NCBI GenBank assembly: GCA_019057385.1
Contig: JAHQJS010000004.1
Coordinates: 676,962-740,961 of the forward strand
Direction: 5' to 3'
From: Candidatus Borrarchaeum weybense
GTDB lineage: Archaea; Asgardarchaeota; Sifarchaeia; Borrarchaeales; Borrarchaeaceae
DNA length: 64,000 bases
Position numbers and translations under genes: made by a program. Each line of letters begins with the position of its first letter. Within the stretch, counting starts at the first letter, position 1. The notes beneath the pieces were generated by a model. That model worked only from the letters and a program-made list of their open reading frames with translations. It did not search any database and was not told the DNA's origin. Shown piece by piece: positions 1 to 64,000 of this stretch.

Positions 1-2
1 AG

Positions 3-1370
3 GTGCTCACTGAACTTGATCTGTCAATGACTAAGTCTATCTCTGAGGTCATGGAGAAGGTCAAAACAAAGGTAAATGAGTTGCCTGATGGAACCTGGCT
101 CAAAGGTCATGGTTGGGATGAAAGTAACTGGACCGAGAAAAGATATCCCACAAAGAAGGATATGGATCCAGTATCTCCTAATCATCCAGTTGTTCTTACA
201 CCATATTACTGGCATATGGTTACAGTGAATAGCCGTGCTCTCGAACTAGCTAAGATTAATAAACAAACTCCAGATCCTCCTGGAGGAAAGATTGAGAGAG
301 ATCTGACAGGTGAAGCCTCTGGAGTGTTGAAAGAGGAAGCAATGAAGTTAATCGATAAAGCACAACCGCCATTAACTGAAACACTAGCAATGAAGGCTAT
401 AGAGAAGGCATGTGAGATCGTGTTACAATGGGGCTGCGCGAGTATTCACGAGTTAGCCTCAACTTCAAGTGATTTAAACACCTATCAAAAAGCTTTTGAA
501 AAAGACCTTCTAAAGGTACGCTCATATGTCTTACCGGCGACACGGTATATTGAGAATCTGTTAGATGGACTGGATACTCTCGGTATCAGAACTGGCTTTG
601 GTAATGAATTTGTCAAACTAGGCTCTGTGAAAATCTGGTTTGACGGCGCAATGGGATCACATACAGCTGTATTTTCTGAACCCTATGCCGATGATCCGAC
701 AACAAGTGGATTATATACGATTTCTCCTGAGCAACTCAACTTAACTGTAGCAAGGGCACATAAAATAGGAATGCAAGTTGCTATTCATGCCATTGGCGAT
801 AAGGCAATCGAGGAGGCTCTTGATGCTATAGAAATAGCGGTTAAGGATGAACCAAGAAAAGATCATCGTCACAGGATCGAACACTGTGAAGTCATCAACG
901 AAGATCAAATACGAAGGATGAAGCGGCTAGGAGTCATTGCTGCAGTACAGCCCAATTTCGTTGGAGAGTGGGAACATCCTGGAGGAATGTATGAGCAACG
1001 ATTAGGTTTAGAACGCCTGAAACTCTGCAATCCGTTTAGGAATCTAATCGATGAGGGGATTACTGTTACATTTGGAACTGACTGTGGCTATTGTCCACCC
1101 TTTCCCTTTAATCCTTTGTATGGTCTATGGTCCGCTATATGCCATCCTATAGAGGCGCATCGCATCACATTAGAGGAAGCTGTGAAATGTTATACGCTTA
1201 ATGGTGCATACGCTTCCTTTGAGGAAAAAATAAAGGGATCAATTGAACCAGGAAAACTTGCCGATATAGCGATTCTATCGGAGGACTTGACCGCAATAGA
1301 TGCAGAAAGAATCAAAGATGTAAAGGCAGATCTGACGATGGTAGGTGGAAAGATTCAATGGCAAGCGTAA
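3..1370 (+). CDS. Amidohydrolase 3 family protein (YtcJ-like), 5'-truncated by window edge
   Basis: Motifs H..VNSRAL, PDPPGGKIERD..G..GVLKE.A, VKIWFDGAMGSHTA, HAIGDKA, RHRIEHC, FGTD, YTLNGAYA..EE..KGSIEPGKLAD. Confidence 0.9.
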   Translation: MLTELDLSMTKSISEVMEKVKTKVNELPDGTWLKGHGWDESNWTEKRYPTKKDMDPVSPNHPVVLTPYYWHMVTVNSRALELAKINKQTPDPPGGKIERDLTGEASGVLKEEAMKLIDKAQPPLTETLAMKAIEKACEIVLQWGCASIHELASTSSDLNTYQKAFEKDLLKVRSYVLPATRYIENLLDGLDTLGIRTGFGNEFVKLGSVKIWFDGAMGSHTAVFSEPYADDPTTSGLYTISPEQLNLTVARAHKIGMQVAIHAIGDKAIEEALDAIEIAVKDEPRKDHRHRIEHCEVINEDQIRRMKRLGVIAAVQPNFVGEWEHPGGMYEQRLGLERLKLCNPFRNLIDEGITVTFGTDCGYCPPFPFNPLYGLWSAICHPIEAHRITLEEAVKCYTLNGAYASFEEKIKGSIEPGKLADIAILSEDLTAIDAERIKDVKADLTMVGGKIQWQA

Positions 1371-1400
1371 ATTAATCGGTCTAGTGTAGATAAAAACTGT

Positions 1401-1576
1401 GTTCACAATGTGACTAGTTCTGTTAAAATTTTGCGCGTGAATTTCAATAACGCTCTTCATCGCTGGTCATCTTGCTCGCTAACGATGCGGACGGGCTTGA
1501 TTGATAATATTTGGACTGTTAAACGGTTACAGATCGCGATTATTGCTTCTATCATCATCAAATCAAAAGGACTACC
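1401..1576 (+). mobile_element. Degenerate 3' remnant of an IS1-family transposase with putative right end
   Basis: Translation VHNVTSSVKILRV...RWSSCSLTMRTGLIDNIWTVKRL resembles the IS1-type C-terminus (HN..R..K.LR...W..R.PAM.AGLTDHIWTV.ELL); GGACTACC at 1569-1576 is the reverse complement of a GGTAGT-type IS end. Confidence 0.5.
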
Positions 1577-1811
1577 CAAAAGTTTACAGACACGAATAGA
1601 TATATTTCCGGATATATTTGTATGTTTCTGAGTGATAATATATTTTTCAAAATCATCGAACTATAAGAGGGGTCTGGGAAATTGCAAATATTTCAGAAAG
1701 AAGTGAGCTTATTTATCTTAGCTTTCCTTCCCTTCCCCCCTTCTTTCTTTGAAAATTGTAATTAGTTCGCTTAATTGGAATAATTGGAATGCATTTAAAG
1801 GAGTGAAGGAA

Positions 1812-2267
1812 ATGTCTGAAAGACCAAAGGGTTTACGTCTTGTTAGTACCATACAATTCATTGGAGGAATCGCTGTTGCTGCTAGTTCTTCATTAGCCTT
1901 CTTCCTCGCAATATATTTGACACGCCGAATGATGTCAGATGTTTATTGGTCCGATTATGACCTTATAGTAACGCCTAGATTTATACGATTTGCAACGATG
2001 TTCGGAATTACGCTACTTATTGTAGGCATTCTAGGGTGTATTACGGCATATGGACTTTGGAAACTCAAGCCTTGGGGCTTTTTTGGGTCAATAACTGCAA
2101 ACGGTCTTATAATACCTGTATTTCTTTGGATAGGAGACCATTTGTTTGTAGAGTGGTTTGTTGGTTCGCCACTCCGGCCTTTTATTTGGATTATGATAGC
2201 TTCTTTACTCTGGATTCCGATAGTCTTTTTGGTATATCTATTCTTCATCAGAGAACATTTCAAGTAA
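1812..2267 (+). CDS. Small multi-pass membrane protein
   Basis: ATG at 1812 preceded by GGAGTG; about four hydrophobic segments; RPKG...GLWKLKPWG pattern. Confidence 0.75.
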   Translation: MSERPKGLRLVSTIQFIGGIAVAASSSLAFFLAIYLTRRMMSDVYWSDYDLIVTPRFIRFATMFGITLLIVGILGCITAYGLWKLKPWGFFGSITANGLIIPVFLWIGDHLFVEWFVGSPLRPFIWIMIASLLWIPIVFLVYLFFIREHFK

Positions 2268-2325
2268 TAACATAACTTTACCAACTGTTCTGGAGTTTAT
2301 CTAAACAGACTAGGAGGGAAAATAG

Positions 2326-2994
2326 ATGGTGAGAAAAAAAGCAAAAGTTCTCATAAGTTTCATTAGTGCACTCATAGTTTTTCTCTTAGCTAGTACCGCA
2401 ACAACAACAGTTGCGGCTGGAGACTGGGGGAATTTAAAGGTTCGCGACGAAATAGAATGGAAAATAGTGCCAGATCCAGTAGACTTCCCTGACTTAGCAG
2501 TATATGTGGAATTAAAGATTACGGGTTTTAGGGAGGCAGACATGGCGTATAGATATAGTATGACTGCAGTTAATGATTCGTCCACCGATGTTATTCATAC
2601 TGATGCTCAAGGCACGGCCGACGAGGAAGCATGGTATGTATTTTCACAGAGTTACCTGCAAAAAATGAAAGCGTATGCAGAAGATGATCCGAATATGACA
2701 TGGACAGAGACCGATTTTAATTGGAAGGGAACTAATTACAAGGCATACTACTTGAAACGAATTGATGATGGGGGTATCTTTGAAGGTTGGATGGATCAGG
2801 GCACGGGAATCTCCTTTGAAATATGGTGGACTATTGGCGGAACAACTTATACATATGTTGAACTGGAGAGGACAACCGCCAATCTAACTGAAACTGAGGG
2901 ATTGTGTCTAGGTACAATCCTTATTGCTTTCGTTTCTGTTTCAACACTTGTCTCTTATAGCATTGCACGATATAAGAAAAAGAAAAGGACCTAA
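2326..2994 (+). CDS. Secreted protein with C-terminal membrane anchor
   Basis: GGAGG SD, basic plus hydrophobic signal peptide, C-terminal TM helix followed by KKKKR. Confidence 0.8.
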   Translation: MVRKKAKVLISFISALIVFLLASTATTTVAAGDWGNLKVRDEIEWKIVPDPVDFPDLAVYVELKITGFREADMAYRYSMTAVNDSSTDVIHTDAQGTADEEAWYVFSQSYLQKMKAYAEDDPNMTWTETDFNWKGTNYKAYYLKRIDDGGIFEGWMDQGTGISFEIWWTIGGTTYTYVELERTTANLTETEGLCLGTILIAFVSVSTLVSYSIARYKKKKRT

Positions 2995-3178
2995 GTCCAC
3001 ATTTCTTTTTTTCATCCATTTTAGTTACTCTAGGTATGGATACTGTCCTTGTTTAATCCAATTCTTCTATTCTAATAATCTCACTGTTGAGGTTGTTGTT
3101 GAGGTTTGGTCTAAATGAAGCTGTTTCCAAAGACGGTACAAAAAGAGAGGAAGTCATTAAAATAACGGAGGTGATCAG

Positions 3179-4012
3179 TTGAGGAAAATAGTTCAAACAA
3201 TGTTATTAGTAATGTTACTTGCCACAGGCTTTTATTTAATTCCTCCTGTAAGTGCGTCCACAAGTGAAATAGGATTCAATTATACGTGGGAGGAAGAAAC
3301 TGGCACTGAAATACACTTTAACTTTGTGTTTGATGTAACAACGACAAGCCCATCACTGCTGTTTGGTGGGACTGAACGCTTCCACATTGACCTTCAACCA
3401 TCTCGTACAGAACTTAGTCTTGAGTTGGTAATGAATGGATACGGATTCTGGGACGTAACCTTTGAGAGCGAAGCACCAATAGGAGAAGAGACATTTAGAA
3501 TTGAAACACCAAGTTTGAGAGATCAATACGGAATAGAAGCGTTTTTGATTGGTGTTGATGGTACTCCTTATGTAAGTTATTCAGATGATGGGAGGCTTAG
3601 TGCAAGTGGAACATTAAGTTGGAATGATGCTGGTAGCAAATCATTCAGTGTAACCGCTCCATCAGGTATTGGTGATGGAGATATAAGAGCAACATGGCAA
3701 TATGAATGGAAGGTTCGCTTTGGTTTGGATCTTGTAGGAATTGGAGACCTTTTCAACGAGTGGAATGAAATGGGTGATTTAAAAAGTCCACGAATGCAAA
3801 ACTATCATCTATATTACGGATTTGGCTGGCTTGTTGTTGTTCTTGTAATTATTGTGGCTATTCCAGTAGCACTGGTTATTAGAAGAAAGAGAAAACTCAA
3901 GCCAGAACTTGAAGCAGAACCAGAACCTTCAGAAATGTATTGCAGGTCTTGTGGAAAGCCTATTTCAACGACAAGTGAATATTGTAACTTCTGTGGGACA
4001 AAGGTTGAATAA
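3179..4012 (+). CDS. Single-pass membrane protein with cytoplasmic zinc ribbon
   Basis: GGAGGTG SD, signal peptide, TM helix then RRKRK, C-terminal CRSC...CNFC. Confidence 0.8.
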   Translation: MRKIVQTMLLVMLLATGFYLIPPVSASTSEIGFNYTWEEETGTEIHFNFVFDVTTTSPSLLFGGTERFHIDLQPSRTELSLELVMNGYGFWDVTFESEAPIGEETFRIETPSLRDQYGIEAFLIGVDGTPYVSYSDDGRLSASGTLSWNDAGSKSFSVTAPSGIGDGDIRATWQYEWKVRFGLDLVGIGDLFNEWNEMGDLKSPRMQNYHLYYGFGWLVVVLVIIVAIPVALVIRRKRKLKPELEAEPEPSEMYCRSCGKPISTTSEYCNFCGTKVE

Positions 4013-4355
4013 AAGGAGCAGAATTATGAACTGCTGAAGTTTAAGCCGACTCTTAGGCTCTAAAAATAGAAAAAGGACGGAAAATGAGAATCCTAATAGT
4101 GGACTCCCTAGAAGTTATGAGGGATTAGGATTTAAAAATGAATCAAAGCTCTATGGCTCGTTAGATGGATCCCGGCCTGTATGTAAGTTTCACTTTCGTG
4201 TTAATACTTATTTCTGTCATTTTGTATACTTCAACACGCATCTAAGTTGATATTACTCTTTTATCATTCATTTCTTTTCAAATGAAGTTATCTAGTTTTT
4301 TAAATTAAATTAGATAAAAAATAAATTCTATATTGGCAAGCACAAAACTGATTCT

Positions 4356-5111
4356 CTATCCAAGCATGTACAAGCCTGCAAATGGTCGATGAGATACTGG
4401 TTTCACCACAATGAATTCCCCGTCTAATAGTTTTTCCAATGGTATACCAAACAAAGTTGAAAACTTCTGTAGAGTAGATTCTACTTTTTTCATATCTTGT
4501 TCTTTTGCCACATGCATTTTTGTTCCAACACCGAGTTGGTCTTCAGTTACTTTTCCTCGAATGAAGATTTTTCCGCCATGCATTCCCGTACCTACCCATT
4601 CACCCACTGGTGATCCATTTTTGCGGTTCATTCCTAGGACTATAATTGTCCCACCTGCCATATATTCGCCACAGAAATCGCCAACGGATCCTCCTATGAT
4701 GATTACTGGTTTCTTGTTGTGATATTCTTTCATATGGATGCCTATTCTATATCCTCCATTACCTTGAGCTAATATTTCTCCTCCACGCATTCCATAGCCC
4801 GCAATGTCTCCAATATTGCCATGAATGATGATTTCGCCAGCATCCATAGTATTTCCTACGCCGTCTTGAGTGTTCCCAAAGATTTCTATCGTTGGACCTC
4901 GCATAAAGGCGGCAAGATCCTGTCCTGGAGTCCCAAAGACATCTATTTTTAATTTAACGTCCTTTAATCCCGTACCGATATATCTCTGGCCGTTTACGTT
5001 TTCAAGTTTAAGATAGTCAACTTTATCGATCGTGGCAGCATGATATACTAATTCATTTAATTCTCGAAATGTTAATGACTCCGCATCAATAACACTTTCT
5101 TCTTTCTCCAT
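4356..5111 (-). CDS. gltB3: Glutamate synthase domain 3 subunit (GXGXG beta-helix), copy 1
   Basis: NVNGQRYIG, GTPGQDL, DGVGNTM, GEYMAGG, GTGMHGG; in operon with domains 1 and 2. Confidence 0.88.
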   Translation of the reverse strand: MEKEESVIDAESLTFRELNELVYHAATIDKVDYLKLENVNGQRYIGTGLKDVKLKIDVFGTPGQDLAAFMRGPTIEIFGNTQDGVGNTMDAGEIIIHGNIGDIAGYGMRGGEILAQGNGGYRIGIHMKEYHNKKPVIIIGGSVGDFCGEYMAGGTIIVLGMNRKNGSPVGEWVGTGMHGGKIFIRGKVTEDQLGVGTKMHVAKEQDMKKVESTLQKFSTLFGIPLEKLLDGEFIVVKPVSHRPFAGLYMLG

Positions 5112-5115
5112 ATTA

Positions 5116-6624
5116 TTACGCTCCAGCTGGTTTTACTCCGAGTACATCGAGGGTAGGCTGTGTCAATTCAATCGCTCTTAAACGATCTCGATTGCTCCTT
5201 AGACTTTCGATGGAATTTAATCCGAGTGCTCCTAGTATCTCCTTTAGTTCATCATTCCATGCTCTAATTAGATTTGCAACTCTTTGCGCCGCTTCTTGAA
5301 CTTTTAACCTCCTAGTCAAATCAGGACGTGTAGTTGCAATACCCCATGGACATATCCCTCTATAGCACTGTTGACATACACGGCAACCCATAGCTATTAA
5401 CACCGGAGTTCCAATTTGTATTGCATCCGCACCCAGCGCAATTGCCTTGGCAACTTCAGCAGCAGATCTAATTGAACCCATTGCGATGATTGAACCCCAA
5501 TGCCTTATGCCTTCATCCCTCAATCTCTGATCTACTGAAGCAATGGCAGCCTCGATTGGTATACCCAAGTGGTCCCGTATCGCCGTAGGTGCTGCTCCTG
5601 TGCCTCCGGTTAATCCATCAAGAAGTATCCCGTCTGCTCCTGCACGCAAGATACCGCTTGAAATCGCTGCGGAATTATGAACCGCGGCAATTTTTACAAA
5701 GACAGGTTTCTTGTAGCGCGTAGCTTCCTTTAACGCATAAATGAGCTGTGATAAATCCTCTATTGAGTAAATGTCGTGATGTGGTGCAGGGCTGAGGGCG
5801 TCTGAACCTTTTGGAATCATTCTCGTTTGAGATATCGCCTGGCTAACCTTTTCGCCTGGCAAATGGCCACCTATACCGGGCTTTGCACCTTGGCCAATTT
5901 TTATCGTCATTGATGCTGCGACATCTAGGTAATCTGCATGAACACCAAATCGTCCACTTGCCACTTCAACATCAATATAATCGCCGTATTCGTATAACTC
6001 GACGGGAAGCCCTCCTTCTCCTGAGCCAAATATAGTGCCTACCTCCTTCGCTGCCATCGCCAGTGCTTTAAATGCGTTGAAAGAAAGTGCACCATAACTC
6101 ATATGACTGATCATAATCGGTGTTTCAAGTTCCAGTTGAGGTGAAACGCTCGTCTTTAATTCTACATTATTGTCAATGTCATTAAATTCGAGTTTTTCAG
6201 GTTTTTTGCCAAGAAATGTTTTAATTTCAATGGGCTCCCGCAAAGGGTCGATTGATGGGTTAGTTACTTGGCAAGCATCTATTACTAAACGATCAAACAG
6301 TCGAGGGTAGGGAAGGGGTGTGCCAACTCCCGCAATTAACGCAGAACCCGTATTGGCCTGCATCCATATGGCACGCTTAGTATCATCATTATATACGTAA
6401 TGATAAGGAAGAGTTCCTGGATGCTTTTCAATGGTTATAGCCTGTTGTGGACACATAATGGCGCATCTTTGGCACGCAACACAATTCTCATCTATCGGTT
6501 TAGGTCTATCTGTATATGTCATGGCATCAAACGTGCAGTTAATCATGCATCGTTTGCAATGTTTGCACTTTTCATAATCTACAGTTATTTTATACTCTGG
6601 TAATACACCCGCCATCACTATCAC
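5116..6624 (-). CDS. gltB2: Glutamate synthase FMN-binding subunit with N-terminal 2x[4Fe-4S] ferredoxin, copy 1 (start possibly 6615)
   Basis: MSYGALS, GEGG, ASGRFGV, IKIGQGAKPGIGGHLPGEKV, SPAPHHDIYSIEDL, C..C..C...CPWGI. Confidence 0.93.
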   Translation of the reverse strand: MIVMAGVLPEYKITVDYEKCKHCKRCMINCTFDAMTYTDRPKPIDENCVACQRCAIMCPQQAITIEKHPGTLPYHYVYNDDTKRAIWMQANTGSALIAGVGTPLPYPRLFDRLVIDACQVTNPSIDPLREPIEIKTFLGKKPEKLEFNDIDNNVELKTSVSPQLELETPIMISHMSYGALSFNAFKALAMAAKEVGTIFGSGEGGLPVELYEYGDYIDVEVASGRFGVHADYLDVAASMTIKIGQGAKPGIGGHLPGEKVSQAISQTRMIPKGSDALSPAPHHDIYSIEDLSQLIYALKEATRYKKPVFVKIAAVHNSAAISSGILRAGADGILLDGLTGGTGAAPTAIRDHLGIPIEAAIASVDQRLRDEGIRHWGSIIAMGSIRSAAEVAKAIALGADAIQIGTPVLIAMGCRVCQQCYRGICPWGIATTRPDLTRRLKVQEAAQRVANLIRAWNDELKEILGALGLNSIESLRSNRDRLRAIELTQPTLDVLGVKPAGA

Positions 6625-7760
6625 GTCTTTTGAGTAATTGACATTTCAATGCCTCTATGTCGTTCAATGGCTTCTTCTTCTAGTTTGGCAATTATTGGAT
6701 GCCCCGCTTTTGGCGCCCATACGTCTTCTGGGTTCTTTTCTATAGAACGTATCGCCTGTTCTTCACTTGACATGTAAACTTTGTCTTCTTTTACTCCAAC
6801 AATGAGCGGACGAAGTTTTATTCTATCATTCAGGCCTAATAGGGTCGTATTGTTCGCTACCAATATGCTAAAAGGCCCATTAAGTAATGCAGAAGCGTAA
6901 GTAATGCGAATTGATTTTAAAATTAGCTTCTTTTGTAATGAAGGTTCCCGTTCTATCTGTGACCAGAATCTAGGAGCAAGTGCTTCACAAGCTAACGCAA
7001 GAGGCAGCTTATGGCGTCTAACTAGCAGGTCAAAGAGATATGCGACGACTTCTGTATCTGTTAGGAGAGTGCACTTATATCCATACATTTCTAGGTATCG
7101 CTTGTTGGTTCCATAAGATGAAATCTCGCCGTTGTGAATCACAGACCAATCCAGTATGTTGAAGGGATGTGCACCGCCCCACCAACCAGGCGTATTCGTT
7201 GGAAATCGCGTATGTGCTAACCAGAGGTATCCTTTGTATTCTTCTAGTCTATAAAATGCTGCGACCTCATCTGGATGTCCAACAGCTTTAAACACACCCA
7301 TGTTTTTTCCGCTTGACAAAACGAATGCATCGCCGATATTTTCATTGATATGCATCACTAATCTTATTATGTAATTATCTTCCTCTGTCTTCTGCATGTT
7401 CTTATCAGGGGTTTCTAGAAAAAACCTCCAGAGGATGGGAGGGTTAGTTATTTCGCTCACTTTATTAATGGGGATCTTTTCGTCAGCAACGATTGTTGCA
7501 TTCTTTGCAAGATAACTTTCAACATTCGTCAGGGCCGTTTCATCTTTTGTCATTACCTGCACAGCATATTTATCAGAATACTTTGGAAAGATTCCATATA
7601 CTGCAAATCCAGCACCTAAACCATTACCGCGAACTTTCATTGAATTAATCATTTTAATTGGATATTTGCCTTCGATCAGTTTTCCTTCTTTGCTTAAGAT
7701 CCCTGCAAGTCCGCAGCCATCTATAATTTTATCATCATGATATTGGACCATCATCTTCAC
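6621..7760 (-). CDS. gltB1: Glutamate synthase class II glutamine amidotransferase subunit, copy 1
   Basis: CGLAG after short propeptide, RGNGLG, HTRFPTNT..WWGGAHPF, HNGEI, DTEV, DRIKLRP. Confidence 0.9.
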   Translation of the reverse strand: MKMMVQYHDDKIIDGCGLAGILSKEGKLIEGKYPIKMINSMKVRGNGLGAGFAVYGIFPKYSDKYAVQVMTKDETALTNVESYLAKNATIVADEKIPINKVSEITNPPILWRFFLETPDKNMQKTEEDNYIIRLVMHINENIGDAFVLSSGKNMGVFKAVGHPDEVAAFYRLEEYKGYLWLAHTRFPTNTPGWWGGAHPFNILDWSVIHNGEISSYGTNKRYLEMYGYKCTLLTDTEVVAYLFDLLVRRHKLPLALACEALAPRFWSQIEREPSLQKKLILKSIRITYASALLNGPFSILVANNTTLLGLNDRIKLRPLIVGVKEDKVYMSSEEQAIRSIEKNPEDVWAPKAGHPIIAKLEEEAIERHRGIEMSITQKT

Positions 7761-9084
7761 AATCCAATTTCTTTTTTAAAAGTTTTAGTTTTATTTTTTT
7801 CAATTCAGGAAGATCTAATTCTTCTCTAAAAACACTTGAGTCGGGTAATCCTCGTCCAGAGGCTAATAACATGTTTTTCTTTTTATTTATGAAATCTGGG
7901 ATTTTTCCTCTCTTAGAAGCCATATTTTTTAATTGAGTGAAGAAATCTGTCAACCCAAAACACTGTGGGCATAATTCGTAGCAGGTGTGACATGCAATAC
8001 AATTCCAAAACTCTCCTGCATCGATAACACTTTCTAAATTTCCATTTAACACGTCCTGGACTATCTTATGAGGCTCAAAGTCCTCTACTTCCGCAACTGG
8101 GCAATCTTCTTCACAAGCACCGCATGAAGCACATATTCGTAGAGATTCATAGTCAAAATGACGTTTTATTTCATCAAGAGCAATCTGTTTCATGCGCAAT
8201 TTTTGAAATACACTATCAGTTGGAATAACATGATACGGAAAACTAATTTCTACAACATCCTCCATGCCAAGTGCAATTCCAAGAAGTTCCAAGAAGTAGA
8301 ATGTAGGGATCTCAAAATTGGTTTCATCAATTCTATTTACCTGAAACTGTGCTAAATCATATTGACTAAAACAATATGGACAAACAACCGCAATACCATC
8401 TGTGCCCCGATGTTGGAGCGATTCAAGTTTTAATCTTACAAGATCGTAGGCTGCCTGTTCAGAAGTCGAAGAGAGACTTCCTCCACAGCATAACATTTTT
8501 TCAGGATAATTTAATGGTGTTGCACCTATTGCTTCTATCAACCTATCAAAGACACTAGGATCAATAGGATCGTCAAACAGAATCTTATCGCTTGGTCTCA
8601 GAAGGTGACAGCCTGGATGCGTTGCAATTGTTACTCCAGTTAATGGGCGGGTTATGTGCTCTTCAATTTCTATTGGACCAATATCGAATGCCAAAACTTC
8701 TAAAATATCTTTTACGTGAACAGAGCCATTATAGTGTAATCCTTCTTCTTCAGCAAGTAGTTTATTAATTTCGTTTCTAAGGGCGCTATTTTCCTTAAGT
8801 TCCATATTTACGTTTTTTAACGTGCCATAGCACCCATTACAAAAGGAGATAATGTCAAGACCTCTTTCTTCGGCAATCGCGAGGTTTCTGGCAGCGATGG
8901 CGTACCAAGTCCTTTCATCATATCCTCTTATGCTAAGGGGATCAGGACAGCAACTGAAGTCATCTAAGTCAATAATATCGACTCCTAATTTCTCAAGGAC
9001 GCGTTTCGCTAATATTTCGATGTAGGGATATTTATTTTGGATCAAACAACCGTAAAACGCAGCATATTGTTTGTCTTTTTTCAT
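7735..9084 (-). CDS. Heterodisulfide reductase B-like (2x CCG) fused to C-terminal HdrC-like 2x[4Fe-4S] domain
   Basis: FYGC, SCCPDP, CNGC, HPGCH, CCGG, VCPYC..QYD, then CASCGACEEDCP and WNCIACHTCYELCP. Confidence 0.88.
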   Translation of the reverse strand: MKKDKQYAAFYGCLIQNKYPYIEILAKRVLEKLGVDIIDLDDFSCCPDPLSIRGYDERTWYAIAARNLAIAEERGLDIISFCNGCYGTLKNVNMELKENSALRNEINKLLAEEEGLHYNGSVHVKDILEVLAFDIGPIEIEEHITRPLTGVTIATHPGCHLLRPSDKILFDDPIDPSVFDRLIEAIGATPLNYPEKMLCCGGSLSSTSEQAAYDLVRLKLESLQHRGTDGIAVVCPYCFSQYDLAQFQVNRIDETNFEIPTFYFLELLGIALGMEDVVEISFPYHVIPTDSVFQKLRMKQIALDEIKRHFDYESLRICASCGACEEDCPVAEVEDFEPHKIVQDVLNGNLESVIDAGEFWNCIACHTCYELCPQCFGLTDFFTQLKNMASKRGKIPDFINKKKNMLLASGRGLPDSSVFREELDLPELKKIKLKLLKKKLDCEDDGPIS

Positions 9085-9200
9085 GTGAGCATGATCTCCT
9101 GTTTACATCTGACAACATATTTACATATATCAAGGTATTAGACAAAGTGTTAATAAATCTTGTTATTTTGACTATTTGTACTGAGTAGGGCTATTTATAC

Positions 9201-9243
9201 TGAACGTTTGATGATTTTGGAACGTATTTGTTGAACATTTTGA
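9201..9243. promoter_or_regulatory. Putative operator TGAACGTTTGAT (plus variant TGAACATTTTGAT) upstream of glutamate synthase operon 1
   Basis: Identical 12-mer at 35789-35800 upstream of operon 2, same orientation relative to the genes. Confidence 0.35.
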
Positions 9244-9377
9244 TATTCAACACTACGGGGTCTTTTTAAATAATTAATCAAAATGTCATAAATATACGTA
9301 AAGTCCATTTTTAGATAACAGATAATTATATATACTATAAGTCTAATATTATACTCAAAGTACAAAAAATAGGAAGT

Positions 9378-10154
9378 GTGAATATGCATCCGGCAATAAT
9401 TGGTATAATGTATGTCATAGCGTTCTCGGTTTTATCCGTAGTTATTATGGTTAAAACAAAGTTCAACAACTTGTTGCGAATTGGGCTTTTAATTGCAGCA
9501 TTGCTTGCGTTTTATGTGCTTCCAACTGGACATTTGATCGGCTTAATGCCTAAATTGGGTTCTAACGGTGTAATGGCTGAAACAGGAGACGTTGGATCAG
9601 GTATCGTTACAGCGTATTCTTTCCCTTTAGCATTGTTAGCACTCATTGTAACACTTGGTCTTACCTTCTTTGTAGGACGTGCATTATGTAGTTATGGATG
9701 TCCTGTCGGTGTAGTTCAAGAACTCCTCTATGAAGCCCCAACTGGCAAAAATGGCGGAAACAAACTGACCTTGCCTACAAAAATCAGTTATTTCATAAGA
9801 TTGGGAGTACTAGGTCTGATAGTTGTCCTAGTTCTTGTCTTTGGTCTTGGACTTATTCAAATAGCAGCACTGTCTCCATTGGTAATTCCTGTGGCGTTCA
9901 TTATAGGTGTTTGTATTATAGCATCAATTTTCGTATATAGACCCTTTTGCAGGCTTTTCTGTCCCTATGGTGCCTTGGCAGCATTAGTGGCGAAATTCTC
10001 CAAAGTCAAACCAGGGAAGGGAGATTCATGTACGGAGTGCGGACTTTGTGATATGAACTGCCCAACAGGAGAATTAAACGAAAAGTATGGTGAATGTTAT
10101 CTCTGTGGACGATGTGTTCGAACATGCAATGTAGATGCTGTAAAATTCTGCTGA
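9378..10154 (+). CDS. Membrane 4Fe-4S binding protein (NapH/YccM-like polyferredoxin)
   Basis: TM helices, GRALCSYGCPVG, RPFCRLFCPYGA, CTECGLC...CP, CYLCGRC...C. Confidence 0.88.
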   Translation: MNMHPAIIGIMYVIAFSVLSVVIMVKTKFNNLLRIGLLIAALLAFYVLPTGHLIGLMPKLGSNGVMAETGDVGSGIVTAYSFPLALLALIVTLGLTFFVGRALCSYGCPVGVVQELLYEAPTGKNGGNKLTLPTKISYFIRLGVLGLIVVLVLVFGLGLIQIAALSPLVIPVAFIIGVCIIASIFVYRPFCRLFCPYGALAALVAKFSKVKPGKGDSCTECGLCDMNCPTGELNEKYGECYLCGRCVRTCNVDAVKFC

Positions 10155-10237
10155 GAGTAGATGATTTTGCTATCTACGGATAGCATTTTTTTTAAATTTG
10201 AAAGAATTTCGTTATTAGGTAATTGAAGGTGTAAAAA

Positions 10238-10969
10238 ATGACAGGGTCAAATGATAGAAATGCTGAAACAAAAACAGGTGCGAAATTAACGAGGAAAGAA
10301 CGTAAAAAAACGTTTCAAAAACAACATGATCTTGATGCGGCAACGGAACTGTTCAAAAAAGCCCCCTATGATGATGTAACGATGGATGATATAGCAGAAC
10401 AAACGCTGTTAAGCAGAGCTACATTGTACAAATATTTTGGTGGTAAAGAAGGCATCTACTTCGAAATCGGTATTCAAGGTTTTAGAATTATTTCCAAAAA
10501 GCAAGAAGCACTAATCAAATCTGAATCTTCTTCAGGACTCGATAAAATCTTAAAATTAAGCGAAACTATCCTTAGATATTTGTTTGAAAATCCATTAAGT
10601 CATGAAATCATGCGCCATTACCTTGTTACGGAAAATAAAGCAGAAATTACCACTGATAAGATCCTGAGGAAAATGAAATTAGGGGAAGATGTGGAGAATC
10701 CTTCTGATAGAATACGAGCAAGGTTTTTACAAGAAATCCGCAAATTCGAGAAACCCTGGGCAATCGCAGTGGAACAGGGTTTCAAAGATGGATCAATCCA
10801 CCAGGATATGAATCCCGATCATTTAGTGCATTTCCTTTTTATGATCATTTCTGGGATTGTTGATCGTGCCAACTTGGAAAGAGTAATGATGCAAAAGGTG
10901 AACTTATCCGTCGAAGACATCATAAAGAGGACTATTGATCTGATCCGGAAAGATTTGGGAAGTGACTGA
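10238..10969 (+). CDS. TetR/AcrR family transcriptional regulator
   Basis: AATELF...YDDVTMDDIAEQTLLSRATLYKYF..KE. Confidence 0.9.
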   Translation: MTGSNDRNAETKTGAKLTRKERKKTFQKQHDLDAATELFKKAPYDDVTMDDIAEQTLLSRATLYKYFGGKEGIYFEIGIQGFRIISKKQEALIKSESSSGLDKILKLSETILRYLFENPLSHEIMRHYLVTENKAEITTDKILRKMKLGEDVENPSDRIRARFLQEIRKFEKPWAIAVEQGFKDGSIHQDMNPDHLVHFLFMIISGIVDRANLERVMMQKVNLSVEDIIKRTIDLIRKDLGSD

Positions 10970-11016
10970 ACTCTTACGAATCATTAATTTGAAATATACA
11001 AAAAATTTGGCAGGAG

Positions 11017-11544
11017 GTGAAAAAAATTAGTTCAAGACATGATAAACACGAACATCTCGTAGGCGAAGAAATGCCTTATTCACATCTGCTGCAATTAAGT
11101 TCTGCAGTAGTGTTTCTACTAGTCTGGTCATTAGATTCTTTTATTTTCAAATTCTCTGTTTGGTTTGCAAATTTTGTGCCATGGGTGTTTCGATTAATTC
11201 TGGCTCTATGTGTGATCATACTTGGAATTATGCTAGCGCGTTCAGCGGAAAAGGCGTTATTTCAAGAAGAACTTGAGTCACCTAAAGTGGATGTAATTGA
11301 TACAGGGATACTTGGTCATGTGAGGCATCCTTTATACCTTGGAGTGCTATTAGTCTATATTGGATTCATTCTGGGAACATTTTCGTTGATTTCAGTTGCA
11401 GTTTTCGTATTAGTTGCATTAATTCATAATAAATTGGCAAATTATGAAGAACAGGATCTTGAGCGGATATTCGGTGAAGAGTATTTAGAATATAAGAGCA
11501 GGGTGCCAAAATGGATTCCACGCTTATCATCGGCCACTATCTGA
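11017..11544 (+). CDS. Isoprenylcysteine carboxyl methyltransferase/PEMT family membrane methyltransferase
   Basis: GI.GHVRHPLYLG, EE..L...FGEEYLEYK.RVPKWIP. Confidence 0.88.
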   Translation: MKKISSRHDKHEHLVGEEMPYSHLLQLSSAVVFLLVWSLDSFIFKFSVWFANFVPWVFRLILALCVIILGIMLARSAEKALFQEELESPKVDVIDTGILGHVRHPLYLGVLLVYIGFILGTFSLISVAVFVLVALIHNKLANYEEQDLERIFGEEYLEYKSRVPKWIPRLSSATI

Positions 11545-11567
11545 TCCTAAACTGTGAAGAAACAGTA

Positions 11568-12203
11568 TTAATCCTTTTTAACCTTTTTTTGACAGTATTT
11601 TACAATCTCCTGTGCACTCTTCCCTACTAACTGCTGTTCATCAGCCTTTATCGGATTATAAAGAAGGTTTAGACCCTTGAGGTTAGTGAGGTGCTCCAAT
11701 CCCTTAAGCTCTTTTATCCGGTTTGACCAAAAGGAGAGTTCTCTGAGTTCGGTAAGGTTTTCCAATCCTCTTATCTCTTCTATTTGATTCTCACTAAGAC
11801 CTAGATGTTGGAGGTTAGTGAAGTTCTCCAATCCCTCAAGCTCTTCTATTCGATTATGACAGAGATAGAGTCCTTGGAGGTTAGTGAGGCTCTCCAATCC
11901 CTTGAGGTTTTCTATTTTATTATCCATAAGGTTCAATTTTTTTAGGTTAATGAGAGATCCCAATCCTTTGATCTCTCTTATTCGATTATATTGGAGGTTG
12001 AGTTCTTTGAGATTTTTGAGATTCTCCAACCCTTCAATCTCAGTGATATCTTTAATCCCAATATTGCTAAGATCAAGTGTGCCGTTCTTGACATGATATT
12101 TCCTTCCTTTAACCGTCACAAAATCTGAATCTGGACTCATACACGGCACCACTTTCTTTTGTTGAAAGAGTTTATCCTCCTCTGAATTACGCGTGACTTT
12201 CAT
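11568..12203 (-). CDS. Leucine-rich repeat protein, SDS22-like 22-aa repeats (likely start 12140)
   Basis: About seven LxxLxLxxNxIxEIxGLExLxN repeats; 66-bp periodicity in DNA. Confidence 0.9.
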   Translation of the reverse strand: MKVTRNSEEDKLFQQKKVVPCMSPDSDFVTVKGRKYHVKNGTLDLSNIGIKDITEIEGLENLKNLKELNLQYNRIREIKGLGSLINLKKLNLMDNKIENLKGLESLTNLQGLYLCHNRIEELEGLENFTNLQHLGLSENQIEEIRGLENLTELRELSFWSNRIKELKGLEHLTNLKGLNLLYNPIKADEQQLVGKSAQEIVKYCQKKVKKD

Positions 12204-12263
12204 CTTGCATATTATAAATCTGATCCTAATAAGTTTTTTAAATCCTTAAATATATAGTATTAT

Positions 12264-12672
12264 TGTCTACTTTGCCACATCTGGCAATAGATGACACGAT
12301 CTAGTGTCATATTTGGCAACCAAGTAGAGCAATTCAGCAAGCAATAGAAAATCTAATTGCCACATATGAAATAGGTCACATGATCTATATCACATCTGGC
12401 AAACAGACAACACAAATCTAGTTGCCGTACCTAGCACAGGTAGAACTATTCAGCAGTTAACAAAAGATCTATTTGCCAAATTTGACAAATAGGTCAACAC
12501 GATCTAGTTGTCATATCTGGCAAACCAGAAACACCCAATCTAGTGATTAAAACAGGATTTGTTGTCACATCTGGCATATAGGTGACATAACCTAATTGCC
12601 ATATCTGACAACCAAGTAGAGCAATCCGACAGTTAACAAACAATCTAATTGCCACATTTGGCGAAGTAGACA
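12264..12672. repeat. Array of ten imperfect 16-bp palindromes (consensus ATCTAR-TTGYCAYATYTGRCAA) bounded by 17-bp terminal inverted repeats
   Basis: Cores start at 12272, 12304, 12357, 12387, 12422, 12473, 12508, 12562, 12596, 12649; ends TGTCTACTTTGCCACAT and ATTTGGCGAAGTAGACA match 15/17 as inverted repeats; spacers are themselves repeated. Confidence 0.88.
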
Positions 12673-12703
12673 TCTTAAAATAGAATATAAACGAGGTGAA
12701 AAG

Positions 12704-13936
12704 ATGTCTGCGATGATTCACCAAATTCCTATGCAGATCAAAATCCATGATCAGATTGTGGGAAATGGTGCGCATTATTGGGATACTCCTGCCAAGTGTG
12801 TTAATTTTGCTGCTTCACTGCAGAGGAGTGATATTACAAAAGATTTAATGTATAACGTTAATAAATCCACAGAATATCCTTTTCGTAGAAAGGTAAACAT
12901 AAGAAGAATAGACTTGGAGTACTGCCAAAAAGGTGTAGTAGAAGGACGAACTATCACCTACAAACCAGCACACAGTATAAAATTCATAGACCCTAACACT
13001 ACAAGTAATGAAGGATTCCTAAATGAACTCAGAAATTCTTCTTTTGCTGTTGATATTCCTCTTTGGTTCGCTAAAAAATCTGGTGACCTTGATTTAATGC
13101 CTTTAGGACATGCTTTAAAGAAATGGAATATGCAAATGATCTATCAGTATAAAGGGTGCAATCTTAATTGTCGGTATTGTTACGTTAGTGATATTGACAA
13201 CTCCGCCACAAAAGGGTGTTGTTCTAATATAACTCCGCGAGATATATTCGATTCTTACAGATTTTATAATGAACAGGGAAAAGTACAAGGCATTCGCTGT
13301 AGTGGAGGTGAACCAAGTCTATATTTGGATCACATACACAAAGTTATTAGAGTTTTCAAGGAAGAAAACAAGCCTGTTCTTATCCAACTTGATACCAATG
13401 GTTCAACATTTTCTTATATTGAACACATGCTAAAACATGACCCCAATTGGGATGATGTCATGATTCAAGACCTTGCCGAACACACGATGGTATTTTTTGC
13501 ATTTAAAGGAACCGATGATAAAACAATTCAGGAGATAACAAAATCAAAACTTACTTTAGATGATCAGTTTAATACTCTAAGATTTTACGTATCTAATGAT
13601 TTCGATGTGTACTTAAACCTATATAGTTCCAACCCTGTAACATTACCTTCTTTTATCGGACGGCTTGACGAAGAGTATGGTTCTAACGCTATAAGAAAAT
13701 TGCGTTGCCTTCCGCTAGAACTTTATTCTCCAACAAAACAAAGACTTGAGAGAGACGCTAAACATAAAGACATGTTTTTCAGGCGGCATCCTGAGCAATA
13801 TGCAACAGGTATCGGCATGAAGTGGATGCTAGATTTCCAAGCAAGTGCTAGATACTTGAAAAGAATATGCAGAGAAGAATATGGGTTCAAATACCCTGAA
13901 GTTATGCGCTGTAACTATAAAATAGGGGATAGGTGA
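12704..13936 (+). CDS. Radical SAM protein
   Basis: GCNLNCRYC (CxxxCxxC), IRCSGGEPS, LDTNG; GAGGTG SD. Confidence 0.9.
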   Translation: MSAMIHQIPMQIKIHDQIVGNGAHYWDTPAKCVNFAASLQRSDITKDLMYNVNKSTEYPFRRKVNIRRIDLEYCQKGVVEGRTITYKPAHSIKFIDPNTTSNEGFLNELRNSSFAVDIPLWFAKKSGDLDLMPLGHALKKWNMQMIYQYKGCNLNCRYCYVSDIDNSATKGCCSNITPRDIFDSYRFYNEQGKVQGIRCSGGEPSLYLDHIHKVIRVFKEENKPVLIQLDTNGSTFSYIEHMLKHDPNWDDVMIQDLAEHTMVFFAFKGTDDKTIQEITKSKLTLDDQFNTLRFYVSNDFDVYLNLYSSNPVTLPSFIGRLDEEYGSNAIRKLRCLPLELYSPTKQRLERDAKHKDMFFRRHPEQYATGIGMKWMLDFQASARYLKRICREEYGFKYPEVMRCNYKIGDR

Positions 13937-13942
13937 TCGTAA

Positions 13943-14866
13943 ATGCATGTAGAATCACTTGGTGGTCTAACTGCTCTTCTACCCTCACTCGCAACATTCG
14001 TAATCAAAAAGGGAAAAATTGGAAATAGAGAAGAACTATCAGAGAAGGAACGACGAATTTCTACATTTTTGGATCGATATAATGAAGTTACACCACAAGA
14101 TATTCTTAAGCGCGAAGAACATGCAGAATTCGGAATTAGACACGTCCCTGCCGAGCACATCCAATTCATGGTTGACAATGCGTTTAGTTCCGCAATTGAA
14201 CAGCTGTATAAGAATGAAATAATTGCTTCGGATTCTGAAAATTTCGGATCCAAACTAAAAGAATTTCGGGGAATTGCTCAAAAATTAGAATACTTACGAT
14301 TTTTGCCTCGCTTAGACATGAACGTTCTGAAAGAGGAAGGTCGATTAATTGAATTAAGAGATAAGTCGTTAGATGAACTCACGCAGTTTAAGTTAATGTA
14401 TGAGGGCCCCTTATTCACGTTAGCAAATATACTTGAGTCAGTATCAAATCATACTTGCTGGATGCATCTCTTTAAGCTCATTCCCTATTTGATTCGCAAA
14501 GAAGTTTCTATCAAAGAAATGATTGAAATGACTCATAAGGTAACTGATATGTCGATAGATGCACAACCTATAGTTACTCCCGCTGAGAAACTCAAGTCGA
14601 TCTCCGACACTCTTGAAACGCTTTATCAGGGATTTAAAGAAGAAATATTTGAATCTGATGCTCCTAAGATAAATGTACTCGAATTGATTCAAGAGATCCT
14701 ATCCACGCTTGACAAACAAATGGATAATCCAACAGATTATTTAGAGGTGAACGAAGTCTTGGGGAAAGGGGGCTTCAGGCACTCATCGCGCTTCAAAAAA
14801 CTGAATAGTCCTACATACTTGGTTCAAAACACACAGGCTGCAAAAGGAGTTTTCTTTTCTCAATAG
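13943..14866 (+). CDS. Hypothetical helical protein
   Basis: 307-aa ORF with AGGTGA SD, 6 bp after the radical SAM stop; no motif recognised. Confidence 0.7.
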   Translation: MHVESLGGLTALLPSLATFVIKKGKIGNREELSEKERRISTFLDRYNEVTPQDILKREEHAEFGIRHVPAEHIQFMVDNAFSSAIEQLYKNEIIASDSENFGSKLKEFRGIAQKLEYLRFLPRLDMNVLKEEGRLIELRDKSLDELTQFKLMYEGPLFTLANILESVSNHTCWMHLFKLIPYLIRKEVSIKEMIEMTHKVTDMSIDAQPIVTPAEKLKSISDTLETLYQGFKEEIFESDAPKINVLELIQEILSTLDKQMDNPTDYLEVNEVLGKGGFRHSSRFKKLNSPTYLVQNTQAAKGVFFSQ

Positions 14867-14923
14867 GCTTCTTTTATTCTAAGAATATTGTGGATGTTTG
14901 ATACGAATGGAGGAAAAAATTGA

Positions 14924-15673
14924 ATGAAGGTCGCAATAATTGATGGAACAGATATACGAGGAGTAGGTTTAGCTTTACGCTGGGCAAAAAACAGTGATAT
15001 AAATCTCCTTATCGGATCCAAAGATGAAAATGCTGCAATTAAGGTCGCAGCAGAAATTCGAAAAACTACAGGTGCGTCCCAAGATCGTGTTACTGCCATG
15101 TCAATTATTGACGCTGCAAAAAATGCAAATATAGTTGTTTTAACAGTCCCATTTCGAGAACAAATTTCTACACTCGAAGAAGTAAAAGACTATCTAAAGA
15201 AGAATACCCTACTGATAGATACAACGCTCCCAATAGAAGTGGATGATGACGGTGAACCGGTTTTTGTGCAAGTTGAGGCAGGTTCTTGTGCCCAACAGGC
15301 AAATCAGATAGTGGGAGATAGCGTAAAAGTTGTTTCCGCCTTTAAACCTCTTGGAGCTGAGTGTCTCTCCAATCTGGATGAAGAATTAACATGTGATGTT
15401 ATTGTTTGTAGTGATCATGACGACGCGAGAAAAATTGGAGTACATCTAGTAGAGAAACTCTCATCAACACTAAAGATTACAGAAGGTCCTCTTTCTTTTG
15501 ACCATCTCTCAGAAAAACTGGTTGCCACGCTGATCAACTGGAATAAAAAGTGGGGGCAGTTATGCAACGTCATACGAGTTCCAATGGAAGGCGTTGAAGG
15601 ATCGATGTGTAGTTGTTTGAATCCCTTCCTTAAGTTGTGTCCGAATAGAGGCATAAAATGTCTGTCTATATGA
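14924..15673 (+). CDS. F420-dependent NADP oxidoreductase-like protein with altered Rossmann motif
   Basis: MKVAIIDGT..RG.GLALRW, IGSK, VLTVPF, GSCAQ, VVSAF, CDVIVCSD, GPL match NpdG/Fno; GGTGxxG is replaced by DGTDIRG. Confidence 0.75.
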   Translation: MKVAIIDGTDIRGVGLALRWAKNSDINLLIGSKDENAAIKVAAEIRKTTGASQDRVTAMSIIDAAKNANIVVLTVPFREQISTLEEVKDYLKKNTLLIDTTLPIEVDDDGEPVFVQVEAGSCAQQANQIVGDSVKVVSAFKPLGAECLSNLDEELTCDVIVCSDHDDARKIGVHLVEKLSSTLKITEGPLSFDHLSEKLVATLINWNKKWGQLCNVIRVPMEGVEGSMCSCLNPFLKLCPNRGIKCLSI

Positions 15674-15690
15674 AAAAATAACGATAATTT

Positions 15691-16461
15691 GTGTTTGAGG
15701 CAGAAGATTGTATGAATGATCATTTATCACAATTAGAAGATCGATTTCTGGTCCTTTTATATAAAAACGCAGGTATTTTTCCGCTTTATGAACGAATGGA
15801 CTTTGGCAAGACGGAGCTTTCGCTAGGTAAATTGATTTTCTGGTACGCTGGAAAACTTGAAATCGGAACAAAAACTCTTCTAAGGACATTGAAGAGTCTT
15901 GAAGAAAGAGGAATCATTGAAAGGAAGGACTGTGCAAGAAAACGTTCTTTATTAATGAGATACATCCTCACAAAAAAGGGAAGGGAACTGGCAATTCAAT
16001 TTATGACAAGATTAGAAGCAGCATGCTCCAAAGCGTCAGAATGCTATATCAAAGTATTAACAAAGACAGAGAGCAGTGAAGGTGCAGAACAGCCACTTTT
16101 TGCGATAAAAAAGGGACATATATTAGCAATCGAGAACGTTACAGTAAAGAAAGAATTCACAGGGGGCACAGAGTTCGTTATTACATTTGGAGACACGCTT
16201 GTAGTTACAGTTAGAACGAAACATGCAGCGCATGAGGTTTTCATAAAAGGACTTACTTACGACGCTAAGTCTTTTGAGAAGGCAAAACGATATGCACTTG
16301 TCATTTTACGGCAGAGACGCAATTCCAAAAGAAATCAAATATCTTCTAAATTTGTTCCTCTCACTCCCATCTCAGGGGACTATCTTTCAAGAAAGCTACC
16401 TTTACGGCAAAAAACTAAAAAACTTCTCGAAGAATGGAAGCGACATACGATTCCTTTCTAG
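15691..16461 (+). CDS. Winged-helix DNA-binding domain protein
   Basis: TLLRTLKSLEERGIIER...RYILTKKGRELA (MarR/PadR-type wing). Confidence 0.7.
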   Translation: MFEAEDCMNDHLSQLEDRFLVLLYKNAGIFPLYERMDFGKTELSLGKLIFWYAGKLEIGTKTLLRTLKSLEERGIIERKDCARKRSLLMRYILTKKGRELAIQFMTRLEAACSKASECYIKVLTKTESSEGAEQPLFAIKKGHILAIENVTVKKEFTGGTEFVITFGDTLVVTVRTKHAAHEVFIKGLTYDAKSFEKAKRYALVILRQRRNSKRNQISSKFVPLTPISGDYLSRKLPLRQKTKKLLEEWKRHTIPF

Positions 16462-16513
16462 CGCACATTACTTAAGATGTTGTATTGAAAAAAAGGATAA
16501 ATGACAACATGTT

Positions 16514-17350
16514 CTATTGAGCCCGTGGGTATGAACCTAGGATATACAGGAACGACGTCAGTTCTTTGAGTTCCTCAAGAGCATCACTAAATTTTTTATC
16601 CTCAATGTGTCCTCCAAAATCCAGAAAGAAGATATAGTCACCAAATTTCTTTTTTGAAGGGCGTGATTCGATTTTTGTCAAATCTATATTCCTTTCCGCA
16701 AAGGGACGAAGCGTCTCGAAAAGAACGCCAGGTCTATTGATAATTCCATATACAATAGATGTTTTATCATTGCCTGTTGGTTTCTTTAGTTCTTTGCCCA
16801 CGATAACGAACCGCGTAACGTTGTTTTCCGCATCCTGAATATTTTCGTCTAAAATCTTGAGTTGATATTTTATCGCTGCTCTTTTTGACGTAATAGCCGC
16901 AGCATTTTCGTAGATGCCTCCAGCCACTTTAAGTGCCGCTTCAGTGGTAGAAGCTGCTGCTAATACTTCTGCCATTGGATAGTTTTTGTTGATGTATGAC
17001 TTACATTGTGAGAGTGCCTGTGGATGTGAGATAATGGTCGTTATTCTCTCAGATAGATCTGTAGCTAAAACATGGGCAATGGGAAGTAAGATCTCTCCAA
17101 CTACTTTGATATTTTCGTTAACAAGTGAATCCAATGTAGAAGTAACTGAACCCTGTAAAGAGTTCTCAATGGGGACTACTCCAAATTCGCAAATGTTTTT
17201 TGCAACAGAATTAACTACAGCTTCAATTGTTCTGTAAAACTTGAAATGGGTCTCATCAAAAACCGTTAATGCTGCAGCTTCAGTATAAGTTCCTCTAGGG
17301 CCGAAAACCCCAACTTTTTCATTTTCAGAAAAGACGATACCCCTGCATAT
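16514..17350 (-). CDS. pheA: Prephenate dehydratase with ACT domain; frame is open to about 17350 but lacks a canonical in-frame start
   Basis: Upstream of the annotated TTG (17134) the frame encodes VGVFGPRGTYTEAAA and GVVPIENSLQGSV; downstream SHPQALSQC, NVTRF, DLTKIESRP, LGSYP. Confidence 0.9.
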   Translation of the reverse strand: MCRGIVFSENEKVGVFGPRGTYTEAAALTVFDETHFKFYRTIEAVVNSVAKNICEFGVVPIENSLQGSVTSTLDSLVNENIKVVGEILLPIAHVLATDLSERITTIISHPQALSQCKSYINKNYPMAEVLAAASTTEAALKVAGGIYENAAAITSKRAAIKYQLKILDENIQDAENNVTRFVIVGKELKKPTGNDKTSIVYGIINRPGVLFETLRPFAERNIDLTKIESRPSKKKFGDYIFFLDFGGHIEDKKFSDALEELKELTSFLYILGSYPRAQ

Positions 17351-17417
17351 TCAATCCTCCGTATACAGCAGAAATATCGCATTAGGTTATCCCTTAAATA
17401 GTTTTCTAAGGGGATTA

Positions 17418-18530
17418 TCATTTTCTCTTTTTCTTCTTAAATTCCTTAACGATTTCGATATACTCTTTTACGGGAATGACATTTGGCTTCCGACGAAACC
17501 CTGCAGGTATGGTTGCATCACAACGAGAACAGAGGTTTGAACTTTTCTGCCAATCCTTGAATTCATCAGCATGTGCTGGATATCGACAATGAGGACAAAG
17601 AACAACGCCACGATCCTTATCTTCGGATTTAAAATCTTGAAAGCAAAATATGCATTTGAAATCTTCCAATGTCAGTATCCCTGCTTTCGGTTTGAGTTTT
17701 TCGAATTTTTCACTCATTTTAGGTTTTGTTTTCCGTTTAGTTTTCTTCCTAGTTGGAGTTGTAACTGCTGTTGTTGTTTTCTTGGTAGTTGATCTTTTCT
17801 TCTTGGTGGTTGGTGAGGTACTACGAGTTCTTGTCGTTGTTGAGGTGGTAGTTGTGATGGTAGTTGATCTTCCACCCCTAGGAGTTGTTGACGAACTGCC
17901 TGTCGTGCTACCGGTACTACTACTTTCAGGTATGTCTCTGCGAATAACTGTTGAAATGTCAGGGATTGCAGATTTTCCACCGAATATCCCAAATACGATC
18001 AATAAAAGCAATGAGATAATACCCAGTAGCCAAAACATTAAACCAGAGAAGAATTCCAACGCGAAATAAAATCCAAGGATTGTAATTAAAAAACTTAGAA
18101 GAATGCCAAATTTGCGGGCACTAAATGATTTCTGTCCAATATAAACCACTGCATATCTTTGGAGACAAGAATAAAGTATGAATAAGCCATACATAAGATA
18201 CGGAACTGCAAAAATGAATGTCCACGGACTCAATTGTACTGTTGAAGTCTCCAGAAGATTCCCTCTGAGTAAACCTGTAGAACGTCCCCACAAACTGTAA
18301 AGTATTCCTATAAACAGAGGACCAAAAACAAAGAACGAAGTATTATGCGGTGAGCGAAATTCACGAGCATATTTTACCCTAATTACGAATGCTAAGGTAA
18401 AACATATCCAACATCCAACAGCTAGCCAAGAAACGAACACATCTGTTGAGTTTTCAATTCCCATGCCATGTACAACTGCAGTAATTAGGCTCGCCAGTAA
18501 TATGATGGCATACCATCGCTTTTGTACCAA
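17418..18530 (-). CDS. Polytopic membrane protein with Ser/Thr/Lys-rich linker and C-terminal RING-like zinc finger (putative E3 ligase)
   Basis: About six TM helices; CIFC-x15-CPHC-x4-H..EF..W-x6-CSRC; last gene of Ubl-E1-E2-JAB run. Confidence 0.8.
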   Translation of the reverse strand: MVQKRWYAIILLASLITAVVHGMGIENSTDVFVSWLAVGCWICFTLAFVIRVKYAREFRSPHNTSFFVFGPLFIGILYSLWGRSTGLLRGNLLETSTVQLSPWTFIFAVPYLMYGLFILYSCLQRYAVVYIGQKSFSARKFGILLSFLITILGFYFALEFFSGLMFWLLGIISLLLLIVFGIFGGKSAIPDISTVIRRDIPESSSTGSTTGSSSTTPRGGRSTTITTTTSTTTRTRSTSPTTKKKRSTTKKTTTAVTTPTRKKTKRKTKPKMSEKFEKLKPKAGILTLEDFKCIFCFQDFKSEDKDRGVVLCPHCRYPAHADEFKDWQKSSNLCSRCDATIPAGFRRKPNVIPVKEYIEIVKEFKKKKRK

Positions 18531-18570
18531 TATTCCTTTACCACCATTCTTCTAATGAATTATTTCTTAA

Positions 18571-19347
18571 TTAATCATCATCATATTCAAGATAGAGTGC
18601 TTTTCCCTCTGATATCGGGTTTATAAACTCCAAAAGTTCCGGTAGTAAACGCATATCCAACTGGCCTTTAACATCAAAAGGCACCTCAAACCACGAACGT
18701 GATTTTAAATCCGCCTTGAAGATCTTGAAGCCTAATGATTTGCCGTCAATTAAGTAAGGGTCAATTACGAGAGCAAGCGATTTAGGCCATAGTTTCTGGT
18801 ATCTGATCTGGGTATCGAAATCATCCGTGCTCATAAAAAGTCCATAAGATGGGTGAGAATGATACCAACCGCAAATGAATAAGTTGTTCTTTTTGATATC
18901 GTTGAAAGCCCTCACGTAATTTTTATAATCCTTGATTTCAGCAGAAACGGCTGATCCATGTCCCATCGGATAAGCGTCTTCTATTTGAACTATAAGACCG
19001 TTATCATCTAATTTACCTGCTAGAAGTCCAATAACTTCTATCCATTGATTCTTTGGAATTCTGGAATTGGCATATTTGAATGAATGGCTTGCAATTTTGA
19101 GAATCGTCGTGACCGAAATGGTTATTGTTTCCTTATCTCTTACAGGTTCAGTAGTGACAAGTTCTTGAGTTGATATTTCTTCAGTCTCTAATTCATCATC
19201 AGGTCGGACAGTAATCTCTTCTCGGAGTTCCTCGGACATCAATAGTTCACTGCGGATTTCTTCAAGAAGTTGTTTTTTTAATTCTTCTTTGATTTTCTTT
19301 TTCAAGTCTTCTAAATCCAAAGCGTCTTTTGGTCCGTCACTATTCAT
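18571..19347 (-). CDS. JAB/MPN+ (JAMM) metalloprotease, Rpn11/CSN5-like deconjugase
   Basis: EVIGLLAG, GWYHSHPSYGLFMSTDD (HxHx7Sx2D), ALVIDP. Confidence 0.92.
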   Translation of the reverse strand: MNSDGPKDALDLEDLKKKIKEELKKQLLEEIRSELLMSEELREEITVRPDDELETEEISTQELVTTEPVRDKETITISVTTILKIASHSFKYANSRIPKNQWIEVIGLLAGKLDDNGLIVQIEDAYPMGHGSAVSAEIKDYKNYVRAFNDIKKNNLFICGWYHSHPSYGLFMSTDDFDTQIRYQKLWPKSLALVIDPYLIDGKSLGFKIFKADLKSRSWFEVPFDVKGQLDMRLLPELLEFINPISEGKALYLEYDDD

Positions 19348-19358
19348 TTAAATCGCCT

Positions 19359-19895
19359 CTACCATTTTTTGTTGGCAAATTTTTTGGTCAAATGTTTTAC
19401 TTTTTTATTAAAGTTCTTTGGGTCATTTATAAGCTCAAGTGCAGCCTTCTTGTTAAAAACGTCTGTTGGATTAACATAATACCCCTTTGTATTCAACATT
19501 GCACGAATTGCTTGTATAACAGTTACAATGGTTTTTGATGGACTCCACCCGCCTTTTTTCCCAACATAATTCGGATCTATAAGACCAAGACAGATATTTC
19601 GCTGTCCTGGATATTCGTGAGGTTTAGGCCAAAAATTCGGATGCCAAATACCAGTATGCATGCGCATAAATGGAGGGTGACGTGGATAATCTGGAGGGAA
19701 TTTAATTTCAAGTTTGAATAACCCACCTTGATATGGGGTTCCCTTGGGACCAATTAGCGTGATAGCAAGGTGATCTATGCTTTTTTGACCTGGAAACGGT
19801 TTTAATTGCGCTATTACACCTTCTTTCAGCATTTTTTTAAGTGCTGCATTATCTTGCGAAATTCGACTACTTCTAACACTCATTTTTTTCACCAT
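19359..19895 (-). CDS. Ubiquitin-conjugating enzyme E2
   Basis: GPKGTPYQGGLF.LEI.FP.DYP..PP, HPN, catalytic ICL, WSP. Confidence 0.93.
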   Translation of the reverse strand: MVKKMSVRSSRISQDNAALKKMLKEGVIAQLKPFPGQKSIDHLAITLIGPKGTPYQGGLFKLEIKFPPDYPRHPPFMRMHTGIWHPNFWPKPHEYPGQRNICLGLIDPNYVGKKGGWSPSKTIVTVIQAIRAMLNTKGYYVNPTDVFNKKAALELINDPKNFNKKVKHLTKKFANKKW

Positions 19896-19966
19896 TTATA
19901 ATAATCATATCTGTTTTTCTACGCTGTCAAAACATCAAATAGAGACTTTTTACAACCATTTGCAAT

Positions 19967-21199
19967 TTAACTGATATGTAACGTTATGAAAAGTTCCCCA
20001 TTTTTAAATCCCGCAGCAGTAACGAGTTCAAGATCTCTTAATTCGTTTTGATAAGGCGTACCATCTTGATCTACTTCTAATACATTGTCAAAATCCATTA
20101 TTGTCAAAATAGGCTCCATTTCAGGGTCTATTACAAACCCCTTTTTAATAAGTGAACTAATTATTTCGCTGCAAGGGTCAGCACGGCTCATTGTGATATC
20201 AATTCTTCGAACATTATCACCGCACTGTCTGCATTGGGGATTTCGATTCTTTCCTATTGAATATAACTTCATAGTCATTGCATTGAATATTTTGTATGAT
20301 TTAACCGGTTCACCAAGACTTTTATTTCCTTTTATTGTGTGTAAGATTTTGATAACTTCGTGAGACTGGAGGGCACTAATCACGGCGTTCATAGTTATAA
20401 TGCCAGGATCATGTATATCGATAAGCTGAACGATTTCGGCTCGTGAAAACAACGGCAGGAAATTATGGCGTTCTGCGAGTTCATTCGCTTCTTTCTGAAT
20501 AAAACTGATGTGTTCAATGTTTTTAGGATCTGCTTCGTCAAGCTCGAACTGTTCCATAAGGGATAGATATGCTTTAAAAACGCAATGGACTCTTTTTCGT
20601 GGAACTCCAACGACCGTACACGCTGCCATGTCATCCATTTCAGCCTCAGGCATTGGGTAGCACTCAAAACATGCGTTTTCATAGGGGAAAATCGTGTAAA
20701 CATGACCATGAAATCCCACAACACCTCCATCAACGAGTGGTTTATTGAAGCGCACACACTGTGCATTCAGGTTAAACCGGGCATTCATTGAGTCCAGTCC
20801 ACCGACAACAACATCCGCTGCGTCATAGATTGCGGGATCAAGTCTCTCAAGTGAGGTGTGGTAACCCTTGATCTTGATGTTCCGATTGATCTCGGTTAAT
20901 TTTTTAGCGGCGACTGTAGCTTTAGGTTCCCCCATTTTGGCACCAACAAAGAGGATCTGTCGATTTAAGTTTGAATGTTCGATTACATCCAAGTCAATGA
21001 GGTCTAGATGCCCGATACCCAGCATGGCGAGATTTTTGGCGATCTCACAACCGAGACCGCCCACCCCTGCAATCAGAACTCGTGAATTCTTAATAATTTT
21101 CTGATCCCAACCATCGAGCCTGAATTGCCGATCGTATAATTCCCGTTCTTCTGAAGTTAAATCTTCACTAAAGAAATCTGAATTTTCCAATTTTTTCAC
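19967..21199 (-). CDS. Ubiquitin-like activating enzyme E1 (ThiF/MoeB fold, UBA2/UBA3-like)
   Basis: YDRQ, GVGGLGCE, DLDVIEHSNLNRQ, GLDS..AR, ACFEC, CT....PR...HC catalytic motif, CRQC. Confidence 0.93.
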   Translation of the reverse strand: MKKLENSDFFSEDLTSEERELYDRQFRLDGWDQKIIKNSRVLIAGVGGLGCEIAKNLAMLGIGHLDLIDLDVIEHSNLNRQILFVGAKMGEPKATVAAKKLTEINRNIKIKGYHTSLERLDPAIYDAADVVVGGLDSMNARFNLNAQCVRFNKPLVDGGVVGFHGHVYTIFPYENACFECYPMPEAEMDDMAACTVVGVPRKRVHCVFKAYLSLMEQFELDEADPKNIEHISFIQKEANELAERHNFLPLFSRAEIVQLIDIHDPGIITMNAVISALQSHEVIKILHTIKGNKSLGEPVKSYKIFNAMTMKLYSIGKNRNPQCRQCGDNVRRIDITMSRADPCSEIISSLIKKGFVIDPEMEPILTIMDFDNVLEVDQDGTPYQNELRDLELVTAAGFKNGELFITLHIS

Positions 21200-21314
21200 C
21201 AGTCTCTATTTTGATTGAAAAGTACGAAATATTCGTACTTTCTTGAGAAGATATAAAAAAATGTTTAAAAGAAAGTGCTCTGTAGTTTTTTGAAAAATGA
21301 AGATTGAATTAAAT

Positions 21315-21653
21315 TCAACCTGCTGTGCTTGCTGGAATTAAGAGGACGGTATCTCCGTCGTTGATCTTATACTCAACTAAAGCACTATCCTCATCCATCG
21401 TAACGCCGTCATGACTTAAATGAAAGTCTGTTGGGGTCAATCCAAACATGTTAGAAACCGTTTCTTTAACGTCTCCCACTCGATACCCGGTATCTACAAG
21501 CAACTTCTGCTTCTTCTCACCGGGACCAATTGTTGACATGAAGTAGACGTTGACTTTCTCCCCTTCAACAATGGGGCTTGATGGCGTTTTTGAACTGATA
21601 TCTTCGGGCTTTTTCTCTTCTGGTTCAAGCTCTTCATCAAATTCTTCAGACAT
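21315..21653 (-). CDS. Ubiquitin-like protein with acidic N-terminal extension, ending ...STAG
   Basis: Beta-grasp pattern (V.DVKE.V...FGL....HL..DG..MDE...L.EY.INDGDTVLL); heads E1-E2-JAB-RING run; AAGGTG SD. Confidence 0.88.
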   Translation of the reverse strand: MSEEFDEELEPEEKKPEDISSKTPSSPIVEGEKVNVYFMSTIGPGEKKQKLLVDTGYRVGDVKETVSNMFGLTPTDFHLSHDGVTMDEDSALVEYKINDGDTVLLIPASTAG

Positions 21654-21880
21654 TTTATACCACCTTATTTTGTAACACAGCCCAAGAAGAAAATGGCACC
21701 TAGATACTTAAATATTTTTAAATTCCTAAAATTTAGCATTTGAAAATTCACAACTACTTGAAGTTCCCTCTTACAACTCAATACTCTAGAACTCTCGAAA
21801 ATGATTTCAATTTCACAAAACACATAGAACGATATTAAATCAATCGTTATATTAACAAGTCTAGTTATGATAAAGAGAGC

Positions 21881-23068
21881 GTGACCCCATTGACTGATGA
21901 TACTCCTCCCAAAACCCAAATCAGCGAGAAAGTACCAGATAAAAAGGTACTTGAGGAACTTAAGAAAGAAAGGGAAAAACTGGAAGAAGAGCGTAAAAAG
22001 TTAGAAAGGGAACGAAATGAATTGGAAAAAAGTATCAAGAAGTTTGAAAGTTACCACGTAACTATCGAAGATCTTGAAAAAAAGAGAAAAGATCGTGAGA
22101 ATGAACTTAAAGATCTTTTAAAAGAAAGGGATCGCTTAAGAAGTGAGTTGGACACGCTTAAGAATGGGGTTTTATTAGAGAAAAAGCGGATTTCCGATGA
22201 AAAAAGATACATTAATATTGAGAAGGAGAAGATCCACAAACAAAATGAAGACCTTGCCAAAGAACTTAGAAAGCAAAATGAAGAACTTGCTAAGGAAATC
22301 AACGCGAAGAATACCGAATTACACAACATTGAAGCAAGAAGTCGGAAAGAGGAGGATCGTATACGCGAGTTAAGAAAAGAAATCTCACGGTTGGAAAATA
22401 GCAGTAATTCTTTACAAAACAAAATTAACAACTTAGAAAACGAAAAAAATCGGCTTGAAACCGATAAGAAACGATTAGAACAAGATAGGAAGAATTTAAG
22501 AGACGAAGTTGATAAAATTAAAAAAGATTCTGAACTTGAGAAGAAGCGGATTTCTGACGAGAAAAAACAAATTGATAAAGATAAAGAGAAACTTCAGAAG
22601 AAAGACAAAGAGCTAGATCGGAATGAAAAAGCATTATGGCGCAAGAAAAAACAAATTGATGACGACATACAAGATCTAGAACGACATCGAAGAAAAGAGG
22701 ATGATCGACTTCGTGAATTGAATAAAACGACATCAAATTTAGAAAACAATAGGCAATCTTTGCAACGAGAAATTAGAGATTTAAAAGATGAAATAAAAAA
22801 ATTGAATAATGAGAAAAAGCGATTAGAACAAGACAGAAAGCAAGCATTAGAAGACTTAAAACGACAAGAAGCGGAAGTTCAAAAGGAAAAACGCGAAATA
22901 GAACATGAAAAGAGAAAGATTAGAGAAGAAAAAAATAGCATCAAAAATGAACGGGAAAAATTGAAACGAGAAAAAGAAAGTCTGGAAAGAGAACGAAAGA
23001 GACTAGAAGAAGAAATTAGAAAACTGAAGAGTATACCAAAAGAAAAAATAAGGACTAAAACTCCTTGA
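21881..23068 (+). CDS. Long coiled-coil protein with internal tandem duplication of about 120 aa
   Basis: E/K/R/L heptads throughout; LEKKRISDEK, RKE.DR.REL and KKRLEQDRK each occur twice. Confidence 0.8.
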   Translation: MTPLTDDTPPKTQISEKVPDKKVLEELKKEREKLEEERKKLERERNELEKSIKKFESYHVTIEDLEKKRKDRENELKDLLKERDRLRSELDTLKNGVLLEKKRISDEKRYINIEKEKIHKQNEDLAKELRKQNEELAKEINAKNTELHNIEARSRKEEDRIRELRKEISRLENSSNSLQNKINNLENEKNRLETDKKRLEQDRKNLRDEVDKIKKDSELEKKRISDEKKQIDKDKEKLQKKDKELDRNEKALWRKKKQIDDDIQDLERHRRKEDDRLRELNKTTSNLENNRQSLQREIRDLKDEIKKLNNEKKRLEQDRKQALEDLKRQEAEVQKEKREIEHEKRKIREEKNSIKNEREKLKREKESLERERKRLEEEIRKLKSIPKEKIRTKTP

Positions 23069-23109
23069 AAGTTATTTTTATGACAGTTATTTGACAAAAA
23101 GCAAGTGGT

Positions 23110-24852
23110 TTAACCCGCTCTACTTGACGGGATTAACAGGATTGTATCTCCATCCTTTATATTGAACTCTTCAAAAATACTGTTTTCATCCAATGTAATT
23201 CCGTTATAAGATAAATGAACTCCTATAGGGTTCAGTCCAAATGAATTCGACACAGTCTCCTTGATATCATTCACTTTGTGATCGAGATTAATGAGTAATT
23301 TTTGTTTCTTTTCGCCAGGTCCAATTGTGGACATGAAGTAGATGTTAATTTGTTTGTCTGTGACATCGTTTTCTATGAGTTTATCGATCTTTTCGCCAGC
23401 GATAGGTTCCGTAATTTCAGAAGTTATCATTGCAGCTGTTTCATCCGTAGGAACTTCTTCTATTGCTGACGGCAGGATGATTTCTTCGACCATTTCTGAG
23501 TCTTCAACGACTTTTTCAAGTTTAGCCTCTTCTTCTGCATGTAATTCCTTTCTTTTAGCCTGCTGTTCCTCTACTTTCTGCCTAAAGTAATTAGTGACTG
23601 TTTCAGTCATAGCATCTTGTATATCATCTTCGTCTATTGTTTTATGGTCGGTTACCAGCCATCGTGCATTAAATTGAATCACATTATCTTCGAATTCGTC
23701 AGGACATATCAGTAAAAATTCACCAGCAGAGAGTTTAGGTAATTGAGCTACTATGTCATTGGCTTTCTCTGGATTCAAACTTTTTAATAGGTGATGCACT
23801 TTTGAGATGTCCTGTTTTGTCATCATACGTCCTAATACCCAGGTGTTTGCTTGTGCCATCGCTTTGTAGTCAATGTCTGCAGGATTTTGAGTTGCAATCA
23901 GATTGCTTACGCCATATTTCCGTGCTTGTTTCATAAGCAGTTGTAAAGAATTCTTAGGGGGAGGATTATAAGGATGTGGTGGCAAATAAGGTGCAATTTC
24001 ATCAACATAGAAAATGAGTTGAGGATCATTCTTTGGATGGCGAAGCATCCATTCATATAATTGTCGGCTTAATGTTGCGATGAAGAAGTGTTTATCGGCT
24101 TCCTTATTCAGCGTGTTAAGATAGATAATGTTTACAGGGGTCTTTCCAGCCTCTACAGGCGTCAAGAAGGTATCGATATCCAGAGCTATACCCATTTCGA
24201 AAATCAGTTTAGTTGCTCCGGTCGCCAAAAATCGAATCTTTTTTGCTAGCTTTCGAATTTCTCTCGTATCGATCACACCAGAAGATCTTTCTTTGAGCTG
24301 TTCAGGAGGATTTTCCACGCATTCAGCTAAAGTCTTTAAATGGTCTAAAGGTGACCCTTGTTCCCTATAATAATCCAAAAGTTGAAAGAGATATGTCTGT
24401 GCTGCTTTCCCGGTATCATTTTCAGGATCGTAGCCTAGGAAACGAATTAAAGTTACTGCTATATTGTCTACTGCCTTTATGATATCTTCAACATCCATTT
24501 CCTCTTCTGAAAATTTTAACGGGTTTATACATAAAGGAATACCTTTTGATGATGCAGGAGTCCAGATACGAACTTCTGCATTTTCCCAATACTCTTCAGC
24601 AAATTCCAGGGGAGTTCCCATCTCTTGAAGTTTCTCTGGATCACCAAGTAGCCCCAGACTTGCAATATCTCCTTGTGGGTCGATTACTAGGGTAGGAATT
24701 TCCTGTCGTGTAGCTTCTTCCACTAATACCTTACAAAAAACAGTCTTTCCAGACCCGGAGGCGCCTAGGGTACAAATATGACGTTTTAAGGTCTTTTTCT
24801 TAAGTTCGACAAATTCCTCTGTTGCTTTATTTTTACCTAAAACTATACTCAC
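23110..24852 (-). CDS. HerA/FtsK-superfamily (DUF87/DUF853-like) ATPase fused to C-terminal ubiquitin-like domain
   Basis: Walker A GASGSGKT, VIDPQGD, Walker B FYVDE, ARKYGV...ATQNP; last 79 aa are 50/79 identical to the Ubl at 21315-21653, ending SRAG. Confidence 0.9.
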   Translation of the reverse strand: MSIVLGKNKATEEFVELKKKTLKRHICTLGASGSGKTVFCKVLVEEATRQEIPTLVIDPQGDIASLGLLGDPEKLQEMGTPLEFAEEYWENAEVRIWTPASSKGIPLCINPLKFSEEEMDVEDIIKAVDNIAVTLIRFLGYDPENDTGKAAQTYLFQLLDYYREQGSPLDHLKTLAECVENPPEQLKERSSGVIDTREIRKLAKKIRFLATGATKLIFEMGIALDIDTFLTPVEAGKTPVNIIYLNTLNKEADKHFFIATLSRQLYEWMLRHPKNDPQLIFYVDEIAPYLPPHPYNPPPKNSLQLLMKQARKYGVSNLIATQNPADIDYKAMAQANTWVLGRMMTKQDISKVHHLLKSLNPEKANDIVAQLPKLSAGEFLLICPDEFEDNVIQFNARWLVTDHKTIDEDDIQDAMTETVTNYFRQKVEEQQAKRKELHAEEEAKLEKVVEDSEMVEEIILPSAIEEVPTDETAAMITSEITEPIAGEKIDKLIENDVTDKQINIYFMSTIGPGEKKQKLLINLDHKVNDIKETVSNSFGLNPIGVHLSYNGITLDENSIFEEFNIKDGDTILLIPSSRAG

Positions 24853-25000
24853 TGTATAGCCTCCTTTTCAGTAGAAGCTAGGACAGTATATACTATATTT
24901 CTTTCCTCTTAGACAAAAAAAATGAATCAAATGGAGGATTATTTAGGCACGATTTTCCGCGAAATATTCGAGGAAACGTTCTCTGGTGAATGTCGGAAAC

Positions 25001-25576
25001 CTAAGGTTTTTTGAACTCTTTTCCGATGGAAAACGCCTTTCCTAGAAATCCTCCCATAGAATAATATTCACGAATTCCGGGAGCATAAGCAATCGGATCA
25101 ATCTTTTTAAAATCGGGATTTCCGTCTTCTCTAAGGCATTCTTCATCAATTTTTACGTCCAAGACTTCGCCCACAAACAGCGTATGCAGTCCTAATTCAT
25201 GAGAATGCACAAGTTTGCACTCAAGAATAAGAGCAAATTCCTTTACGTAAGGAGCGTTTACTAAATCACTCTTGACAGGGGTAAACCCAGTGTCTTCAAA
25301 TTTATTTGTGTTTTTTCCTGAAGCAATGCCAAAATAGTCAACGTGCTTCACGTAGTCTTGAGAAGCAATACTTACCGTGAACTCTTTCTGTTCTAAAATA
25401 TTCCCATAGGTGTAGGTGGCTTTTCTTAAGGCGATAGAGACGCAAACAGGTTTTGAACAGCAAATACTTCCCCAAGCGACCGCCATCACGTTAGGATTTC
25501 CAGATTTATCATAGGTTCCAACTATGAAAACTGGAGTTGGGTAAACGATAGTTTTCGAACCTAGAGATTTTTTCAT
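25001..25576 (-). CDS. Flavin reductase family protein (flavoredoxin-like)
   Basis: [25 protein letters not shown]...KF, V.AP.V.E....[11 protein letters not shown]. Confidence 0.9.
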
Positions 25577-25620
25577 TTATGATCCCCTCTGATATGTGGA
25601 TCAACTATAAGTTTTGTTTT

Positions 25621-26850
25621 TTAAAGAGTTTTTGAAGAAATGGTTTCACTTAATTTCAGTAAAACAATTACTGTCCCAATAATGGGGAAAATTGCAAGAA
25701 ACACGAACATTACACGTAAACCAAATAATTGTGCCGTAATCCCCCCTAAGACTGACCCGGTGACCGCACCAAGAGATAAACTTGAATTAAGGAGCCCCAT
25801 TGCTTCGTTATGTTTAAATTCAGGAGCAACATCTGAAACAAAGGCACTTCCTCCAGTATAAATCGCCGCAAAAACCACGGAAAGAAAGATTTGAATTGCA
25901 AGCAATAAGAAGAGATCATATGCTAATGCATAGATTATCAAGGTAACACTAGTACCTAGTGACCCTAATATTAAAATTGGTTTTCTTCCTATTTTGTCTG
26001 AAAGCTTTCCAATGGGTGCCATTAGGAATCCCGACAGTCCTAAATAGATGCCAATAAGAATTCCAGCCCACGAGTTCGAAAACAATCCTGCAAAGAAAAT
26101 TGATAAGAAAGAAAACGCACCTCCGTAAGCTGAATAACGTAAATAAAATACTACATACAGCCAACTTAAACCATGCTCTTTTAGGTAAGAGTTTTCGTCA
26201 CTATTTGGTAAAAATCGATTTTTCAATGAACTGATTATCCTTCTGAAGTTTCTTTCTTTATTAGTACTGGTTGTAATCTCTATAAGGAAAATTATAGTCA
26301 ATATTACTGCAGTAAATGCAATGGAACATGCAAGGTAAAATGTCACTGCAAAATTGAAAAGATCTGCAATTAATCCTCCTAGAAATGAGCCACACGCCCA
26401 GCCTATGGAAGTTGATGTATTAAGAATACCTAGACTTTTGCCTTTTTCATGCTTCAAGGAAATTGCAGAGACCAACCCCATGCACGTGGGACGAAATCCT
26501 GCAGCAATAAACCCCATAATCCCCATTAGCAAAATCAAAAGCGTTGGAATATTAATGAAGGCGATGAATAGAAGAATAACTGCCATTCCAGATAGACTAA
26601 AGATGATAAACGGTTTACGTGATCCCATGATATCACTTAAAGCCCCCATAAATACTAAACTCACTGTTTGGACACCATAATAGGTCGCTAAAAGGAGGCT
26701 CGCTTGAAGTAGTGTTGCTCCTAAAGATCTCGCATAAAGAGGCATTACGACCAATGGTATTATTATTGCGAACGAGAACAGCAAATTTACAGTGCTTATC
26801 GGTACTAATGATTTCGAAAAACCCTCTTTTTCTGGATCCAAAGGAATCAT
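25621..26850 (-). CDS. MFS transporter
   Basis: About 12 TM helices; motif A GALSD.MGSRK and GKLSDKIGRK. Confidence 0.92.
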   Translation of the reverse strand: MIPLDPEKEGFSKSLVPISTVNLLFSFAIIIPLVVMPLYARSLGATLLQASLLLATYYGVQTVSLVFMGALSDIMGSRKPFIIFSLSGMAVILLFIAFINIPTLLILLMGIMGFIAAGFRPTCMGLVSAISLKHEKGKSLGILNTSTSIGWACGSFLGGLIADLFNFAVTFYLACSIAFTAVILTIIFLIEITTSTNKERNFRRIISSLKNRFLPNSDENSYLKEHGLSWLYVVFYLRYSAYGGAFSFLSIFFAGLFSNSWAGILIGIYLGLSGFLMAPIGKLSDKIGRKPILILGSLGTSVTLIIYALAYDLFLLLAIQIFLSVVFAAIYTGGSAFVSDVAPEFKHNEAMGLLNSSLSLGAVTGSVLGGITAQLFGLRVMFVFLAIFPIIGTVIVLLKLSETISSKTL

Positions 26851-27120
26851 TTCTGCTCGCGTTCGATGTTTTTGATTCGAATTTAAATTTTTGTGTAGAG
26901 GTTGAAGCTGTCATCTAATCACTTAAGCTTTAGATAAGTTTCATTTCGTCTACAAAACGCTGGAGAACAGCTATTCTTGGTGAAAAGTTCAATTCTCATA
27001 TGTGATCGTCTAGCCAATCGCCGAGGTCTGTAAGAACTCTTCTCCTATCCTCTATTAATTCATTGTAATCGCTTCTGGAGACTCCTTCCTTTTAAGGTGG
27101 AGAGGAAAGAGGCGTAAAAA

Positions 27121-28323
27121 CTAACATAAACTGAATAATAACCCTTTTCCATATGTTATCAACTCCACGTTGTTAATTGCGACACTGGGATTTTTTCCTT
27201 TAGGATTGTCCAACACAACTCGTTTTCCGTAACAATGAACTCCTTTTACTCTATATGTGTTATGATTATACTTGACAAGGTCATAGGGTTGCAACTGGTA
27301 TCTCTGTCTCCTAATAGACGGTTTGAATCCCTTTCTATTCTTCTGTAGCGAACGGTTATTGCGCCTGATTTGTATCACCTCATACGGGCGGCAGCGTTCT
27401 TGATTGGTGCCGCCGGCAATGACGAATGCATCATTAATATGAGATTTTTCTAAACCTAACTTATTGCGGTGGTATTTAGTAACGTATCCGTAAGTATATT
27501 CTGCATCTAATTGCTCTACTAGTTTCCAACGAATGTTATTCAGACAGGCGGTTGCTTTAAGTGGCGTCTTTGCCTGCTGCTGGATGTGAGGGTAGCCGAA
27601 CTCCTCGGCGGTCTTATCTCCTTTTTTAAGGTTACATTTCCTACAGGCGATCGTCAAATTCGACACTCGATCTGTCCCACCTCGGCTTTTCGGAACGATA
27701 TGCTCGACTTCTAGGGGCACGCCCGTTTTACCACAATAGGCACATTTGCGTCCCCACTTATCTAACAGGTATTCTTTGACTTCGTAGCCCTGAAGTTCGC
27801 CCTGCTGGTACTCTACGCCTGTAATTTCCGGATGTTGCATTTTGTGAGCGTCGAAATTGCCCACCTCTATTTTTTTGAAGGGTATCGGTAGCATCGTTTC
27901 AAGTGTTTCACCTAATCGAATATGTGAGTCATGCCGATGTTGAATACTGGGGGGTAACCAGCCTTCAGGTCGTGTTCGGTTATCAAATCGTGGTGGTCGA
28001 TACCCTAATCTGCCTCTACGAGTGCTACGATACCTACGTTTTTCCGCTAGCTTGTTAGATACATCCTTGCGCAAGCGTAACGTGCAACTGATGACTTCTA
28101 ATTTATCGGTCGTGGCACTAAATCCGAGTTTCATATATCCCGGGTCTACTCCCAGTTTAATCGATTGTGTCGCCTCTCCGGTGGCATAATTCAACTGAAT
28201 GGTAAACGGGCATCGCTGAACAACTGTTGCCTTGCCTTCTTTTAACAACTTTTTTCCTGTATGTTGTGTGGTCGGCATGAGGGGGTGCCCCCTCATGTTC
28301 AACACATAGATAGGTACTCTCAA
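27121..28323 (-). CDS. iscB: RNA-guided endonuclease IscB
   Basis: PLMP motif, RuvC-I LGVDPG, Arg-rich bridge helix, RuvC-II IEVGNFD, HNH CAYC..EHIVPKSRGGTD..SNL...C..CN, RuvC-III SHINDA; AGGAGG SD. Confidence 0.95.
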   Translation of the reverse strand: MRVPIYVLNMRGHPLMPTTQHTGKKLLKEGKATVVQRCPFTIQLNYATGEATQSIKLGVDPGYMKLGFSATTDKLEVISCTLRLRKDVSNKLAEKRRYRSTRRGRLGYRPPRFDNRTRPEGWLPPSIQHRHDSHIRLGETLETMLPIPFKKIEVGNFDAHKMQHPEITGVEYQQGELQGYEVKEYLLDKWGRKCAYCGKTGVPLEVEHIVPKSRGGTDRVSNLTIACRKCNLKKGDKTAEEFGYPHIQQQAKTPLKATACLNNIRWKLVEQLDAEYTYGYVTKYHRNKLGLEKSHINDAFVIAGGTNQERCRPYEVIQIRRNNRSLQKNRKGFKPSIRRQRYQLQPYDLVKYNHNTYRVKGVHCYGKRVVLDNPKGKNPSVAINNVELITYGKGLLFSLC

Positions 28324-28593
28324 GTCCTATCTCCTCCTTTAACGAGTGTTAAAGTCGGTTGGTTCTCTTCGCCAAGGTTATCAGTCAGTACTCTACGATG
28401 ATCACTGAGAGTTTCCTCTCTGTTTAAACCACCGTTTACAGAGCAAGGGACTAGAGAAGCATCCCTTGGTGTGTTCTTTAACTCTCCTGATAACTTAGAT
28501 ACCGCCATATCCATGACCTCTCTTAGGCTAATCAACTAATTACTCTCAGGTCTCACGACCCAAGCCCCGACTCTTCAGGGTGGGGTAATTGAC
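28324..28593 (-). ncRNA. omegaRNA (HEARO-type) scaffold of the IscB element; guide derives from host sequence 28594 onward
   Basis: GTCAA..ACCCC 5' hairpin, GTTGATTAGCCTAAG, GGATGCTTCTCTAGTCC, CTCTG, CCTTGGCGAAGAGAA; located directly upstream of iscB. Confidence 0.88.
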
Positions 28594-28630
28594 TGTAAAC
28601 CTCATGGTAGAGCCCCTCGTAGATTTTTAT

Positions 28631-29033
28631 CTAACCTCCGCAAGAAGACTCCATCCGACAGGGTGGAGATGAATTGCGGTACGGGTTGTGTCTCACGTAT
28701 CCCTTTCTGCGAGCACAGGGGATAGTGTGCCCATACCAAACTATATTTAACGACCTGTAAAGGTCAGCTCCGCCGAAGCGGGTTTGTCCTCATCACCAAT
28801 GTTGAGGCAGGCACGGAACATGATGATGGTACAGGTCTCGGGATACCGATCTGGGTCGTCCACCATGTCTTTCAGAGCCTGGAACTTGAGGAGCATTCCA
28901 GGGTGATTTTCAGACACTCAGCCCCGAACGTAGTTCATCTGCCTCCACCCTACAGGAGACTTCACTTAGGCTAATCTCCTACCCCTCTACAGGAGCTCTT
29001 TCAACCCCCTTCCGAAAGGGAGGGGTAGTTGAC
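28631..29033 (-). mobile_element. Non-autonomous ORF-less omegaRNA element (IscB-type ends)
   Basis: Starts GTCAACTACCCCTCCC, ends CTCCACCCTGTCGGATGGAGTC hairpin similar to the IscB element end; precise excision restores DKT|IKIYEG; inserted 5' of ATAAA. Confidence 0.88.
28760..29033 (-). ncRNA. Stand-alone omegaRNA scaffold (3' boundary approximate)
   Basis: GATTAGCCCTAAG, CTACGTT, GGAATGCTCCTCAAGTTCC, CTCTG, AACATTGGTGATGAGG parallel the first omegaRNA. Confidence 0.8.
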
Positions 29034-29287
29034 AGTTTTATCCGGCATACTCATTAATTCATCAAGTTCATCTGCACCAAGCACTAATGAATCTGAAGAT
29101 CTGCTTTGAACCAAAGTAGGAATCCTAATCTGACTAACCAATTTCTTGGCTTGCATATTTGCTGCTATTAATTCTGTGCCTAACTTAAAAGTGATTTTAG
29201 AAAGAACTAATGGATCGTCTTCATACACTGTAACTACGTTGGGATCACGAGAAATCTCCGTACTTAATTTGGGATCGATTTTGCGTT

Positions 29288-29395
29288 TCATGAGAAGGCG
29301 CGTCTTCGAGCGTTACCGAATCGTCTCATCAGGTCGTCCAGCACCTGTGTGTCTGCGAATGAGGTGATAACCCCAGGAAGTGTAATCACGGCCAT
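29288..29395 (-). pseudogene. Possible N-terminal fragment of an IS200/IS605 TnpB-related protein
   Basis: MAVITLPGVI...QVLDDLMRRFGNARRRAFS resembles TnpB-related N-termini; GC-richer than surroundings; abuts the deleted hydrolase. Confidence 0.45.
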
Positions 29396-29600
29396 AGTAC
29401 GTCGCTTCCAGTAGTTAGAAAGTTAGTAAGGAGCACCACTCTTATAAACAGACAGACCCCAACCTGTAACTAAAAAAGTGAAGCAGAAGACGGACCCCTT
29501 CAAAATTCACGGATTTTTTTAAAAACCCGAAATTCAAAATTGAAAAAAAGAAGCTGAAAAGGAAAAAAGAGAACGATAAGAGGCCTGAATAATTTTCTAG

Positions 29601-29747
29601 CTAAATCTTACCTTCCTTTTTCAATTTATCAAGCATTTCTCGACCGTGACATTTGATTATCTGCTCTTCTGAGCAGTTTCCTTCTTTAAATGAATCCCTA
29701 ATTTCAGGCTTGTCACATTCACATTCTTCGGCGTGTTTTTCAACCAT
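29601..29747 (-). CDS. Small Cys/His-rich protein (48 aa), not in ORF track
   Basis: GAGGTG SD; MVEKHAEECECDKPEIRDSFKEGNCSEEQIIKCHGREMLDKLKKEGKI. Confidence 0.6.
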   Translation of the reverse strand: MVEKHAEECECDKPEIRDSFKEGNCSEEQIIKCHGREMLDKLKKEGKI

Positions 29748-29948
29748 ACTGTTCACCTCTTAGTTTTACAAACACAGAGAATACTATAACTTGAACTTCT
29801 CTGCATTGCAACTTATTTAGTGATGTTTTTTGTTTTTAGAGAAAATTTTTTATTACTTCAAAAAATATAGTGTATCTGATAATATAAATTGCAAAGAGGA
29901 TGCTATGGAAATAACTTCCCAAAAGTAAAGCGGCAGAAAGGTGATTAT

Positions 29949-30371
29949 ATGATTCAAGAAAATGAATGTAAGAGTTTAGATCATGCTAATAAGTCGGATA
30001 AAGTTACCAATACTAATGAACGCCTTCATTGGCATTGTCTGCAGCATGAAGGAAATCTTAATTGTACAAGTGAATGTGTGCTTCAAAATGCATTGAAAAT
30101 TTTTGGAAAGAAGCATTCTATGTCCATAATTCGGGCTCTTCTGCGTCACAATAAATTACGCTTTAATAAACTACTGGACGCGGTAGGAGGCAGCCCTAAG
30201 ACCCTTACTAAACGTCTAAGAGAGTTAGAGGAACACGGGTTATTAGACCGAGAGACTTATGACGAAATTCCACCTAGGGTTGAATATTCACTTACAAAAC
30301 CTGGAAAAGATTTGGAAGATATCTTTGAAAGGATTTCCATCTGGGCTGGAACTTGGATCGCGAGTAGATAG
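29949..30371 (+). CDS. HxlR family winged-helix transcriptional regulator
   Basis: ALKIFGKKH...II..L....LRF..L....GSPKTLT.RLRELE..GL..R..Y.EIPPRVEYSLT..G; AGGTGA SD before ATG 29949. Confidence 0.9.
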   Translation: MIQENECKSLDHANKSDKVTNTNERLHWHCLQHEGNLNCTSECVLQNALKIFGKKHSMSIIRALLRHNKLRFNKLLDAVGGSPKTLTKRLRELEEHGLLDRETYDEIPPRVEYSLTKPGKDLEDIFERISIWAGTWIASR

Positions 30372-30429
30372 AAGAACGCAAAATTAGAATGAAATTACTA
30401 GAAAACAAAAAATGGTGCGTCAGACAAAT

Positions 30430-30903
30430 TTAATCGATTACTTCTTCAACATAGACTAAAGCTTCATTTGGACAATGTGCCACACATGCTGGAACGTCGC
30501 TATCTGGACAAAGATCACATTTTGAAACCACTTTAACATTGTTATTTTCATCTCGAGCAATAGTAATAGCCCCATACGGGCACACCATGATACAACTGCA
30601 GCATCCGACGCATTTATCTGCGTTATGTTGTACTGTCCCGTCTTCATCAATGTACATAGCACCACTAATGCACGCATACACACAATCAGGTTCATTACAG
30701 TGACGGCATTGCAGTGCAAATGAAATTGGTTTACTTATTTCTACTATTACTTTTGGATCTGGTTTCTGTAATTCGTGTTTGAATGCTTTGATTATGTCTT
30801 TTGATTTAGAATGTTCAACTACACACCAAATCTCACACAGTTTGCAGCCTATACATACTTCTTCGTTAGCATAAATTCTTTTCATAAAACTCATCTGCCT
30901 CAA
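30430..30903 (-). CDS. 4Fe-4S dicluster protein (CooF/DmsB-like)
   Basis: CIGCKLC, CRHC..PDC...C, CVGCCSC...CPYG, KCDLC...PACV..CP. Confidence 0.9.
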   Translation of the reverse strand: MRQMSFMKRIYANEEVCIGCKLCEIWCVVEHSKSKDIIKAFKHELQKPDPKVIVEISKPISFALQCRHCNEPDCVYACISGAMYIDEDGTVQHNADKCVGCCSCIMVCPYGAITIARDENNNVKVVSKCDLCPDSDVPACVAHCPNEALVYVEEVID

Positions 30904-30921
30904 ATTTCAAATGACATTAAT

Positions 30922-31689
30922 TCAATATGCATATAATTTTCCATAAGGACGTTTATGAACAGGAATGAGTTTGGTAAATGGCATATCTAAGATTTCTTGA
31001 TCGTTGAAACCATCAAAATACCATGTAAACTCTCTAATAGCTTTTTCTAGCAATTTAAAGTCTTCTTCGTCCATTTCAACAGGGCTGATTTCTTTTCCTA
31101 ACTGAGACTCTTTTATGTTATCTTCATCGCCACGGATGAAAAGCGTCCCTCCATGCATACCAGTTCCTATGAAATTAGCTCTGTGAGTTTGACCTTTTCT
31201 TAAAGTTAATCCAAGTAAAATTCCGATTCCACCCGCCATATATTCCCCGAAAAAGTCTTGTGCAGTCCCACCGATAACTACAACCGGTTTTTTCAGTAAA
31301 TATTCTTTCATATGCAAAAGACATCTATACCCGACATCTCCTCGTATGAAAATCTTGCCACCACGCATTGACATAGCGAGCAGATCTCCTGCGTTGCCAT
31401 GAACTATGATTTTGCCATCGTTCATCGTATTTCCGATTCCATCCTGACCATTTCCATAAACCTGAATGCTAATAGGTCCGTTCAAAAATGCTCCTAAATC
31501 CTGTCCAGGTGTACCATTTATTTCAATCTCTATCTGACGATCGTAAACACCAGTACCAATATAGCGATGTCCATATACATTATCAAGAATGAGTTTCCTA
31601 ATTCCATTGGTTGCTGCTTGTCTTATTTTTTCATTTAATTCACGGAAAGGTATGCCCGCAGCATTAATTACCTTAGCATAAGTGCTCAT
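30922..31689 (-). CDS. gltB3: Glutamate synthase domain 3 subunit, copy 2
   Basis: NVYGHRYIG, GTPGQDLG, DGIGNTM, GEYMAGG, GTGMHGG. Confidence 0.88.
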   Translation of the reverse strand: MSTYAKVINAAGIPFRELNEKIRQAATNGIRKLILDNVYGHRYIGTGVYDRQIEIEINGTPGQDLGAFLNGPISIQVYGNGQDGIGNTMNDGKIIVHGNAGDLLAMSMRGGKIFIRGDVGYRCLLHMKEYLLKKPVVVIGGTAQDFFGEYMAGGIGILLGLTLRKGQTHRANFIGTGMHGGTLFIRGDEDNIKESQLGKEISPVEMDEEDFKLLEKAIREFTWYFDGFNDQEILDMPFTKLIPVHKRPYGKLYAY

Positions 31690-33186
31690 CTATTGTCCAG
31701 CCCCCTTTACACCTAACACCTTTAGTTCCCAATCGGCTAAATCGATCCCACGTAAATGCAATCTGTTTCCTCTAAGGCTTTCTAATGCGTTGATACCCAT
31801 TCCACCAAGCATTTCTTTAACTTCTAAACTCCAAGCTTTTAGTAAGTTGAGCAATCGTCTTCTTGCGATATCTGGGTTTAATCGTTTTGCCAAGTAGGGG
31901 TCTTGTGTGCATATGCCCCAATTACATTTTCCTGTATAGCAACGCTGGCAAACAGTACATCCCATAGCTACAAGAGCAGCGGTCCCAATATAGACTGCAT
32001 CTGCACCCAGAGCGATTGCTTTAACAATATCTGCAGAATTCCGGAAACCACCTGCACATATAAGTGAACATTGATTTCGGATGCCTTCTGCACGCAATCG
32101 GTCATCAACCGATGCAAGTGCAAGTTCAATTGGAACCCCTACATTATCGCGAATAATTTGAGGGGCGGCACCTGTGCCTCCACGGAACCCATCTATTGCA
32201 ACAATATCTGCGCCTGCACGTACAATACCTGACGCTATTGCCGCTGCATTGTGAACTGCTGCAATTTTGACTGAAATCGGTTTGTAATTTGTAGCTTCTT
32301 TCAGAGCGTAGATCAGAGTAGAAAGATCTTCAATGGAGTAAATGTCATGTTGAGGAGCAGGAGACAAGGCATCAGTGCCTTCTGGTATCATTCTGGTTTG
32401 TGAGACTGTAACTGAAACCTTTTCACCTGGTAAATGTCCACCTATACCTGGTTTCGCTCCCTGTCCAATTTTAATTTCAACGATCCTTGAGGTGTTTAGG
32501 TAATCTGAGTCAACGCCAAATCGTCCTGAAGCACACTGTACGATAGCATTATTACCATATTTTCGCAGTTCAAGAGGTAATCCTCCTTCTCCTGTATTAA
32601 ACAGCGTTCCAAATTCTGTAGCAGCTTGTGCTAATGCCTTTTGTGCTTGAAAACTTATCGCACCGAAGCTGATCGCAGAGAAGATAATGGGCGTTTCTAT
32701 CCTTACTTGTTCTGTTTCTTCATATTCTAGGACTCCATTTTTATAAGAGAGCCCCTCAGGCTTTTTACCAAGATATATGCGAAGTTCCATCGGTTCCCGC
32801 AAAGGATCTATGCTTGGATTTGTTACCTGTGATGCATTGATAAGTAAATGATCAAAATAAATTTTATATGGTTGTGGGTTGCCACATCCCGTAAGTAAGA
32901 CGCCTCCAGTTTCTGCCTGCTTTTTTAAATTGTTTATAACTTCTTTTGTCCAACTAGCATTAGGACGATAATCAGCTGGATTTGGTCGAATAATTAGTGC
33001 ATTAGTTGGACATAGGACTGCGCATCTTTGGCAACCAGCACAGTCTTCTTCTTTCACAAACATAAGATCAAGTTCTTCATCATGTCTATGAACCTCGAAC
33101 CCACACTGTCGAACGCACACGCCACAACGTATGCATCTGTCTTCATTTCTTTCAATAAGAAATTCTGGGAGTAATTGTGATTTCAT
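31690..33186 (-). CDS. gltB2: Glutamate synthase FMN-binding subunit with ferredoxin domain, copy 2
   Basis: NTGEGG, QCASGRFGV, EIKIGQGAKPGIGGHLPGEKV, SPAPQHDIYSIEDL. Confidence 0.93.
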   Translation of the reverse strand: MKSQLLPEFLIERNEDRCIRCGVCVRQCGFEVHRHDEELDLMFVKEEDCAGCQRCAVLCPTNALIIRPNPADYRPNASWTKEVINNLKKQAETGGVLLTGCGNPQPYKIYFDHLLINASQVTNPSIDPLREPMELRIYLGKKPEGLSYKNGVLEYEETEQVRIETPIIFSAISFGAISFQAQKALAQAATEFGTLFNTGEGGLPLELRKYGNNAIVQCASGRFGVDSDYLNTSRIVEIKIGQGAKPGIGGHLPGEKVSVTVSQTRMIPEGTDALSPAPQHDIYSIEDLSTLIYALKEATNYKPISVKIAAVHNAAAIASGIVRAGADIVAIDGFRGGTGAAPQIIRDNVGVPIELALASVDDRLRAEGIRNQCSLICAGGFRNSADIVKAIALGADAVYIGTAALVAMGCTVCQRCYTGKCNWGICTQDPYLAKRLNPDIARRRLLNLLKAWSLEVKEMLGGMGINALESLRGNRLHLRGIDLADWELKVLGVKGAGQ

Positions 33187-33188
33187 TA

Positions 33189-34331
33189 TTATGATTCACC
33201 TACCGCATAAACAGCTTCTTTATTATAGAGAACTTTACGATCTTTTAATCGACCGATAATCGGTTCACCGCCTTTTGGAGTCCATGTGGTTTCAATATCA
33301 GGACAAACTAGGCGGATAGATCCCTCTTCCGAAGATAAGTAAAGCATGTCATTCTTTTCATTAATTCCTGCACTTAAAGGTCGAAGTCTGATTCTATCGG
33401 TAAGTCCGATCATTTCACCTTCGTGTGCTATAATTATTGTAAATGGTCCATTAAGTAAGAGATCGCCGAAAGCCTTTCGTAGCGTTGTATATTGGTTGCG
33501 AAGTTTTTCATCCTCTAATGCGTCTATTTCACTCCAAAGAGGCGCAGAAAAGACTTTGGCAACTAAATCAATCGGTAAATTATGTCTCCTCATTAACAGA
33601 TCAACAGCATAGGCTATAACTTCTGTATCCGTGAACAATGTGCAGATGTAGCCATACATTTCAAGGAAACGTTTGTTTGTGCCGTAAGAGGAAATCTCTC
33701 CATTGTGTACTACAGACCAATCTAAAACACCAAAAGGATGCGCTCCACCCCACCACGCTTGTGAATTTGTCGGGAATCTACCGTGGGCAGTCCAAAGATA
33801 TCCTTTGTACTCTTCTAAACGGAAATATTCGCCAATCTGTTCTGGGAATCCAACACCTTTGAAGATGCCACTATTTTTACCACTTGAGAAAACAAAAGCG
33901 TCCTGAATTTGTGTATTGATCTCCATTACTTTCTTCACAATGTAGTCTGGATTTTCAACAGGAGGCTTTACGAAATAACGCCAGACTATTGGTGCATGGA
34001 GTTGATCAATGCTAAGAGTTGGTTTAGTGGGAATTTCTTCGTCAAATTCGATCTCAAAATTATGCTTAAGAAAATCTTCTGTGAGTTCTTTTCCTTTTCT
34101 AGTTTGATACATGATATGAAATGCATAATAATCCTTGAATTCGGGATATAATCCATAAATTGCAAAGCCTCCCCCTAAGCCATTGCCTCTCTCGTGCATG
34201 TTAGCAATCGCATGAAGTATGTCATTTCCATAGAACAAATCTCCTTTAACATTCATCATTCCGAAGATAGAACAATTAGAAATGACTTTATCATCATTAT
34301 ACGGATTCGCTATTTTCTTCAAGTCATGCAT
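33189..34331 (-). CDS. gltB1: Glutamate synthase class II amidotransferase subunit, copy 2
   Basis: CSIFG, ERGNGLGGG, HGRFPTN..AWWGGAHPF, HNGEI, DTEV. Confidence 0.9.
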   Translation of the reverse strand: MHDLKKIANPYNDDKVISNCSIFGMMNVKGDLFYGNDILHAIANMHERGNGLGGGFAIYGLYPEFKDYYAFHIMYQTRKGKELTEDFLKHNFEIEFDEEIPTKPTLSIDQLHAPIVWRYFVKPPVENPDYIVKKVMEINTQIQDAFVFSSGKNSGIFKGVGFPEQIGEYFRLEEYKGYLWTAHGRFPTNSQAWWGGAHPFGVLDWSVVHNGEISSYGTNKRFLEMYGYICTLFTDTEVIAYAVDLLMRRHNLPIDLVAKVFSAPLWSEIDALEDEKLRNQYTTLRKAFGDLLLNGPFTIIIAHEGEMIGLTDRIRLRPLSAGINEKNDMLYLSSEEGSIRLVCPDIETTWTPKGGEPIIGRLKDRKVLYNKEAVYAVGES

Positions 34332-35623
34332 GAGAGGTTCTCCTTTGCCAGTAAATCATTTCTTACTTGATCGCTCAAGTGGATAAGACCGAAATCTTCA
34401 GAAAGTAAATCATCCTTGAATTCCGAGACATCAATTTTGTTTCTCATTAACCCAAGGAAAATTCCTGCACGATCTATCTCATTAGCTAGAACGAATCCCA
34501 TTATTTTATTATCCTTTAAAATAATTGATTTGTAAAAACTCTCTGTGTTTTGGCTTAAAATCTCGTAATCTGATTTTTCTTCGTCTGAAAGGTTGATTAT
34601 TCCAGCAGAGATGATTGGAAATCCAAAAAAGGTCGTAGAATTCATGCTGGTGCCCCAATAGTACTCTTTACAATCACCCGCCATATTGAATCCTGCGATT
34701 CTCCCACCTACAAAAGCGGTTGGCCACAACGGAGTCAATCTGAAAGAATCCATAATAAAATCATAGACTTCTGCACAATCACCGCACGCAAAAACATTGG
34801 GCACACTAGTCTCCATTTTCTTATTAACTAAAATTCCCCGGTTGACTTCTACTTCACTTTCTCTAACTAATTCTATCCTTGGTCGCACACCTATCGCAAT
34901 AACTACAATGTCGCATCGGATTGTAGTTCCATCTTTTAGAACGACTCCCCCTACTTCATTAGGATTTGAGAAACTTCCAGTAATTTCTGAGATAGTGTTA
35001 CCAGTTATTATCTTGATGTCTTGATTTTCCAGGACTGTTTCAACCCATTGAGAGGCTGGTTGATCAATTACTAGTGGCATAAGTCGATCTAGAAGTTCAA
35101 CAACAGTAACTTCAAGTCCTTTCATTCTTAATGCTTCAGCTGCTTTGAGTCCAATAAGCCCTCCGCCTAAAATAACAGCTCTGCCTTTCTTTTCGGATAT
35201 GGTTTTTTGGAGCTCAAGTGTAGTGTCAAGTGTGTTGAACCCCCTAAAAACTCCTGTCTTATCTAGACCGGGCATATTTGGGACGAAAGGTGTGCCACCA
35301 GTAGCTAGTAAAAGTTTCTCATAATATAATTTTTTTCCATTATCTAACGTAACTTTTTTTTCGTTAAAATCGATATTTGTTGCTTGAGTGCCAAAAAAAG
35401 TAGCTACGCCGTTATCCTCATAGAAATTAGGCACTCTAAGATAAATATCGTCTAGTTTAATTTTTTCAGCTAGTAGATATGAAATTAAAGGTCTTGAATA
35501 AGCCGAATAGGGCTCATCAGAGATTACTGCTATTTCATTGGTTTTGTCAACCTCTCTTATTGCTTCTATAGCTCCTATCCCACCAGCTGAGTTTCCAATG
35601 ATAATGTACTTGTAATAATTCAT
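34319..35623 (-). CDS. FAD-dependent NAD(P)H oxidoreductase (NirB/rubredoxin reductase-like)
   Basis: IIIGNSAGG, LLATGG, VILGGGLIG, ETSVPNVFACGD; likely start MNYYKY at 35623. Confidence 0.9.
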   Translation of the reverse strand: MNYYKYIIIGNSAGGIGAIEAIREVDKTNEIAVISDEPYSAYSRPLISYLLAEKIKLDDIYLRVPNFYEDNGVATFFGTQATNIDFNEKKVTLDNGKKLYYEKLLLATGGTPFVPNMPGLDKTGVFRGFNTLDTTLELQKTISEKKGRAVILGGGLIGLKAAEALRMKGLEVTVVELLDRLMPLVIDQPASQWVETVLENQDIKIITGNTISEITGSFSNPNEVGGVVLKDGTTIRCDIVVIAIGVRPRIELVRESEVEVNRGILVNKKMETSVPNVFACGDCAEVYDFIMDSFRLTPLWPTAFVGGRIAGFNMAGDCKEYYWGTSMNSTTFFGFPIISAGIINLSDEEKSDYEILSQNTESFYKSIILKDNKIMGFVLANEIDRAGIFLGLMRNKIDVSEFKDDLLSEDFGLIHLSDQVRNDLLAKENLSCMT

Positions 35624-35788
35624 AGGACACATCGTCCATAGATTCAATAGTTTACATTTGTCAAAGATCGATTCAATAACTTGCTTTTGTCCCAAATCGA
35701 TCAATTACAATAAGGATATCGCTTTAAATGTTTTGCGTTGATTCACAAATGTTGAACTGAAGAAATGTTCACTCCGAGCTTGTTTTTT

Positions 35789-35800
35789 TGAACGTTTGAT
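35789..35800. promoter_or_regulatory. Putative operator TGAACGTTTGAT upstream of glutamate synthase operon 2
   Basis: Exact match to 9201-9212; flanked by AATGTT variants. Confidence 0.35.
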
Positions 35801-35827
35801 ACGTTTTCTAATACTCAGCAAAATATT

Positions 35828-35847
35828 CAAACAAACAAACAAACAAA
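35828..35847. repeat. (CAAA)5 short tandem repeat
   Basis: caaacaaacaaacaaacaaa in the glnA-glt intergenic region. Confidence 0.7.
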
Positions 35848-35985
35848 TTCTCGCAAATGTTTGATCGAATGTATACTTTCTGAGATAGTAATTAACACGG
35901 GTTTTTTCTTTTCTAACTCATTACAACGTAAAGAATTAAAAAAAGAAATGAGGAAAGGGACTTCCGCATTACACATGGTTATGAA

Positions 35986-37380
35986 TTACACACGGATAAG
36001 ATATTTGTCAATTTCCCACTGTGTAATTTTCTGCTTGTGATCGGGGTCGCCCTTCACAAACTCTTCATACTCTGCAACTTCAGCACGTTTCAATTTGAGA
36101 TATAAGTTAAAGGTATATTCGCCAAGCGCTTCTTTTATCACTGTGTCTTTTTCTAATTCATTTAAAGCTTCAGTTAATGAGCCTGGAAGCGTTTTTATGC
36201 CTCTGTCTGCTAAGTCTTGCTCAGTAAGATCATAAACATTCAACCCTGTACAGTTCAATGTTTCTGGCATCTCAATTTGGTTTTTAATTCCGTCAAGGCC
36301 TGCACTCAACATGACGGCGTAGGCCAAATATGGGTTACAGGAAACATCAGGACACCTAAACTCTGCGCGAATAGCTTTTTCCAGATTTGGATGATAGTTT
36401 GGTACTCTAACGAGGGCAGATCTATTTGCGAAAGCCCAGCTAATATAGACAGGAGCCTCATAACCTGGTACTAAGCGTTTGTATGAATTAATAGTGGGTG
36501 CTACAACTGCAGTTAAAGCTTTAGCGTGTTTTAATAGACCACCAATATACCATTTACCCACATCGCTAAGAGAACTATCAGCACTAGCGTCATAAAACGC
36601 ATTTTTTCCTGTGTCAACTGCAAAAAGACTTTGGTGAACATGCATTCCAGAACCGTTTTCACCGTAGTATGGTTTTGGCATGAAAGTCGCATACATCCCA
36701 AGCTGCACCGCCATCGCCTTTGTTGCTTGTTTGTAGGTTATGGATTTATCAGCTGCCTCTAATGCCTCTGCGTATCGAAAGTCTATTTCGTGCTGCCCGG
36801 GAGCAACCTCGTGGTGGCTCATTTCGATTTCCAATCCGAAATCTTCCATTGCAAGAATTGCAGCTCGACGCACGTCAGTTCCCATATCCATTGGCATCAT
36901 ATCAAAATAGCCGCCAGAGTCCATGGGGCTCATACAACCGCCGTTATCCATTCTTACTAAGAAAAATTCGAGTTCAGGCCCTGTTAAAAAATTATAGCCC
37001 ATATCTGTTGCTTTCTTTATTGCTCTTTTTAGAATATAACGCGGATCGCCTTCAAACGGTCTTCCGCCAGGACGCATAATATCGCAAATCATTCTCGCAG
37101 TTGTTAATTCCTTAGGTCTCCATGGAAGAATAGCCCAAGTGTTTGGGTCGGGCATAGCTATCATATCTGAATCATAGATGGGAGTAAAACCCTTTATGGA
37201 AGAGCCATCAAACCCCGTACCATTAGTTAATGAATCTCCAACGTGAGTGATCGGAATTGCAACGTTCTTGAGCGTCCCGAAAATATCTACGAACTGGAGT
37301 CGCAGAAATTTGACATTATGTTTTTCTGCGAGTGCAGCCAATTCTGCAATTTTCTCTGTGTTAGTTTCTATAGTTTTCAT
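35986..37380 (-). CDS. glnA: Glutamine synthetase type I
   Basis: FDGSSI.GF, GPELEFF, HHEVAPGQHEI, TFMPKP..G.NGSGMHVHQS, NSYKRLVPGYEAP, NRSA..R, R.EFR.PD..CNPY; start MKTIE after GAGGT. Confidence 0.96.
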   Translation of the reverse strand: MKTIETNTEKIAELAALAEKHNVKFLRLQFVDIFGTLKNVAIPITHVGDSLTNGTGFDGSSIKGFTPIYDSDMIAMPDPNTWAILPWRPKELTTARMICDIMRPGGRPFEGDPRYILKRAIKKATDMGYNFLTGPELEFFLVRMDNGGCMSPMDSGGYFDMMPMDMGTDVRRAAILAMEDFGLEIEMSHHEVAPGQHEIDFRYAEALEAADKSITYKQATKAMAVQLGMYATFMPKPYYGENGSGMHVHQSLFAVDTGKNAFYDASADSSLSDVGKWYIGGLLKHAKALTAVVAPTINSYKRLVPGYEAPVYISWAFANRSALVRVPNYHPNLEKAIRAEFRCPDVSCNPYLAYAVMLSAGLDGIKNQIEMPETLNCTGLNVYDLTEQDLADRGIKTLPGSLTEALNELEKDTVIKEALGEYTFNLYLKLKRAEVAEYEEFVKGDPDHKQKITQWEIDKYLIRV

Positions 37381-37735
37381 TTTTTTACCTCTTTTTTTTA
37401 TGGTAATTTCAGTTTTTTGTACAATTGTTTTATCCGATATTATACAATGTACAGTTTTTTTAACTGACATTGTCCATTTTTTGGTACTTTAGAATGTGAA
37501 ATTAAACACTTGGAAGTGTATACTATTTATAAATCTTACGTACGACTCATAAAAAGTATACATATTTATGTATAAAGGTAATATGTGTCTCAAAATGAGG
37601 GCGTTAACAACTTTTTTGGAGCGTTTCTAGAAATAACTTTTTTATTCTATTTCGTAATCTTTTTTATTTCACTAAAGGCTAATTCAGAATTATCAAACAC
37701 CGAAAAATACAATTGGACTAAACAGGAGGGCTATT

Positions 37736-38422
37736 GTGCAAATCTGTGTAGCTGTCGGAGAAAAAAGTATAAACAAACTTTTCATGTTGATATCTAACGC
37801 TGAGTTTCAAGCAGATCTCATTGAATTTCGTCTAGATTATTTGGAGGCCCTCGATTATGGTGAATTAGAAAAACTATTAGAAAAAATGAAACTCCCTGTA
37901 ATTTTTACTGTCAGACGTAAGAACGAAGGTGGTAAATTTAAGGGGAGTGAAGAAGATCGTTTCAAGACTCTTAATAACTTAATTGATTTGCGCCCCGATT
38001 TCATTGACATCGAATTAAGTAGTCCATTTCTAAATGAGGATCTCGTAGATTCTGCAAAAAAGGTTGGAGTAAAAATCATTGGTTCATATCATTCATTTCA
38101 AGATACTCCACCAACCCATGTTCTCTTAAAGAAAATAGATATGGCGTACAGATTGGGTATTGATGTAGTGAAAATAGTAACTTATGCAAAAGAAATTGAA
38201 GATAACTTAATAATTTTAAGTTTACATAGCGCGGCGGAGAAATATCTCAGAGAAATGGAAATTGTAACATTCTGTATGGGCGAAAATGGTTTAATCTCTA
38301 GGGTATTATGTCCTTTATTCGGTTCAAAATTTACATTTGCATCATTCGGGGCGAATGTTACAGCGCCGGGTCAAATTAGCATTCAAAAAATGAGACGGAT
38401 TCAGAAATTGATAAGTGAATGA
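37736..38422 (+). CDS. aroD: 3-dehydroquinate dehydratase type I
   Basis: DLIEFRLD, IFTVR...EGG, DIEL, SYH.F..TP, VKIV, MGE.G..SR, APGQ. Confidence 0.93.
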   Translation: MQICVAVGEKSINKLFMLISNAEFQADLIEFRLDYLEALDYGELEKLLEKMKLPVIFTVRRKNEGGKFKGSEEDRFKTLNNLIDLRPDFIDIELSSPFLNEDLVDSAKKVGVKIIGSYHSFQDTPPTHVLLKKIDMAYRLGIDVVKIVTYAKEIEDNLIILSLHSAAEKYLREMEIVTFCMGENGLISRVLCPLFGSKFTFASFGANVTAPGQISIQKMRRIQKLISE

Positions 38423-39296
38423 AATGATCACGTCAGAAACACAGCTTTGTGGACTAATTGGACATCCAGTCAAACACTCTCTTTCTCCAATTATGCACAA
38501 CGCAGCATTCAAAGAAGTTGGCATAGATGATAAATACTGCTATTTAGCATTTAACGTCCTCGAAAGTGATTTAAAACAGGTGATAACTGCAGTTAAAACC
38601 TTAAACATCCGAGGATTGAATGTCACTATCCCTCATAAACTTGCTGTAATGGAATACCTTGATCTTATTGATACGACAGCACAAAGCATTGGTGCTGTTA
38701 ATACAATTGTAAATAATCAAGGATTTCTCAGAGGATACAACACAGATCTTCTAGGCGTGACAAATGCATTAAAGGAAGCCGAATTTGATCCAACAAACAA
38801 AAAAATTGTGATATTAGGTGCTGGTGGTGCAGCACGGGCAGCATCATTTTCAATCGGAAGAAAAGCAGCTGAACTCGTCATCGTGAACCGGTCAATAGAA
38901 AAAGCTAATGAGCTTTGTAACGACTTATTGGAAAGTGTGATTGTTGAAGCCCGATCTCGTGAGTTATCAGAAAAAATTCTAAGAGAAGAGGTCCAAAATG
39001 CAGATCTGCTCGTTAACTGCACATCAGTTGGAATGTGGCCCGATGCAAACCAAACATTACTTAAACGAGAAATTATCCCTGAAACTATCACAGTTTTTGA
39101 CACTGTCTATAACCCTCTTGAGACACAACTATTGAAAGATGCAAAAAAGGCAGGCGCAAAGACAATTTCTGGCTTAGCCATGTTTGTATGGCAAGGTGCT
39201 ATAGCATTTGAGTTGTGGACGGGAGCTAAAGCTCCTATTCAAAAGATGAAAGAAATTGTTAGTGAAAAATTGAAAGGCGGCAGAAATGAAAAATAA
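38415..39296 (+). CDS. aroE: Shikimate dehydrogenase
   Basis: GHPVKHSLSP.MHN, GLNVTIPHK, IGAVNT, GYNTD, GAGGAA, NCTSVGM. Confidence 0.95.
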   Translation: MNEMITSETQLCGLIGHPVKHSLSPIMHNAAFKEVGIDDKYCYLAFNVLESDLKQVITAVKTLNIRGLNVTIPHKLAVMEYLDLIDTTAQSIGAVNTIVNNQGFLRGYNTDLLGVTNALKEAEFDPTNKKIVILGAGGAARAASFSIGRKAAELVIVNRSIEKANELCNDLLESVIVEARSRELSEKILREEVQNADLLVNCTSVGMWPDANQTLLKREIIPETITVFDTVYNPLETQLLKDAKKAGAKTISGLAMFVWQGAIAFELWTGAKAPIQKMKEIVSEKLKGGRNEK

Positions 39297-39792
39297 TCTT
39301 GTAATCATAGGTTTCATGGCGACAGGAAAAACCAGTGTAGCACAAGCTCTAGCTAGCAAATTAGGAAAGGAATATGTAAGCACGGATGATTTAATTGTAA
39401 AAAAAGCTAACAAATATATCCCGAAAATCTTTGAAGATGATGGCGAGATCAAGTTTAGGGAACTTGAAATAGAAATAGTTAAAACAGTCTCAGAAATGGA
39501 CGATATCGTTGTAGATTGCGGTGGAGGCGTTGTTCTCAATTGGATAAATGTTGTAAGGTTGAAAGAGAAGGGAATTATAGTTTTACTAACAGCATCTGTG
39601 GAAAGGATATTGGAAAGGTCTTCTTCGAGTACAGAAAGACCTTTACTTAACGTTCAAAATACAAGGGAAAAAATTGTGGCACTATTGAAATTTCGAGAGC
39701 CTTTTTACGAAAAAGCTGCAGATGTGATTATTGATACAAACAACCTTAGTATTGATAATATTGTTGCACAAATCTTGGATTTCTTAAAATAA
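39286..39792 (+). CDS. aroK: Shikimate kinase, bacterial (NMP-kinase fold) type
   Basis: GFMATGKT, IF..DGE..FR.LE, GGGVV, RPLL, R...Y..AD. Confidence 0.93.
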   Translation: MKNNLVIIGFMATGKTSVAQALASKLGKEYVSTDDLIVKKANKYIPKIFEDDGEIKFRELEIEIVKTVSEMDDIVVDCGGGVVLNWINVVRLKEKGIIVLLTASVERILERSSSSTERPLLNVQNTREKIVALLKFREPFYEKAADVIIDTNNLSIDNIVAQILDFLK

Positions 39793-39808
39793 TGGACGTT
39801 AATAAAGC

Positions 39809-41071
39809 ATGAAAATAAAAATAACCCCCTCTGCGATTGAAGGACAAGTTGTAGCGCCTCCTTCCAAGAGTTACACTCACAGAGCACTAGTTTGTTCAGC
39901 GTTAGCTAACGGTGAGAGTAAAATAATTTCCCCACTAAACAGCGATGATACAGAAGCTACGATGGATTTATTGGAGAAACTCGGTGTTAAAATACGTGTT
40001 AAAGAAGACTTTTGGAATGTAAATGGTGGACAGTTACATCAACCTAAAGGAGATCTGTTTTGTCGAGAATCTGGAACAACTATGAGATTTATGACAACAA
40101 TTTGCTCACTAGTCAACGGAACCTGCCGATTGACTGGTGGAAGTTCACTATCAAAAAGGCCAATGAAACCATTGATTGACGGATTGAAACAACTAGGCGT
40201 TGAATGTTCCTCTGAAAGAGGATTTCCTCCTATAATTGTTAAAGGAGGGCTGATAGGTGGGCGCACAAAAATTCCGGGTAACATAAGTTCTCAATTTATT
40301 TCTGCTTTGCTTTTAGTAGCACCTCTAGCAAAAGACGATACAGAGATAATACTTACAACACCCTTAGAATCTAAGCCATATGTTCTGATGACAACAGATG
40401 CACAAAGACAATTTGGTGTTGAAATTGGGGCTTCTGAAGATTTAAGAAAATTTTGGATAAAAAAACAGGCTTACAAACCAATGATTTACAAAGTTGAGGG
40501 GGATTGGTCGAGTGCAGCATTGTTATTATCCTCTGGTGTATTGGCTGGGGAAATCGAGGCACAAAATTTGAATGCAAAAAGTTTACAAGCAGATAGAGAG
40601 ATCTTGAATGTGCTAAAAAAAATGGGAGCAGAAGCTATTTCAAAAAATGGGAGTATAAAACTAAAGAAATCCGAATTAGAAGCCCTCGAATTTGACGTAA
40701 CTAATTGCCCGGATCTATTTCCAATACTTACAGTTCTTTGTGCAGTTGCTGAAGGTAAAAGTAAATTAACGGGGATCAAAAGACTCAAGATAAAAGAATC
40801 GGATCGAATTGCTGCAATGAAAGAAGGTTTAGTGAGAATGAATGTAGATGTGAGCGAGGAGGAAAATAGTATTATAATTAAAACCTCAAAACCTAAGGGA
40901 GCGATAATAGATCCGAAAAACGACCACAGGATAGCAATGGCATTTGCTGTTTTATCGTTAGTTGCAGAGGGTGAGACTTTAATCCAAGATGCAGAATGTG
41001 TATCAAAATCATTTCCAAATTTTTGGGATGTAATGAAACACTTAGGTATGAATTTTGAGGAGATAACATGA
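39809..41071 (+). CDS. aroA: EPSP synthase
   Basis: PPSKSYTHR, ESGTTMRF, SSQFISALL, DWSSAA, KESDR, DHRIAM, KSFP. Confidence 0.96.
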   Translation: MKIKITPSAIEGQVVAPPSKSYTHRALVCSALANGESKIISPLNSDDTEATMDLLEKLGVKIRVKEDFWNVNGGQLHQPKGDLFCRESGTTMRFMTTICSLVNGTCRLTGGSSLSKRPMKPLIDGLKQLGVECSSERGFPPIIVKGGLIGGRTKIPGNISSQFISALLLVAPLAKDDTEIILTTPLESKPYVLMTTDAQRQFGVEIGASEDLRKFWIKKQAYKPMIYKVEGDWSSAALLLSSGVLAGEIEAQNLNAKSLQADREILNVLKKMGAEAISKNGSIKLKKSELEALEFDVTNCPDLFPILTVLCAVAEGKSKLTGIKRLKIKESDRIAAMKEGLVRMNVDVSEEENSIIIKTSKPKGAIIDPKNDHRIAMAFAVLSLVAEGETLIQDAECVSKSFPNFWDVMKHLGMNFEEIT

Positions 41072-42177
41072 GTAATAGCTTAGGTGAAAAATTTCGGATA
41101 ACAAGTTTTGGTGAGAGCCACGGAAAATGTGTGGGTGTCGTGATTGACGGTTGCCCTAGTGGTTTATCGTTATCCGAAGATGATATCCAACCTGAATTAA
41201 ACAGAAGACGTCCAGGTCAAAGCCAGATTACTACTAAGCGACAAGAAGAAGATCAAGTAGAAATTCTATCTGGCGTCTTTAATGGTTACACAACAGGTGC
41301 ACCAATTTGTATGCTTATTTGGAACAAAGACGTTGATTCTACTAAATATGAACTCTTTAGGGATGTACCTCGACCAGGTCATGCCGATTTCACTGCACGC
41401 CAAAAATATGGTGGATTCAACGATTATCGAGGCGGTGGTAGATTTTCAGGTAGAATAACCGCTAGTTTCGTGATGGCGGGTGCTGTAGCCAGAAAACTCC
41501 TAAGAGATGTTTTAAATGTAGATATTACTGCCCATACTATTGAAATAGGCGGGATCAAAGCAAAGAAAATAGAGGATATATCATTAATTAAGAAAAATGT
41601 TGAAAAAACTCCTATACGAACTGCTGATTTAGAAACTGCCGAAAAGATGATTGAACTAGTAATACAGGCAGAGAATGAAGGAGATAGTATAGGAGGAATA
41701 ATCGAATGTATAGTAACAAATGTTCCAATTGGTTTGGGTGAACCAATTTTTTCTTCTTTAGAATCAGACATTAGTAAAGCAATTTTTTCAATTCCTGCAG
41801 TTAAGGGAATAGAATTTGGTGCTGGTTTTCGTGTTTCAAGAATGAAAGGCTCTGAAAATAATGATAAATTTACCTTTAAAAATGGGCAAATTCTCACAAA
41901 AACAAATAATGCAGGTGGAATTTTAGGCGGTATATCAACTGGCATGCCTATTACATTTCGGATAGCGATCAAACCCACAGCTTCAATCACGAAAAAACAA
42001 GAATCCGTGAGTATTTCAGAGAAAAAAGAAACTGAACTTCAAATAGAGGGAAGACATGACCCATGTATAGTCCCAAGAGCTGTACCAGTTGTTGAATCCA
42101 TGACAGCGATGGTTTTAGCCGATCATGCGATAAGATATAATGTAATTCCGCCAGTAATCAGGAGGATGACTTCTTGA
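41068..42177 (+). CDS. aroC: Chorismate synthase
   Basis: FGESHG, RRRPGQ, RPGHAD, GGGRFSGR, GGILGGIS, GRHDPC. Confidence 0.96.
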   Translation: MSNSLGEKFRITSFGESHGKCVGVVIDGCPSGLSLSEDDIQPELNRRRPGQSQITTKRQEEDQVEILSGVFNGYTTGAPICMLIWNKDVDSTKYELFRDVPRPGHADFTARQKYGGFNDYRGGGRFSGRITASFVMAGAVARKLLRDVLNVDITAHTIEIGGIKAKKIEDISLIKKNVEKTPIRTADLETAEKMIELVIQAENEGDSIGGIIECIVTNVPIGLGEPIFSSLESDISKAIFSIPAVKGIEFGAGFRVSRMKGSENNDKFTFKNGQILTKTNNAGGILGGISTGMPITFRIAIKPTASITKKQESVSISEKKETELQIEGRHDPCIVPRAVPVVESMTAMVLADHAIRYNVIPPVIRRMTS

Positions 42178-42440
42178 GTTTAGAAGAATTCCGAGACGAA
42201 ATTAGAGATACTGATCTTAAAATATTGGATCTTATTAAAAAACGACTGGATATCGCTAAAAAGATAGGTTTGTATAAGAAAAAACACCAATATCCAGTTA
42301 AAAATGTAAAGGTAGAAGAAAAAGTAATAGAGCATGCGAAAAATCATGCTTTAAGTCTTGGAATACCTACCGAACTTGCAGTCAATGTAATTAAGTTGTT
42401 AATCGAATTTTCTGTGAAAATTCAACTACAGAATCTGTAA
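42174..42440 (+). CDS. Chorismate mutase type II
   Basis: LEEFRDEI...D..IL.LI.KRL....IG..K; overlaps aroC stop. Confidence 0.88.
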   Translation: MSLEEFRDEIRDTDLKILDLIKKRLDIAKKIGLYKKKHQYPVKNVKVEEKVIEHAKNHALSLGIPTELAVNVIKLLIEFSVKIQLQNL

Positions 42441-42463
42441 GTAGTCTTAACGATCGATGAAAA

Positions 42464-43060
42464 GTGATTAAAGTGATTCAAAATGTTATGAAGCGACGAA
42501 GAAGCATTAGAAAATTCAAGAAAGATAAGTTTGGAATTGAAAAACTCTGTTCAATTCTGAAAGCAAGCTTACTGGCACCTTCAGGTGCAGATCAAAGCCC
42601 ATTTACTTTGATTATAATTGATAATGAGCAGTTGAAAAGACAGATAAGAACTGAATGTGAAGTTGCAGACAAAGATTTCCATGAGGGGTCCCCTGCTTGG
42701 CTAAAAGAGTGGTTTGCTAAAAAAAATATCACAACTGAGAAAAAGTTCCTTACAGACGCTCCGTTTTTGGTTGTATTAGCTGGAAATACCACGATGCCCT
42801 ATTGGTTAGAATCAACCTGGATTTCAATAGCATATCTCATTCTAGCTGCCGAAGAGGAAGGCCTGGCCACATTAACATATACACCTGGTCAAATGAAGTT
42901 TCTCATGCCGCTTTTAGAATTGCCAGAAGTGTATGAACCTGTAGTTATTCTTCCAATAGGATATCCTGACGAATTTCCGACTAAAATTGACAATGGTGAT
43001 AAAGAAACTAAAATCTTTTTTAATAAATTTGGTGTTGAAGAGAATTCTTGTCGTTCTTAG
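42464..43060 (+). CDS. Nitroreductase family flavoprotein (iodotyrosine deiodinase-like)
   Basis: RRSIRKF, APSGADQSP, K.FL.DAP, ES..I, GLATLTYTP, PIGYP. Confidence 0.85.
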   Translation: MIKVIQNVMKRRRSIRKFKKDKFGIEKLCSILKASLLAPSGADQSPFTLIIIDNEQLKRQIRTECEVADKDFHEGSPAWLKEWFAKKNITTEKKFLTDAPFLVVLAGNTTMPYWLESTWISIAYLILAAEEEGLATLTYTPGQMKFLMPLLELPEVYEPVVILPIGYPDEFPTKIDNGDKETKIFFNKFGVEENSCRS

Positions 43061-43118
43061 TCAATTTTATATTTAAAAAATTGTTAATAATAGCCTTAAA
43101 TGATTTTTTAAGCGAGGT

Positions 43119-45212
43119 TTGTCTCTTATGCAGACTAGTCTTAACAAATTCATTAAGAAAAGGGCAACATCGTTTATTCTCTTGCTGATTTTAGTAACTA
43201 GTTCTTTTGCTATACTGTCGTCATATTTACCGCTCGTAGATGAAGATCGTTTTTCGCCAAAAGGCGAAGATCGAGTTCCTCTTACAACATGGAAATTCAA
43301 GATAGATCCGAATAAAGATGGAATGGAGGAAAAATGGTTTGAGGTAGATTATGAGGATTCACGATGGCAAGATGTAATAGTGCCTTCTACATGGAATTTA
43401 GAGCCAGATCTTGAATGGTATAAAGGTCTTGGCTGGTATCGCAACCATTTTTTTATCCCTGATGCTTGGCAAGCGTCGCAAAGTGACGAATTGATAAATG
43501 TACACTTTCTTGCTGTATTTCTTAAATGCGATGCGTGGTTAAATGGTTATTATCTTGGAAATCATCGTGGAGGTTATACTGATTTTTCTTTTGATATTTC
43601 TTCAATTGTTAATTACAAAGGTGAAAATATTCTAGCTGTCCGAGTTGATAATCAGTTATATAATACTCAAATTCCAGCTATATCATTTGATTGGTGGTTT
43701 TGGGGTGGTTTAACTAGGGAAGTATTCATAGAAAAACGTCCTCGACTACAGATCTCAGATATTTCAATAACTACAAAGGTATTAATGAATGATCTTGCAC
43801 TCATAAATGTGACTTGCACAATTAATAATGATTATAATTCTGACTTCGAGAGCAACATCCAATTAAAACTTTTGAGAGATAATATCCTTACTTATTCTTC
43901 TTCTTTTGACATTTTAATTAGTTCTAATGATCATTATCGATGGTCTAAGACTTTATTTCTGAATAATCCTAAATTATGGTCTCCAGAGAATCCAAATTTA
44001 TACAAAGCAGTAGTTAGTGTAAGTGTCGAGAATAAAGTACACCATAGAGTTGAAGAGCGGTTTGGAATACGTGAGATCAAGAGAAAGGGGAATGCACTAT
44101 ATTTAAACAATAGAATGATCTTTTTGCGCGGATTCTCGCGTCACGAGGATCACCCCGACTATGGGAACATTTTGCCATCCGACATCCAGTATAATGACCT
44201 TAAAATGATAAAGGAAAGCGGAGCGAATTTCGTTCGTCTTGCTCACTATCCTAATCATCCCTCTGTTTTGGAAATCTGCGATGAGCTAGGGCTCTTAGTT
44301 TGGGAAGAAATTCCTGCTTGGCATATTCCTCCCGAAACTTTATCGAATCCTAAAACCATCGAAAAGTGGGCTAAACCACAGCTAAAGGAAATGATCCAAC
44401 GTGATAAAAATCATCCAAGTATCATCATTTGGTCAATTGGTAACGAATTTGATACTATGTCCGCTCTTTCGTTAATTTACGTTCGCAAGATGGTCAATTA
44501 TACTCGAAGTTTAGATAATTCACGTCTAATTACTTATGCTACAAATAGATATCAAGGAGATCTTGGTTATGATTATATTGATGTTATATCAATCAATGCG
44601 TACATGGGCTGGTATACTGCGGAGATTAATGAGTTTGGAAAAATATTAGATGATATCCACAAATATAATCCCAATAAACCTATTCTGATAAGTGAATTTG
44701 GTGCTGGTGCGGTTTTAGGGAAAAGAGGGGAAGGGAAATATACCGAAGATTTTCAAGTAACCTTTTTGAAGGGTTATTGGAGTCAAATAGAAGAACGAAT
44801 GAGTGGAAGCTCCACCAACACAGGCTATGTTGTCGGAGCCGCTTGGTGGGTGTTTGCAGACTTTAAGAGCCCGCGACGTATACATAGTCAAATTCCAAAA
44901 TATAACCTAAAAGGCGTTGTAGATCAATTAAGGCAGCCAAAATTAGCATATTTTGAAATAACAACTCTTTTCAGCACTTCACCCAATAATTCTAAAACTC
45001 TTAGAAGCGCGCTTTTGTTTAAGAGCGATACTACCTTAGAATTGTATAGACAGTATTCTTGTTTCAAAAATTCCCAAACTCAGTATTCTCGCATTCAAAT
45101 CTTAGAAAAACACTTAATTTATACGAGTATAGACTCCAGCAATAAGCGTAAACTCATTTTCGACTTTTTGAAAACGGCTTTCGAAACGATAGCTTTTAAA
45201 AACATTGAGTAA
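43119..45212 (+). CDS. Glycoside hydrolase family 2, beta-glucuronidase-like, with N-terminal TM/signal
   Basis: WYR..F, GGYT.F, LWSPE.P.LY, RHED, GANFVRLAHYP, WSIGNE, ISEFG, N.KG. Confidence 0.92.
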   Translation: MSLMQTSLNKFIKKRATSFILLLILVTSSFAILSSYLPLVDEDRFSPKGEDRVPLTTWKFKIDPNKDGMEEKWFEVDYEDSRWQDVIVPSTWNLEPDLEWYKGLGWYRNHFFIPDAWQASQSDELINVHFLAVFLKCDAWLNGYYLGNHRGGYTDFSFDISSIVNYKGENILAVRVDNQLYNTQIPAISFDWWFWGGLTREVFIEKRPRLQISDISITTKVLMNDLALINVTCTINNDYNSDFESNIQLKLLRDNILTYSSSFDILISSNDHYRWSKTLFLNNPKLWSPENPNLYKAVVSVSVENKVHHRVEERFGIREIKRKGNALYLNNRMIFLRGFSRHEDHPDYGNILPSDIQYNDLKMIKESGANFVRLAHYPNHPSVLEICDELGLLVWEEIPAWHIPPETLSNPKTIEKWAKPQLKEMIQRDKNHPSIIIWSIGNEFDTMSALSLIYVRKMVNYTRSLDNSRLITYATNRYQGDLGYDYIDVISINAYMGWYTAEINEFGKILDDIHKYNPNKPILISEFGAGAVLGKRGEGKYTEDFQVTFLKGYWSQIEERMSGSSTNTGYVVGAAWWVFADFKSPRRIHSQIPKYNLKGVVDQLRQPKLAYFEITTLFSTSPNNSKTLRSALLFKSDTTLELYRQYSCFKNSQTQYSRIQILEKHLIYTSIDSSNKRKLIFDFLKTAFETIAFKNIE

Positions 45213-45327
45213 GTCATCCCTTTAGAATTTTAAATCATTATAAAATTAGGAATAATTATGCGCGCAAAAATAATAATGGTGAAATGGTGTCCCATTTAGT
45301 TGCTGAATATGATTTTAATCCATTTTT

Positions 45328-46032
45328 ATGGAGTTGACATCTCTGTTAGGTCGTTTCAAGCAAATAACTGAAAAAGTCTTTAAGCCATTCGCAAAAATTC
45401 TCGCAGATCTTGGACTCAGGCCAAATCATCTTACAGTAATTGCATTCATACTTTCAGTTCTTACAGCATATTTAATTCTAGTTCATGATTTCGCTTGGGC
45501 TGCAGTAACATTGCTTGCTGCAGGTGGATGTGATCTTCTTGATGGATTAGTTGCCCGTATTACTAATACCGTTACGATCAGAGGCGGTTTTCTAGATTCC
45601 GTTTTCGATAGATATAGTGATGCTGTAATTATCGGAGCAATTACTTTTTCGGGTAATTGTGACCCAATTTGGGGTGTTCTTGCGATTTTTGGTTCACTCT
45701 TAGTTAGTTACGTTAGGGCTCGTGCAGAAGTTGCAGGAGCAAAACTAAGTGGGATAGGTCTCGCGGAAAGACCAGAAAGGCTTGCTATAATTGCATTCTT
45801 TTCATTCTTCAATTATTCAATTCACCATGAACTTTTCAATACCGTCAATTATATAGACCTATTTAATGCGCAGGGAGACATTCTTATTCGGATCAGTATG
45901 TTAACATACGGCCTTAACTTTGGCATGATTATCCTTACAATCCTCACACAAATTACATTACTGCAAAGGATTTGGTATGCCTGGAAACACCTATCTGGTG
46001 AACCTATATCCCATGAAAAAGAATCTAGTTGA
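45328..46032 (+). CDS. CDP-alcohol phosphatidyltransferase (archaetidylinositol phosphate synthase-like)
   Basis: PNHLT, DLLDGLVAR.......GGFLDSVFDRYSD, SYVRARAE, ERPER. Confidence 0.92.
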   Translation: MELTSLLGRFKQITEKVFKPFAKILADLGLRPNHLTVIAFILSVLTAYLILVHDFAWAAVTLLAAGGCDLLDGLVARITNTVTIRGGFLDSVFDRYSDAVIIGAITFSGNCDPIWGVLAIFGSLLVSYVRARAEVAGAKLSGIGLAERPERLAIIAFFSFFNYSIHHELFNTVNYIDLFNAQGDILIRISMLTYGLNFGMIILTILTQITLLQRIWYAWKHLSGEPISHEKESS

Positions 46033-46079
46033 ACCTATACTATGGCAAAAGACCAATCAACAAGAATGAGACTCTTAAT

Positions 46080-46457
46080 TTAACTCTTTGAGTTCCCTTG
46101 TACCTTAACTGAAAATACATCTGTTAATAGTTTTTCTAAGAATTCTTTCGCATTAAGCATTTGTTTTTTACCAAGTTCTGTTGCATGGTAGTATTTTCTA
46201 TCAGGTCTTCCCATTGGGGACTCTTCCCAAGACTCGTCCACGAGTTTCTCACTCTTCATTTTGTATAGAACAACGTAGCAACTAACTCTAGCCGGCGAGA
46301 AATCGAAGTTCTCTTGAATTTTTTGCCGGATTTCATATCCGTACATTGGACGCTCTTGGAGAAGCCGCAGGACGTAAATCCATAGATTCTCCTTTGTCAA
46401 TTTCTTTATCAATCTTTTATAAGCCTTGGTTTCTTGCGCCTGCTGCTCTGAACTCAT
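46080..46457 (-). CDS. PadR family transcriptional regulator
   Basis: LWIYVL.LL..RPMYGYEI, Y.VLYKM, RKYY..T..G; GGAGG SD before MSSEQ. Confidence 0.88.
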   Translation of the reverse strand: MSSEQQAQETKAYKRLIKKLTKENLWIYVLRLLQERPMYGYEIRQKIQENFDFSPARVSCYVVLYKMKSEKLVDESWEESPMGRPDRKYYHATELGKKQMLNAKEFLEKLLTDVFSVKVQGNSKS

Positions 46458-46612
46458 CACAATCCTCCTGTTATGCATGTGTTGCATGCTTCACTTTAAA
46501 AAAGATATGGTAAATAGAAACGACTATCCTTCCTATTAATGTTGTAATCTTTATAGCTCTATTTATTTTTAAAAAACTTATTAAAGCTAGCCCACTTAAA
46601 GCCTTTCAATTT

Positions 46613-47473
46613 TTGGAGGAATTTTCTTTGGCTGATTTAATGATAATTTTATACGCTTTAGCTGGGATTGGAGTAGGGTTTATAGCAGCTTTACTAGGGC
46701 TTGGCGGTGGATTCATAATGGTACCTCTCCTGAACTTGGTATTTGGAATTCCAATTCGCCAGTCTATCGGGACAAGCCTTTTTACGATCGTTTTTACCTC
46801 TTCTAGTAGTAGTGTAGAGTATGTAAGAAAAAGGGTCACTGATCTTAAATTAGGGGCAATGATGATCCCCTTTACTATTACTGGCGCTGTGATAGGGGCG
46901 AATGTTTCAGTACTAATACCTGAAGACATTCTCAAGGCTATTTTTGGTGTTGTACTCTTTATCGCAAGTGTTCGGATGTTCCTGAAAAAGAATAACAAGG
47001 ATAAATTAGGCCTACAATCTGATACAGAAGAGGACGTATCTGGCTCAAAGTTTCTGTGTGTTAGTCGAATATGCACTGAACCGGATGGGACTCAATTTGA
47101 GTATACCGTGAGCATTCCTCTAATTGCATTATTTGGTTTTTGTGCAGGCTTAGTGTCCGGTTTATTGGGAGTGGGGGGTGGCATAATCCAAGTTCCAGTA
47201 CTGAATCTGATATTTGGAATACCAATTCATATAGCGATTGCAACATCGCTCTTTATTATCATTTTCACATCAAGTTTTGGCATGACCACTCATTTATTGC
47301 TGGGAAATGTAATCCTATCTATAGGCATTTTATTGGCTATTGGTACGGTTATCGGTGGACAAATTGGTGCACGAGCGGCGCAAAAAATAGAAAGAAGGAA
47401 ACTCAGAAAAATTTTTGCTATTTTAATGGCGTTTGCTGGTATTAGAATGTTTATTTCATTATTTGCTATTTAG
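46613..47473 (+). CDS. TauE/SafE (TSUP) family sulfite exporter
   Basis: Two repeats G...GLLG.GGG.I.VP.L..FGIPI..A.GTSL. Confidence 0.9.
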   Translation: MEEFSLADLMIILYALAGIGVGFIAALLGLGGGFIMVPLLNLVFGIPIRQSIGTSLFTIVFTSSSSSVEYVRKRVTDLKLGAMMIPFTITGAVIGANVSVLIPEDILKAIFGVVLFIASVRMFLKKNNKDKLGLQSDTEEDVSGSKFLCVSRICTEPDGTQFEYTVSIPLIALFGFCAGLVSGLLGVGGGIIQVPVLNLIFGIPIHIAIATSLFIIIFTSSFGMTTHLLLGNVILSIGILLAIGTVIGGQIGARAAQKIERRKLRKIFAILMAFAGIRMFISLFAI

Positions 47474-47495
47474 AAGAGAACTTGAAGGTGGTTAA

Positions 47496-49175
47496 ATGAA
47501 TGTTGCAAATGCGATTGTTAAGATTATGGAGTCTGAAAAAACAAAATACGTTTTTGGGCATCCTGGCACACAGACACTTCCTCTTTATGACGCTCTTTAT
47601 GATTCAAATATTTATCACGTTTTAGTCAGACATGAACAGACTGCATCACAAGCTGCAGATGCTTACGCAAAAATTACAGGTAAGGTAGGTATTTGTGATG
47701 CTTCGCTTGGACCTGGTGCGATGAATTTAGGAATTGGAATTGCTGGGGCATGGATTGATTCTACACCGATGATCGCATTTACTGGAGACCGAAGTGCAGA
47801 AATCATAGGGAAAGGCGCATTTCAGCATATTGAAATGCAAGGCATCTTCCACCCCATCACTAAACTCTCTAATGTTCTTTCACTGCCCGATAAAGTTTAT
47901 CATACCATCAGGACTGCCTATCGAGTTGCGTTAAGCGGACGTCCAGGTCCGGTACATATAGTGATACCTGAGGACGTACTTCGTAAAGAAATAAGTGGTG
48001 AAGAAGATATAAAATCTGAACGAATATATAGAGCCTTTGCAAAGCCAAGGGCCGATCCCGAGTTAATCAAGAAAGCTATTGATCTACTTTTACAGGCTGA
48101 ACGCCCAGTAATCTTGGCGGGTGGTGGATGCCACTATTCTCCCGGTAGTGCCTATAAAGAACTACTAGAACTAGCAGAACTGTTATGGATCCCAGTTGCA
48201 TGCACTCTGAATGGACGTGGATGTTTTCCTGAGGATCATCCTCTTTCTATAGGCAGGACAGGAGTTTTTAGCGCAAGATACGTTAATAAATTTGTTTATC
48301 AGGCGGATGCACTTCTGGCAGTTGGATGCCGCTTTGCTGACTTAAGTATGAATCATTGGAAGATTATCAATCCAGAAACGAAGATTATTCACATTGATAT
48401 AGATCCTACAGAAATTGGGAAGAATTATCCAGTTGAAATAGGTATTGTTGGAGATGCAGGAGCCACGCTGTCCGATCTTATAAATGTCCTCAAACAGCAT
48501 CTAACAACGCCACGAGCAAAGGATACTCCTTGGTTGCAAATGCTAGAAAATGGAAAGAAAGAGTGGCAAAATGAAATACATGACAAGATAACATCGGATG
48601 ATGTCCCTTTGAAGCCCCAACGAGTTATAAAAGAGGTTCGTAAATTCTTCGACCGTAAAACAGTTTTTACGCTTGATGCAGGTGAGCACAAAATGCTAGC
48701 GGCTGCCAATGGCTTATTAGATATTTACGAACCTGGCACATGGATTAATTCTGGAGAATTTGGACCCATGGGGTACGGACTACCAGCAGCTATTGGATCC
48801 AAAGTTGCCAGACCAAATGATAATGTTGTTGTCATAGCCGGAGACGGAGGTTTTTCTATGACACTTCAGGAATTGGCAACCTGTGTGAAACATAATTTGC
48901 CGGTAATAAGTTGTGTGCTAAATAATGATTGCCTTGGAGTGATTAAAACCTTTCAACGTAGAACTTATGATTCTCGTTTTATTTCATGTGATCTTAAAGG
49001 ATCAAATCCCAGTTTTGTAAAAGTTGCTGAGGCTTTCAATTGTTATGGCGAAAGGGTAGAAAAGCCATCCGAGATCATACCCGCATTGAAGAACGCATTG
49101 AATGCAACAAAAGAAGGCATCCCTGCGGTACTTGAATTCATTACAGATCCCTTTGAAGCACCAATTCGCGTATGA
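47496..49175 (+). CDS. Thiamine pyrophosphate enzyme, acetolactate synthase large subunit-like
   Basis: VFGHPG, VRHEQ, GPGA.N, GRPGPV, MGYGLPAAIG, GDGGF...N. Confidence 0.9.
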   Translation: MNVANAIVKIMESEKTKYVFGHPGTQTLPLYDALYDSNIYHVLVRHEQTASQAADAYAKITGKVGICDASLGPGAMNLGIGIAGAWIDSTPMIAFTGDRSAEIIGKGAFQHIEMQGIFHPITKLSNVLSLPDKVYHTIRTAYRVALSGRPGPVHIVIPEDVLRKEISGEEDIKSERIYRAFAKPRADPELIKKAIDLLLQAERPVILAGGGCHYSPGSAYKELLELAELLWIPVACTLNGRGCFPEDHPLSIGRTGVFSARYVNKFVYQADALLAVGCRFADLSMNHWKIINPETKIIHIDIDPTEIGKNYPVEIGIVGDAGATLSDLINVLKQHLTTPRAKDTPWLQMLENGKKEWQNEIHDKITSDDVPLKPQRVIKEVRKFFDRKTVFTLDAGEHKMLAAANGLLDIYEPGTWINSGEFGPMGYGLPAAIGSKVARPNDNVVVIAGDGGFSMTLQELATCVKHNLPVISCVLNNDCLGVIKTFQRRTYDSRFISCDLKGSNPSFVKVAEAFNCYGERVEKPSEIIPALKNALNATKEGIPAVLEFITDPFEAPIRV

Positions 49176-49195
49176 ATTGAATTTGAGGTGAGTTT

Positions 49196-50149
49196 TTGAA
49201 AAATGTGCCTGCAATAGTTGTGCATGGTGGAGCGTGGGATGTAAGTCGTGAACTAGTTGGTCCAAATAAAACTGGAATAAGTCACGCAGCTATAGCTGGA
49301 ATTGAAGTCCTTAAAGCCGAAGGCAATGCTTTAGATGCTGTTGAAGCAGCGATTAGGATTTTAGAAGATGACGATTCGTTTAACGCTGGAATTGGTTCAG
49401 TACTGACCTTAGATGGACATATTGAAATGGATGCTGCTATTATGGATGGAAAAACGCTGAAGGCGGGTGCTGTAGGATCTGTTTCAAATGTTCGCCATCC
49501 TATTTCTTTAGCGAGAAAAATTGCTGAAGAAACGATCCATGTGTTTCTTGTTGGTAAGGGAGCCGATGACTTTGCCAGGGCTGTTTGCGCACAAGAAGTT
49601 TGTTCTTTTGGCGAATTAGTTGTTGAAAGAAGGAAAAAATTATGGGAGGATATAAATGAGCGTATGGGCGATAAACTCGTTGATGGATATCTCAAAGCTC
49701 AGGTGGAACTACTTGACAAATATCCTCTTCTCAAAAACGTGCCCTTAGACACTGTCGGTGCAGTTGCCATTGATAAAAACGGAGATATAGCGGCTGGAAC
49801 TAGTACTGGTGGCATGCCGATGAAGTTATCGGGACGAATTGGTGACTCTCCATTGATCGGATGTGGCACCTATGCAGATAATGACTCTGGTGGTGTTTCA
49901 GCAACAGGGCATGGAGAGTCAATTATCAAAACAACTCTCGCGAAAACTACTTGCGATTTAATAGAGCGCGGGCATAACGCCCAGAAAGCTGCAGATGTTG
50001 CAATTGATTTTCTATGGACGAAAATTGGTGGCAAAGGCGGAGTTATCGTGATCGACAAAAACGGAAATGTGGGTTTATCTTATAACACAACAAAAATGCC
50101 AAGAGCTTGGATGAATACCGAGATGTCCACTCCAGAAGTGACAATATAA
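49196..50149 (+). CDS. Isoaspartyl peptidase/L-asparaginase (Ntn hydrolase)
   Basis: VVHGGA, FNAG.G, EMDAAIMDG, TVGAVA, TSTGG, GRIGDSP, TGHGE. Confidence 0.93.
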   Translation: MKNVPAIVVHGGAWDVSRELVGPNKTGISHAAIAGIEVLKAEGNALDAVEAAIRILEDDDSFNAGIGSVLTLDGHIEMDAAIMDGKTLKAGAVGSVSNVRHPISLARKIAEETIHVFLVGKGADDFARAVCAQEVCSFGELVVERRKKLWEDINERMGDKLVDGYLKAQVELLDKYPLLKNVPLDTVGAVAIDKNGDIAAGTSTGGMPMKLSGRIGDSPLIGCGTYADNDSGGVSATGHGESIIKTTLAKTTCDLIERGHNAQKAADVAIDFLWTKIGGKGGVIVIDKNGNVGLSYNTTKMPRAWMNTEMSTPEVTI

Positions 50150-50169
50150 TATTCAAACTGTAAGAGAAC

Positions 50170-50350
50170 TTATTTTTCTGGAGTATCGTCGATATAAATC
50201 TGTGTGACGGATGTGGCGTCTGCATCGAAAGATGCGTCTTCGGTGCTAAAGTATCGCAAAATGGAAAATCTAGAGTGATCGCGGAAATTGCTATGGATGT
50301 GGGCTCTGTGTTACGACATGCCCCAAAGATGCGACACACCTCGTAGAAGG
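50170..50350 (+). pseudogene. Frameshifted 2x[4Fe-4S] ferredoxin-domain fragment
   Basis: CDGCGVCIERCVFGA, then after a frame break near 50287 CYGCGLCVTTCP; no start codon found. Confidence 0.7.
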
Positions 50351-50518
50351 TAGTTCACTCGATCCTCCTACAAATGTATGTATATTAAAAATATGTAAAT
50401 AAAAAAAATATAAAAACTTGAACTATACATACATATTTTTATAAGTTTAGGTTGGAAAGTTGATCACCAACCTATAAGGAAAATAATTTCTAGATTAAAT
50501 CATATGGGGGGATATTGC

Positions 50519-50863
50519 ATGACAACTGAAGAAATATTAAAACACCATTTAGAATCATTTGGAACTGGGAATGTAGATGAGATAGTAAAAGATTACACTG
50601 AAGATAGTGTGATATTTACACCAGATAAAGTGGTTAAGGGTCTTTCAGAGATACGAGCCCTATTTAAAATGTTCACCACCGAATTATTGCCACCTGGGTG
50701 CGATTTTAAGCTGCTGCAACAGCAAATACAAGAAAATGTAGCATACATTGCATGGAATGCAGAATCGGAATCACATAAATTCTATATCGGAACTGATACA
50801 TTTGTTATCAAAGATGGAAAGATAGGACTTCAAACTTTTGCAGCACATGTTGAAAAAAAATAA
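50519..50863 (+). CDS. SnoaL/NTF2-like protein
   Basis: TTEEIL.HHL..F..G..D.I..DY..D, G...IR..F, YI.W, GTDTFV..DGKI..QTF. Confidence 0.85.
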   Translation: MTTEEILKHHLESFGTGNVDEIVKDYTEDSVIFTPDKVVKGLSEIRALFKMFTTELLPPGCDFKLLQQQIQENVAYIAWNAESESHKFYIGTDTFVIKDGKIGLQTFAAHVEKK

Positions 50864-51078
50864 GTGTTGAGTATTCTGGATTTAACCAGCCAAATACACA
50901 AATTTAAAAAACCATCAATATTCTGTCTTCTTATGGTAAAAAGAATAGCAGTAGTGGATAATGAGAAACTGCAATGCATCGCTAATTAGTTCGTTTTCTT
51001 TTTAGTCATCAGACAAAAAATTAGGAATTGGGCCTGCTGTGCTATTGATAGGTTGGTGCATTGGTTTAATTATGTTTT

Positions 51079-51609
51079 TTAAATTGCGTTTTTTTTAAAG
51101 TCCTTGTTGGTAACAACAATGAACTTCCAGGGTTGAGTGTTCCCAGCGCTAGGAGCAAACCGACCTGCTTCCAGCACCCTCTTTATGAGATGTTCTGGTA
51201 CCGGCTTGTCCGAGAAGTTTCGCACGCTACGCCGCATGAATATCACTTTCTCGCCAGCATTCCATTGATCGGATTTACCTTCAGCATCCCGAGGTTCTAG
51301 GGGCGTTCTAGCTGGCAAGGGGCCAGGAAGAGTTTTCCAGAACCCTGAGTCCACGTGGTATGATTCAATGATAGAGATAGCATCCTCTGGGCAGGCTACC
51401 ATACAGTTGTAACAGCTAAAACATGGCCAGTTTTCTTTCATTTTTGGAATGTAATTCTCATCTATTTCCCATGTATCGAAAGGACAGTTCTCAATACACA
51501 ACCCACATTTCTCTCCGGTACATTTATCAGGATCCGCTTTCAATTTTCCCCAATGAAAATCATCTGGACTATATATCGGTTTCAAATCTTTTTCCCAGGT
51601 CATAGGCAT
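51079..51609 (-). pseudogene. Ferredoxin-nitroreductase fusion, 3'-truncated
   Basis: Two Fe-S motifs, then RRSVRNF...AGRFAPSAGNTQPWKF, ending soon after; most of the nitroreductase domain is absent. Confidence 0.75.
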
Positions 51610-51806
51610 GATTTTCCCTCCTTATTCTGACCCCAATTCAAGAAAATAATCGTAAAATTAAGAACAAAATGTTTGTATGGGCTATTCATACTTTTAGAAT
51701 TTTCTTTTACAAATTACAAATTGTAAATCTCTCTAGATCTGACTCTTGGGCAAAAACTTTAAGACAGATGGGACAAAAAGCACTTCAGAGAATAATATAT
51801 GTAATC

Positions 51807-52949
51807 TCATGATTTAGTTTTTAGTACTCTTCTCGCTTCATCTATTTTTTCTCGGATTACATAACCTGGGGGCGGGCAACCTTCGATGAATATTCCAAAC
51901 TCTGCAAGTTTTTTGCAGCAGTTACCTACCAAAACATTCTTTTTACATTTTTCATTAAATTGAACATCTGGACCTATATAAAAAGTAGAATTTTTGAGAT
52001 CGTCAAGTCTTCCATCAATTTTCGCGTACTCCAAATTTCTTAACAATTCTGTAAGACATCCACTACAGGCGTTCCCATTTATAAGTTCAATTCCTTTAAA
52101 TTCTTTTAACTGCAACCAAGGCTCTTTGAAGGTTCTCTTAACTGTATCTATTGGCGCACCGTACAGTTCCATGTTATCAATGTCAATTTCACCCAACCCT
52201 TTTGAATATGCATATTCAAGGTGTTTAATTTCGTTTGGATCCATTCCCATGATTTCTGTACAAACGCTATCTACAGTTACTGGTTCAAATCCTGCAACGA
52301 TCAAACCCATTTCTACTGGAGTGCCTCTTGAAGGTCCAAGTCCTTCTAATCCTACAATACCATCTGCGATGACGATGTCTGGAGTGAACGTTGCATTCAA
52401 ATCGGCGATACCTTCTTCCAGCCCAGCAAAATGTACTTTAGCTTTCTCTCTCCTAGGCAGCACACCTTTCATATTTTTCAAAGCTAATGTGACGCCCGTT
52501 GCAACATGGGTCTTCATTACAGGAATATCGATAATTACATCACTTTCAACTACAGTTTTAACAGTTCGTACTTCTTTTAGCACAGTTCCTTTTGTAATAG
52601 GGACTCTTATAACTTCATCTTTATCAAAATCTACAATTTTCACAGATTCCTTTTTTGCTACTTCGTACATTCCTGAGGCATGTAAGCATTCTTCGGTAAC
52701 TCTCCCATGTACCGAACTCTCACCAATTACTGGTGTTGCTCCTAACTTTTTTACCATTTTAACTATAACATGAACTACCTTTGCATCCGTGATGATACCT
52801 GAACCTGGTGAAAATGAGCCCTGCACATTAGGTTTGCATAATACAATATCCCCTTTAGATATAACAGTCTCAAGACCGCCTATTTCATCAAGTGCCTTAG
52901 TTATATCTTGTTCTATGTTGCCAGTGCTTGAAATCGCAACAGGGTGCAA
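51807..52949 (-). CDS. DUF362 domain Fe-S protein
   Basis: VLCKPN, P.MKTH..TGVTLALKNMKG, DGIVGLEG.GP..G, ACSGC, GNC, GCPP. Confidence 0.85.
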   Translation of the reverse strand: MHPVAISSTGNIEQDITKALDEIGGLETVISKGDIVLCKPNVQGSFSPGSGIITDAKVVHVIVKMVKKLGATPVIGESSVHGRVTEECLHASGMYEVAKKESVKIVDFDKDEVIRVPITKGTVLKEVRTVKTVVESDVIIDIPVMKTHVATGVTLALKNMKGVLPRREKAKVHFAGLEEGIADLNATFTPDIVIADGIVGLEGLGPSRGTPVEMGLIVAGFEPVTVDSVCTEIMGMDPNEIKHLEYAYSKGLGEIDIDNMELYGAPIDTVKRTFKEPWLQLKEFKGIELINGNACSGCLTELLRNLEYAKIDGRLDDLKNSTFYIGPDVQFNEKCKKNVLVGNCCKKLAEFGIFIEGCPPPGYVIREKIDEARRVLKTKS

Positions 52950-52981
52950 TTAATCGCCTCTTTTAATTCATACATGCATCC

Positions 52982-54013
52982 TTAAGGGATCAACAATACC
53001 TTGATAGCGTCTTTACTTTCCATCAGTTGAAAGCCCTTTTCCCACTGCTCTAGTGGTAGTGTTGCAGAGATTAAGGTTTTTACTTTAAGTTTTTTGAGTG
53101 AAATTAACTTAATTGCCAACTTCCAACTTGTCCAGAGCGTCCCCCATGAACCTTTTACTTCCAATTCTCCTTCTACAATTTTATCTAGGCTTATATTTAT
53201 TTCCCGTCCCGTAAGACCAACAAGTCCTATCTTTCCTCTTCTTCGGACAATATTAAAAGCTTGTTTTTGTGCTGGTGGTGCGCCTGAGCATTCAAAAACA
53301 ACGTCAGCGCCTAAATCATTTGTTATTTCTTTTATTTTTAAAGTTGGATTCTCTTGTTCAACATTAATGATATGATCAGCACCTAACTCTTTGGCAATTT
53401 CCATTCTATCTTGGTCTGCAGCTATACCTGTGACTATGGTTTGGGAGGCGCCTGCAAGTTTTACTAATTGAAGAATTAACAATCCCATTGGTCCTGGTCC
53501 CAATATTACTACAGTGTCCCCCATGTTAACTGGTACCATCTCAGTGGCATGGATTGCACAAGCAGCAGGTTCAGCTATTGCAGCTTCTTCGAAAGGGATA
53601 TCTCTTGGCAGTTTATGAGCAATTTTTGCTGGTACTGCCATATATCTAGCAAATGCCCCATTAGCTCGAGCAACACCTAGAATTCTCTTGTTCGGATCAA
53701 TACATCTATTTGTAAAACCTATTCGACAAAAATGGCAAACGCCGCAATTAATTGTTGCTGGTGATGTTACTTTGTCTCCAGCTGCGAAATCTGTTACATC
53801 ACTTCCAGCTTCAACAACAACTCCCGCATATTCATGACCTAAAGTCACAGGAGGCACATAATGGGATTTGTCATGGAGAATGTGAAGGTCCGTTCCACAG
53901 ATTCCTGCTGCCTTTATCTCTACAAGTAATTCATCAGATTTGATTTTCGGAGGTTCTAAGTCCTTAAACTCGACATTACCTTCTCCCTTAGCAGTTTTCA
54001 TAAGGACTTTCAT
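52982..54013 (-). CDS. Zinc-dependent medium-chain dehydrogenase (sorbitol/threonine DH-like)
   Basis: GICGTDLH, GHE, CGVCHFC...C, EP, GPGPMG. Confidence 0.92.
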   Translation of the reverse strand: MKVLMKTAKGEGNVEFKDLEPPKIKSDELLVEIKAAGICGTDLHILHDKSHYVPPVTLGHEYAGVVVEAGSDVTDFAAGDKVTSPATINCGVCHFCRIGFTNRCIDPNKRILGVARANGAFARYMAVPAKIAHKLPRDIPFEEAAIAEPAACAIHATEMVPVNMGDTVVILGPGPMGLLILQLVKLAGASQTIVTGIAADQDRMEIAKELGADHIINVEQENPTLKIKEITNDLGADVVFECSGAPPAQKQAFNIVRRRGKIGLVGLTGREINISLDKIVEGELEVKGSWGTLWTSWKLAIKLISLKKLKVKTLISATLPLEQWEKGFQLMESKDAIKVLLIP

Positions 54014-54211
54014 TCAATAACATTCTCCTTTCACGATTTTTTCTGAATTGGTTTAACAGTGTTTTGAAATTTATCAATCTCTTCTAAAGATAAGACTGAT
54101 TCTTTTTGTATTGTTTATATATATGCATCAGTGCTGATTAAGATATGACTTTCTCAGTAGCAATTTATGATTTTAGTTAGCCCTTTAAGTTCTTGATATT
54201 AGGTGTTATAG

Positions 54212-54985
54212 ATGAGCTCGCGAGTGAGAGACGCATTCAAAGGTTTAGGTTTAACAGACTATGAAATCAGTGTATATATGACATTATTACACTTAGGACC
54301 ATCTCCCGCAAGTGAAATAAGCGACGATAGTAATGTACCTCTCTCAAAAATCTATGAAGTTCTTCGCAAATTGGAAGAAAAGGGGTTTATTCAAGTAAGA
54401 AAAGGTGATATGCAGCATAAAACAAAAATTTATAGTGCTCTAGCACCAAATGAGGCAGTCCAATTTACATTGCAGAGCATTGAACGAGAACTCAAAGATT
54501 TTGGTCAAGTTGTTGTTGACGAACTCACTCCTGTTTATGAAAAAAGTGGTGAGCCCGAATATCATCAGGTAACGCTAATTAACGGAACTGCGAACTTACT
54601 CGAAAAAGCATTTGAGACACTTGATAATTCACGATTGACGGTTCTTGTAACTTTGCCATTTATCACAGACGCATTAGTCAAGTTATTTGAGCCAGCAATG
54701 CAGATGCTTATAAAAAGAGGAGTGAACCTCCGAGTCCTTATTTCCAAAGGCTCATTGCCCCTGTCAGCCTTAGACCGATTGGCAGAAAGGATACAAGTAA
54801 GAGTTAGAGATGCCCTATTCGGTGGAGGGATCATCAGTGATAGTCGTGAAGTACTTATCATTCTCGGAGAAATTACAGGTAAAGATATACAGCCTACTTT
54901 TGGAATTTGGTCAGAACATGTAGGATTATCGAGATTTGCAGAAGACTATTTTGAATTCCTCTGGAGTTCTGCAGAGCCATATTGA
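54212..54985 (+). CDS. TrmB family transcriptional regulator
   Basis: LGLTDYE..VY..LL..G...ASEIS..S.VP.SKIYEVL..LE.KG. Confidence 0.9.
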   Translation: MSSRVRDAFKGLGLTDYEISVYMTLLHLGPSPASEISDDSNVPLSKIYEVLRKLEEKGFIQVRKGDMQHKTKIYSALAPNEAVQFTLQSIERELKDFGQVVVDELTPVYEKSGEPEYHQVTLINGTANLLEKAFETLDNSRLTVLVTLPFITDALVKLFEPAMQMLIKRGVNLRVLISKGSLPLSALDRLAERIQVRVRDALFGGGIISDSREVLIILGEITGKDIQPTFGIWSEHVGLSRFAEDYFEFLWSSAEPY

Positions 54986-55208
54986 ATTCATAATAAACCC
55001 GTTTTATAAAAACCTCATCCTTTTTGGTCAAAAAGGTATCATTTATTAACAATATAATTGAATTAATATAGTGAGAAAATCTTTTTAGAGCAAAACTATG
55101 TAGTATTGAAATTGTTAAGAAATATGACATTTGCGGCATTCGGAAGTTAGATATTTTAATATGATTGTATTTAACTGAATTTATCATATTCTACTAGGAG
55201 GACGATCG

Positions 55209-55439
55209 TTGGAAGAAGTTGTTTGTGTGAATTGCGGAAAGGTAATTGGAGGCCCTGAAGACATCTCAGGGGACGATGCAAAAGTTTTAGCATGTGATCT
55301 TTGCGGAAAGCCCGTATGTGGTGATTGCGCTAAGCACCTTAGCATGTATGTATCGGAAGGAGGGGTTCGTAGGCTAAGGAGTTTACGATTATGTCCAAAA
55401 TGCGCACCAAAATCGCGTAAAACCTATAAAGATGTCTAA
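55209..55439 (+). CDS. Small zinc-finger protein
   Basis: AGGAGG SD; CVNC, CDLC..VC..C, CPKC. Confidence 0.7.
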   Translation: MEEVVCVNCGKVIGGPEDISGDDAKVLACDLCGKPVCGDCAKHLSMYVSEGGVRRLRSLRLCPKCAPKSRKTYKDV

Positions 55440-55577
55440 TCGCAAAGTATTTTTTATTTACTATTAACTAATTTTTCTCAATTTTGTACGAATATAATCG
55501 GTATTACAATAGTAATATTTCTGTATGCGAAGCCTTTATAAGGAAGTTATACACAGCCCTCATGAGGAGGGTTGTGA

Positions 55578-55739
55578 ATGAAGCTTATCTCGGTTAAATT
55601 GCCAGAGAAATATCTTGAGGGGCTTGATACCTTAGTTCGAATAGGTGTGTATCCGTCACGGAGCGAAGCGATTCGTGTCGCAGTCAGAGATCTCTTGAAG
55701 CGAGAAGTATGGGAAAAAGGGGTACCTCCTAGTTCTTAA
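55578..55739 (+). CDS. Ribbon-helix-helix regulator (CopG/CdrS-like), not in ORF track
   Basis: GGAGG SD; MKLISVKLPEKYLEGLDTLVRIGVYPSRSEAIRVAVRDLLKRE. Confidence 0.88.
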   Translation: MKLISVKLPEKYLEGLDTLVRIGVYPSRSEAIRVAVRDLLKREVWEKGVPPSS

Positions 55740-55815
55740 TTGCCGCTGAAAAATCTAAAGATGGTTTCTTTTAATTAATCACTGATCAATTTATCTTTCG
55801 AGGAGTTTTTATACA

Positions 55816-56535
55816 ATGACACGTAATCTCTTTCATTTAAAATACGGGATTATCCCTGCTTGTGATGTTAAGAGTGTATCCGAGTTAGAAAATCTCGTTG
55901 AATTGACTACTGGTATTGAAGGAATTGTAGGCTACAAAATAGGTTTTTCATTAGGTTTAAGTCATGGGTTACGAACTGTTGTCGATACTATCGAAAGACA
56001 TTCTGATTTGCCTGTAATTTATGATCATCAAAAAGCAGGTACAGATATTCCTCAAATGGGGGGGCTTTTTGCACGAACATGCAAAGCGAGTGGTATTACT
56101 GGAGTTATCATATTCCCACAAGCTGGACCCGTAACCGAGGAGGCTTTTATAAGCGCTCTAATTAGTGAAGGTCTCATACCTTTGGTTGGAGGCGAAATGA
56201 CTCATCCCAAGTATTTAGCGAGTGAGGGAGGCTTCATTAGAGATGAATCGATTGAAGAAATGTATTTGACTGGCGCAAGAAACGGTGTGACATATTTTAT
56301 TGGTCCTGGAAATAAACCTAAACGAATAAATCATTACGTAAAACTCCTAAGAAATGAAATCCCACAACCTATGTTTTGTATGCCTGGCATCGGGCGTCAA
56401 GGTGGAGATATTAAATCCGCATTTGAGGCAACCGAAGGGCTACCTGCATATGGAATTGTCGGGAGAGCTATATATGCGGCATCTGATATAAGAAAAGCTG
56501 CAAAAAAATACTGCGCTGTAGCTTTAGAATCATAA
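55816..56535 (+). CDS. pyrF: Orotidine 5'-phosphate decarboxylase
   Basis: IPACD, GYKIG, YDHQKAGTDIP, PGIG.QGG, IVGRAIY. Confidence 0.85.
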   Translation: MTRNLFHLKYGIIPACDVKSVSELENLVELTTGIEGIVGYKIGFSLGLSHGLRTVVDTIERHSDLPVIYDHQKAGTDIPQMGGLFARTCKASGITGVIIFPQAGPVTEEAFISALISEGLIPLVGGEMTHPKYLASEGGFIRDESIEEMYLTGARNGVTYFIGPGNKPKRINHYVKLLRNEIPQPMFCMPGIGRQGGDIKSAFEATEGLPAYGIVGRAIYAASDIRKAAKKYCAVALES

Positions 56536-56589
56536 AAGTTTATTAGTCGGTACTTATTTTGGTGGGTAGTTACAGTGAGGCTTGTTGGA

Positions 56590-57204
56590 TTATCGAGATC
56601 GACCTTTTTCAAAATTGATTCGAATTTCTTCATCGGTTTTGATTTTTCGCACAGCTTTTCTTGCTTGTAATCCACGGGCTGCCCATCTCTTAGCTACAAT
56701 TATTGAATTTGCCCTATTTAATTGACCTTCAATAAATTCTTTATCATTATCACTTATTATAGCATCTAACTCCTCTTCTTTCATGGTGGAAAATCCATCT
56801 CTCCCTCCTACCTTAAGGTTGGCAAAATCTTTGAATCGTAATTTTTTCATTGGTTTTGAATTTAAACGATTAATATCAGCTTTTGTTTTTGGATTAACTG
56901 GATCGTGCCATTCAATAACATCTTCCCAATTACCTTTATCAAGATATTGTCCTCTATAATCTTCATTTCGCAATACTTTCTTGAAAAAATTAGTTAAATG
57001 TACAGACGATGGTTTTACATTAAAATTTCTCACATACTCTGCAAGAATGTTTTTTCCCCTACGGACGATTATTCTGTATCGAATAGGAGGGTCTTCACGA
57101 TTCTTTAAACTATCAAGTATTTCCCAATCGTCTACGTCATCAATTAATTGAATGTGATACTGCTTTCTTTTAATTGCAAATATTTTTTCTTTCACTTTAA
57201 TCAT
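56590..57204 (-). CDS. Hypothetical basic protein
   Basis: 204-aa ORF overlapping the upstream gene; ends RWAARGL....AVRKIKTD. Confidence 0.7.
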   Translation of the reverse strand: MIKVKEKIFAIKRKQYHIQLIDDVDDWEILDSLKNREDPPIRYRIIVRRGKNILAEYVRNFNVKPSSVHLTNFFKKVLRNEDYRGQYLDKGNWEDVIEWHDPVNPKTKADINRLNSKPMKKLRFKDFANLKVGGRDGFSTMKEEELDAIISDNDKEFIEGQLNRANSIIVAKRWAARGLQARKAVRKIKTDEEIRINFEKGRSR

Positions 57205-58660
57205 CCATTACTCTTTGGCACAACCAACGTATCATAGCAATGTTTCGCTTTGTTTGATTTTCTACAATTTTTTTGATACTACAGCCAATACTTTGTAAAA
57301 CATTTTCCAAGTTGTTTATTGCCTTTAAATAAATTTTTGAAAGGTTTAGGAAACATTCAATGTAATTAAACTCTTGATTCTCTATTTGATCATCAATAAT
57401 TTGTTCAGTCTTTGAAACAGTCTCATGCGTAAGTTGTTGTTCATAGAAAGGAATAGGCTCTTTTGGTTTGACCAACCCAAATTTTGCAGATACAATGAGC
57501 AGGTCAACATGAGTTGGCCAAGAGTTTTCTAAAAGAAGATGTTTTAAGAAAAGAAATGTCTTTCCAAGATATCTTAGAAGCGCTGGGGAATTTATTTGAG
57601 AACTTTTCGTTGCTGAGCATGAAACGATTAGTAATGCTCTTGTTTTTCTAGTTTTAGGATTCAATAATAGTTTATTTAGGAGACCTTTTTCTGTCATTAT
57701 TTTGTTTTGTTTTTCACCAACAGTCCTGAGAAATTGGCGCGGTGTGTAAATAAATTTACCTAAGAGATCTTCAAACTTGACTTTATTTTTGACTTTTTTA
57801 CAATCAGCAGTGATCGATTGAAATCTTAAATAGCGTATAAAATCATTAACAAATTGATACGCTATCTCTTTCAGACTTAAAAACATCTCATTTTCTGTTT
57901 TTGTGCCTAGAAAAAACTGAGTTCTGTTTTGGTAAAGACGAGATGGGATCTCAACTATTTCTGGGTTTTGATTTTTTGGATCATCAAGGAAAATCTTCGA
58001 AGGAAATGTTTTGCTAGAATCCCATTGAATATCTTTTATATGCCTAAGTTCTCCGTTAGAAAGAAAAACGTTTGAACGATTTGTTTGAAGCGAAGCCTTG
58101 ATATTCTCAATATTTCCATTACAATGATTTAAGCGCCATGATATATAGTCAGAAAGTCTTCGTAGTGGTAATACTGTGAAATAAAACCTTATAAGATTCT
58201 GTGAAGAAATAATTTCAAATCTAAAGCAATAGTAAATTGCTATTCCCGAACGTCTAATCTGAAAACTCCGAAAAGGAATGTATCCGAAAAAATAATTATC
58301 TACTTCTAATTCACCAAGAAAATCTTCAATTAACTCCAATAATGTTTCTTTAGTCGTACCTGGTGAAATTCTGACTTCATAAATTACCTCTTCTTGTGTT
58401 ACACCAAGGTTTTTTTGCCTAGGCGAACTAAACAGCCTTAGAAACTGATTTTGAGGCAAAGATTCATTCAAAAAGTGATCATGTAAAGGTTCACCTTCTA
58501 AATCAGTGATTTGAAACGATGCATCAACAAAGATAGGATCTATACGAATGTCAGTTCCATGAATTTCACAAAATTCTCCTAATGAACTCTTCACTAAAGT
58601 TCTGCCACAGAAACAAACAGGTTTCTTTCGAACAGGTTTTAAATCTTTTAGCTTTAACAT
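57197..58660 (-). CDS. Hypothetical protein with N-terminal Zn knuckle and C-terminal DUF6884/YaaA-like domain
   Basis: CFCG...CEIHG; LLIVSCSATK...PALLRY.G...LLIVSAKFGL......PFYE. Confidence 0.7.
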   Translation of the reverse strand: MLKLKDLKPVRKKPVCFCGRTLVKSSLGEFCEIHGTDIRIDPIFVDASFQITDLEGEPLHDHFLNESLPQNQFLRLFSSPRQKNLGVTQEEVIYEVRISPGTTKETLLELIEDFLGELEVDNYFFGYIPFRSFQIRRSGIAIYYCFRFEIISSQNLIRFYFTVLPLRRLSDYISWRLNHCNGNIENIKASLQTNRSNVFLSNGELRHIKDIQWDSSKTFPSKIFLDDPKNQNPEIVEIPSRLYQNRTQFFLGTKTENEMFLSLKEIAYQFVNDFIRYLRFQSITADCKKVKNKVKFEDLLGKFIYTPRQFLRTVGEKQNKIMTEKGLLNKLLLNPKTRKTRALLIVSCSATKSSQINSPALLRYLGKTFLFLKHLLLENSWPTHVDLLIVSAKFGLVKPKEPIPFYEQQLTHETVSKTEQIIDDQIENQEFNYIECFLNLSKIYLKAINNLENVLQSIGCSIKKIVENQTKRNIAMIRWLCQRVMDD

Positions 58661-58674
58661 TGCAGCCCCTCCCC

Positions 58675-59961
58675 TTACTCCCTTTCAATTAGTTGATAGT
58701 TTCTCGATTCTCCCTCAACTTCCTGAATTCCAAAGAGCAGCTCTGACATTATCCTTAATACTGACAATGCCTTAGCAGGATTAAAATTACTTATTCCTGA
58801 GCCCCTAAAAAAGCCCACAAGATCCATAAACCCGACTTTTCCTTCAGGGGCTCTTTTTACAAATGTGAGGGTTTCGGAAAAAATAGGATTGTCCTTTATA
58901 TGTTCTTTAAATTCACTTTGAAATTCATCCTCTGCTGATAAGGAGACCAGTTTTTCCCCTTCTGGAGTTAACCAGATCTTTTTCTCTCCTTTGATAGCCA
59001 AGTCAAATTTAACGAGCATGCCTAATATTCCGCCAATGGTGGAATTCGCGAATTCAAGTTTTTCTTGAAGTTCTTTAGGTCGGTGAAGGGTTTTCAGTCC
59101 TATTAACACATCCCTAAGATGAGAAACATACACTGGAATGAAACCAGAAACACTATCTTCAAGTTTCTTCCTTCTTGACCTCGAAAACGGTGAAGAATAC
59201 CGTTCTTCAACAAGTGAGATGCCCTCTTCTGTTTGTTTAAGTATTTCAAGCTCGGTAAACATTTTTAAAAGAAATCTGGACCAGTTCGGGATATTTTCCT
59301 CTGCAGCATTGGAGAATATCTCTAAGAAACTATCCCAAGATTTGTCATGTGGCACCAGAAACATATTCTCTAGCCATTCGTAGTTTGCATCATTAAGATG
59401 AGATTTATTTAGAAACAAATATCTTAATGCTGCGCCTTCGGCAGTTAGAGACACAGTTCGACTACGTTTTTTGGTAGCAATTTTAATAATTTCATAATCA
59501 GCAAGTCTTTCTATAAGCTCGATCCCTTCTACAAGAGAAGTTCCTTCCAATAATTTGTTTTCTGATTTGGTGATTTTATTTCCTTTGAATTGCATAAAAA
59601 ACCTTTCAATTGAAAGTTTCTCAAAATCCTCACCTAGTGATTCAATTGGCTCTTGAATACCTTCTTCAACTGACTTTTTCAATTCTAAGAGATCATGAGC
59701 AATGGTCATCATTTTTTGTTCGATTTCTTTTAAAAAAATACTAATGCCTTTCCAGTCGGTATGAATTTCATTATTAGTTTTAATGAGCTGCTTGATTTGA
59801 AGTCCAGCAATTATGTTTTCATAATCAGAAAAACCCTGCTTGGCAAGAAATCTAATAACCTGCGATTTTTTTAATGGTGCTTCAAATATTTTTTGAAGTA
59901 GAAGGGCCTCCCCTGGTGCCAAATACCCCGATAATACCAAATAAGTTGATAACGCTTCCAT
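58675..59961 (-). CDS. Multi-winged-helix domain protein
   Basis: Repeated wing motifs (SLTAEG, LVKFDL...IWLTPEG.KL). Confidence 0.6.
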   Translation of the reverse strand: MEALSTYLVLSGYLAPGEALLLQKIFEAPLKKSQVIRFLAKQGFSDYENIIAGLQIKQLIKTNNEIHTDWKGISIFLKEIEQKMMTIAHDLLELKKSVEEGIQEPIESLGEDFEKLSIERFFMQFKGNKITKSENKLLEGTSLVEGIELIERLADYEIIKIATKKRSRTVSLTAEGAALRYLFLNKSHLNDANYEWLENMFLVPHDKSWDSFLEIFSNAAEENIPNWSRFLLKMFTELEILKQTEEGISLVEERYSSPFSRSRRKKLEDSVSGFIPVYVSHLRDVLIGLKTLHRPKELQEKLEFANSTIGGILGMLVKFDLAIKGEKKIWLTPEGEKLVSLSAEDEFQSEFKEHIKDNPIFSETLTFVKRAPEGKVGFMDLVGFFRGSGISNFNPAKALSVLRIMSELLFGIQEVEGESRNYQLIERE

Positions 59962-59964
59962 TTT

Positions 59965-60858
59965 TCATTCCTTTTTCTTATTGTTTTCCTTTTTTTCTCG
60001 AATATATAGTTCCTTGAGTTGAATTAGAGAGTGAATATTATGAATAATCAATAAGTATTGCGCTTCTTCATCCCCTCGCTGAAAATCTTGCAGTGAATTC
60101 TCTTGACATGCCGGACAAGAGCAACTTTTAAGTTGATCCTCAGTTATGTTCCCTATAACTTCATATCGTCCTTCCAAAGTGTATAATCCCCGCACTGAAG
60201 ATAGAATATAGCCAAAACCATCTACAGAATCTGCACCTGTTTCTATCACTAATTTTAACAATCTAGGATGTAAGAATCTACCGAAGACGTGGAGAAAAAA
60301 ACCTTTGGTGATATTACGTGCAGTCTTAATGATGTCTAGCGCCATAGTGAGATCGGATTGAAAGGGGCTTGCTAACCCTCCAATAGCAAATTTCTGTATT
60401 CCAAGTTCACGATACTTTTCAAACATTTCTTTGATAACATCCAAAGAATAACCTTGAAGTGGTCCTATAACCTCACTTTTCTTTGGTCGATAGTCTAACA
60501 ATATTTCAGTGTTCTTGATAGTCTCTTCGACCTTTTGCTTTATGATTTTATCTGTATCTTCTGGGAAAATTATTTGATCTAATGGTACGATGAGATCGGC
60601 TGCAAGAATTGCATGTAATTCGGCGACTTCATACGGATCTAAACTAAAGTTCATAGTCTCTGCGGCAAAAGCCCCCGAATCCATAAAAGTTTCACATTGA
60701 AGTTTTTCATTCAAATAAAAATCTTCTTGTAGAAGAGTAGACTCAAAAAAGCCTACAATGGAAAATAAAACACCTTCATTGAACTGCCAAGGGGCGAATG
60801 GTAAGTCCTGCCATTCAGAAAATGATGGAAAAAGATGTTTAAAATATAGACGAAACAA
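59965..60858 (-). CDS. tRNA-guanine transglycosylase-like (TGT/DpdA family) protein
   Basis: FMDSGAF, PLD, PLQG, FAIGGL, LHVFG, GADSVD, Zn site CSCPAC...HN. Confidence 0.85.
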   Translation of the reverse strand: MFRLYFKHLFPSFSEWQDLPFAPWQFNEGVLFSIVGFFESTLLQEDFYLNEKLQCETFMDSGAFAAETMNFSLDPYEVAELHAILAADLIVPLDQIIFPEDTDKIIKQKVEETIKNTEILLDYRPKKSEVIGPLQGYSLDVIKEMFEKYRELGIQKFAIGGLASPFQSDLTMALDIIKTARNITKGFFLHVFGRFLHPRLLKLVIETGADSVDGFGYILSSVRGLYTLEGRYEVIGNITEDQLKSCSCPACQENSLQDFQRGDEEAQYLLIIHNIHSLIQLKELYIREKKENNKKKE

Positions 60859-61054
60859 CTCGTCTCCCGCCTCTTGTATTATGTCGCCGTGTATTCCTAA
60901 AAAAATATCGTCGTTCTAATTAATATTATGAGAGAGACAATGATGAAAGTGAAAGATTGTTCATTTACTAATACAATCTCACCAGAACTAGTTTCAGTTC
61001 AAAACAAAAGCTATAAAAACGCTTTTGAAAATACGGATCGATAGGTTTTAGAAA

Positions 61055-62608
61055 ATGCAGTCTACGGGCTTAGTGTGGTTTAATCGGTCAGTAACTCGAC
61101 TTCGGACTTTGATAGAGAGAAAATATAACTATTTAATGATTATTATACTTATATTGGGATTTTTACTGAGAATTGGATTTATTTCTAGAGCAATAGGAAG
61201 AGATGAAGCTGCCTTTCTGTATTATGGTTGGATGATAGTCAAAGGAAAAGTTCTGTATCGTGATCTGTTTAATCAAAAGGCACCTGGAGTCTATTTCATT
61301 GTTGCGTTGATTTTCCTTTTTGTTGGAAAACAAATATTACTCGTACGTATAGTATCTATGTTTTTAAGCACTATTACAGCCTTAGTTATATTTAAAATCG
61401 GTTATAAGATAAGTAATCCCTTAACAGGTATAATCGCTTCTTTATTTTTTATATTAGAGCCAGTCACTCTACGACGTAGCACGATGGTTTTTTCGGAAAC
61501 ATTTATGGTTTTTTTTATGGCTTTAGCGGTCTATTTTTACATCTTGGCTCATAAGGGAAACAATTCTTGGCATTATCTTCTTATGGGTATTTTAATAGGA
61601 CTTTCTACAATTATGAGACAGACTGGGATTATATTGGTTCTTGTTATCATTTTTCACCGTCTTTACATTAGATACCCGCTGAAAAATCTACTTCATTCAA
61701 TGGGAATACTAATTGCAGGATTTTTAATGTGCATAATACCGATTGTGGTTTATTTTGTAGCAGTGAATGCTTTAAATGATGCTATCTATTCTATATTTTT
61801 CTTTAATCTATCACCTTCATATGGATTTACTCTGCTTAGACGAGTAGATAATCTTCTTGACGTCTTCCTAAAAGATCCTATTCTTTGGTGTATTGGTTTA
61901 GGAGGGCTGCTTCTAACAGTTGAAAAAAGAAAAGAATGGCAAGTGTTTCTAGCGGGATGGTTTATCGCGTCATTTATTTTGGTCATCTCTCTAAGTACCC
62001 CATATGGTCATTATTACATCCAAATAATGCCTGCATTTTCACTATTAGGTGGAATTCTTGTTGAAAGATTAATTGTCTTAAGTGGGGAGTTGGTAGACAG
62101 CGCATCTCAAAGTCTATTGTATCCAAATATCATAAACTGGCTTTTGGTGGTATTATTACTCATTGGAATAGGGACAATTGGATTAGAATTATACTTTGAT
62201 ATGAAAACAAGTCATGGACTACCATATCAAATTGAAGCAGCGGAGTATGTTAAAACTCATACTGCTCCAGATGAAATAATATTCTCACCTGATTCTGCTT
62301 ATTATCTTCTCACTGATCGACAAAACAAATATCGGATTGAACATTTAGCTGCAGGCCATATAGAAGCATTTGGTATTAGTGATCTACCACATTATTTAGA
62401 GGGCGAGCAAATCAGGTATATTATAATTGACTATAACATCGAAATTTGGAATTTTAACGAGGAACATTATCGTACAACTTTTAATGATGAAACTAGAGCT
62501 GAAGAAGTCAAGATTGTATATGAATGGATTATTGCTAATTACGAAATCGAGGCGACCTTTGGATCCGGCACTGATATGGTAAAAATTTATCGTTCCTCAT
62601 TTTGGTAA
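61055..62608 (+). CDS. GT-C membrane glycosyltransferase (ArnT/PMT-like)
   Basis: DE..F.Y.G......LYRD.F..K.PG, many TM helices, RQ, HYYI. Confidence 0.85.
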   Translation: MQSTGLVWFNRSVTRLRTLIERKYNYLMIIILILGFLLRIGFISRAIGRDEAAFLYYGWMIVKGKVLYRDLFNQKAPGVYFIVALIFLFVGKQILLVRIVSMFLSTITALVIFKIGYKISNPLTGIIASLFFILEPVTLRRSTMVFSETFMVFFMALAVYFYILAHKGNNSWHYLLMGILIGLSTIMRQTGIILVLVIIFHRLYIRYPLKNLLHSMGILIAGFLMCIIPIVVYFVAVNALNDAIYSIFFFNLSPSYGFTLLRRVDNLLDVFLKDPILWCIGLGGLLLTVEKRKEWQVFLAGWFIASFILVISLSTPYGHYYIQIMPAFSLLGGILVERLIVLSGELVDSASQSLLYPNIINWLLVVLLLIGIGTIGLELYFDMKTSHGLPYQIEAAEYVKTHTAPDEIIFSPDSAYYLLTDRQNKYRIEHLAAGHIEAFGISDLPHYLEGEQIRYIIIDYNIEIWNFNEEHYRTTFNDETRAEEVKIVYEWIIANYEIEATFGSGTDMVKIYRSSFW

Positions 62609-62711
62609 ATTCAACTCTCTAACACTTCTCTTCTAATCCCTAGATTTTAACAGAATTTGGATCTTTAGTTAAAAAAATAGAGTGGATGCGATGTTCATCT
62701 ATTAGAAGGGT

Positions 62712-63824
62712 TTAATACTGTTTTTCTCCTGACCGCAGTCCTACAAAAAATATTAAGCCAAACCAAAAGCTGGCGAATAATAAACCGATTGTCAGGAGTG
62801 CAGGATCTGCTTGACCAATCCCTAGAAACGTCCTAATATCAGCGCTACCTGGGTTAAGTCCTGCTATATAATCTGCTGCATAAAGAACTATCATTCCTAG
62901 AATGCCCATAATATAGTAGCGGTCTCTAGTAGCGTTGGTACGAAGTCCCTTGAAGAAACGAATGAGCCAGGTAAGAATTGCTAATCCTAACGCGAAGAAG
63001 TGGAGAACTCTTTCATAAAGCCATTGACCTGCTCCCATCACAGCAGGATCCAAACCTCCACCTAAGAACCAAAGGGCTCCAAACATTAGCATTATCAGGA
63101 TCTCTAAGAGTGATATGGCTCTATCGGGAATTTCACCTACGTAGTGCGGATCAACTTGTCTTGCACCTTCATAAATCAGAGTAATGAAAGCGCCAATGGC
63201 TGCCGCATCTGCTACACATAAAACACCGATATGAATTGGATTAAGTGCACGAGTCCAGATATTCCAGATTGCTGGAGCAATGGTTGAAAAATATGCAACG
63301 TAAAAATCATAGGCCTGCAGGATAGGAATGATCATTAAGATTACGAAAAGTAATAAAGTAAAGATCCAAAACCGGCCTCTTTTTTCGCCATAATCATCAC
63401 TTCTAGGATACATAATTCGTCCTGCAACAAGAAATGCAACAACAATGACGATAAGTGGGGTAAAAAGCGGCATGAAGAAGAAAATAAATGCAATTGTAAT
63501 ATTGACGATATAAAAAAGCCGTACACCCTTTGGAACGTGTTCAACAGCCCTTCCCATACCTGAAAATCCACTAGCAATTGAATCCTTGTAAATATAAATA
63601 AGTAGAATCCATCCTAGAATGAAAGTAATTAAACTTGTAATTAAGAAAAGAACATCCAACGACCCTCCACCAAAGGCAGTGAATTGAATACCCTGAACCG
63701 CCTCGCCGTTCATAACAGAAGGCAGAAGGAAAAATAATATTGGAAAATAGATGATCACGCCTATAAACAGTATTACTACAAGGAGTTTTTCCCAAGCTAC
63801 TTCCCCATAAGACAAATTTGTCAT
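62712..63824 (-). CDS. Polytopic membrane protein of unknown function
   Basis: About ten hydrophobic segments; GGAG SD. Confidence 0.75.
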   Translation of the reverse strand: MTNLSYGEVAWEKLLVVILFIGVIIYFPILFFLLPSVMNGEAVQGIQFTAFGGGSLDVLFLITSLITFILGWILLIYIYKDSIASGFSGMGRAVEHVPKGVRLFYIVNITIAFIFFFMPLFTPLIVIVVAFLVAGRIMYPRSDDYGEKRGRFWIFTLLLFVILMIIPILQAYDFYVAYFSTIAPAIWNIWTRALNPIHIGVLCVADAAAIGAFITLIYEGARQVDPHYVGEIPDRAISLLEILIMLMFGALWFLGGGLDPAVMGAGQWLYERVLHFFALGLAILTWLIRFFKGLRTNATRDRYYIMGILGMIVLYAADYIAGLNPGSADIRTFLGIGQADPALLTIGLLFASFWFGLIFFVGLRSGEKQY

Positions 63825-64000
63825 CTCCGTATTAAGCAGTTAATTTTTTTCATTGCTAATTTTAACTCGCAAGGCTGATAAAAAAAAGTTTTGGAAAAAA
63901 AGTTTACAACACAAAGAAATTTTCTACTAGGTGACGTGGAAATTGAGAGTATTCGGTCATATCTTCATGGAAAACCACGATCAGCGCCTATTTTAGTTTT

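Follow-up and report, generated by a model that had tools for sequence, protein, structure and literature searches.

Two omegaRNA elements lie one behind the other in a single gene of the Asgard archaeon Candidatus Borrarchaeum weybense, and the downstream one also encodes an IscB nuclease. Is the resulting guide-scaffold-guide-scaffold-iscB order a new type of guide-RNA array, or simply what is left when transposons of known kinds insert repeatedly in one place? We analyzed the 64,000-nucleotide stretch of contig JAHQJS010000004.1 that contains the locus (the window, to which all unlabelled coordinates refer) and conclude that the layout is clean but reflects ordinary transposon biology rather than a new type of array. 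Our preferred reading, to which we give a probability of roughly 85%, is that two elements inserted serially, and presumably neutrally, by peel-and-paste transposition of the IS200/IS605 type into a dead hydrolase gene read in the same direction.

Results

Layout of the locus

Read 5' to 3' on the minus strand, the locus consists of a foreign segment, a hydrolase fragment, element 2, a 37-bp piece of the hydrolase, element 1 and the hydrolase tail (Table 1). Elements 1 and 2 are different members of the IscB/omegaRNA elements, inserted in the same direction with 37 bases between them, and the boundaries given for them in a preliminary description of this DNA are correct to the base.

Table 1. 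Features of the interrupted hydrolase locus, in the order in which they are read on the minus strand (window coordinates).
Feature	Position	Strand	Description
TnpB-related remnant	29289..29503	-	215 bp; third mobile element, 5' end and first 35 codons
alpha/beta-hydrolase fragment	29034..29288	-	codons ~159-243 of a 277-aa protein
element 2	28631..29033	-	403 bp; ORF-less, PATE-like IS200/IS605 derivative
predicted TAM of element 2, ATAAA	28626..28630	-	first 5 nt of the spacer
spacer	28594..28630	-	37 bp of hydrolase coding sequence, IKIYEGLYHEVY
element 1	27064..28593	-	1530 bp; non-autonomous IS200/IS605-family IscB element
predicted TAM of element 1, ATGAA	27059..27063	-	
hydrolase 3' end	26996..27063	-	last 22 codons and stop, NELIEDRRRVLTDLGDWLDDHI-stop

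Misassembly is common for multi-copy repeats, and the pair might for that reason be suspected of being an assembly chimera or a local duplication. We consider this hardly credible: the two scaffolds are too unlike for a duplication, and the unique 37-bp spacer and both flanks agree with the orthologous gene. Moreover, a contig from a second, independent study runs from element 1 across the spacer into element 2 (28515-28775, with 2 differences), which rules out an assembly artefact. Another contig of the same run, derived from a relative that is ~92% identical, skips element 2 exactly.

The host gene and its empty alleles

When both elements are spliced out, the hydrolase is restored to a single open frame, ...MSMPDKT/IKIYEGLYHEVY/NELIEDRRRVLTDLGDWLDDHI-stop (slashes mark the insertion sites), and its C-terminus is letter for letter that of intact 277-aa orthologues from metagenomes (P0002). 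The intact orthologues are 85-88% identical over the 86-aa query, and the fragment matches Hydrolase_4 at profile positions 142-206. The hydrolase was absent from the genomes of the same genus and of the phylum that were searched, and the empty alleles were taken from metagenome contigs, one intact-hydrolase contig being labelled as a Promethearchaeota (Asgard) MAG. Syntenic metagenome loci have flanks ~95% identical to the window, and the gene order Fer4, HxlR, small ORF, hydrolase, MFS, flavin reductase and HerA-ubiquitin is common to the window and the empty contigs.

In three of the empty loci (L054, L056 and L057) the sequence runs uninterrupted over both insertion sites, which fall between nt 2588 and 2589 of L054 for element 2 and between nt 2625 and 2626 for element 1. 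The spacer differs from the empty loci by one mismatch in 37 bp, with neither duplication nor loss at the junctions. The preliminary description had proposed that removing the two elements would rebuild the hydrolase frame with no target duplication, and had named intact alleles in relatives as the way to confirm this; the alleles exist, and both junctions are as reconstructed. At both sites the insertion is scarless and lies beside a short conserved motif, as is characteristic of IS200/IS605 elements.

The two insertions in one gene stand, with one correction: the host is no intact gene split twice, since its promoter and first ~158 codons had already been lost. Specifically, the 215-bp remnant occupies the place of 563 bp of the intact locus (L054 1771-2333), and it is these 563 bp that hold the hydrolase promoter region and the missing codons. 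Homologues of the remnant form the start of 428-aa ORFs in contig C7 of this assembly and in genome G004, and the complete 428-aa gene is present elsewhere in this genome and in genomes of the same genus. The gene is TnpB-related, with a score of 36.4 bits for TIGR01766 (cut-off 32). At their join the remnant and the hydrolase have AAACGCAAA in common, suggesting a microhomology deletion. A contig from another study (run X6) covers 29310-29647 and takes in most of the remnant together with its upstream boundary (29503/29504). The hydrolase gene is thus dead, its 5' half having been removed by a TnpB-related element and then a microhomology deletion, and with elements 1 and 2 this makes three OMEGA-type elements that have struck the same gene.

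A hammerhead-like CUGAUGAG...CGAA at ~29310-29340 proved to be the coding start of the TnpB-related remnant, with no Rfam ribozyme there; the predicted folding of the 215 nt is no stronger than that of shuffled sequences (z = -0.17), and a 51-aa upstream ORF has no Pfam match. A TATA-like TTTTTAAAAAAA also occurs at 29525-29513, to which we attach no meaning.

Element 1 carries an intact iscB

Element 1 begins with a HEARO/omegaRNA scaffold (RF02033, 28593-28358) that matches the whole model at 124.9 bits, against a gathering score of 83. An intact iscB ORF of 400 aa with a TTG start (28323-27121) begins 34 nt past the omegaRNA. The protein matches RRXRR (1-174/174, 192 bits), HNH (1-47/47) and the guided_IscB family NF040563 (370.8 bits against a cut-off of 175), and its closest PDB structures are those of IscBs. 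GVDPG, EVGNFD, EHIVP...N and HINDAF can be read in its sequence, and the RuvC and HNH motifs are both present. All the parts of an IscB are therefore found, i.e., PLMP/RuvC-I (RRXRR), an inserted HNH and RuvC-III, with the cognate HEARO upstream on the same strand. A T5 run follows right behind the stop codon, and the element closes with a subterminal hairpin end (~27110-27064). Eleven further full-length copies with open IscB frames were found, at 75-89% nucleotide identity. The predicted guide of element 1 is the 3' part of the spacer (~28594-28613, ...CTACCATGAGGTTTACA).

Element 2 is a protein-less relative of a different lineage

The scaffold of element 2 matches HEARO at 29033-28782 (model positions 1-211) with 60.4 bits and an E-value of 4.6e-11, under the RF02033 gathering threshold of 83 bits. 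We therefore place it in a divergent subfamily of HEARO-like omegaRNAs and do not count it as a member at the curated threshold. The subfamily comprises six copies, five besides element 2, with ends in register, and their consensus structure has 86 predicted pairs, 8 of them compensatory, with 3.7% non-canonical cells. Over nt 1-303, element 2 shares 90% identity with the copy at C6:389682, which stands directly ahead of an intact iscB gene (L005:281-1504). The product, IscB-2, is 407 aa long, has all catalytic motifs and is 53% identical to the IscB of element 1 (IscB-1); ATAAA follows this element too. Element 2 thus combines what defines HEARO/omegaRNAs, a conserved structure and the linkage of the same scaffold to iscB, and IscB-2 is likely to be its partner nuclease in trans.

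Beyond the scaffold, element 2 continues with leader-like sequence to ~28731 and ends in a subterminal hairpin (~28670-28631); the sole ORF inside it, of 56 aa, has no Pfam match. It has both ends, no protein gene and several dispersed copies with unrelated flanks, just like a PATE. By this comparison element 2 is a deletion derivative that has retained the whole leader/omegaRNA and ~100 nt of the far end. Its 3' end is closer to ATAAA-flanked elements of the IscB-1 type (C6:904793 and C4:845762) than to the IscB-2 element. With a scaffold of the IscB-2 lineage and a far end resembling IscB-1-type elements, element 2 is a mosaic, and a nuclease other than IscB-2 may serve it. Its predicted guide is the last ~16-20 nt of the hydrolase fragment (~29034-29053, ...GCCGGATAAAACT).

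A weak match to CRISPR-DR15 at 28998-29035 (21.7 bits, E 0.36) coincides with the P1 stem of element 2 on the opposite strand, and was taken as chance.

Element ends predict the flanking motif

To place the pair in its genomic context we use a census of the genome (4.18 Mb in 8 contigs, 37% G+C). It contains 36 HEARO-type loci. Of these, 12 are followed by full-length open IscB frames, while about 17 lack an ORF and are mini-elements of 360-415 bp in which both ends are present. At the 5' ends the similarity halts exactly at GTCAAYTACCCC in all copies, and at the 3' ends it halts after a family-specific terminal sequence. Instead of terminal inverted repeats the elements have subterminal imperfect hairpins, CTCCACC-loop-GGAAGGAG and CTCCACC-loop-GGATGGAG, set back ~20 nt from one end, and the P1 stem of the omegaRNA forms the opposite end.

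The motif behind the element varies with its terminal nucleotides. Among the eight end-mapped relatives of element 1, five end in ...GCGATTWCA or a close variant and are followed by ATGAA, and the remaining three end in ...GGAG(AT/TC/TA) and are followed by GTGAR. All seven copies with the end ...GCGGAGGTKAD are followed by ATAAA. One genome therefore holds three motif classes, ATGAA, ATAAA and GTGAR, that co-vary with the element ends, which is the expectation if the target of an IS200/IS605 element is chosen by base pairing with its end (Meers et al., 2023). These counts back the assignment, already made from the locus by itself, of ATGAA to element 1 and ATAAA to element 2. The assumed geometry, with the guide 5' of the omegaRNA and the TAM 3' of the empty site, agrees with that established for IscB, in which the TAM lies beyond the other end of the element (Meers et al., 2023). 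It had also been said that ATGA and ATAAA are both reported IscB TAMs. ATAAA is indeed a published one; ATGA was not found as such in the accessible literature, but ATGAA is compatible with the published NWRRN type.

A single Y1_Tnp gene (131 bits) is present in the genome, at C7:194191-194619, as part of a tnpA-tnpB element with a hairpin similar to the ends described here. The element copies differ by 11-25%, a caveat for recent mobility. HEARO loci occur in all four genomes of the same genus, in the one genome of the same class that was searched, and in 13 of 151 phylum genomes including this one, so the expansion is largely a feature of this genus. Archaeal IscB/HEARO systems have already been reported in the literature.

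Why the two elements sit side by side

That the two insertions were independent, as had been proposed, is borne out by the scaffolds, which are identical in 62% of aligned columns, and by the separate family of copies to which each belongs. The remaining question is why they are so close. An upstream long frame, where there is one, is co-directional with the omegaRNA in 18 of 23 loci and opposite in 5 (one-sided binomial ~0.005). Such an orientation bias has been published, and was explained by the need to transcribe the guide from outside the element (Meers et al., 2023). When elements are placed at random, a gap of 37 bp or less arises in 1.2% of trials, or in ~10% if insertions are tolerated in just a tenth of the genome; for such a gap in the same direction, uniform placement gives 0.6-1.2%. 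Some preference for the site beyond neutrality may thus have contributed to the pair.

A stronger version of such a preference is that the first insertion drew the second, for example through single-stranded or stalled-fork DNA at a structured element or because an excised circle reinserted locally. The probability of ~1% under uniform placement speaks for it, as do looser clusters of elements in this genome, e.g., at C6:774-788 kb and C6:389-392 kb. However, the two elements belong to different families, so this was not local hopping of one element, and only a single pair is this close. Since tolerated landing in a dead gene suffices without any attraction, we regard directed clustering as very unlikely. 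We conclude that the layout is instead an incidental product of serial insertion, because the dead, co-directional site tolerated it.

There is no second close pair among the 36 omegaRNA loci of this genome, and scans of 185,579 representative genomes and of JGI metagenome contigs for a 3' element end with the start of an omegaRNA behind it gave 0 hits elsewhere. The scans used two exact-match patterns per collection, tuned to this family, and possibly left out records of the genome itself; in the window, as a positive control, they found 1. They are thus weak evidence against recurrence.

Transcription and the possibility of a functional array

The preliminary description went on to suggest that one transcript reads through both units as a natural omegaRNA array. 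Here the order of the parts is physically present, but the functional array does not follow from it, since the two units come from distinct IscB lineages whose TAMs differ, the likely nuclease of element 2 is encoded elsewhere and no second close pair was found in this genome or in the two collections scanned.

One point for an array, in which a single transcript begun upstream of what is left of the hydrolase would be processed into two guide RNAs for two nucleases or for one, and the layout kept because it is useful, is the position of the guides. The guide of an IscB element depends on transcription that enters from outside that element. For element 1 the guide lies wholly in the 37-bp spacer, so its transcription must either come through element 2 or start in the tail of element 2. 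Counting from 29471, the sense strand reaches its first stretch of at least five consecutive T directly after the iscB stop, but the lack of an earlier one is statistically unremarkable for sequence of this composition. On these grounds co-transcription of both guide-scaffold units is plausible, and it is likely if the omegaRNA of element 1 is made at all. The mildly non-random proximity discussed above could also be counted in favor of an array. Nevertheless, a CRISPR-like guide array would consist of near-identical repeats or scaffolds with variable guides and would recur across loci or genomes, and the pair does not look like this: the scaffolds are no more alike than stated above, the IscB lineages are only 53% identical in protein with different flanking motifs, the close pair is the only one in the genome, and the scans of the public collections found no such junction although the control in the window was detected. 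Furthermore, each guide targets its own empty site alone, so no new target is gained. An array in the functional sense is therefore unlikely, and nothing suggests selection on the tandem order itself.

In two metatranscriptome runs, contigs were found that match both scaffolds with a likeness of at least 90%, but their loose ends are unlike the flanks of this locus, so they come from other copies or other organisms. DNA runs give the same pile-up on the multi-copy scaffolds. One 298-nt contig from an RNA library (run X17) joins element-2-like nt 185-331, a stretch of 79 nt and then nt 1-72, perhaps a case of similar stacking or else a circular junction.

A related reading is a primitive composite guide locus, in which one read-through precursor would be cut into two omegaRNAs that serve two different IscB nucleases, and stacking would be a recurrent route to multi-guide loci. 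Transcription would in that case start at the retained upstream promoter region and/or at the promoter of the truncated TnpB-related element. We find this scenario quite improbable.

Discussion

The observations can be accounted for by serial insertion of two transposons of known kinds. Element 1 is a non-autonomous unit with an omegaRNA scaffold at the transposon end, an iscB gene and a hairpin end, and element 2 a miniature without protein, derived from the other IscB lineage, that kept the omegaRNA of that lineage and a transposon end. Read on the RNA strand, each inserted immediately 5' of its family motif, ATGAA or ATAAA, without duplicating the target, and as a consequence the host sequence upstream of each scaffold becomes the guide, with guide and motif together spelling the empty site. 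By the published model, when an element is excised its ribonucleoprotein would cut the donor joint left behind, and the element would be restored by recombination. Element 1 would be served by its own IscB and element 2 by IscB-2 from another contig, and mobilization of either would require the single TnpA of the genome in trans. That the two sit together would reflect nothing more than a permissive site.

Element 1 closely resembles the IscB elements of G. stearothermophilus (Meers et al., 2023) and those of KraIscB-1, OgeuIscB and OrufIscB: a HEARO scaffold at the transposon end takes its guide from the 5' flank and is followed by iscB, there is no tnpA inside and no target duplication, the 3'-adjacent motif is A/T-rich, and the elements lie behind co-directional genes. 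Unlike those, the elements here reside in an Asgard archaeon, the IscB of element 1 is shorter (400 aa compared with 441-547 aa in solved stand-alone IscBs), and one genome holds three motif classes tied to the element termini.

Element 2 compares in the same way with the PATEs: it is multi-copy, it has both ends and a scaffold, and it would need both nuclease and transposase in trans. What differs is that ORF-less copies (about 17) outnumber IscB-bearing ones (12) in this genome, and that element 2 is a mosaic. Stand-alone omegaRNA loci were reportedly seen by Altae-Tran and co-workers in 2021. ORF-less PATEs that carry omegaRNAs and need a nuclease in trans have already been described (Meers et al., 2023). 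Both elements are thus of known kinds, an IscB insertion sequence and a PATE-like omegaRNA element, and no new type of system is called for.

The likeness to CRISPR arrays, including the guide arrays of CRISPR-associated IscB and Cas9, is that guides alternate with structured RNA on one strand upstream of a nuclease gene. The units differ in kind, however: there are two of them here, with unlike scaffolds (236 and at least 252 nt), and each consists of an entire transposon. Their guides are stretches of flanking host DNA set by the insertion site and not acquired spacers, and there are no repeats, adaptation genes or recurrence.

The locus leaves the known working of IscB/omegaRNA systems unchanged; its value is that of a worked example. 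In this natural instance of OMEGA, two guides and two motifs can be read from an interrupted gene and checked against empty alleles. It also yields testable predictions for two compact archaeal IscBs, of 400 aa with its guide and ATGAA, and of 407 aa with its guide and ATAAA. Since this one Asgard genome combines 36 omegaRNA loci and three motif classes with a single tnpA, and its copies are mostly protein-less, it is a good test bed for how guide-RNA elements lacking an ORF, several lineages of nuclease and one transposase would divide their work in trans.

Omega RNA loci across the genome

Among the 36 omegaRNA loci of the Ca. Borrarchaeum weybense genome there are three classes of flanking motif, ATGAA/ATGAN, ATAAA and GTGAR, and the class co-varies with the terminal nucleotides of the element. 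Mini-elements without an ORF (approximately 17) outnumber the copies that carry IscB (12). The genome also holds a second IscB lineage, IscB-2, a protein of 407 aa with 53% identity to the IscB of the window, whose omegaRNA is divergent, scoring only 67 bits against the Rfam family HEARO, and whose element terminates in ...CTCGCTGATATCAA, followed by ATAAA.

The only Y1 transposase gene in the genome lies within a tnpA-tnpB element on contig C7, where the upstream hairpin, CCCTTCC-GAAA-GGTGGGG, is similar to those of the IscB elements. This transposase is a candidate mobiliser in trans.

An element-2-like contig from an RNA library

A 298-nt contig from the RNA library X17 places nt 185-331 of an element-2-like sequence (window 28703-28849) ahead of 79 unmatched nucleotides and then nt 1-72 (window 28962-29033). 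This order implies either two nearly abutting units or a circular junction joining end to start; for archaeal TnpB elements, omegaRNA isoforms of circular form have been reported (PMC12558985).

The hydrolase gene and the third element

Features of the window and of related loci
Feature	Location	Strand
tnpA-tnpB element (OrfB_IS605 + TNB)	C7:194191-195880 (locus L058)	
IscB-2 gene	C6:388161-389384 (locus L005:281-1504)	minus
IscB-2 omegaRNA scaffold	C6:389432-389682	
T-runs and TATA-like stretch	window 29513-29568	minus
Truncated 5'-end remnant of multi-copy element	window 29289-29503	minus
Complete copies of TnpB-related element	L062:1578-2864; L060:1605-2855	

In another population the same hydrolase gene may also have been disrupted: P0005, a 249-aa orthologue from a JGI metagenome, departs from the family sequence past ...IRIPTLVQ and continues as a Gly/Arg-rich tail, which suggests a further insertion or a frameshift.

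Upstream of the third-element boundary, the 51-aa ORF is followed by runs of T6, T7 and T5 and then, immediately before the boundary, by TTTTTAAAAAAA; together these are possibly a terminator and a TATA-like box left over from the intact locus. The remnant itself joins the hydrolase at the microhomology AAACGCAAA. Full-length copies of its element encode a 428-aa protein with TIGR01766 as sole family match, and with neither a Pfam OrfB/TNB match nor a PDB match by sequence. The family looks like a divergent TnpB and merits separate study.
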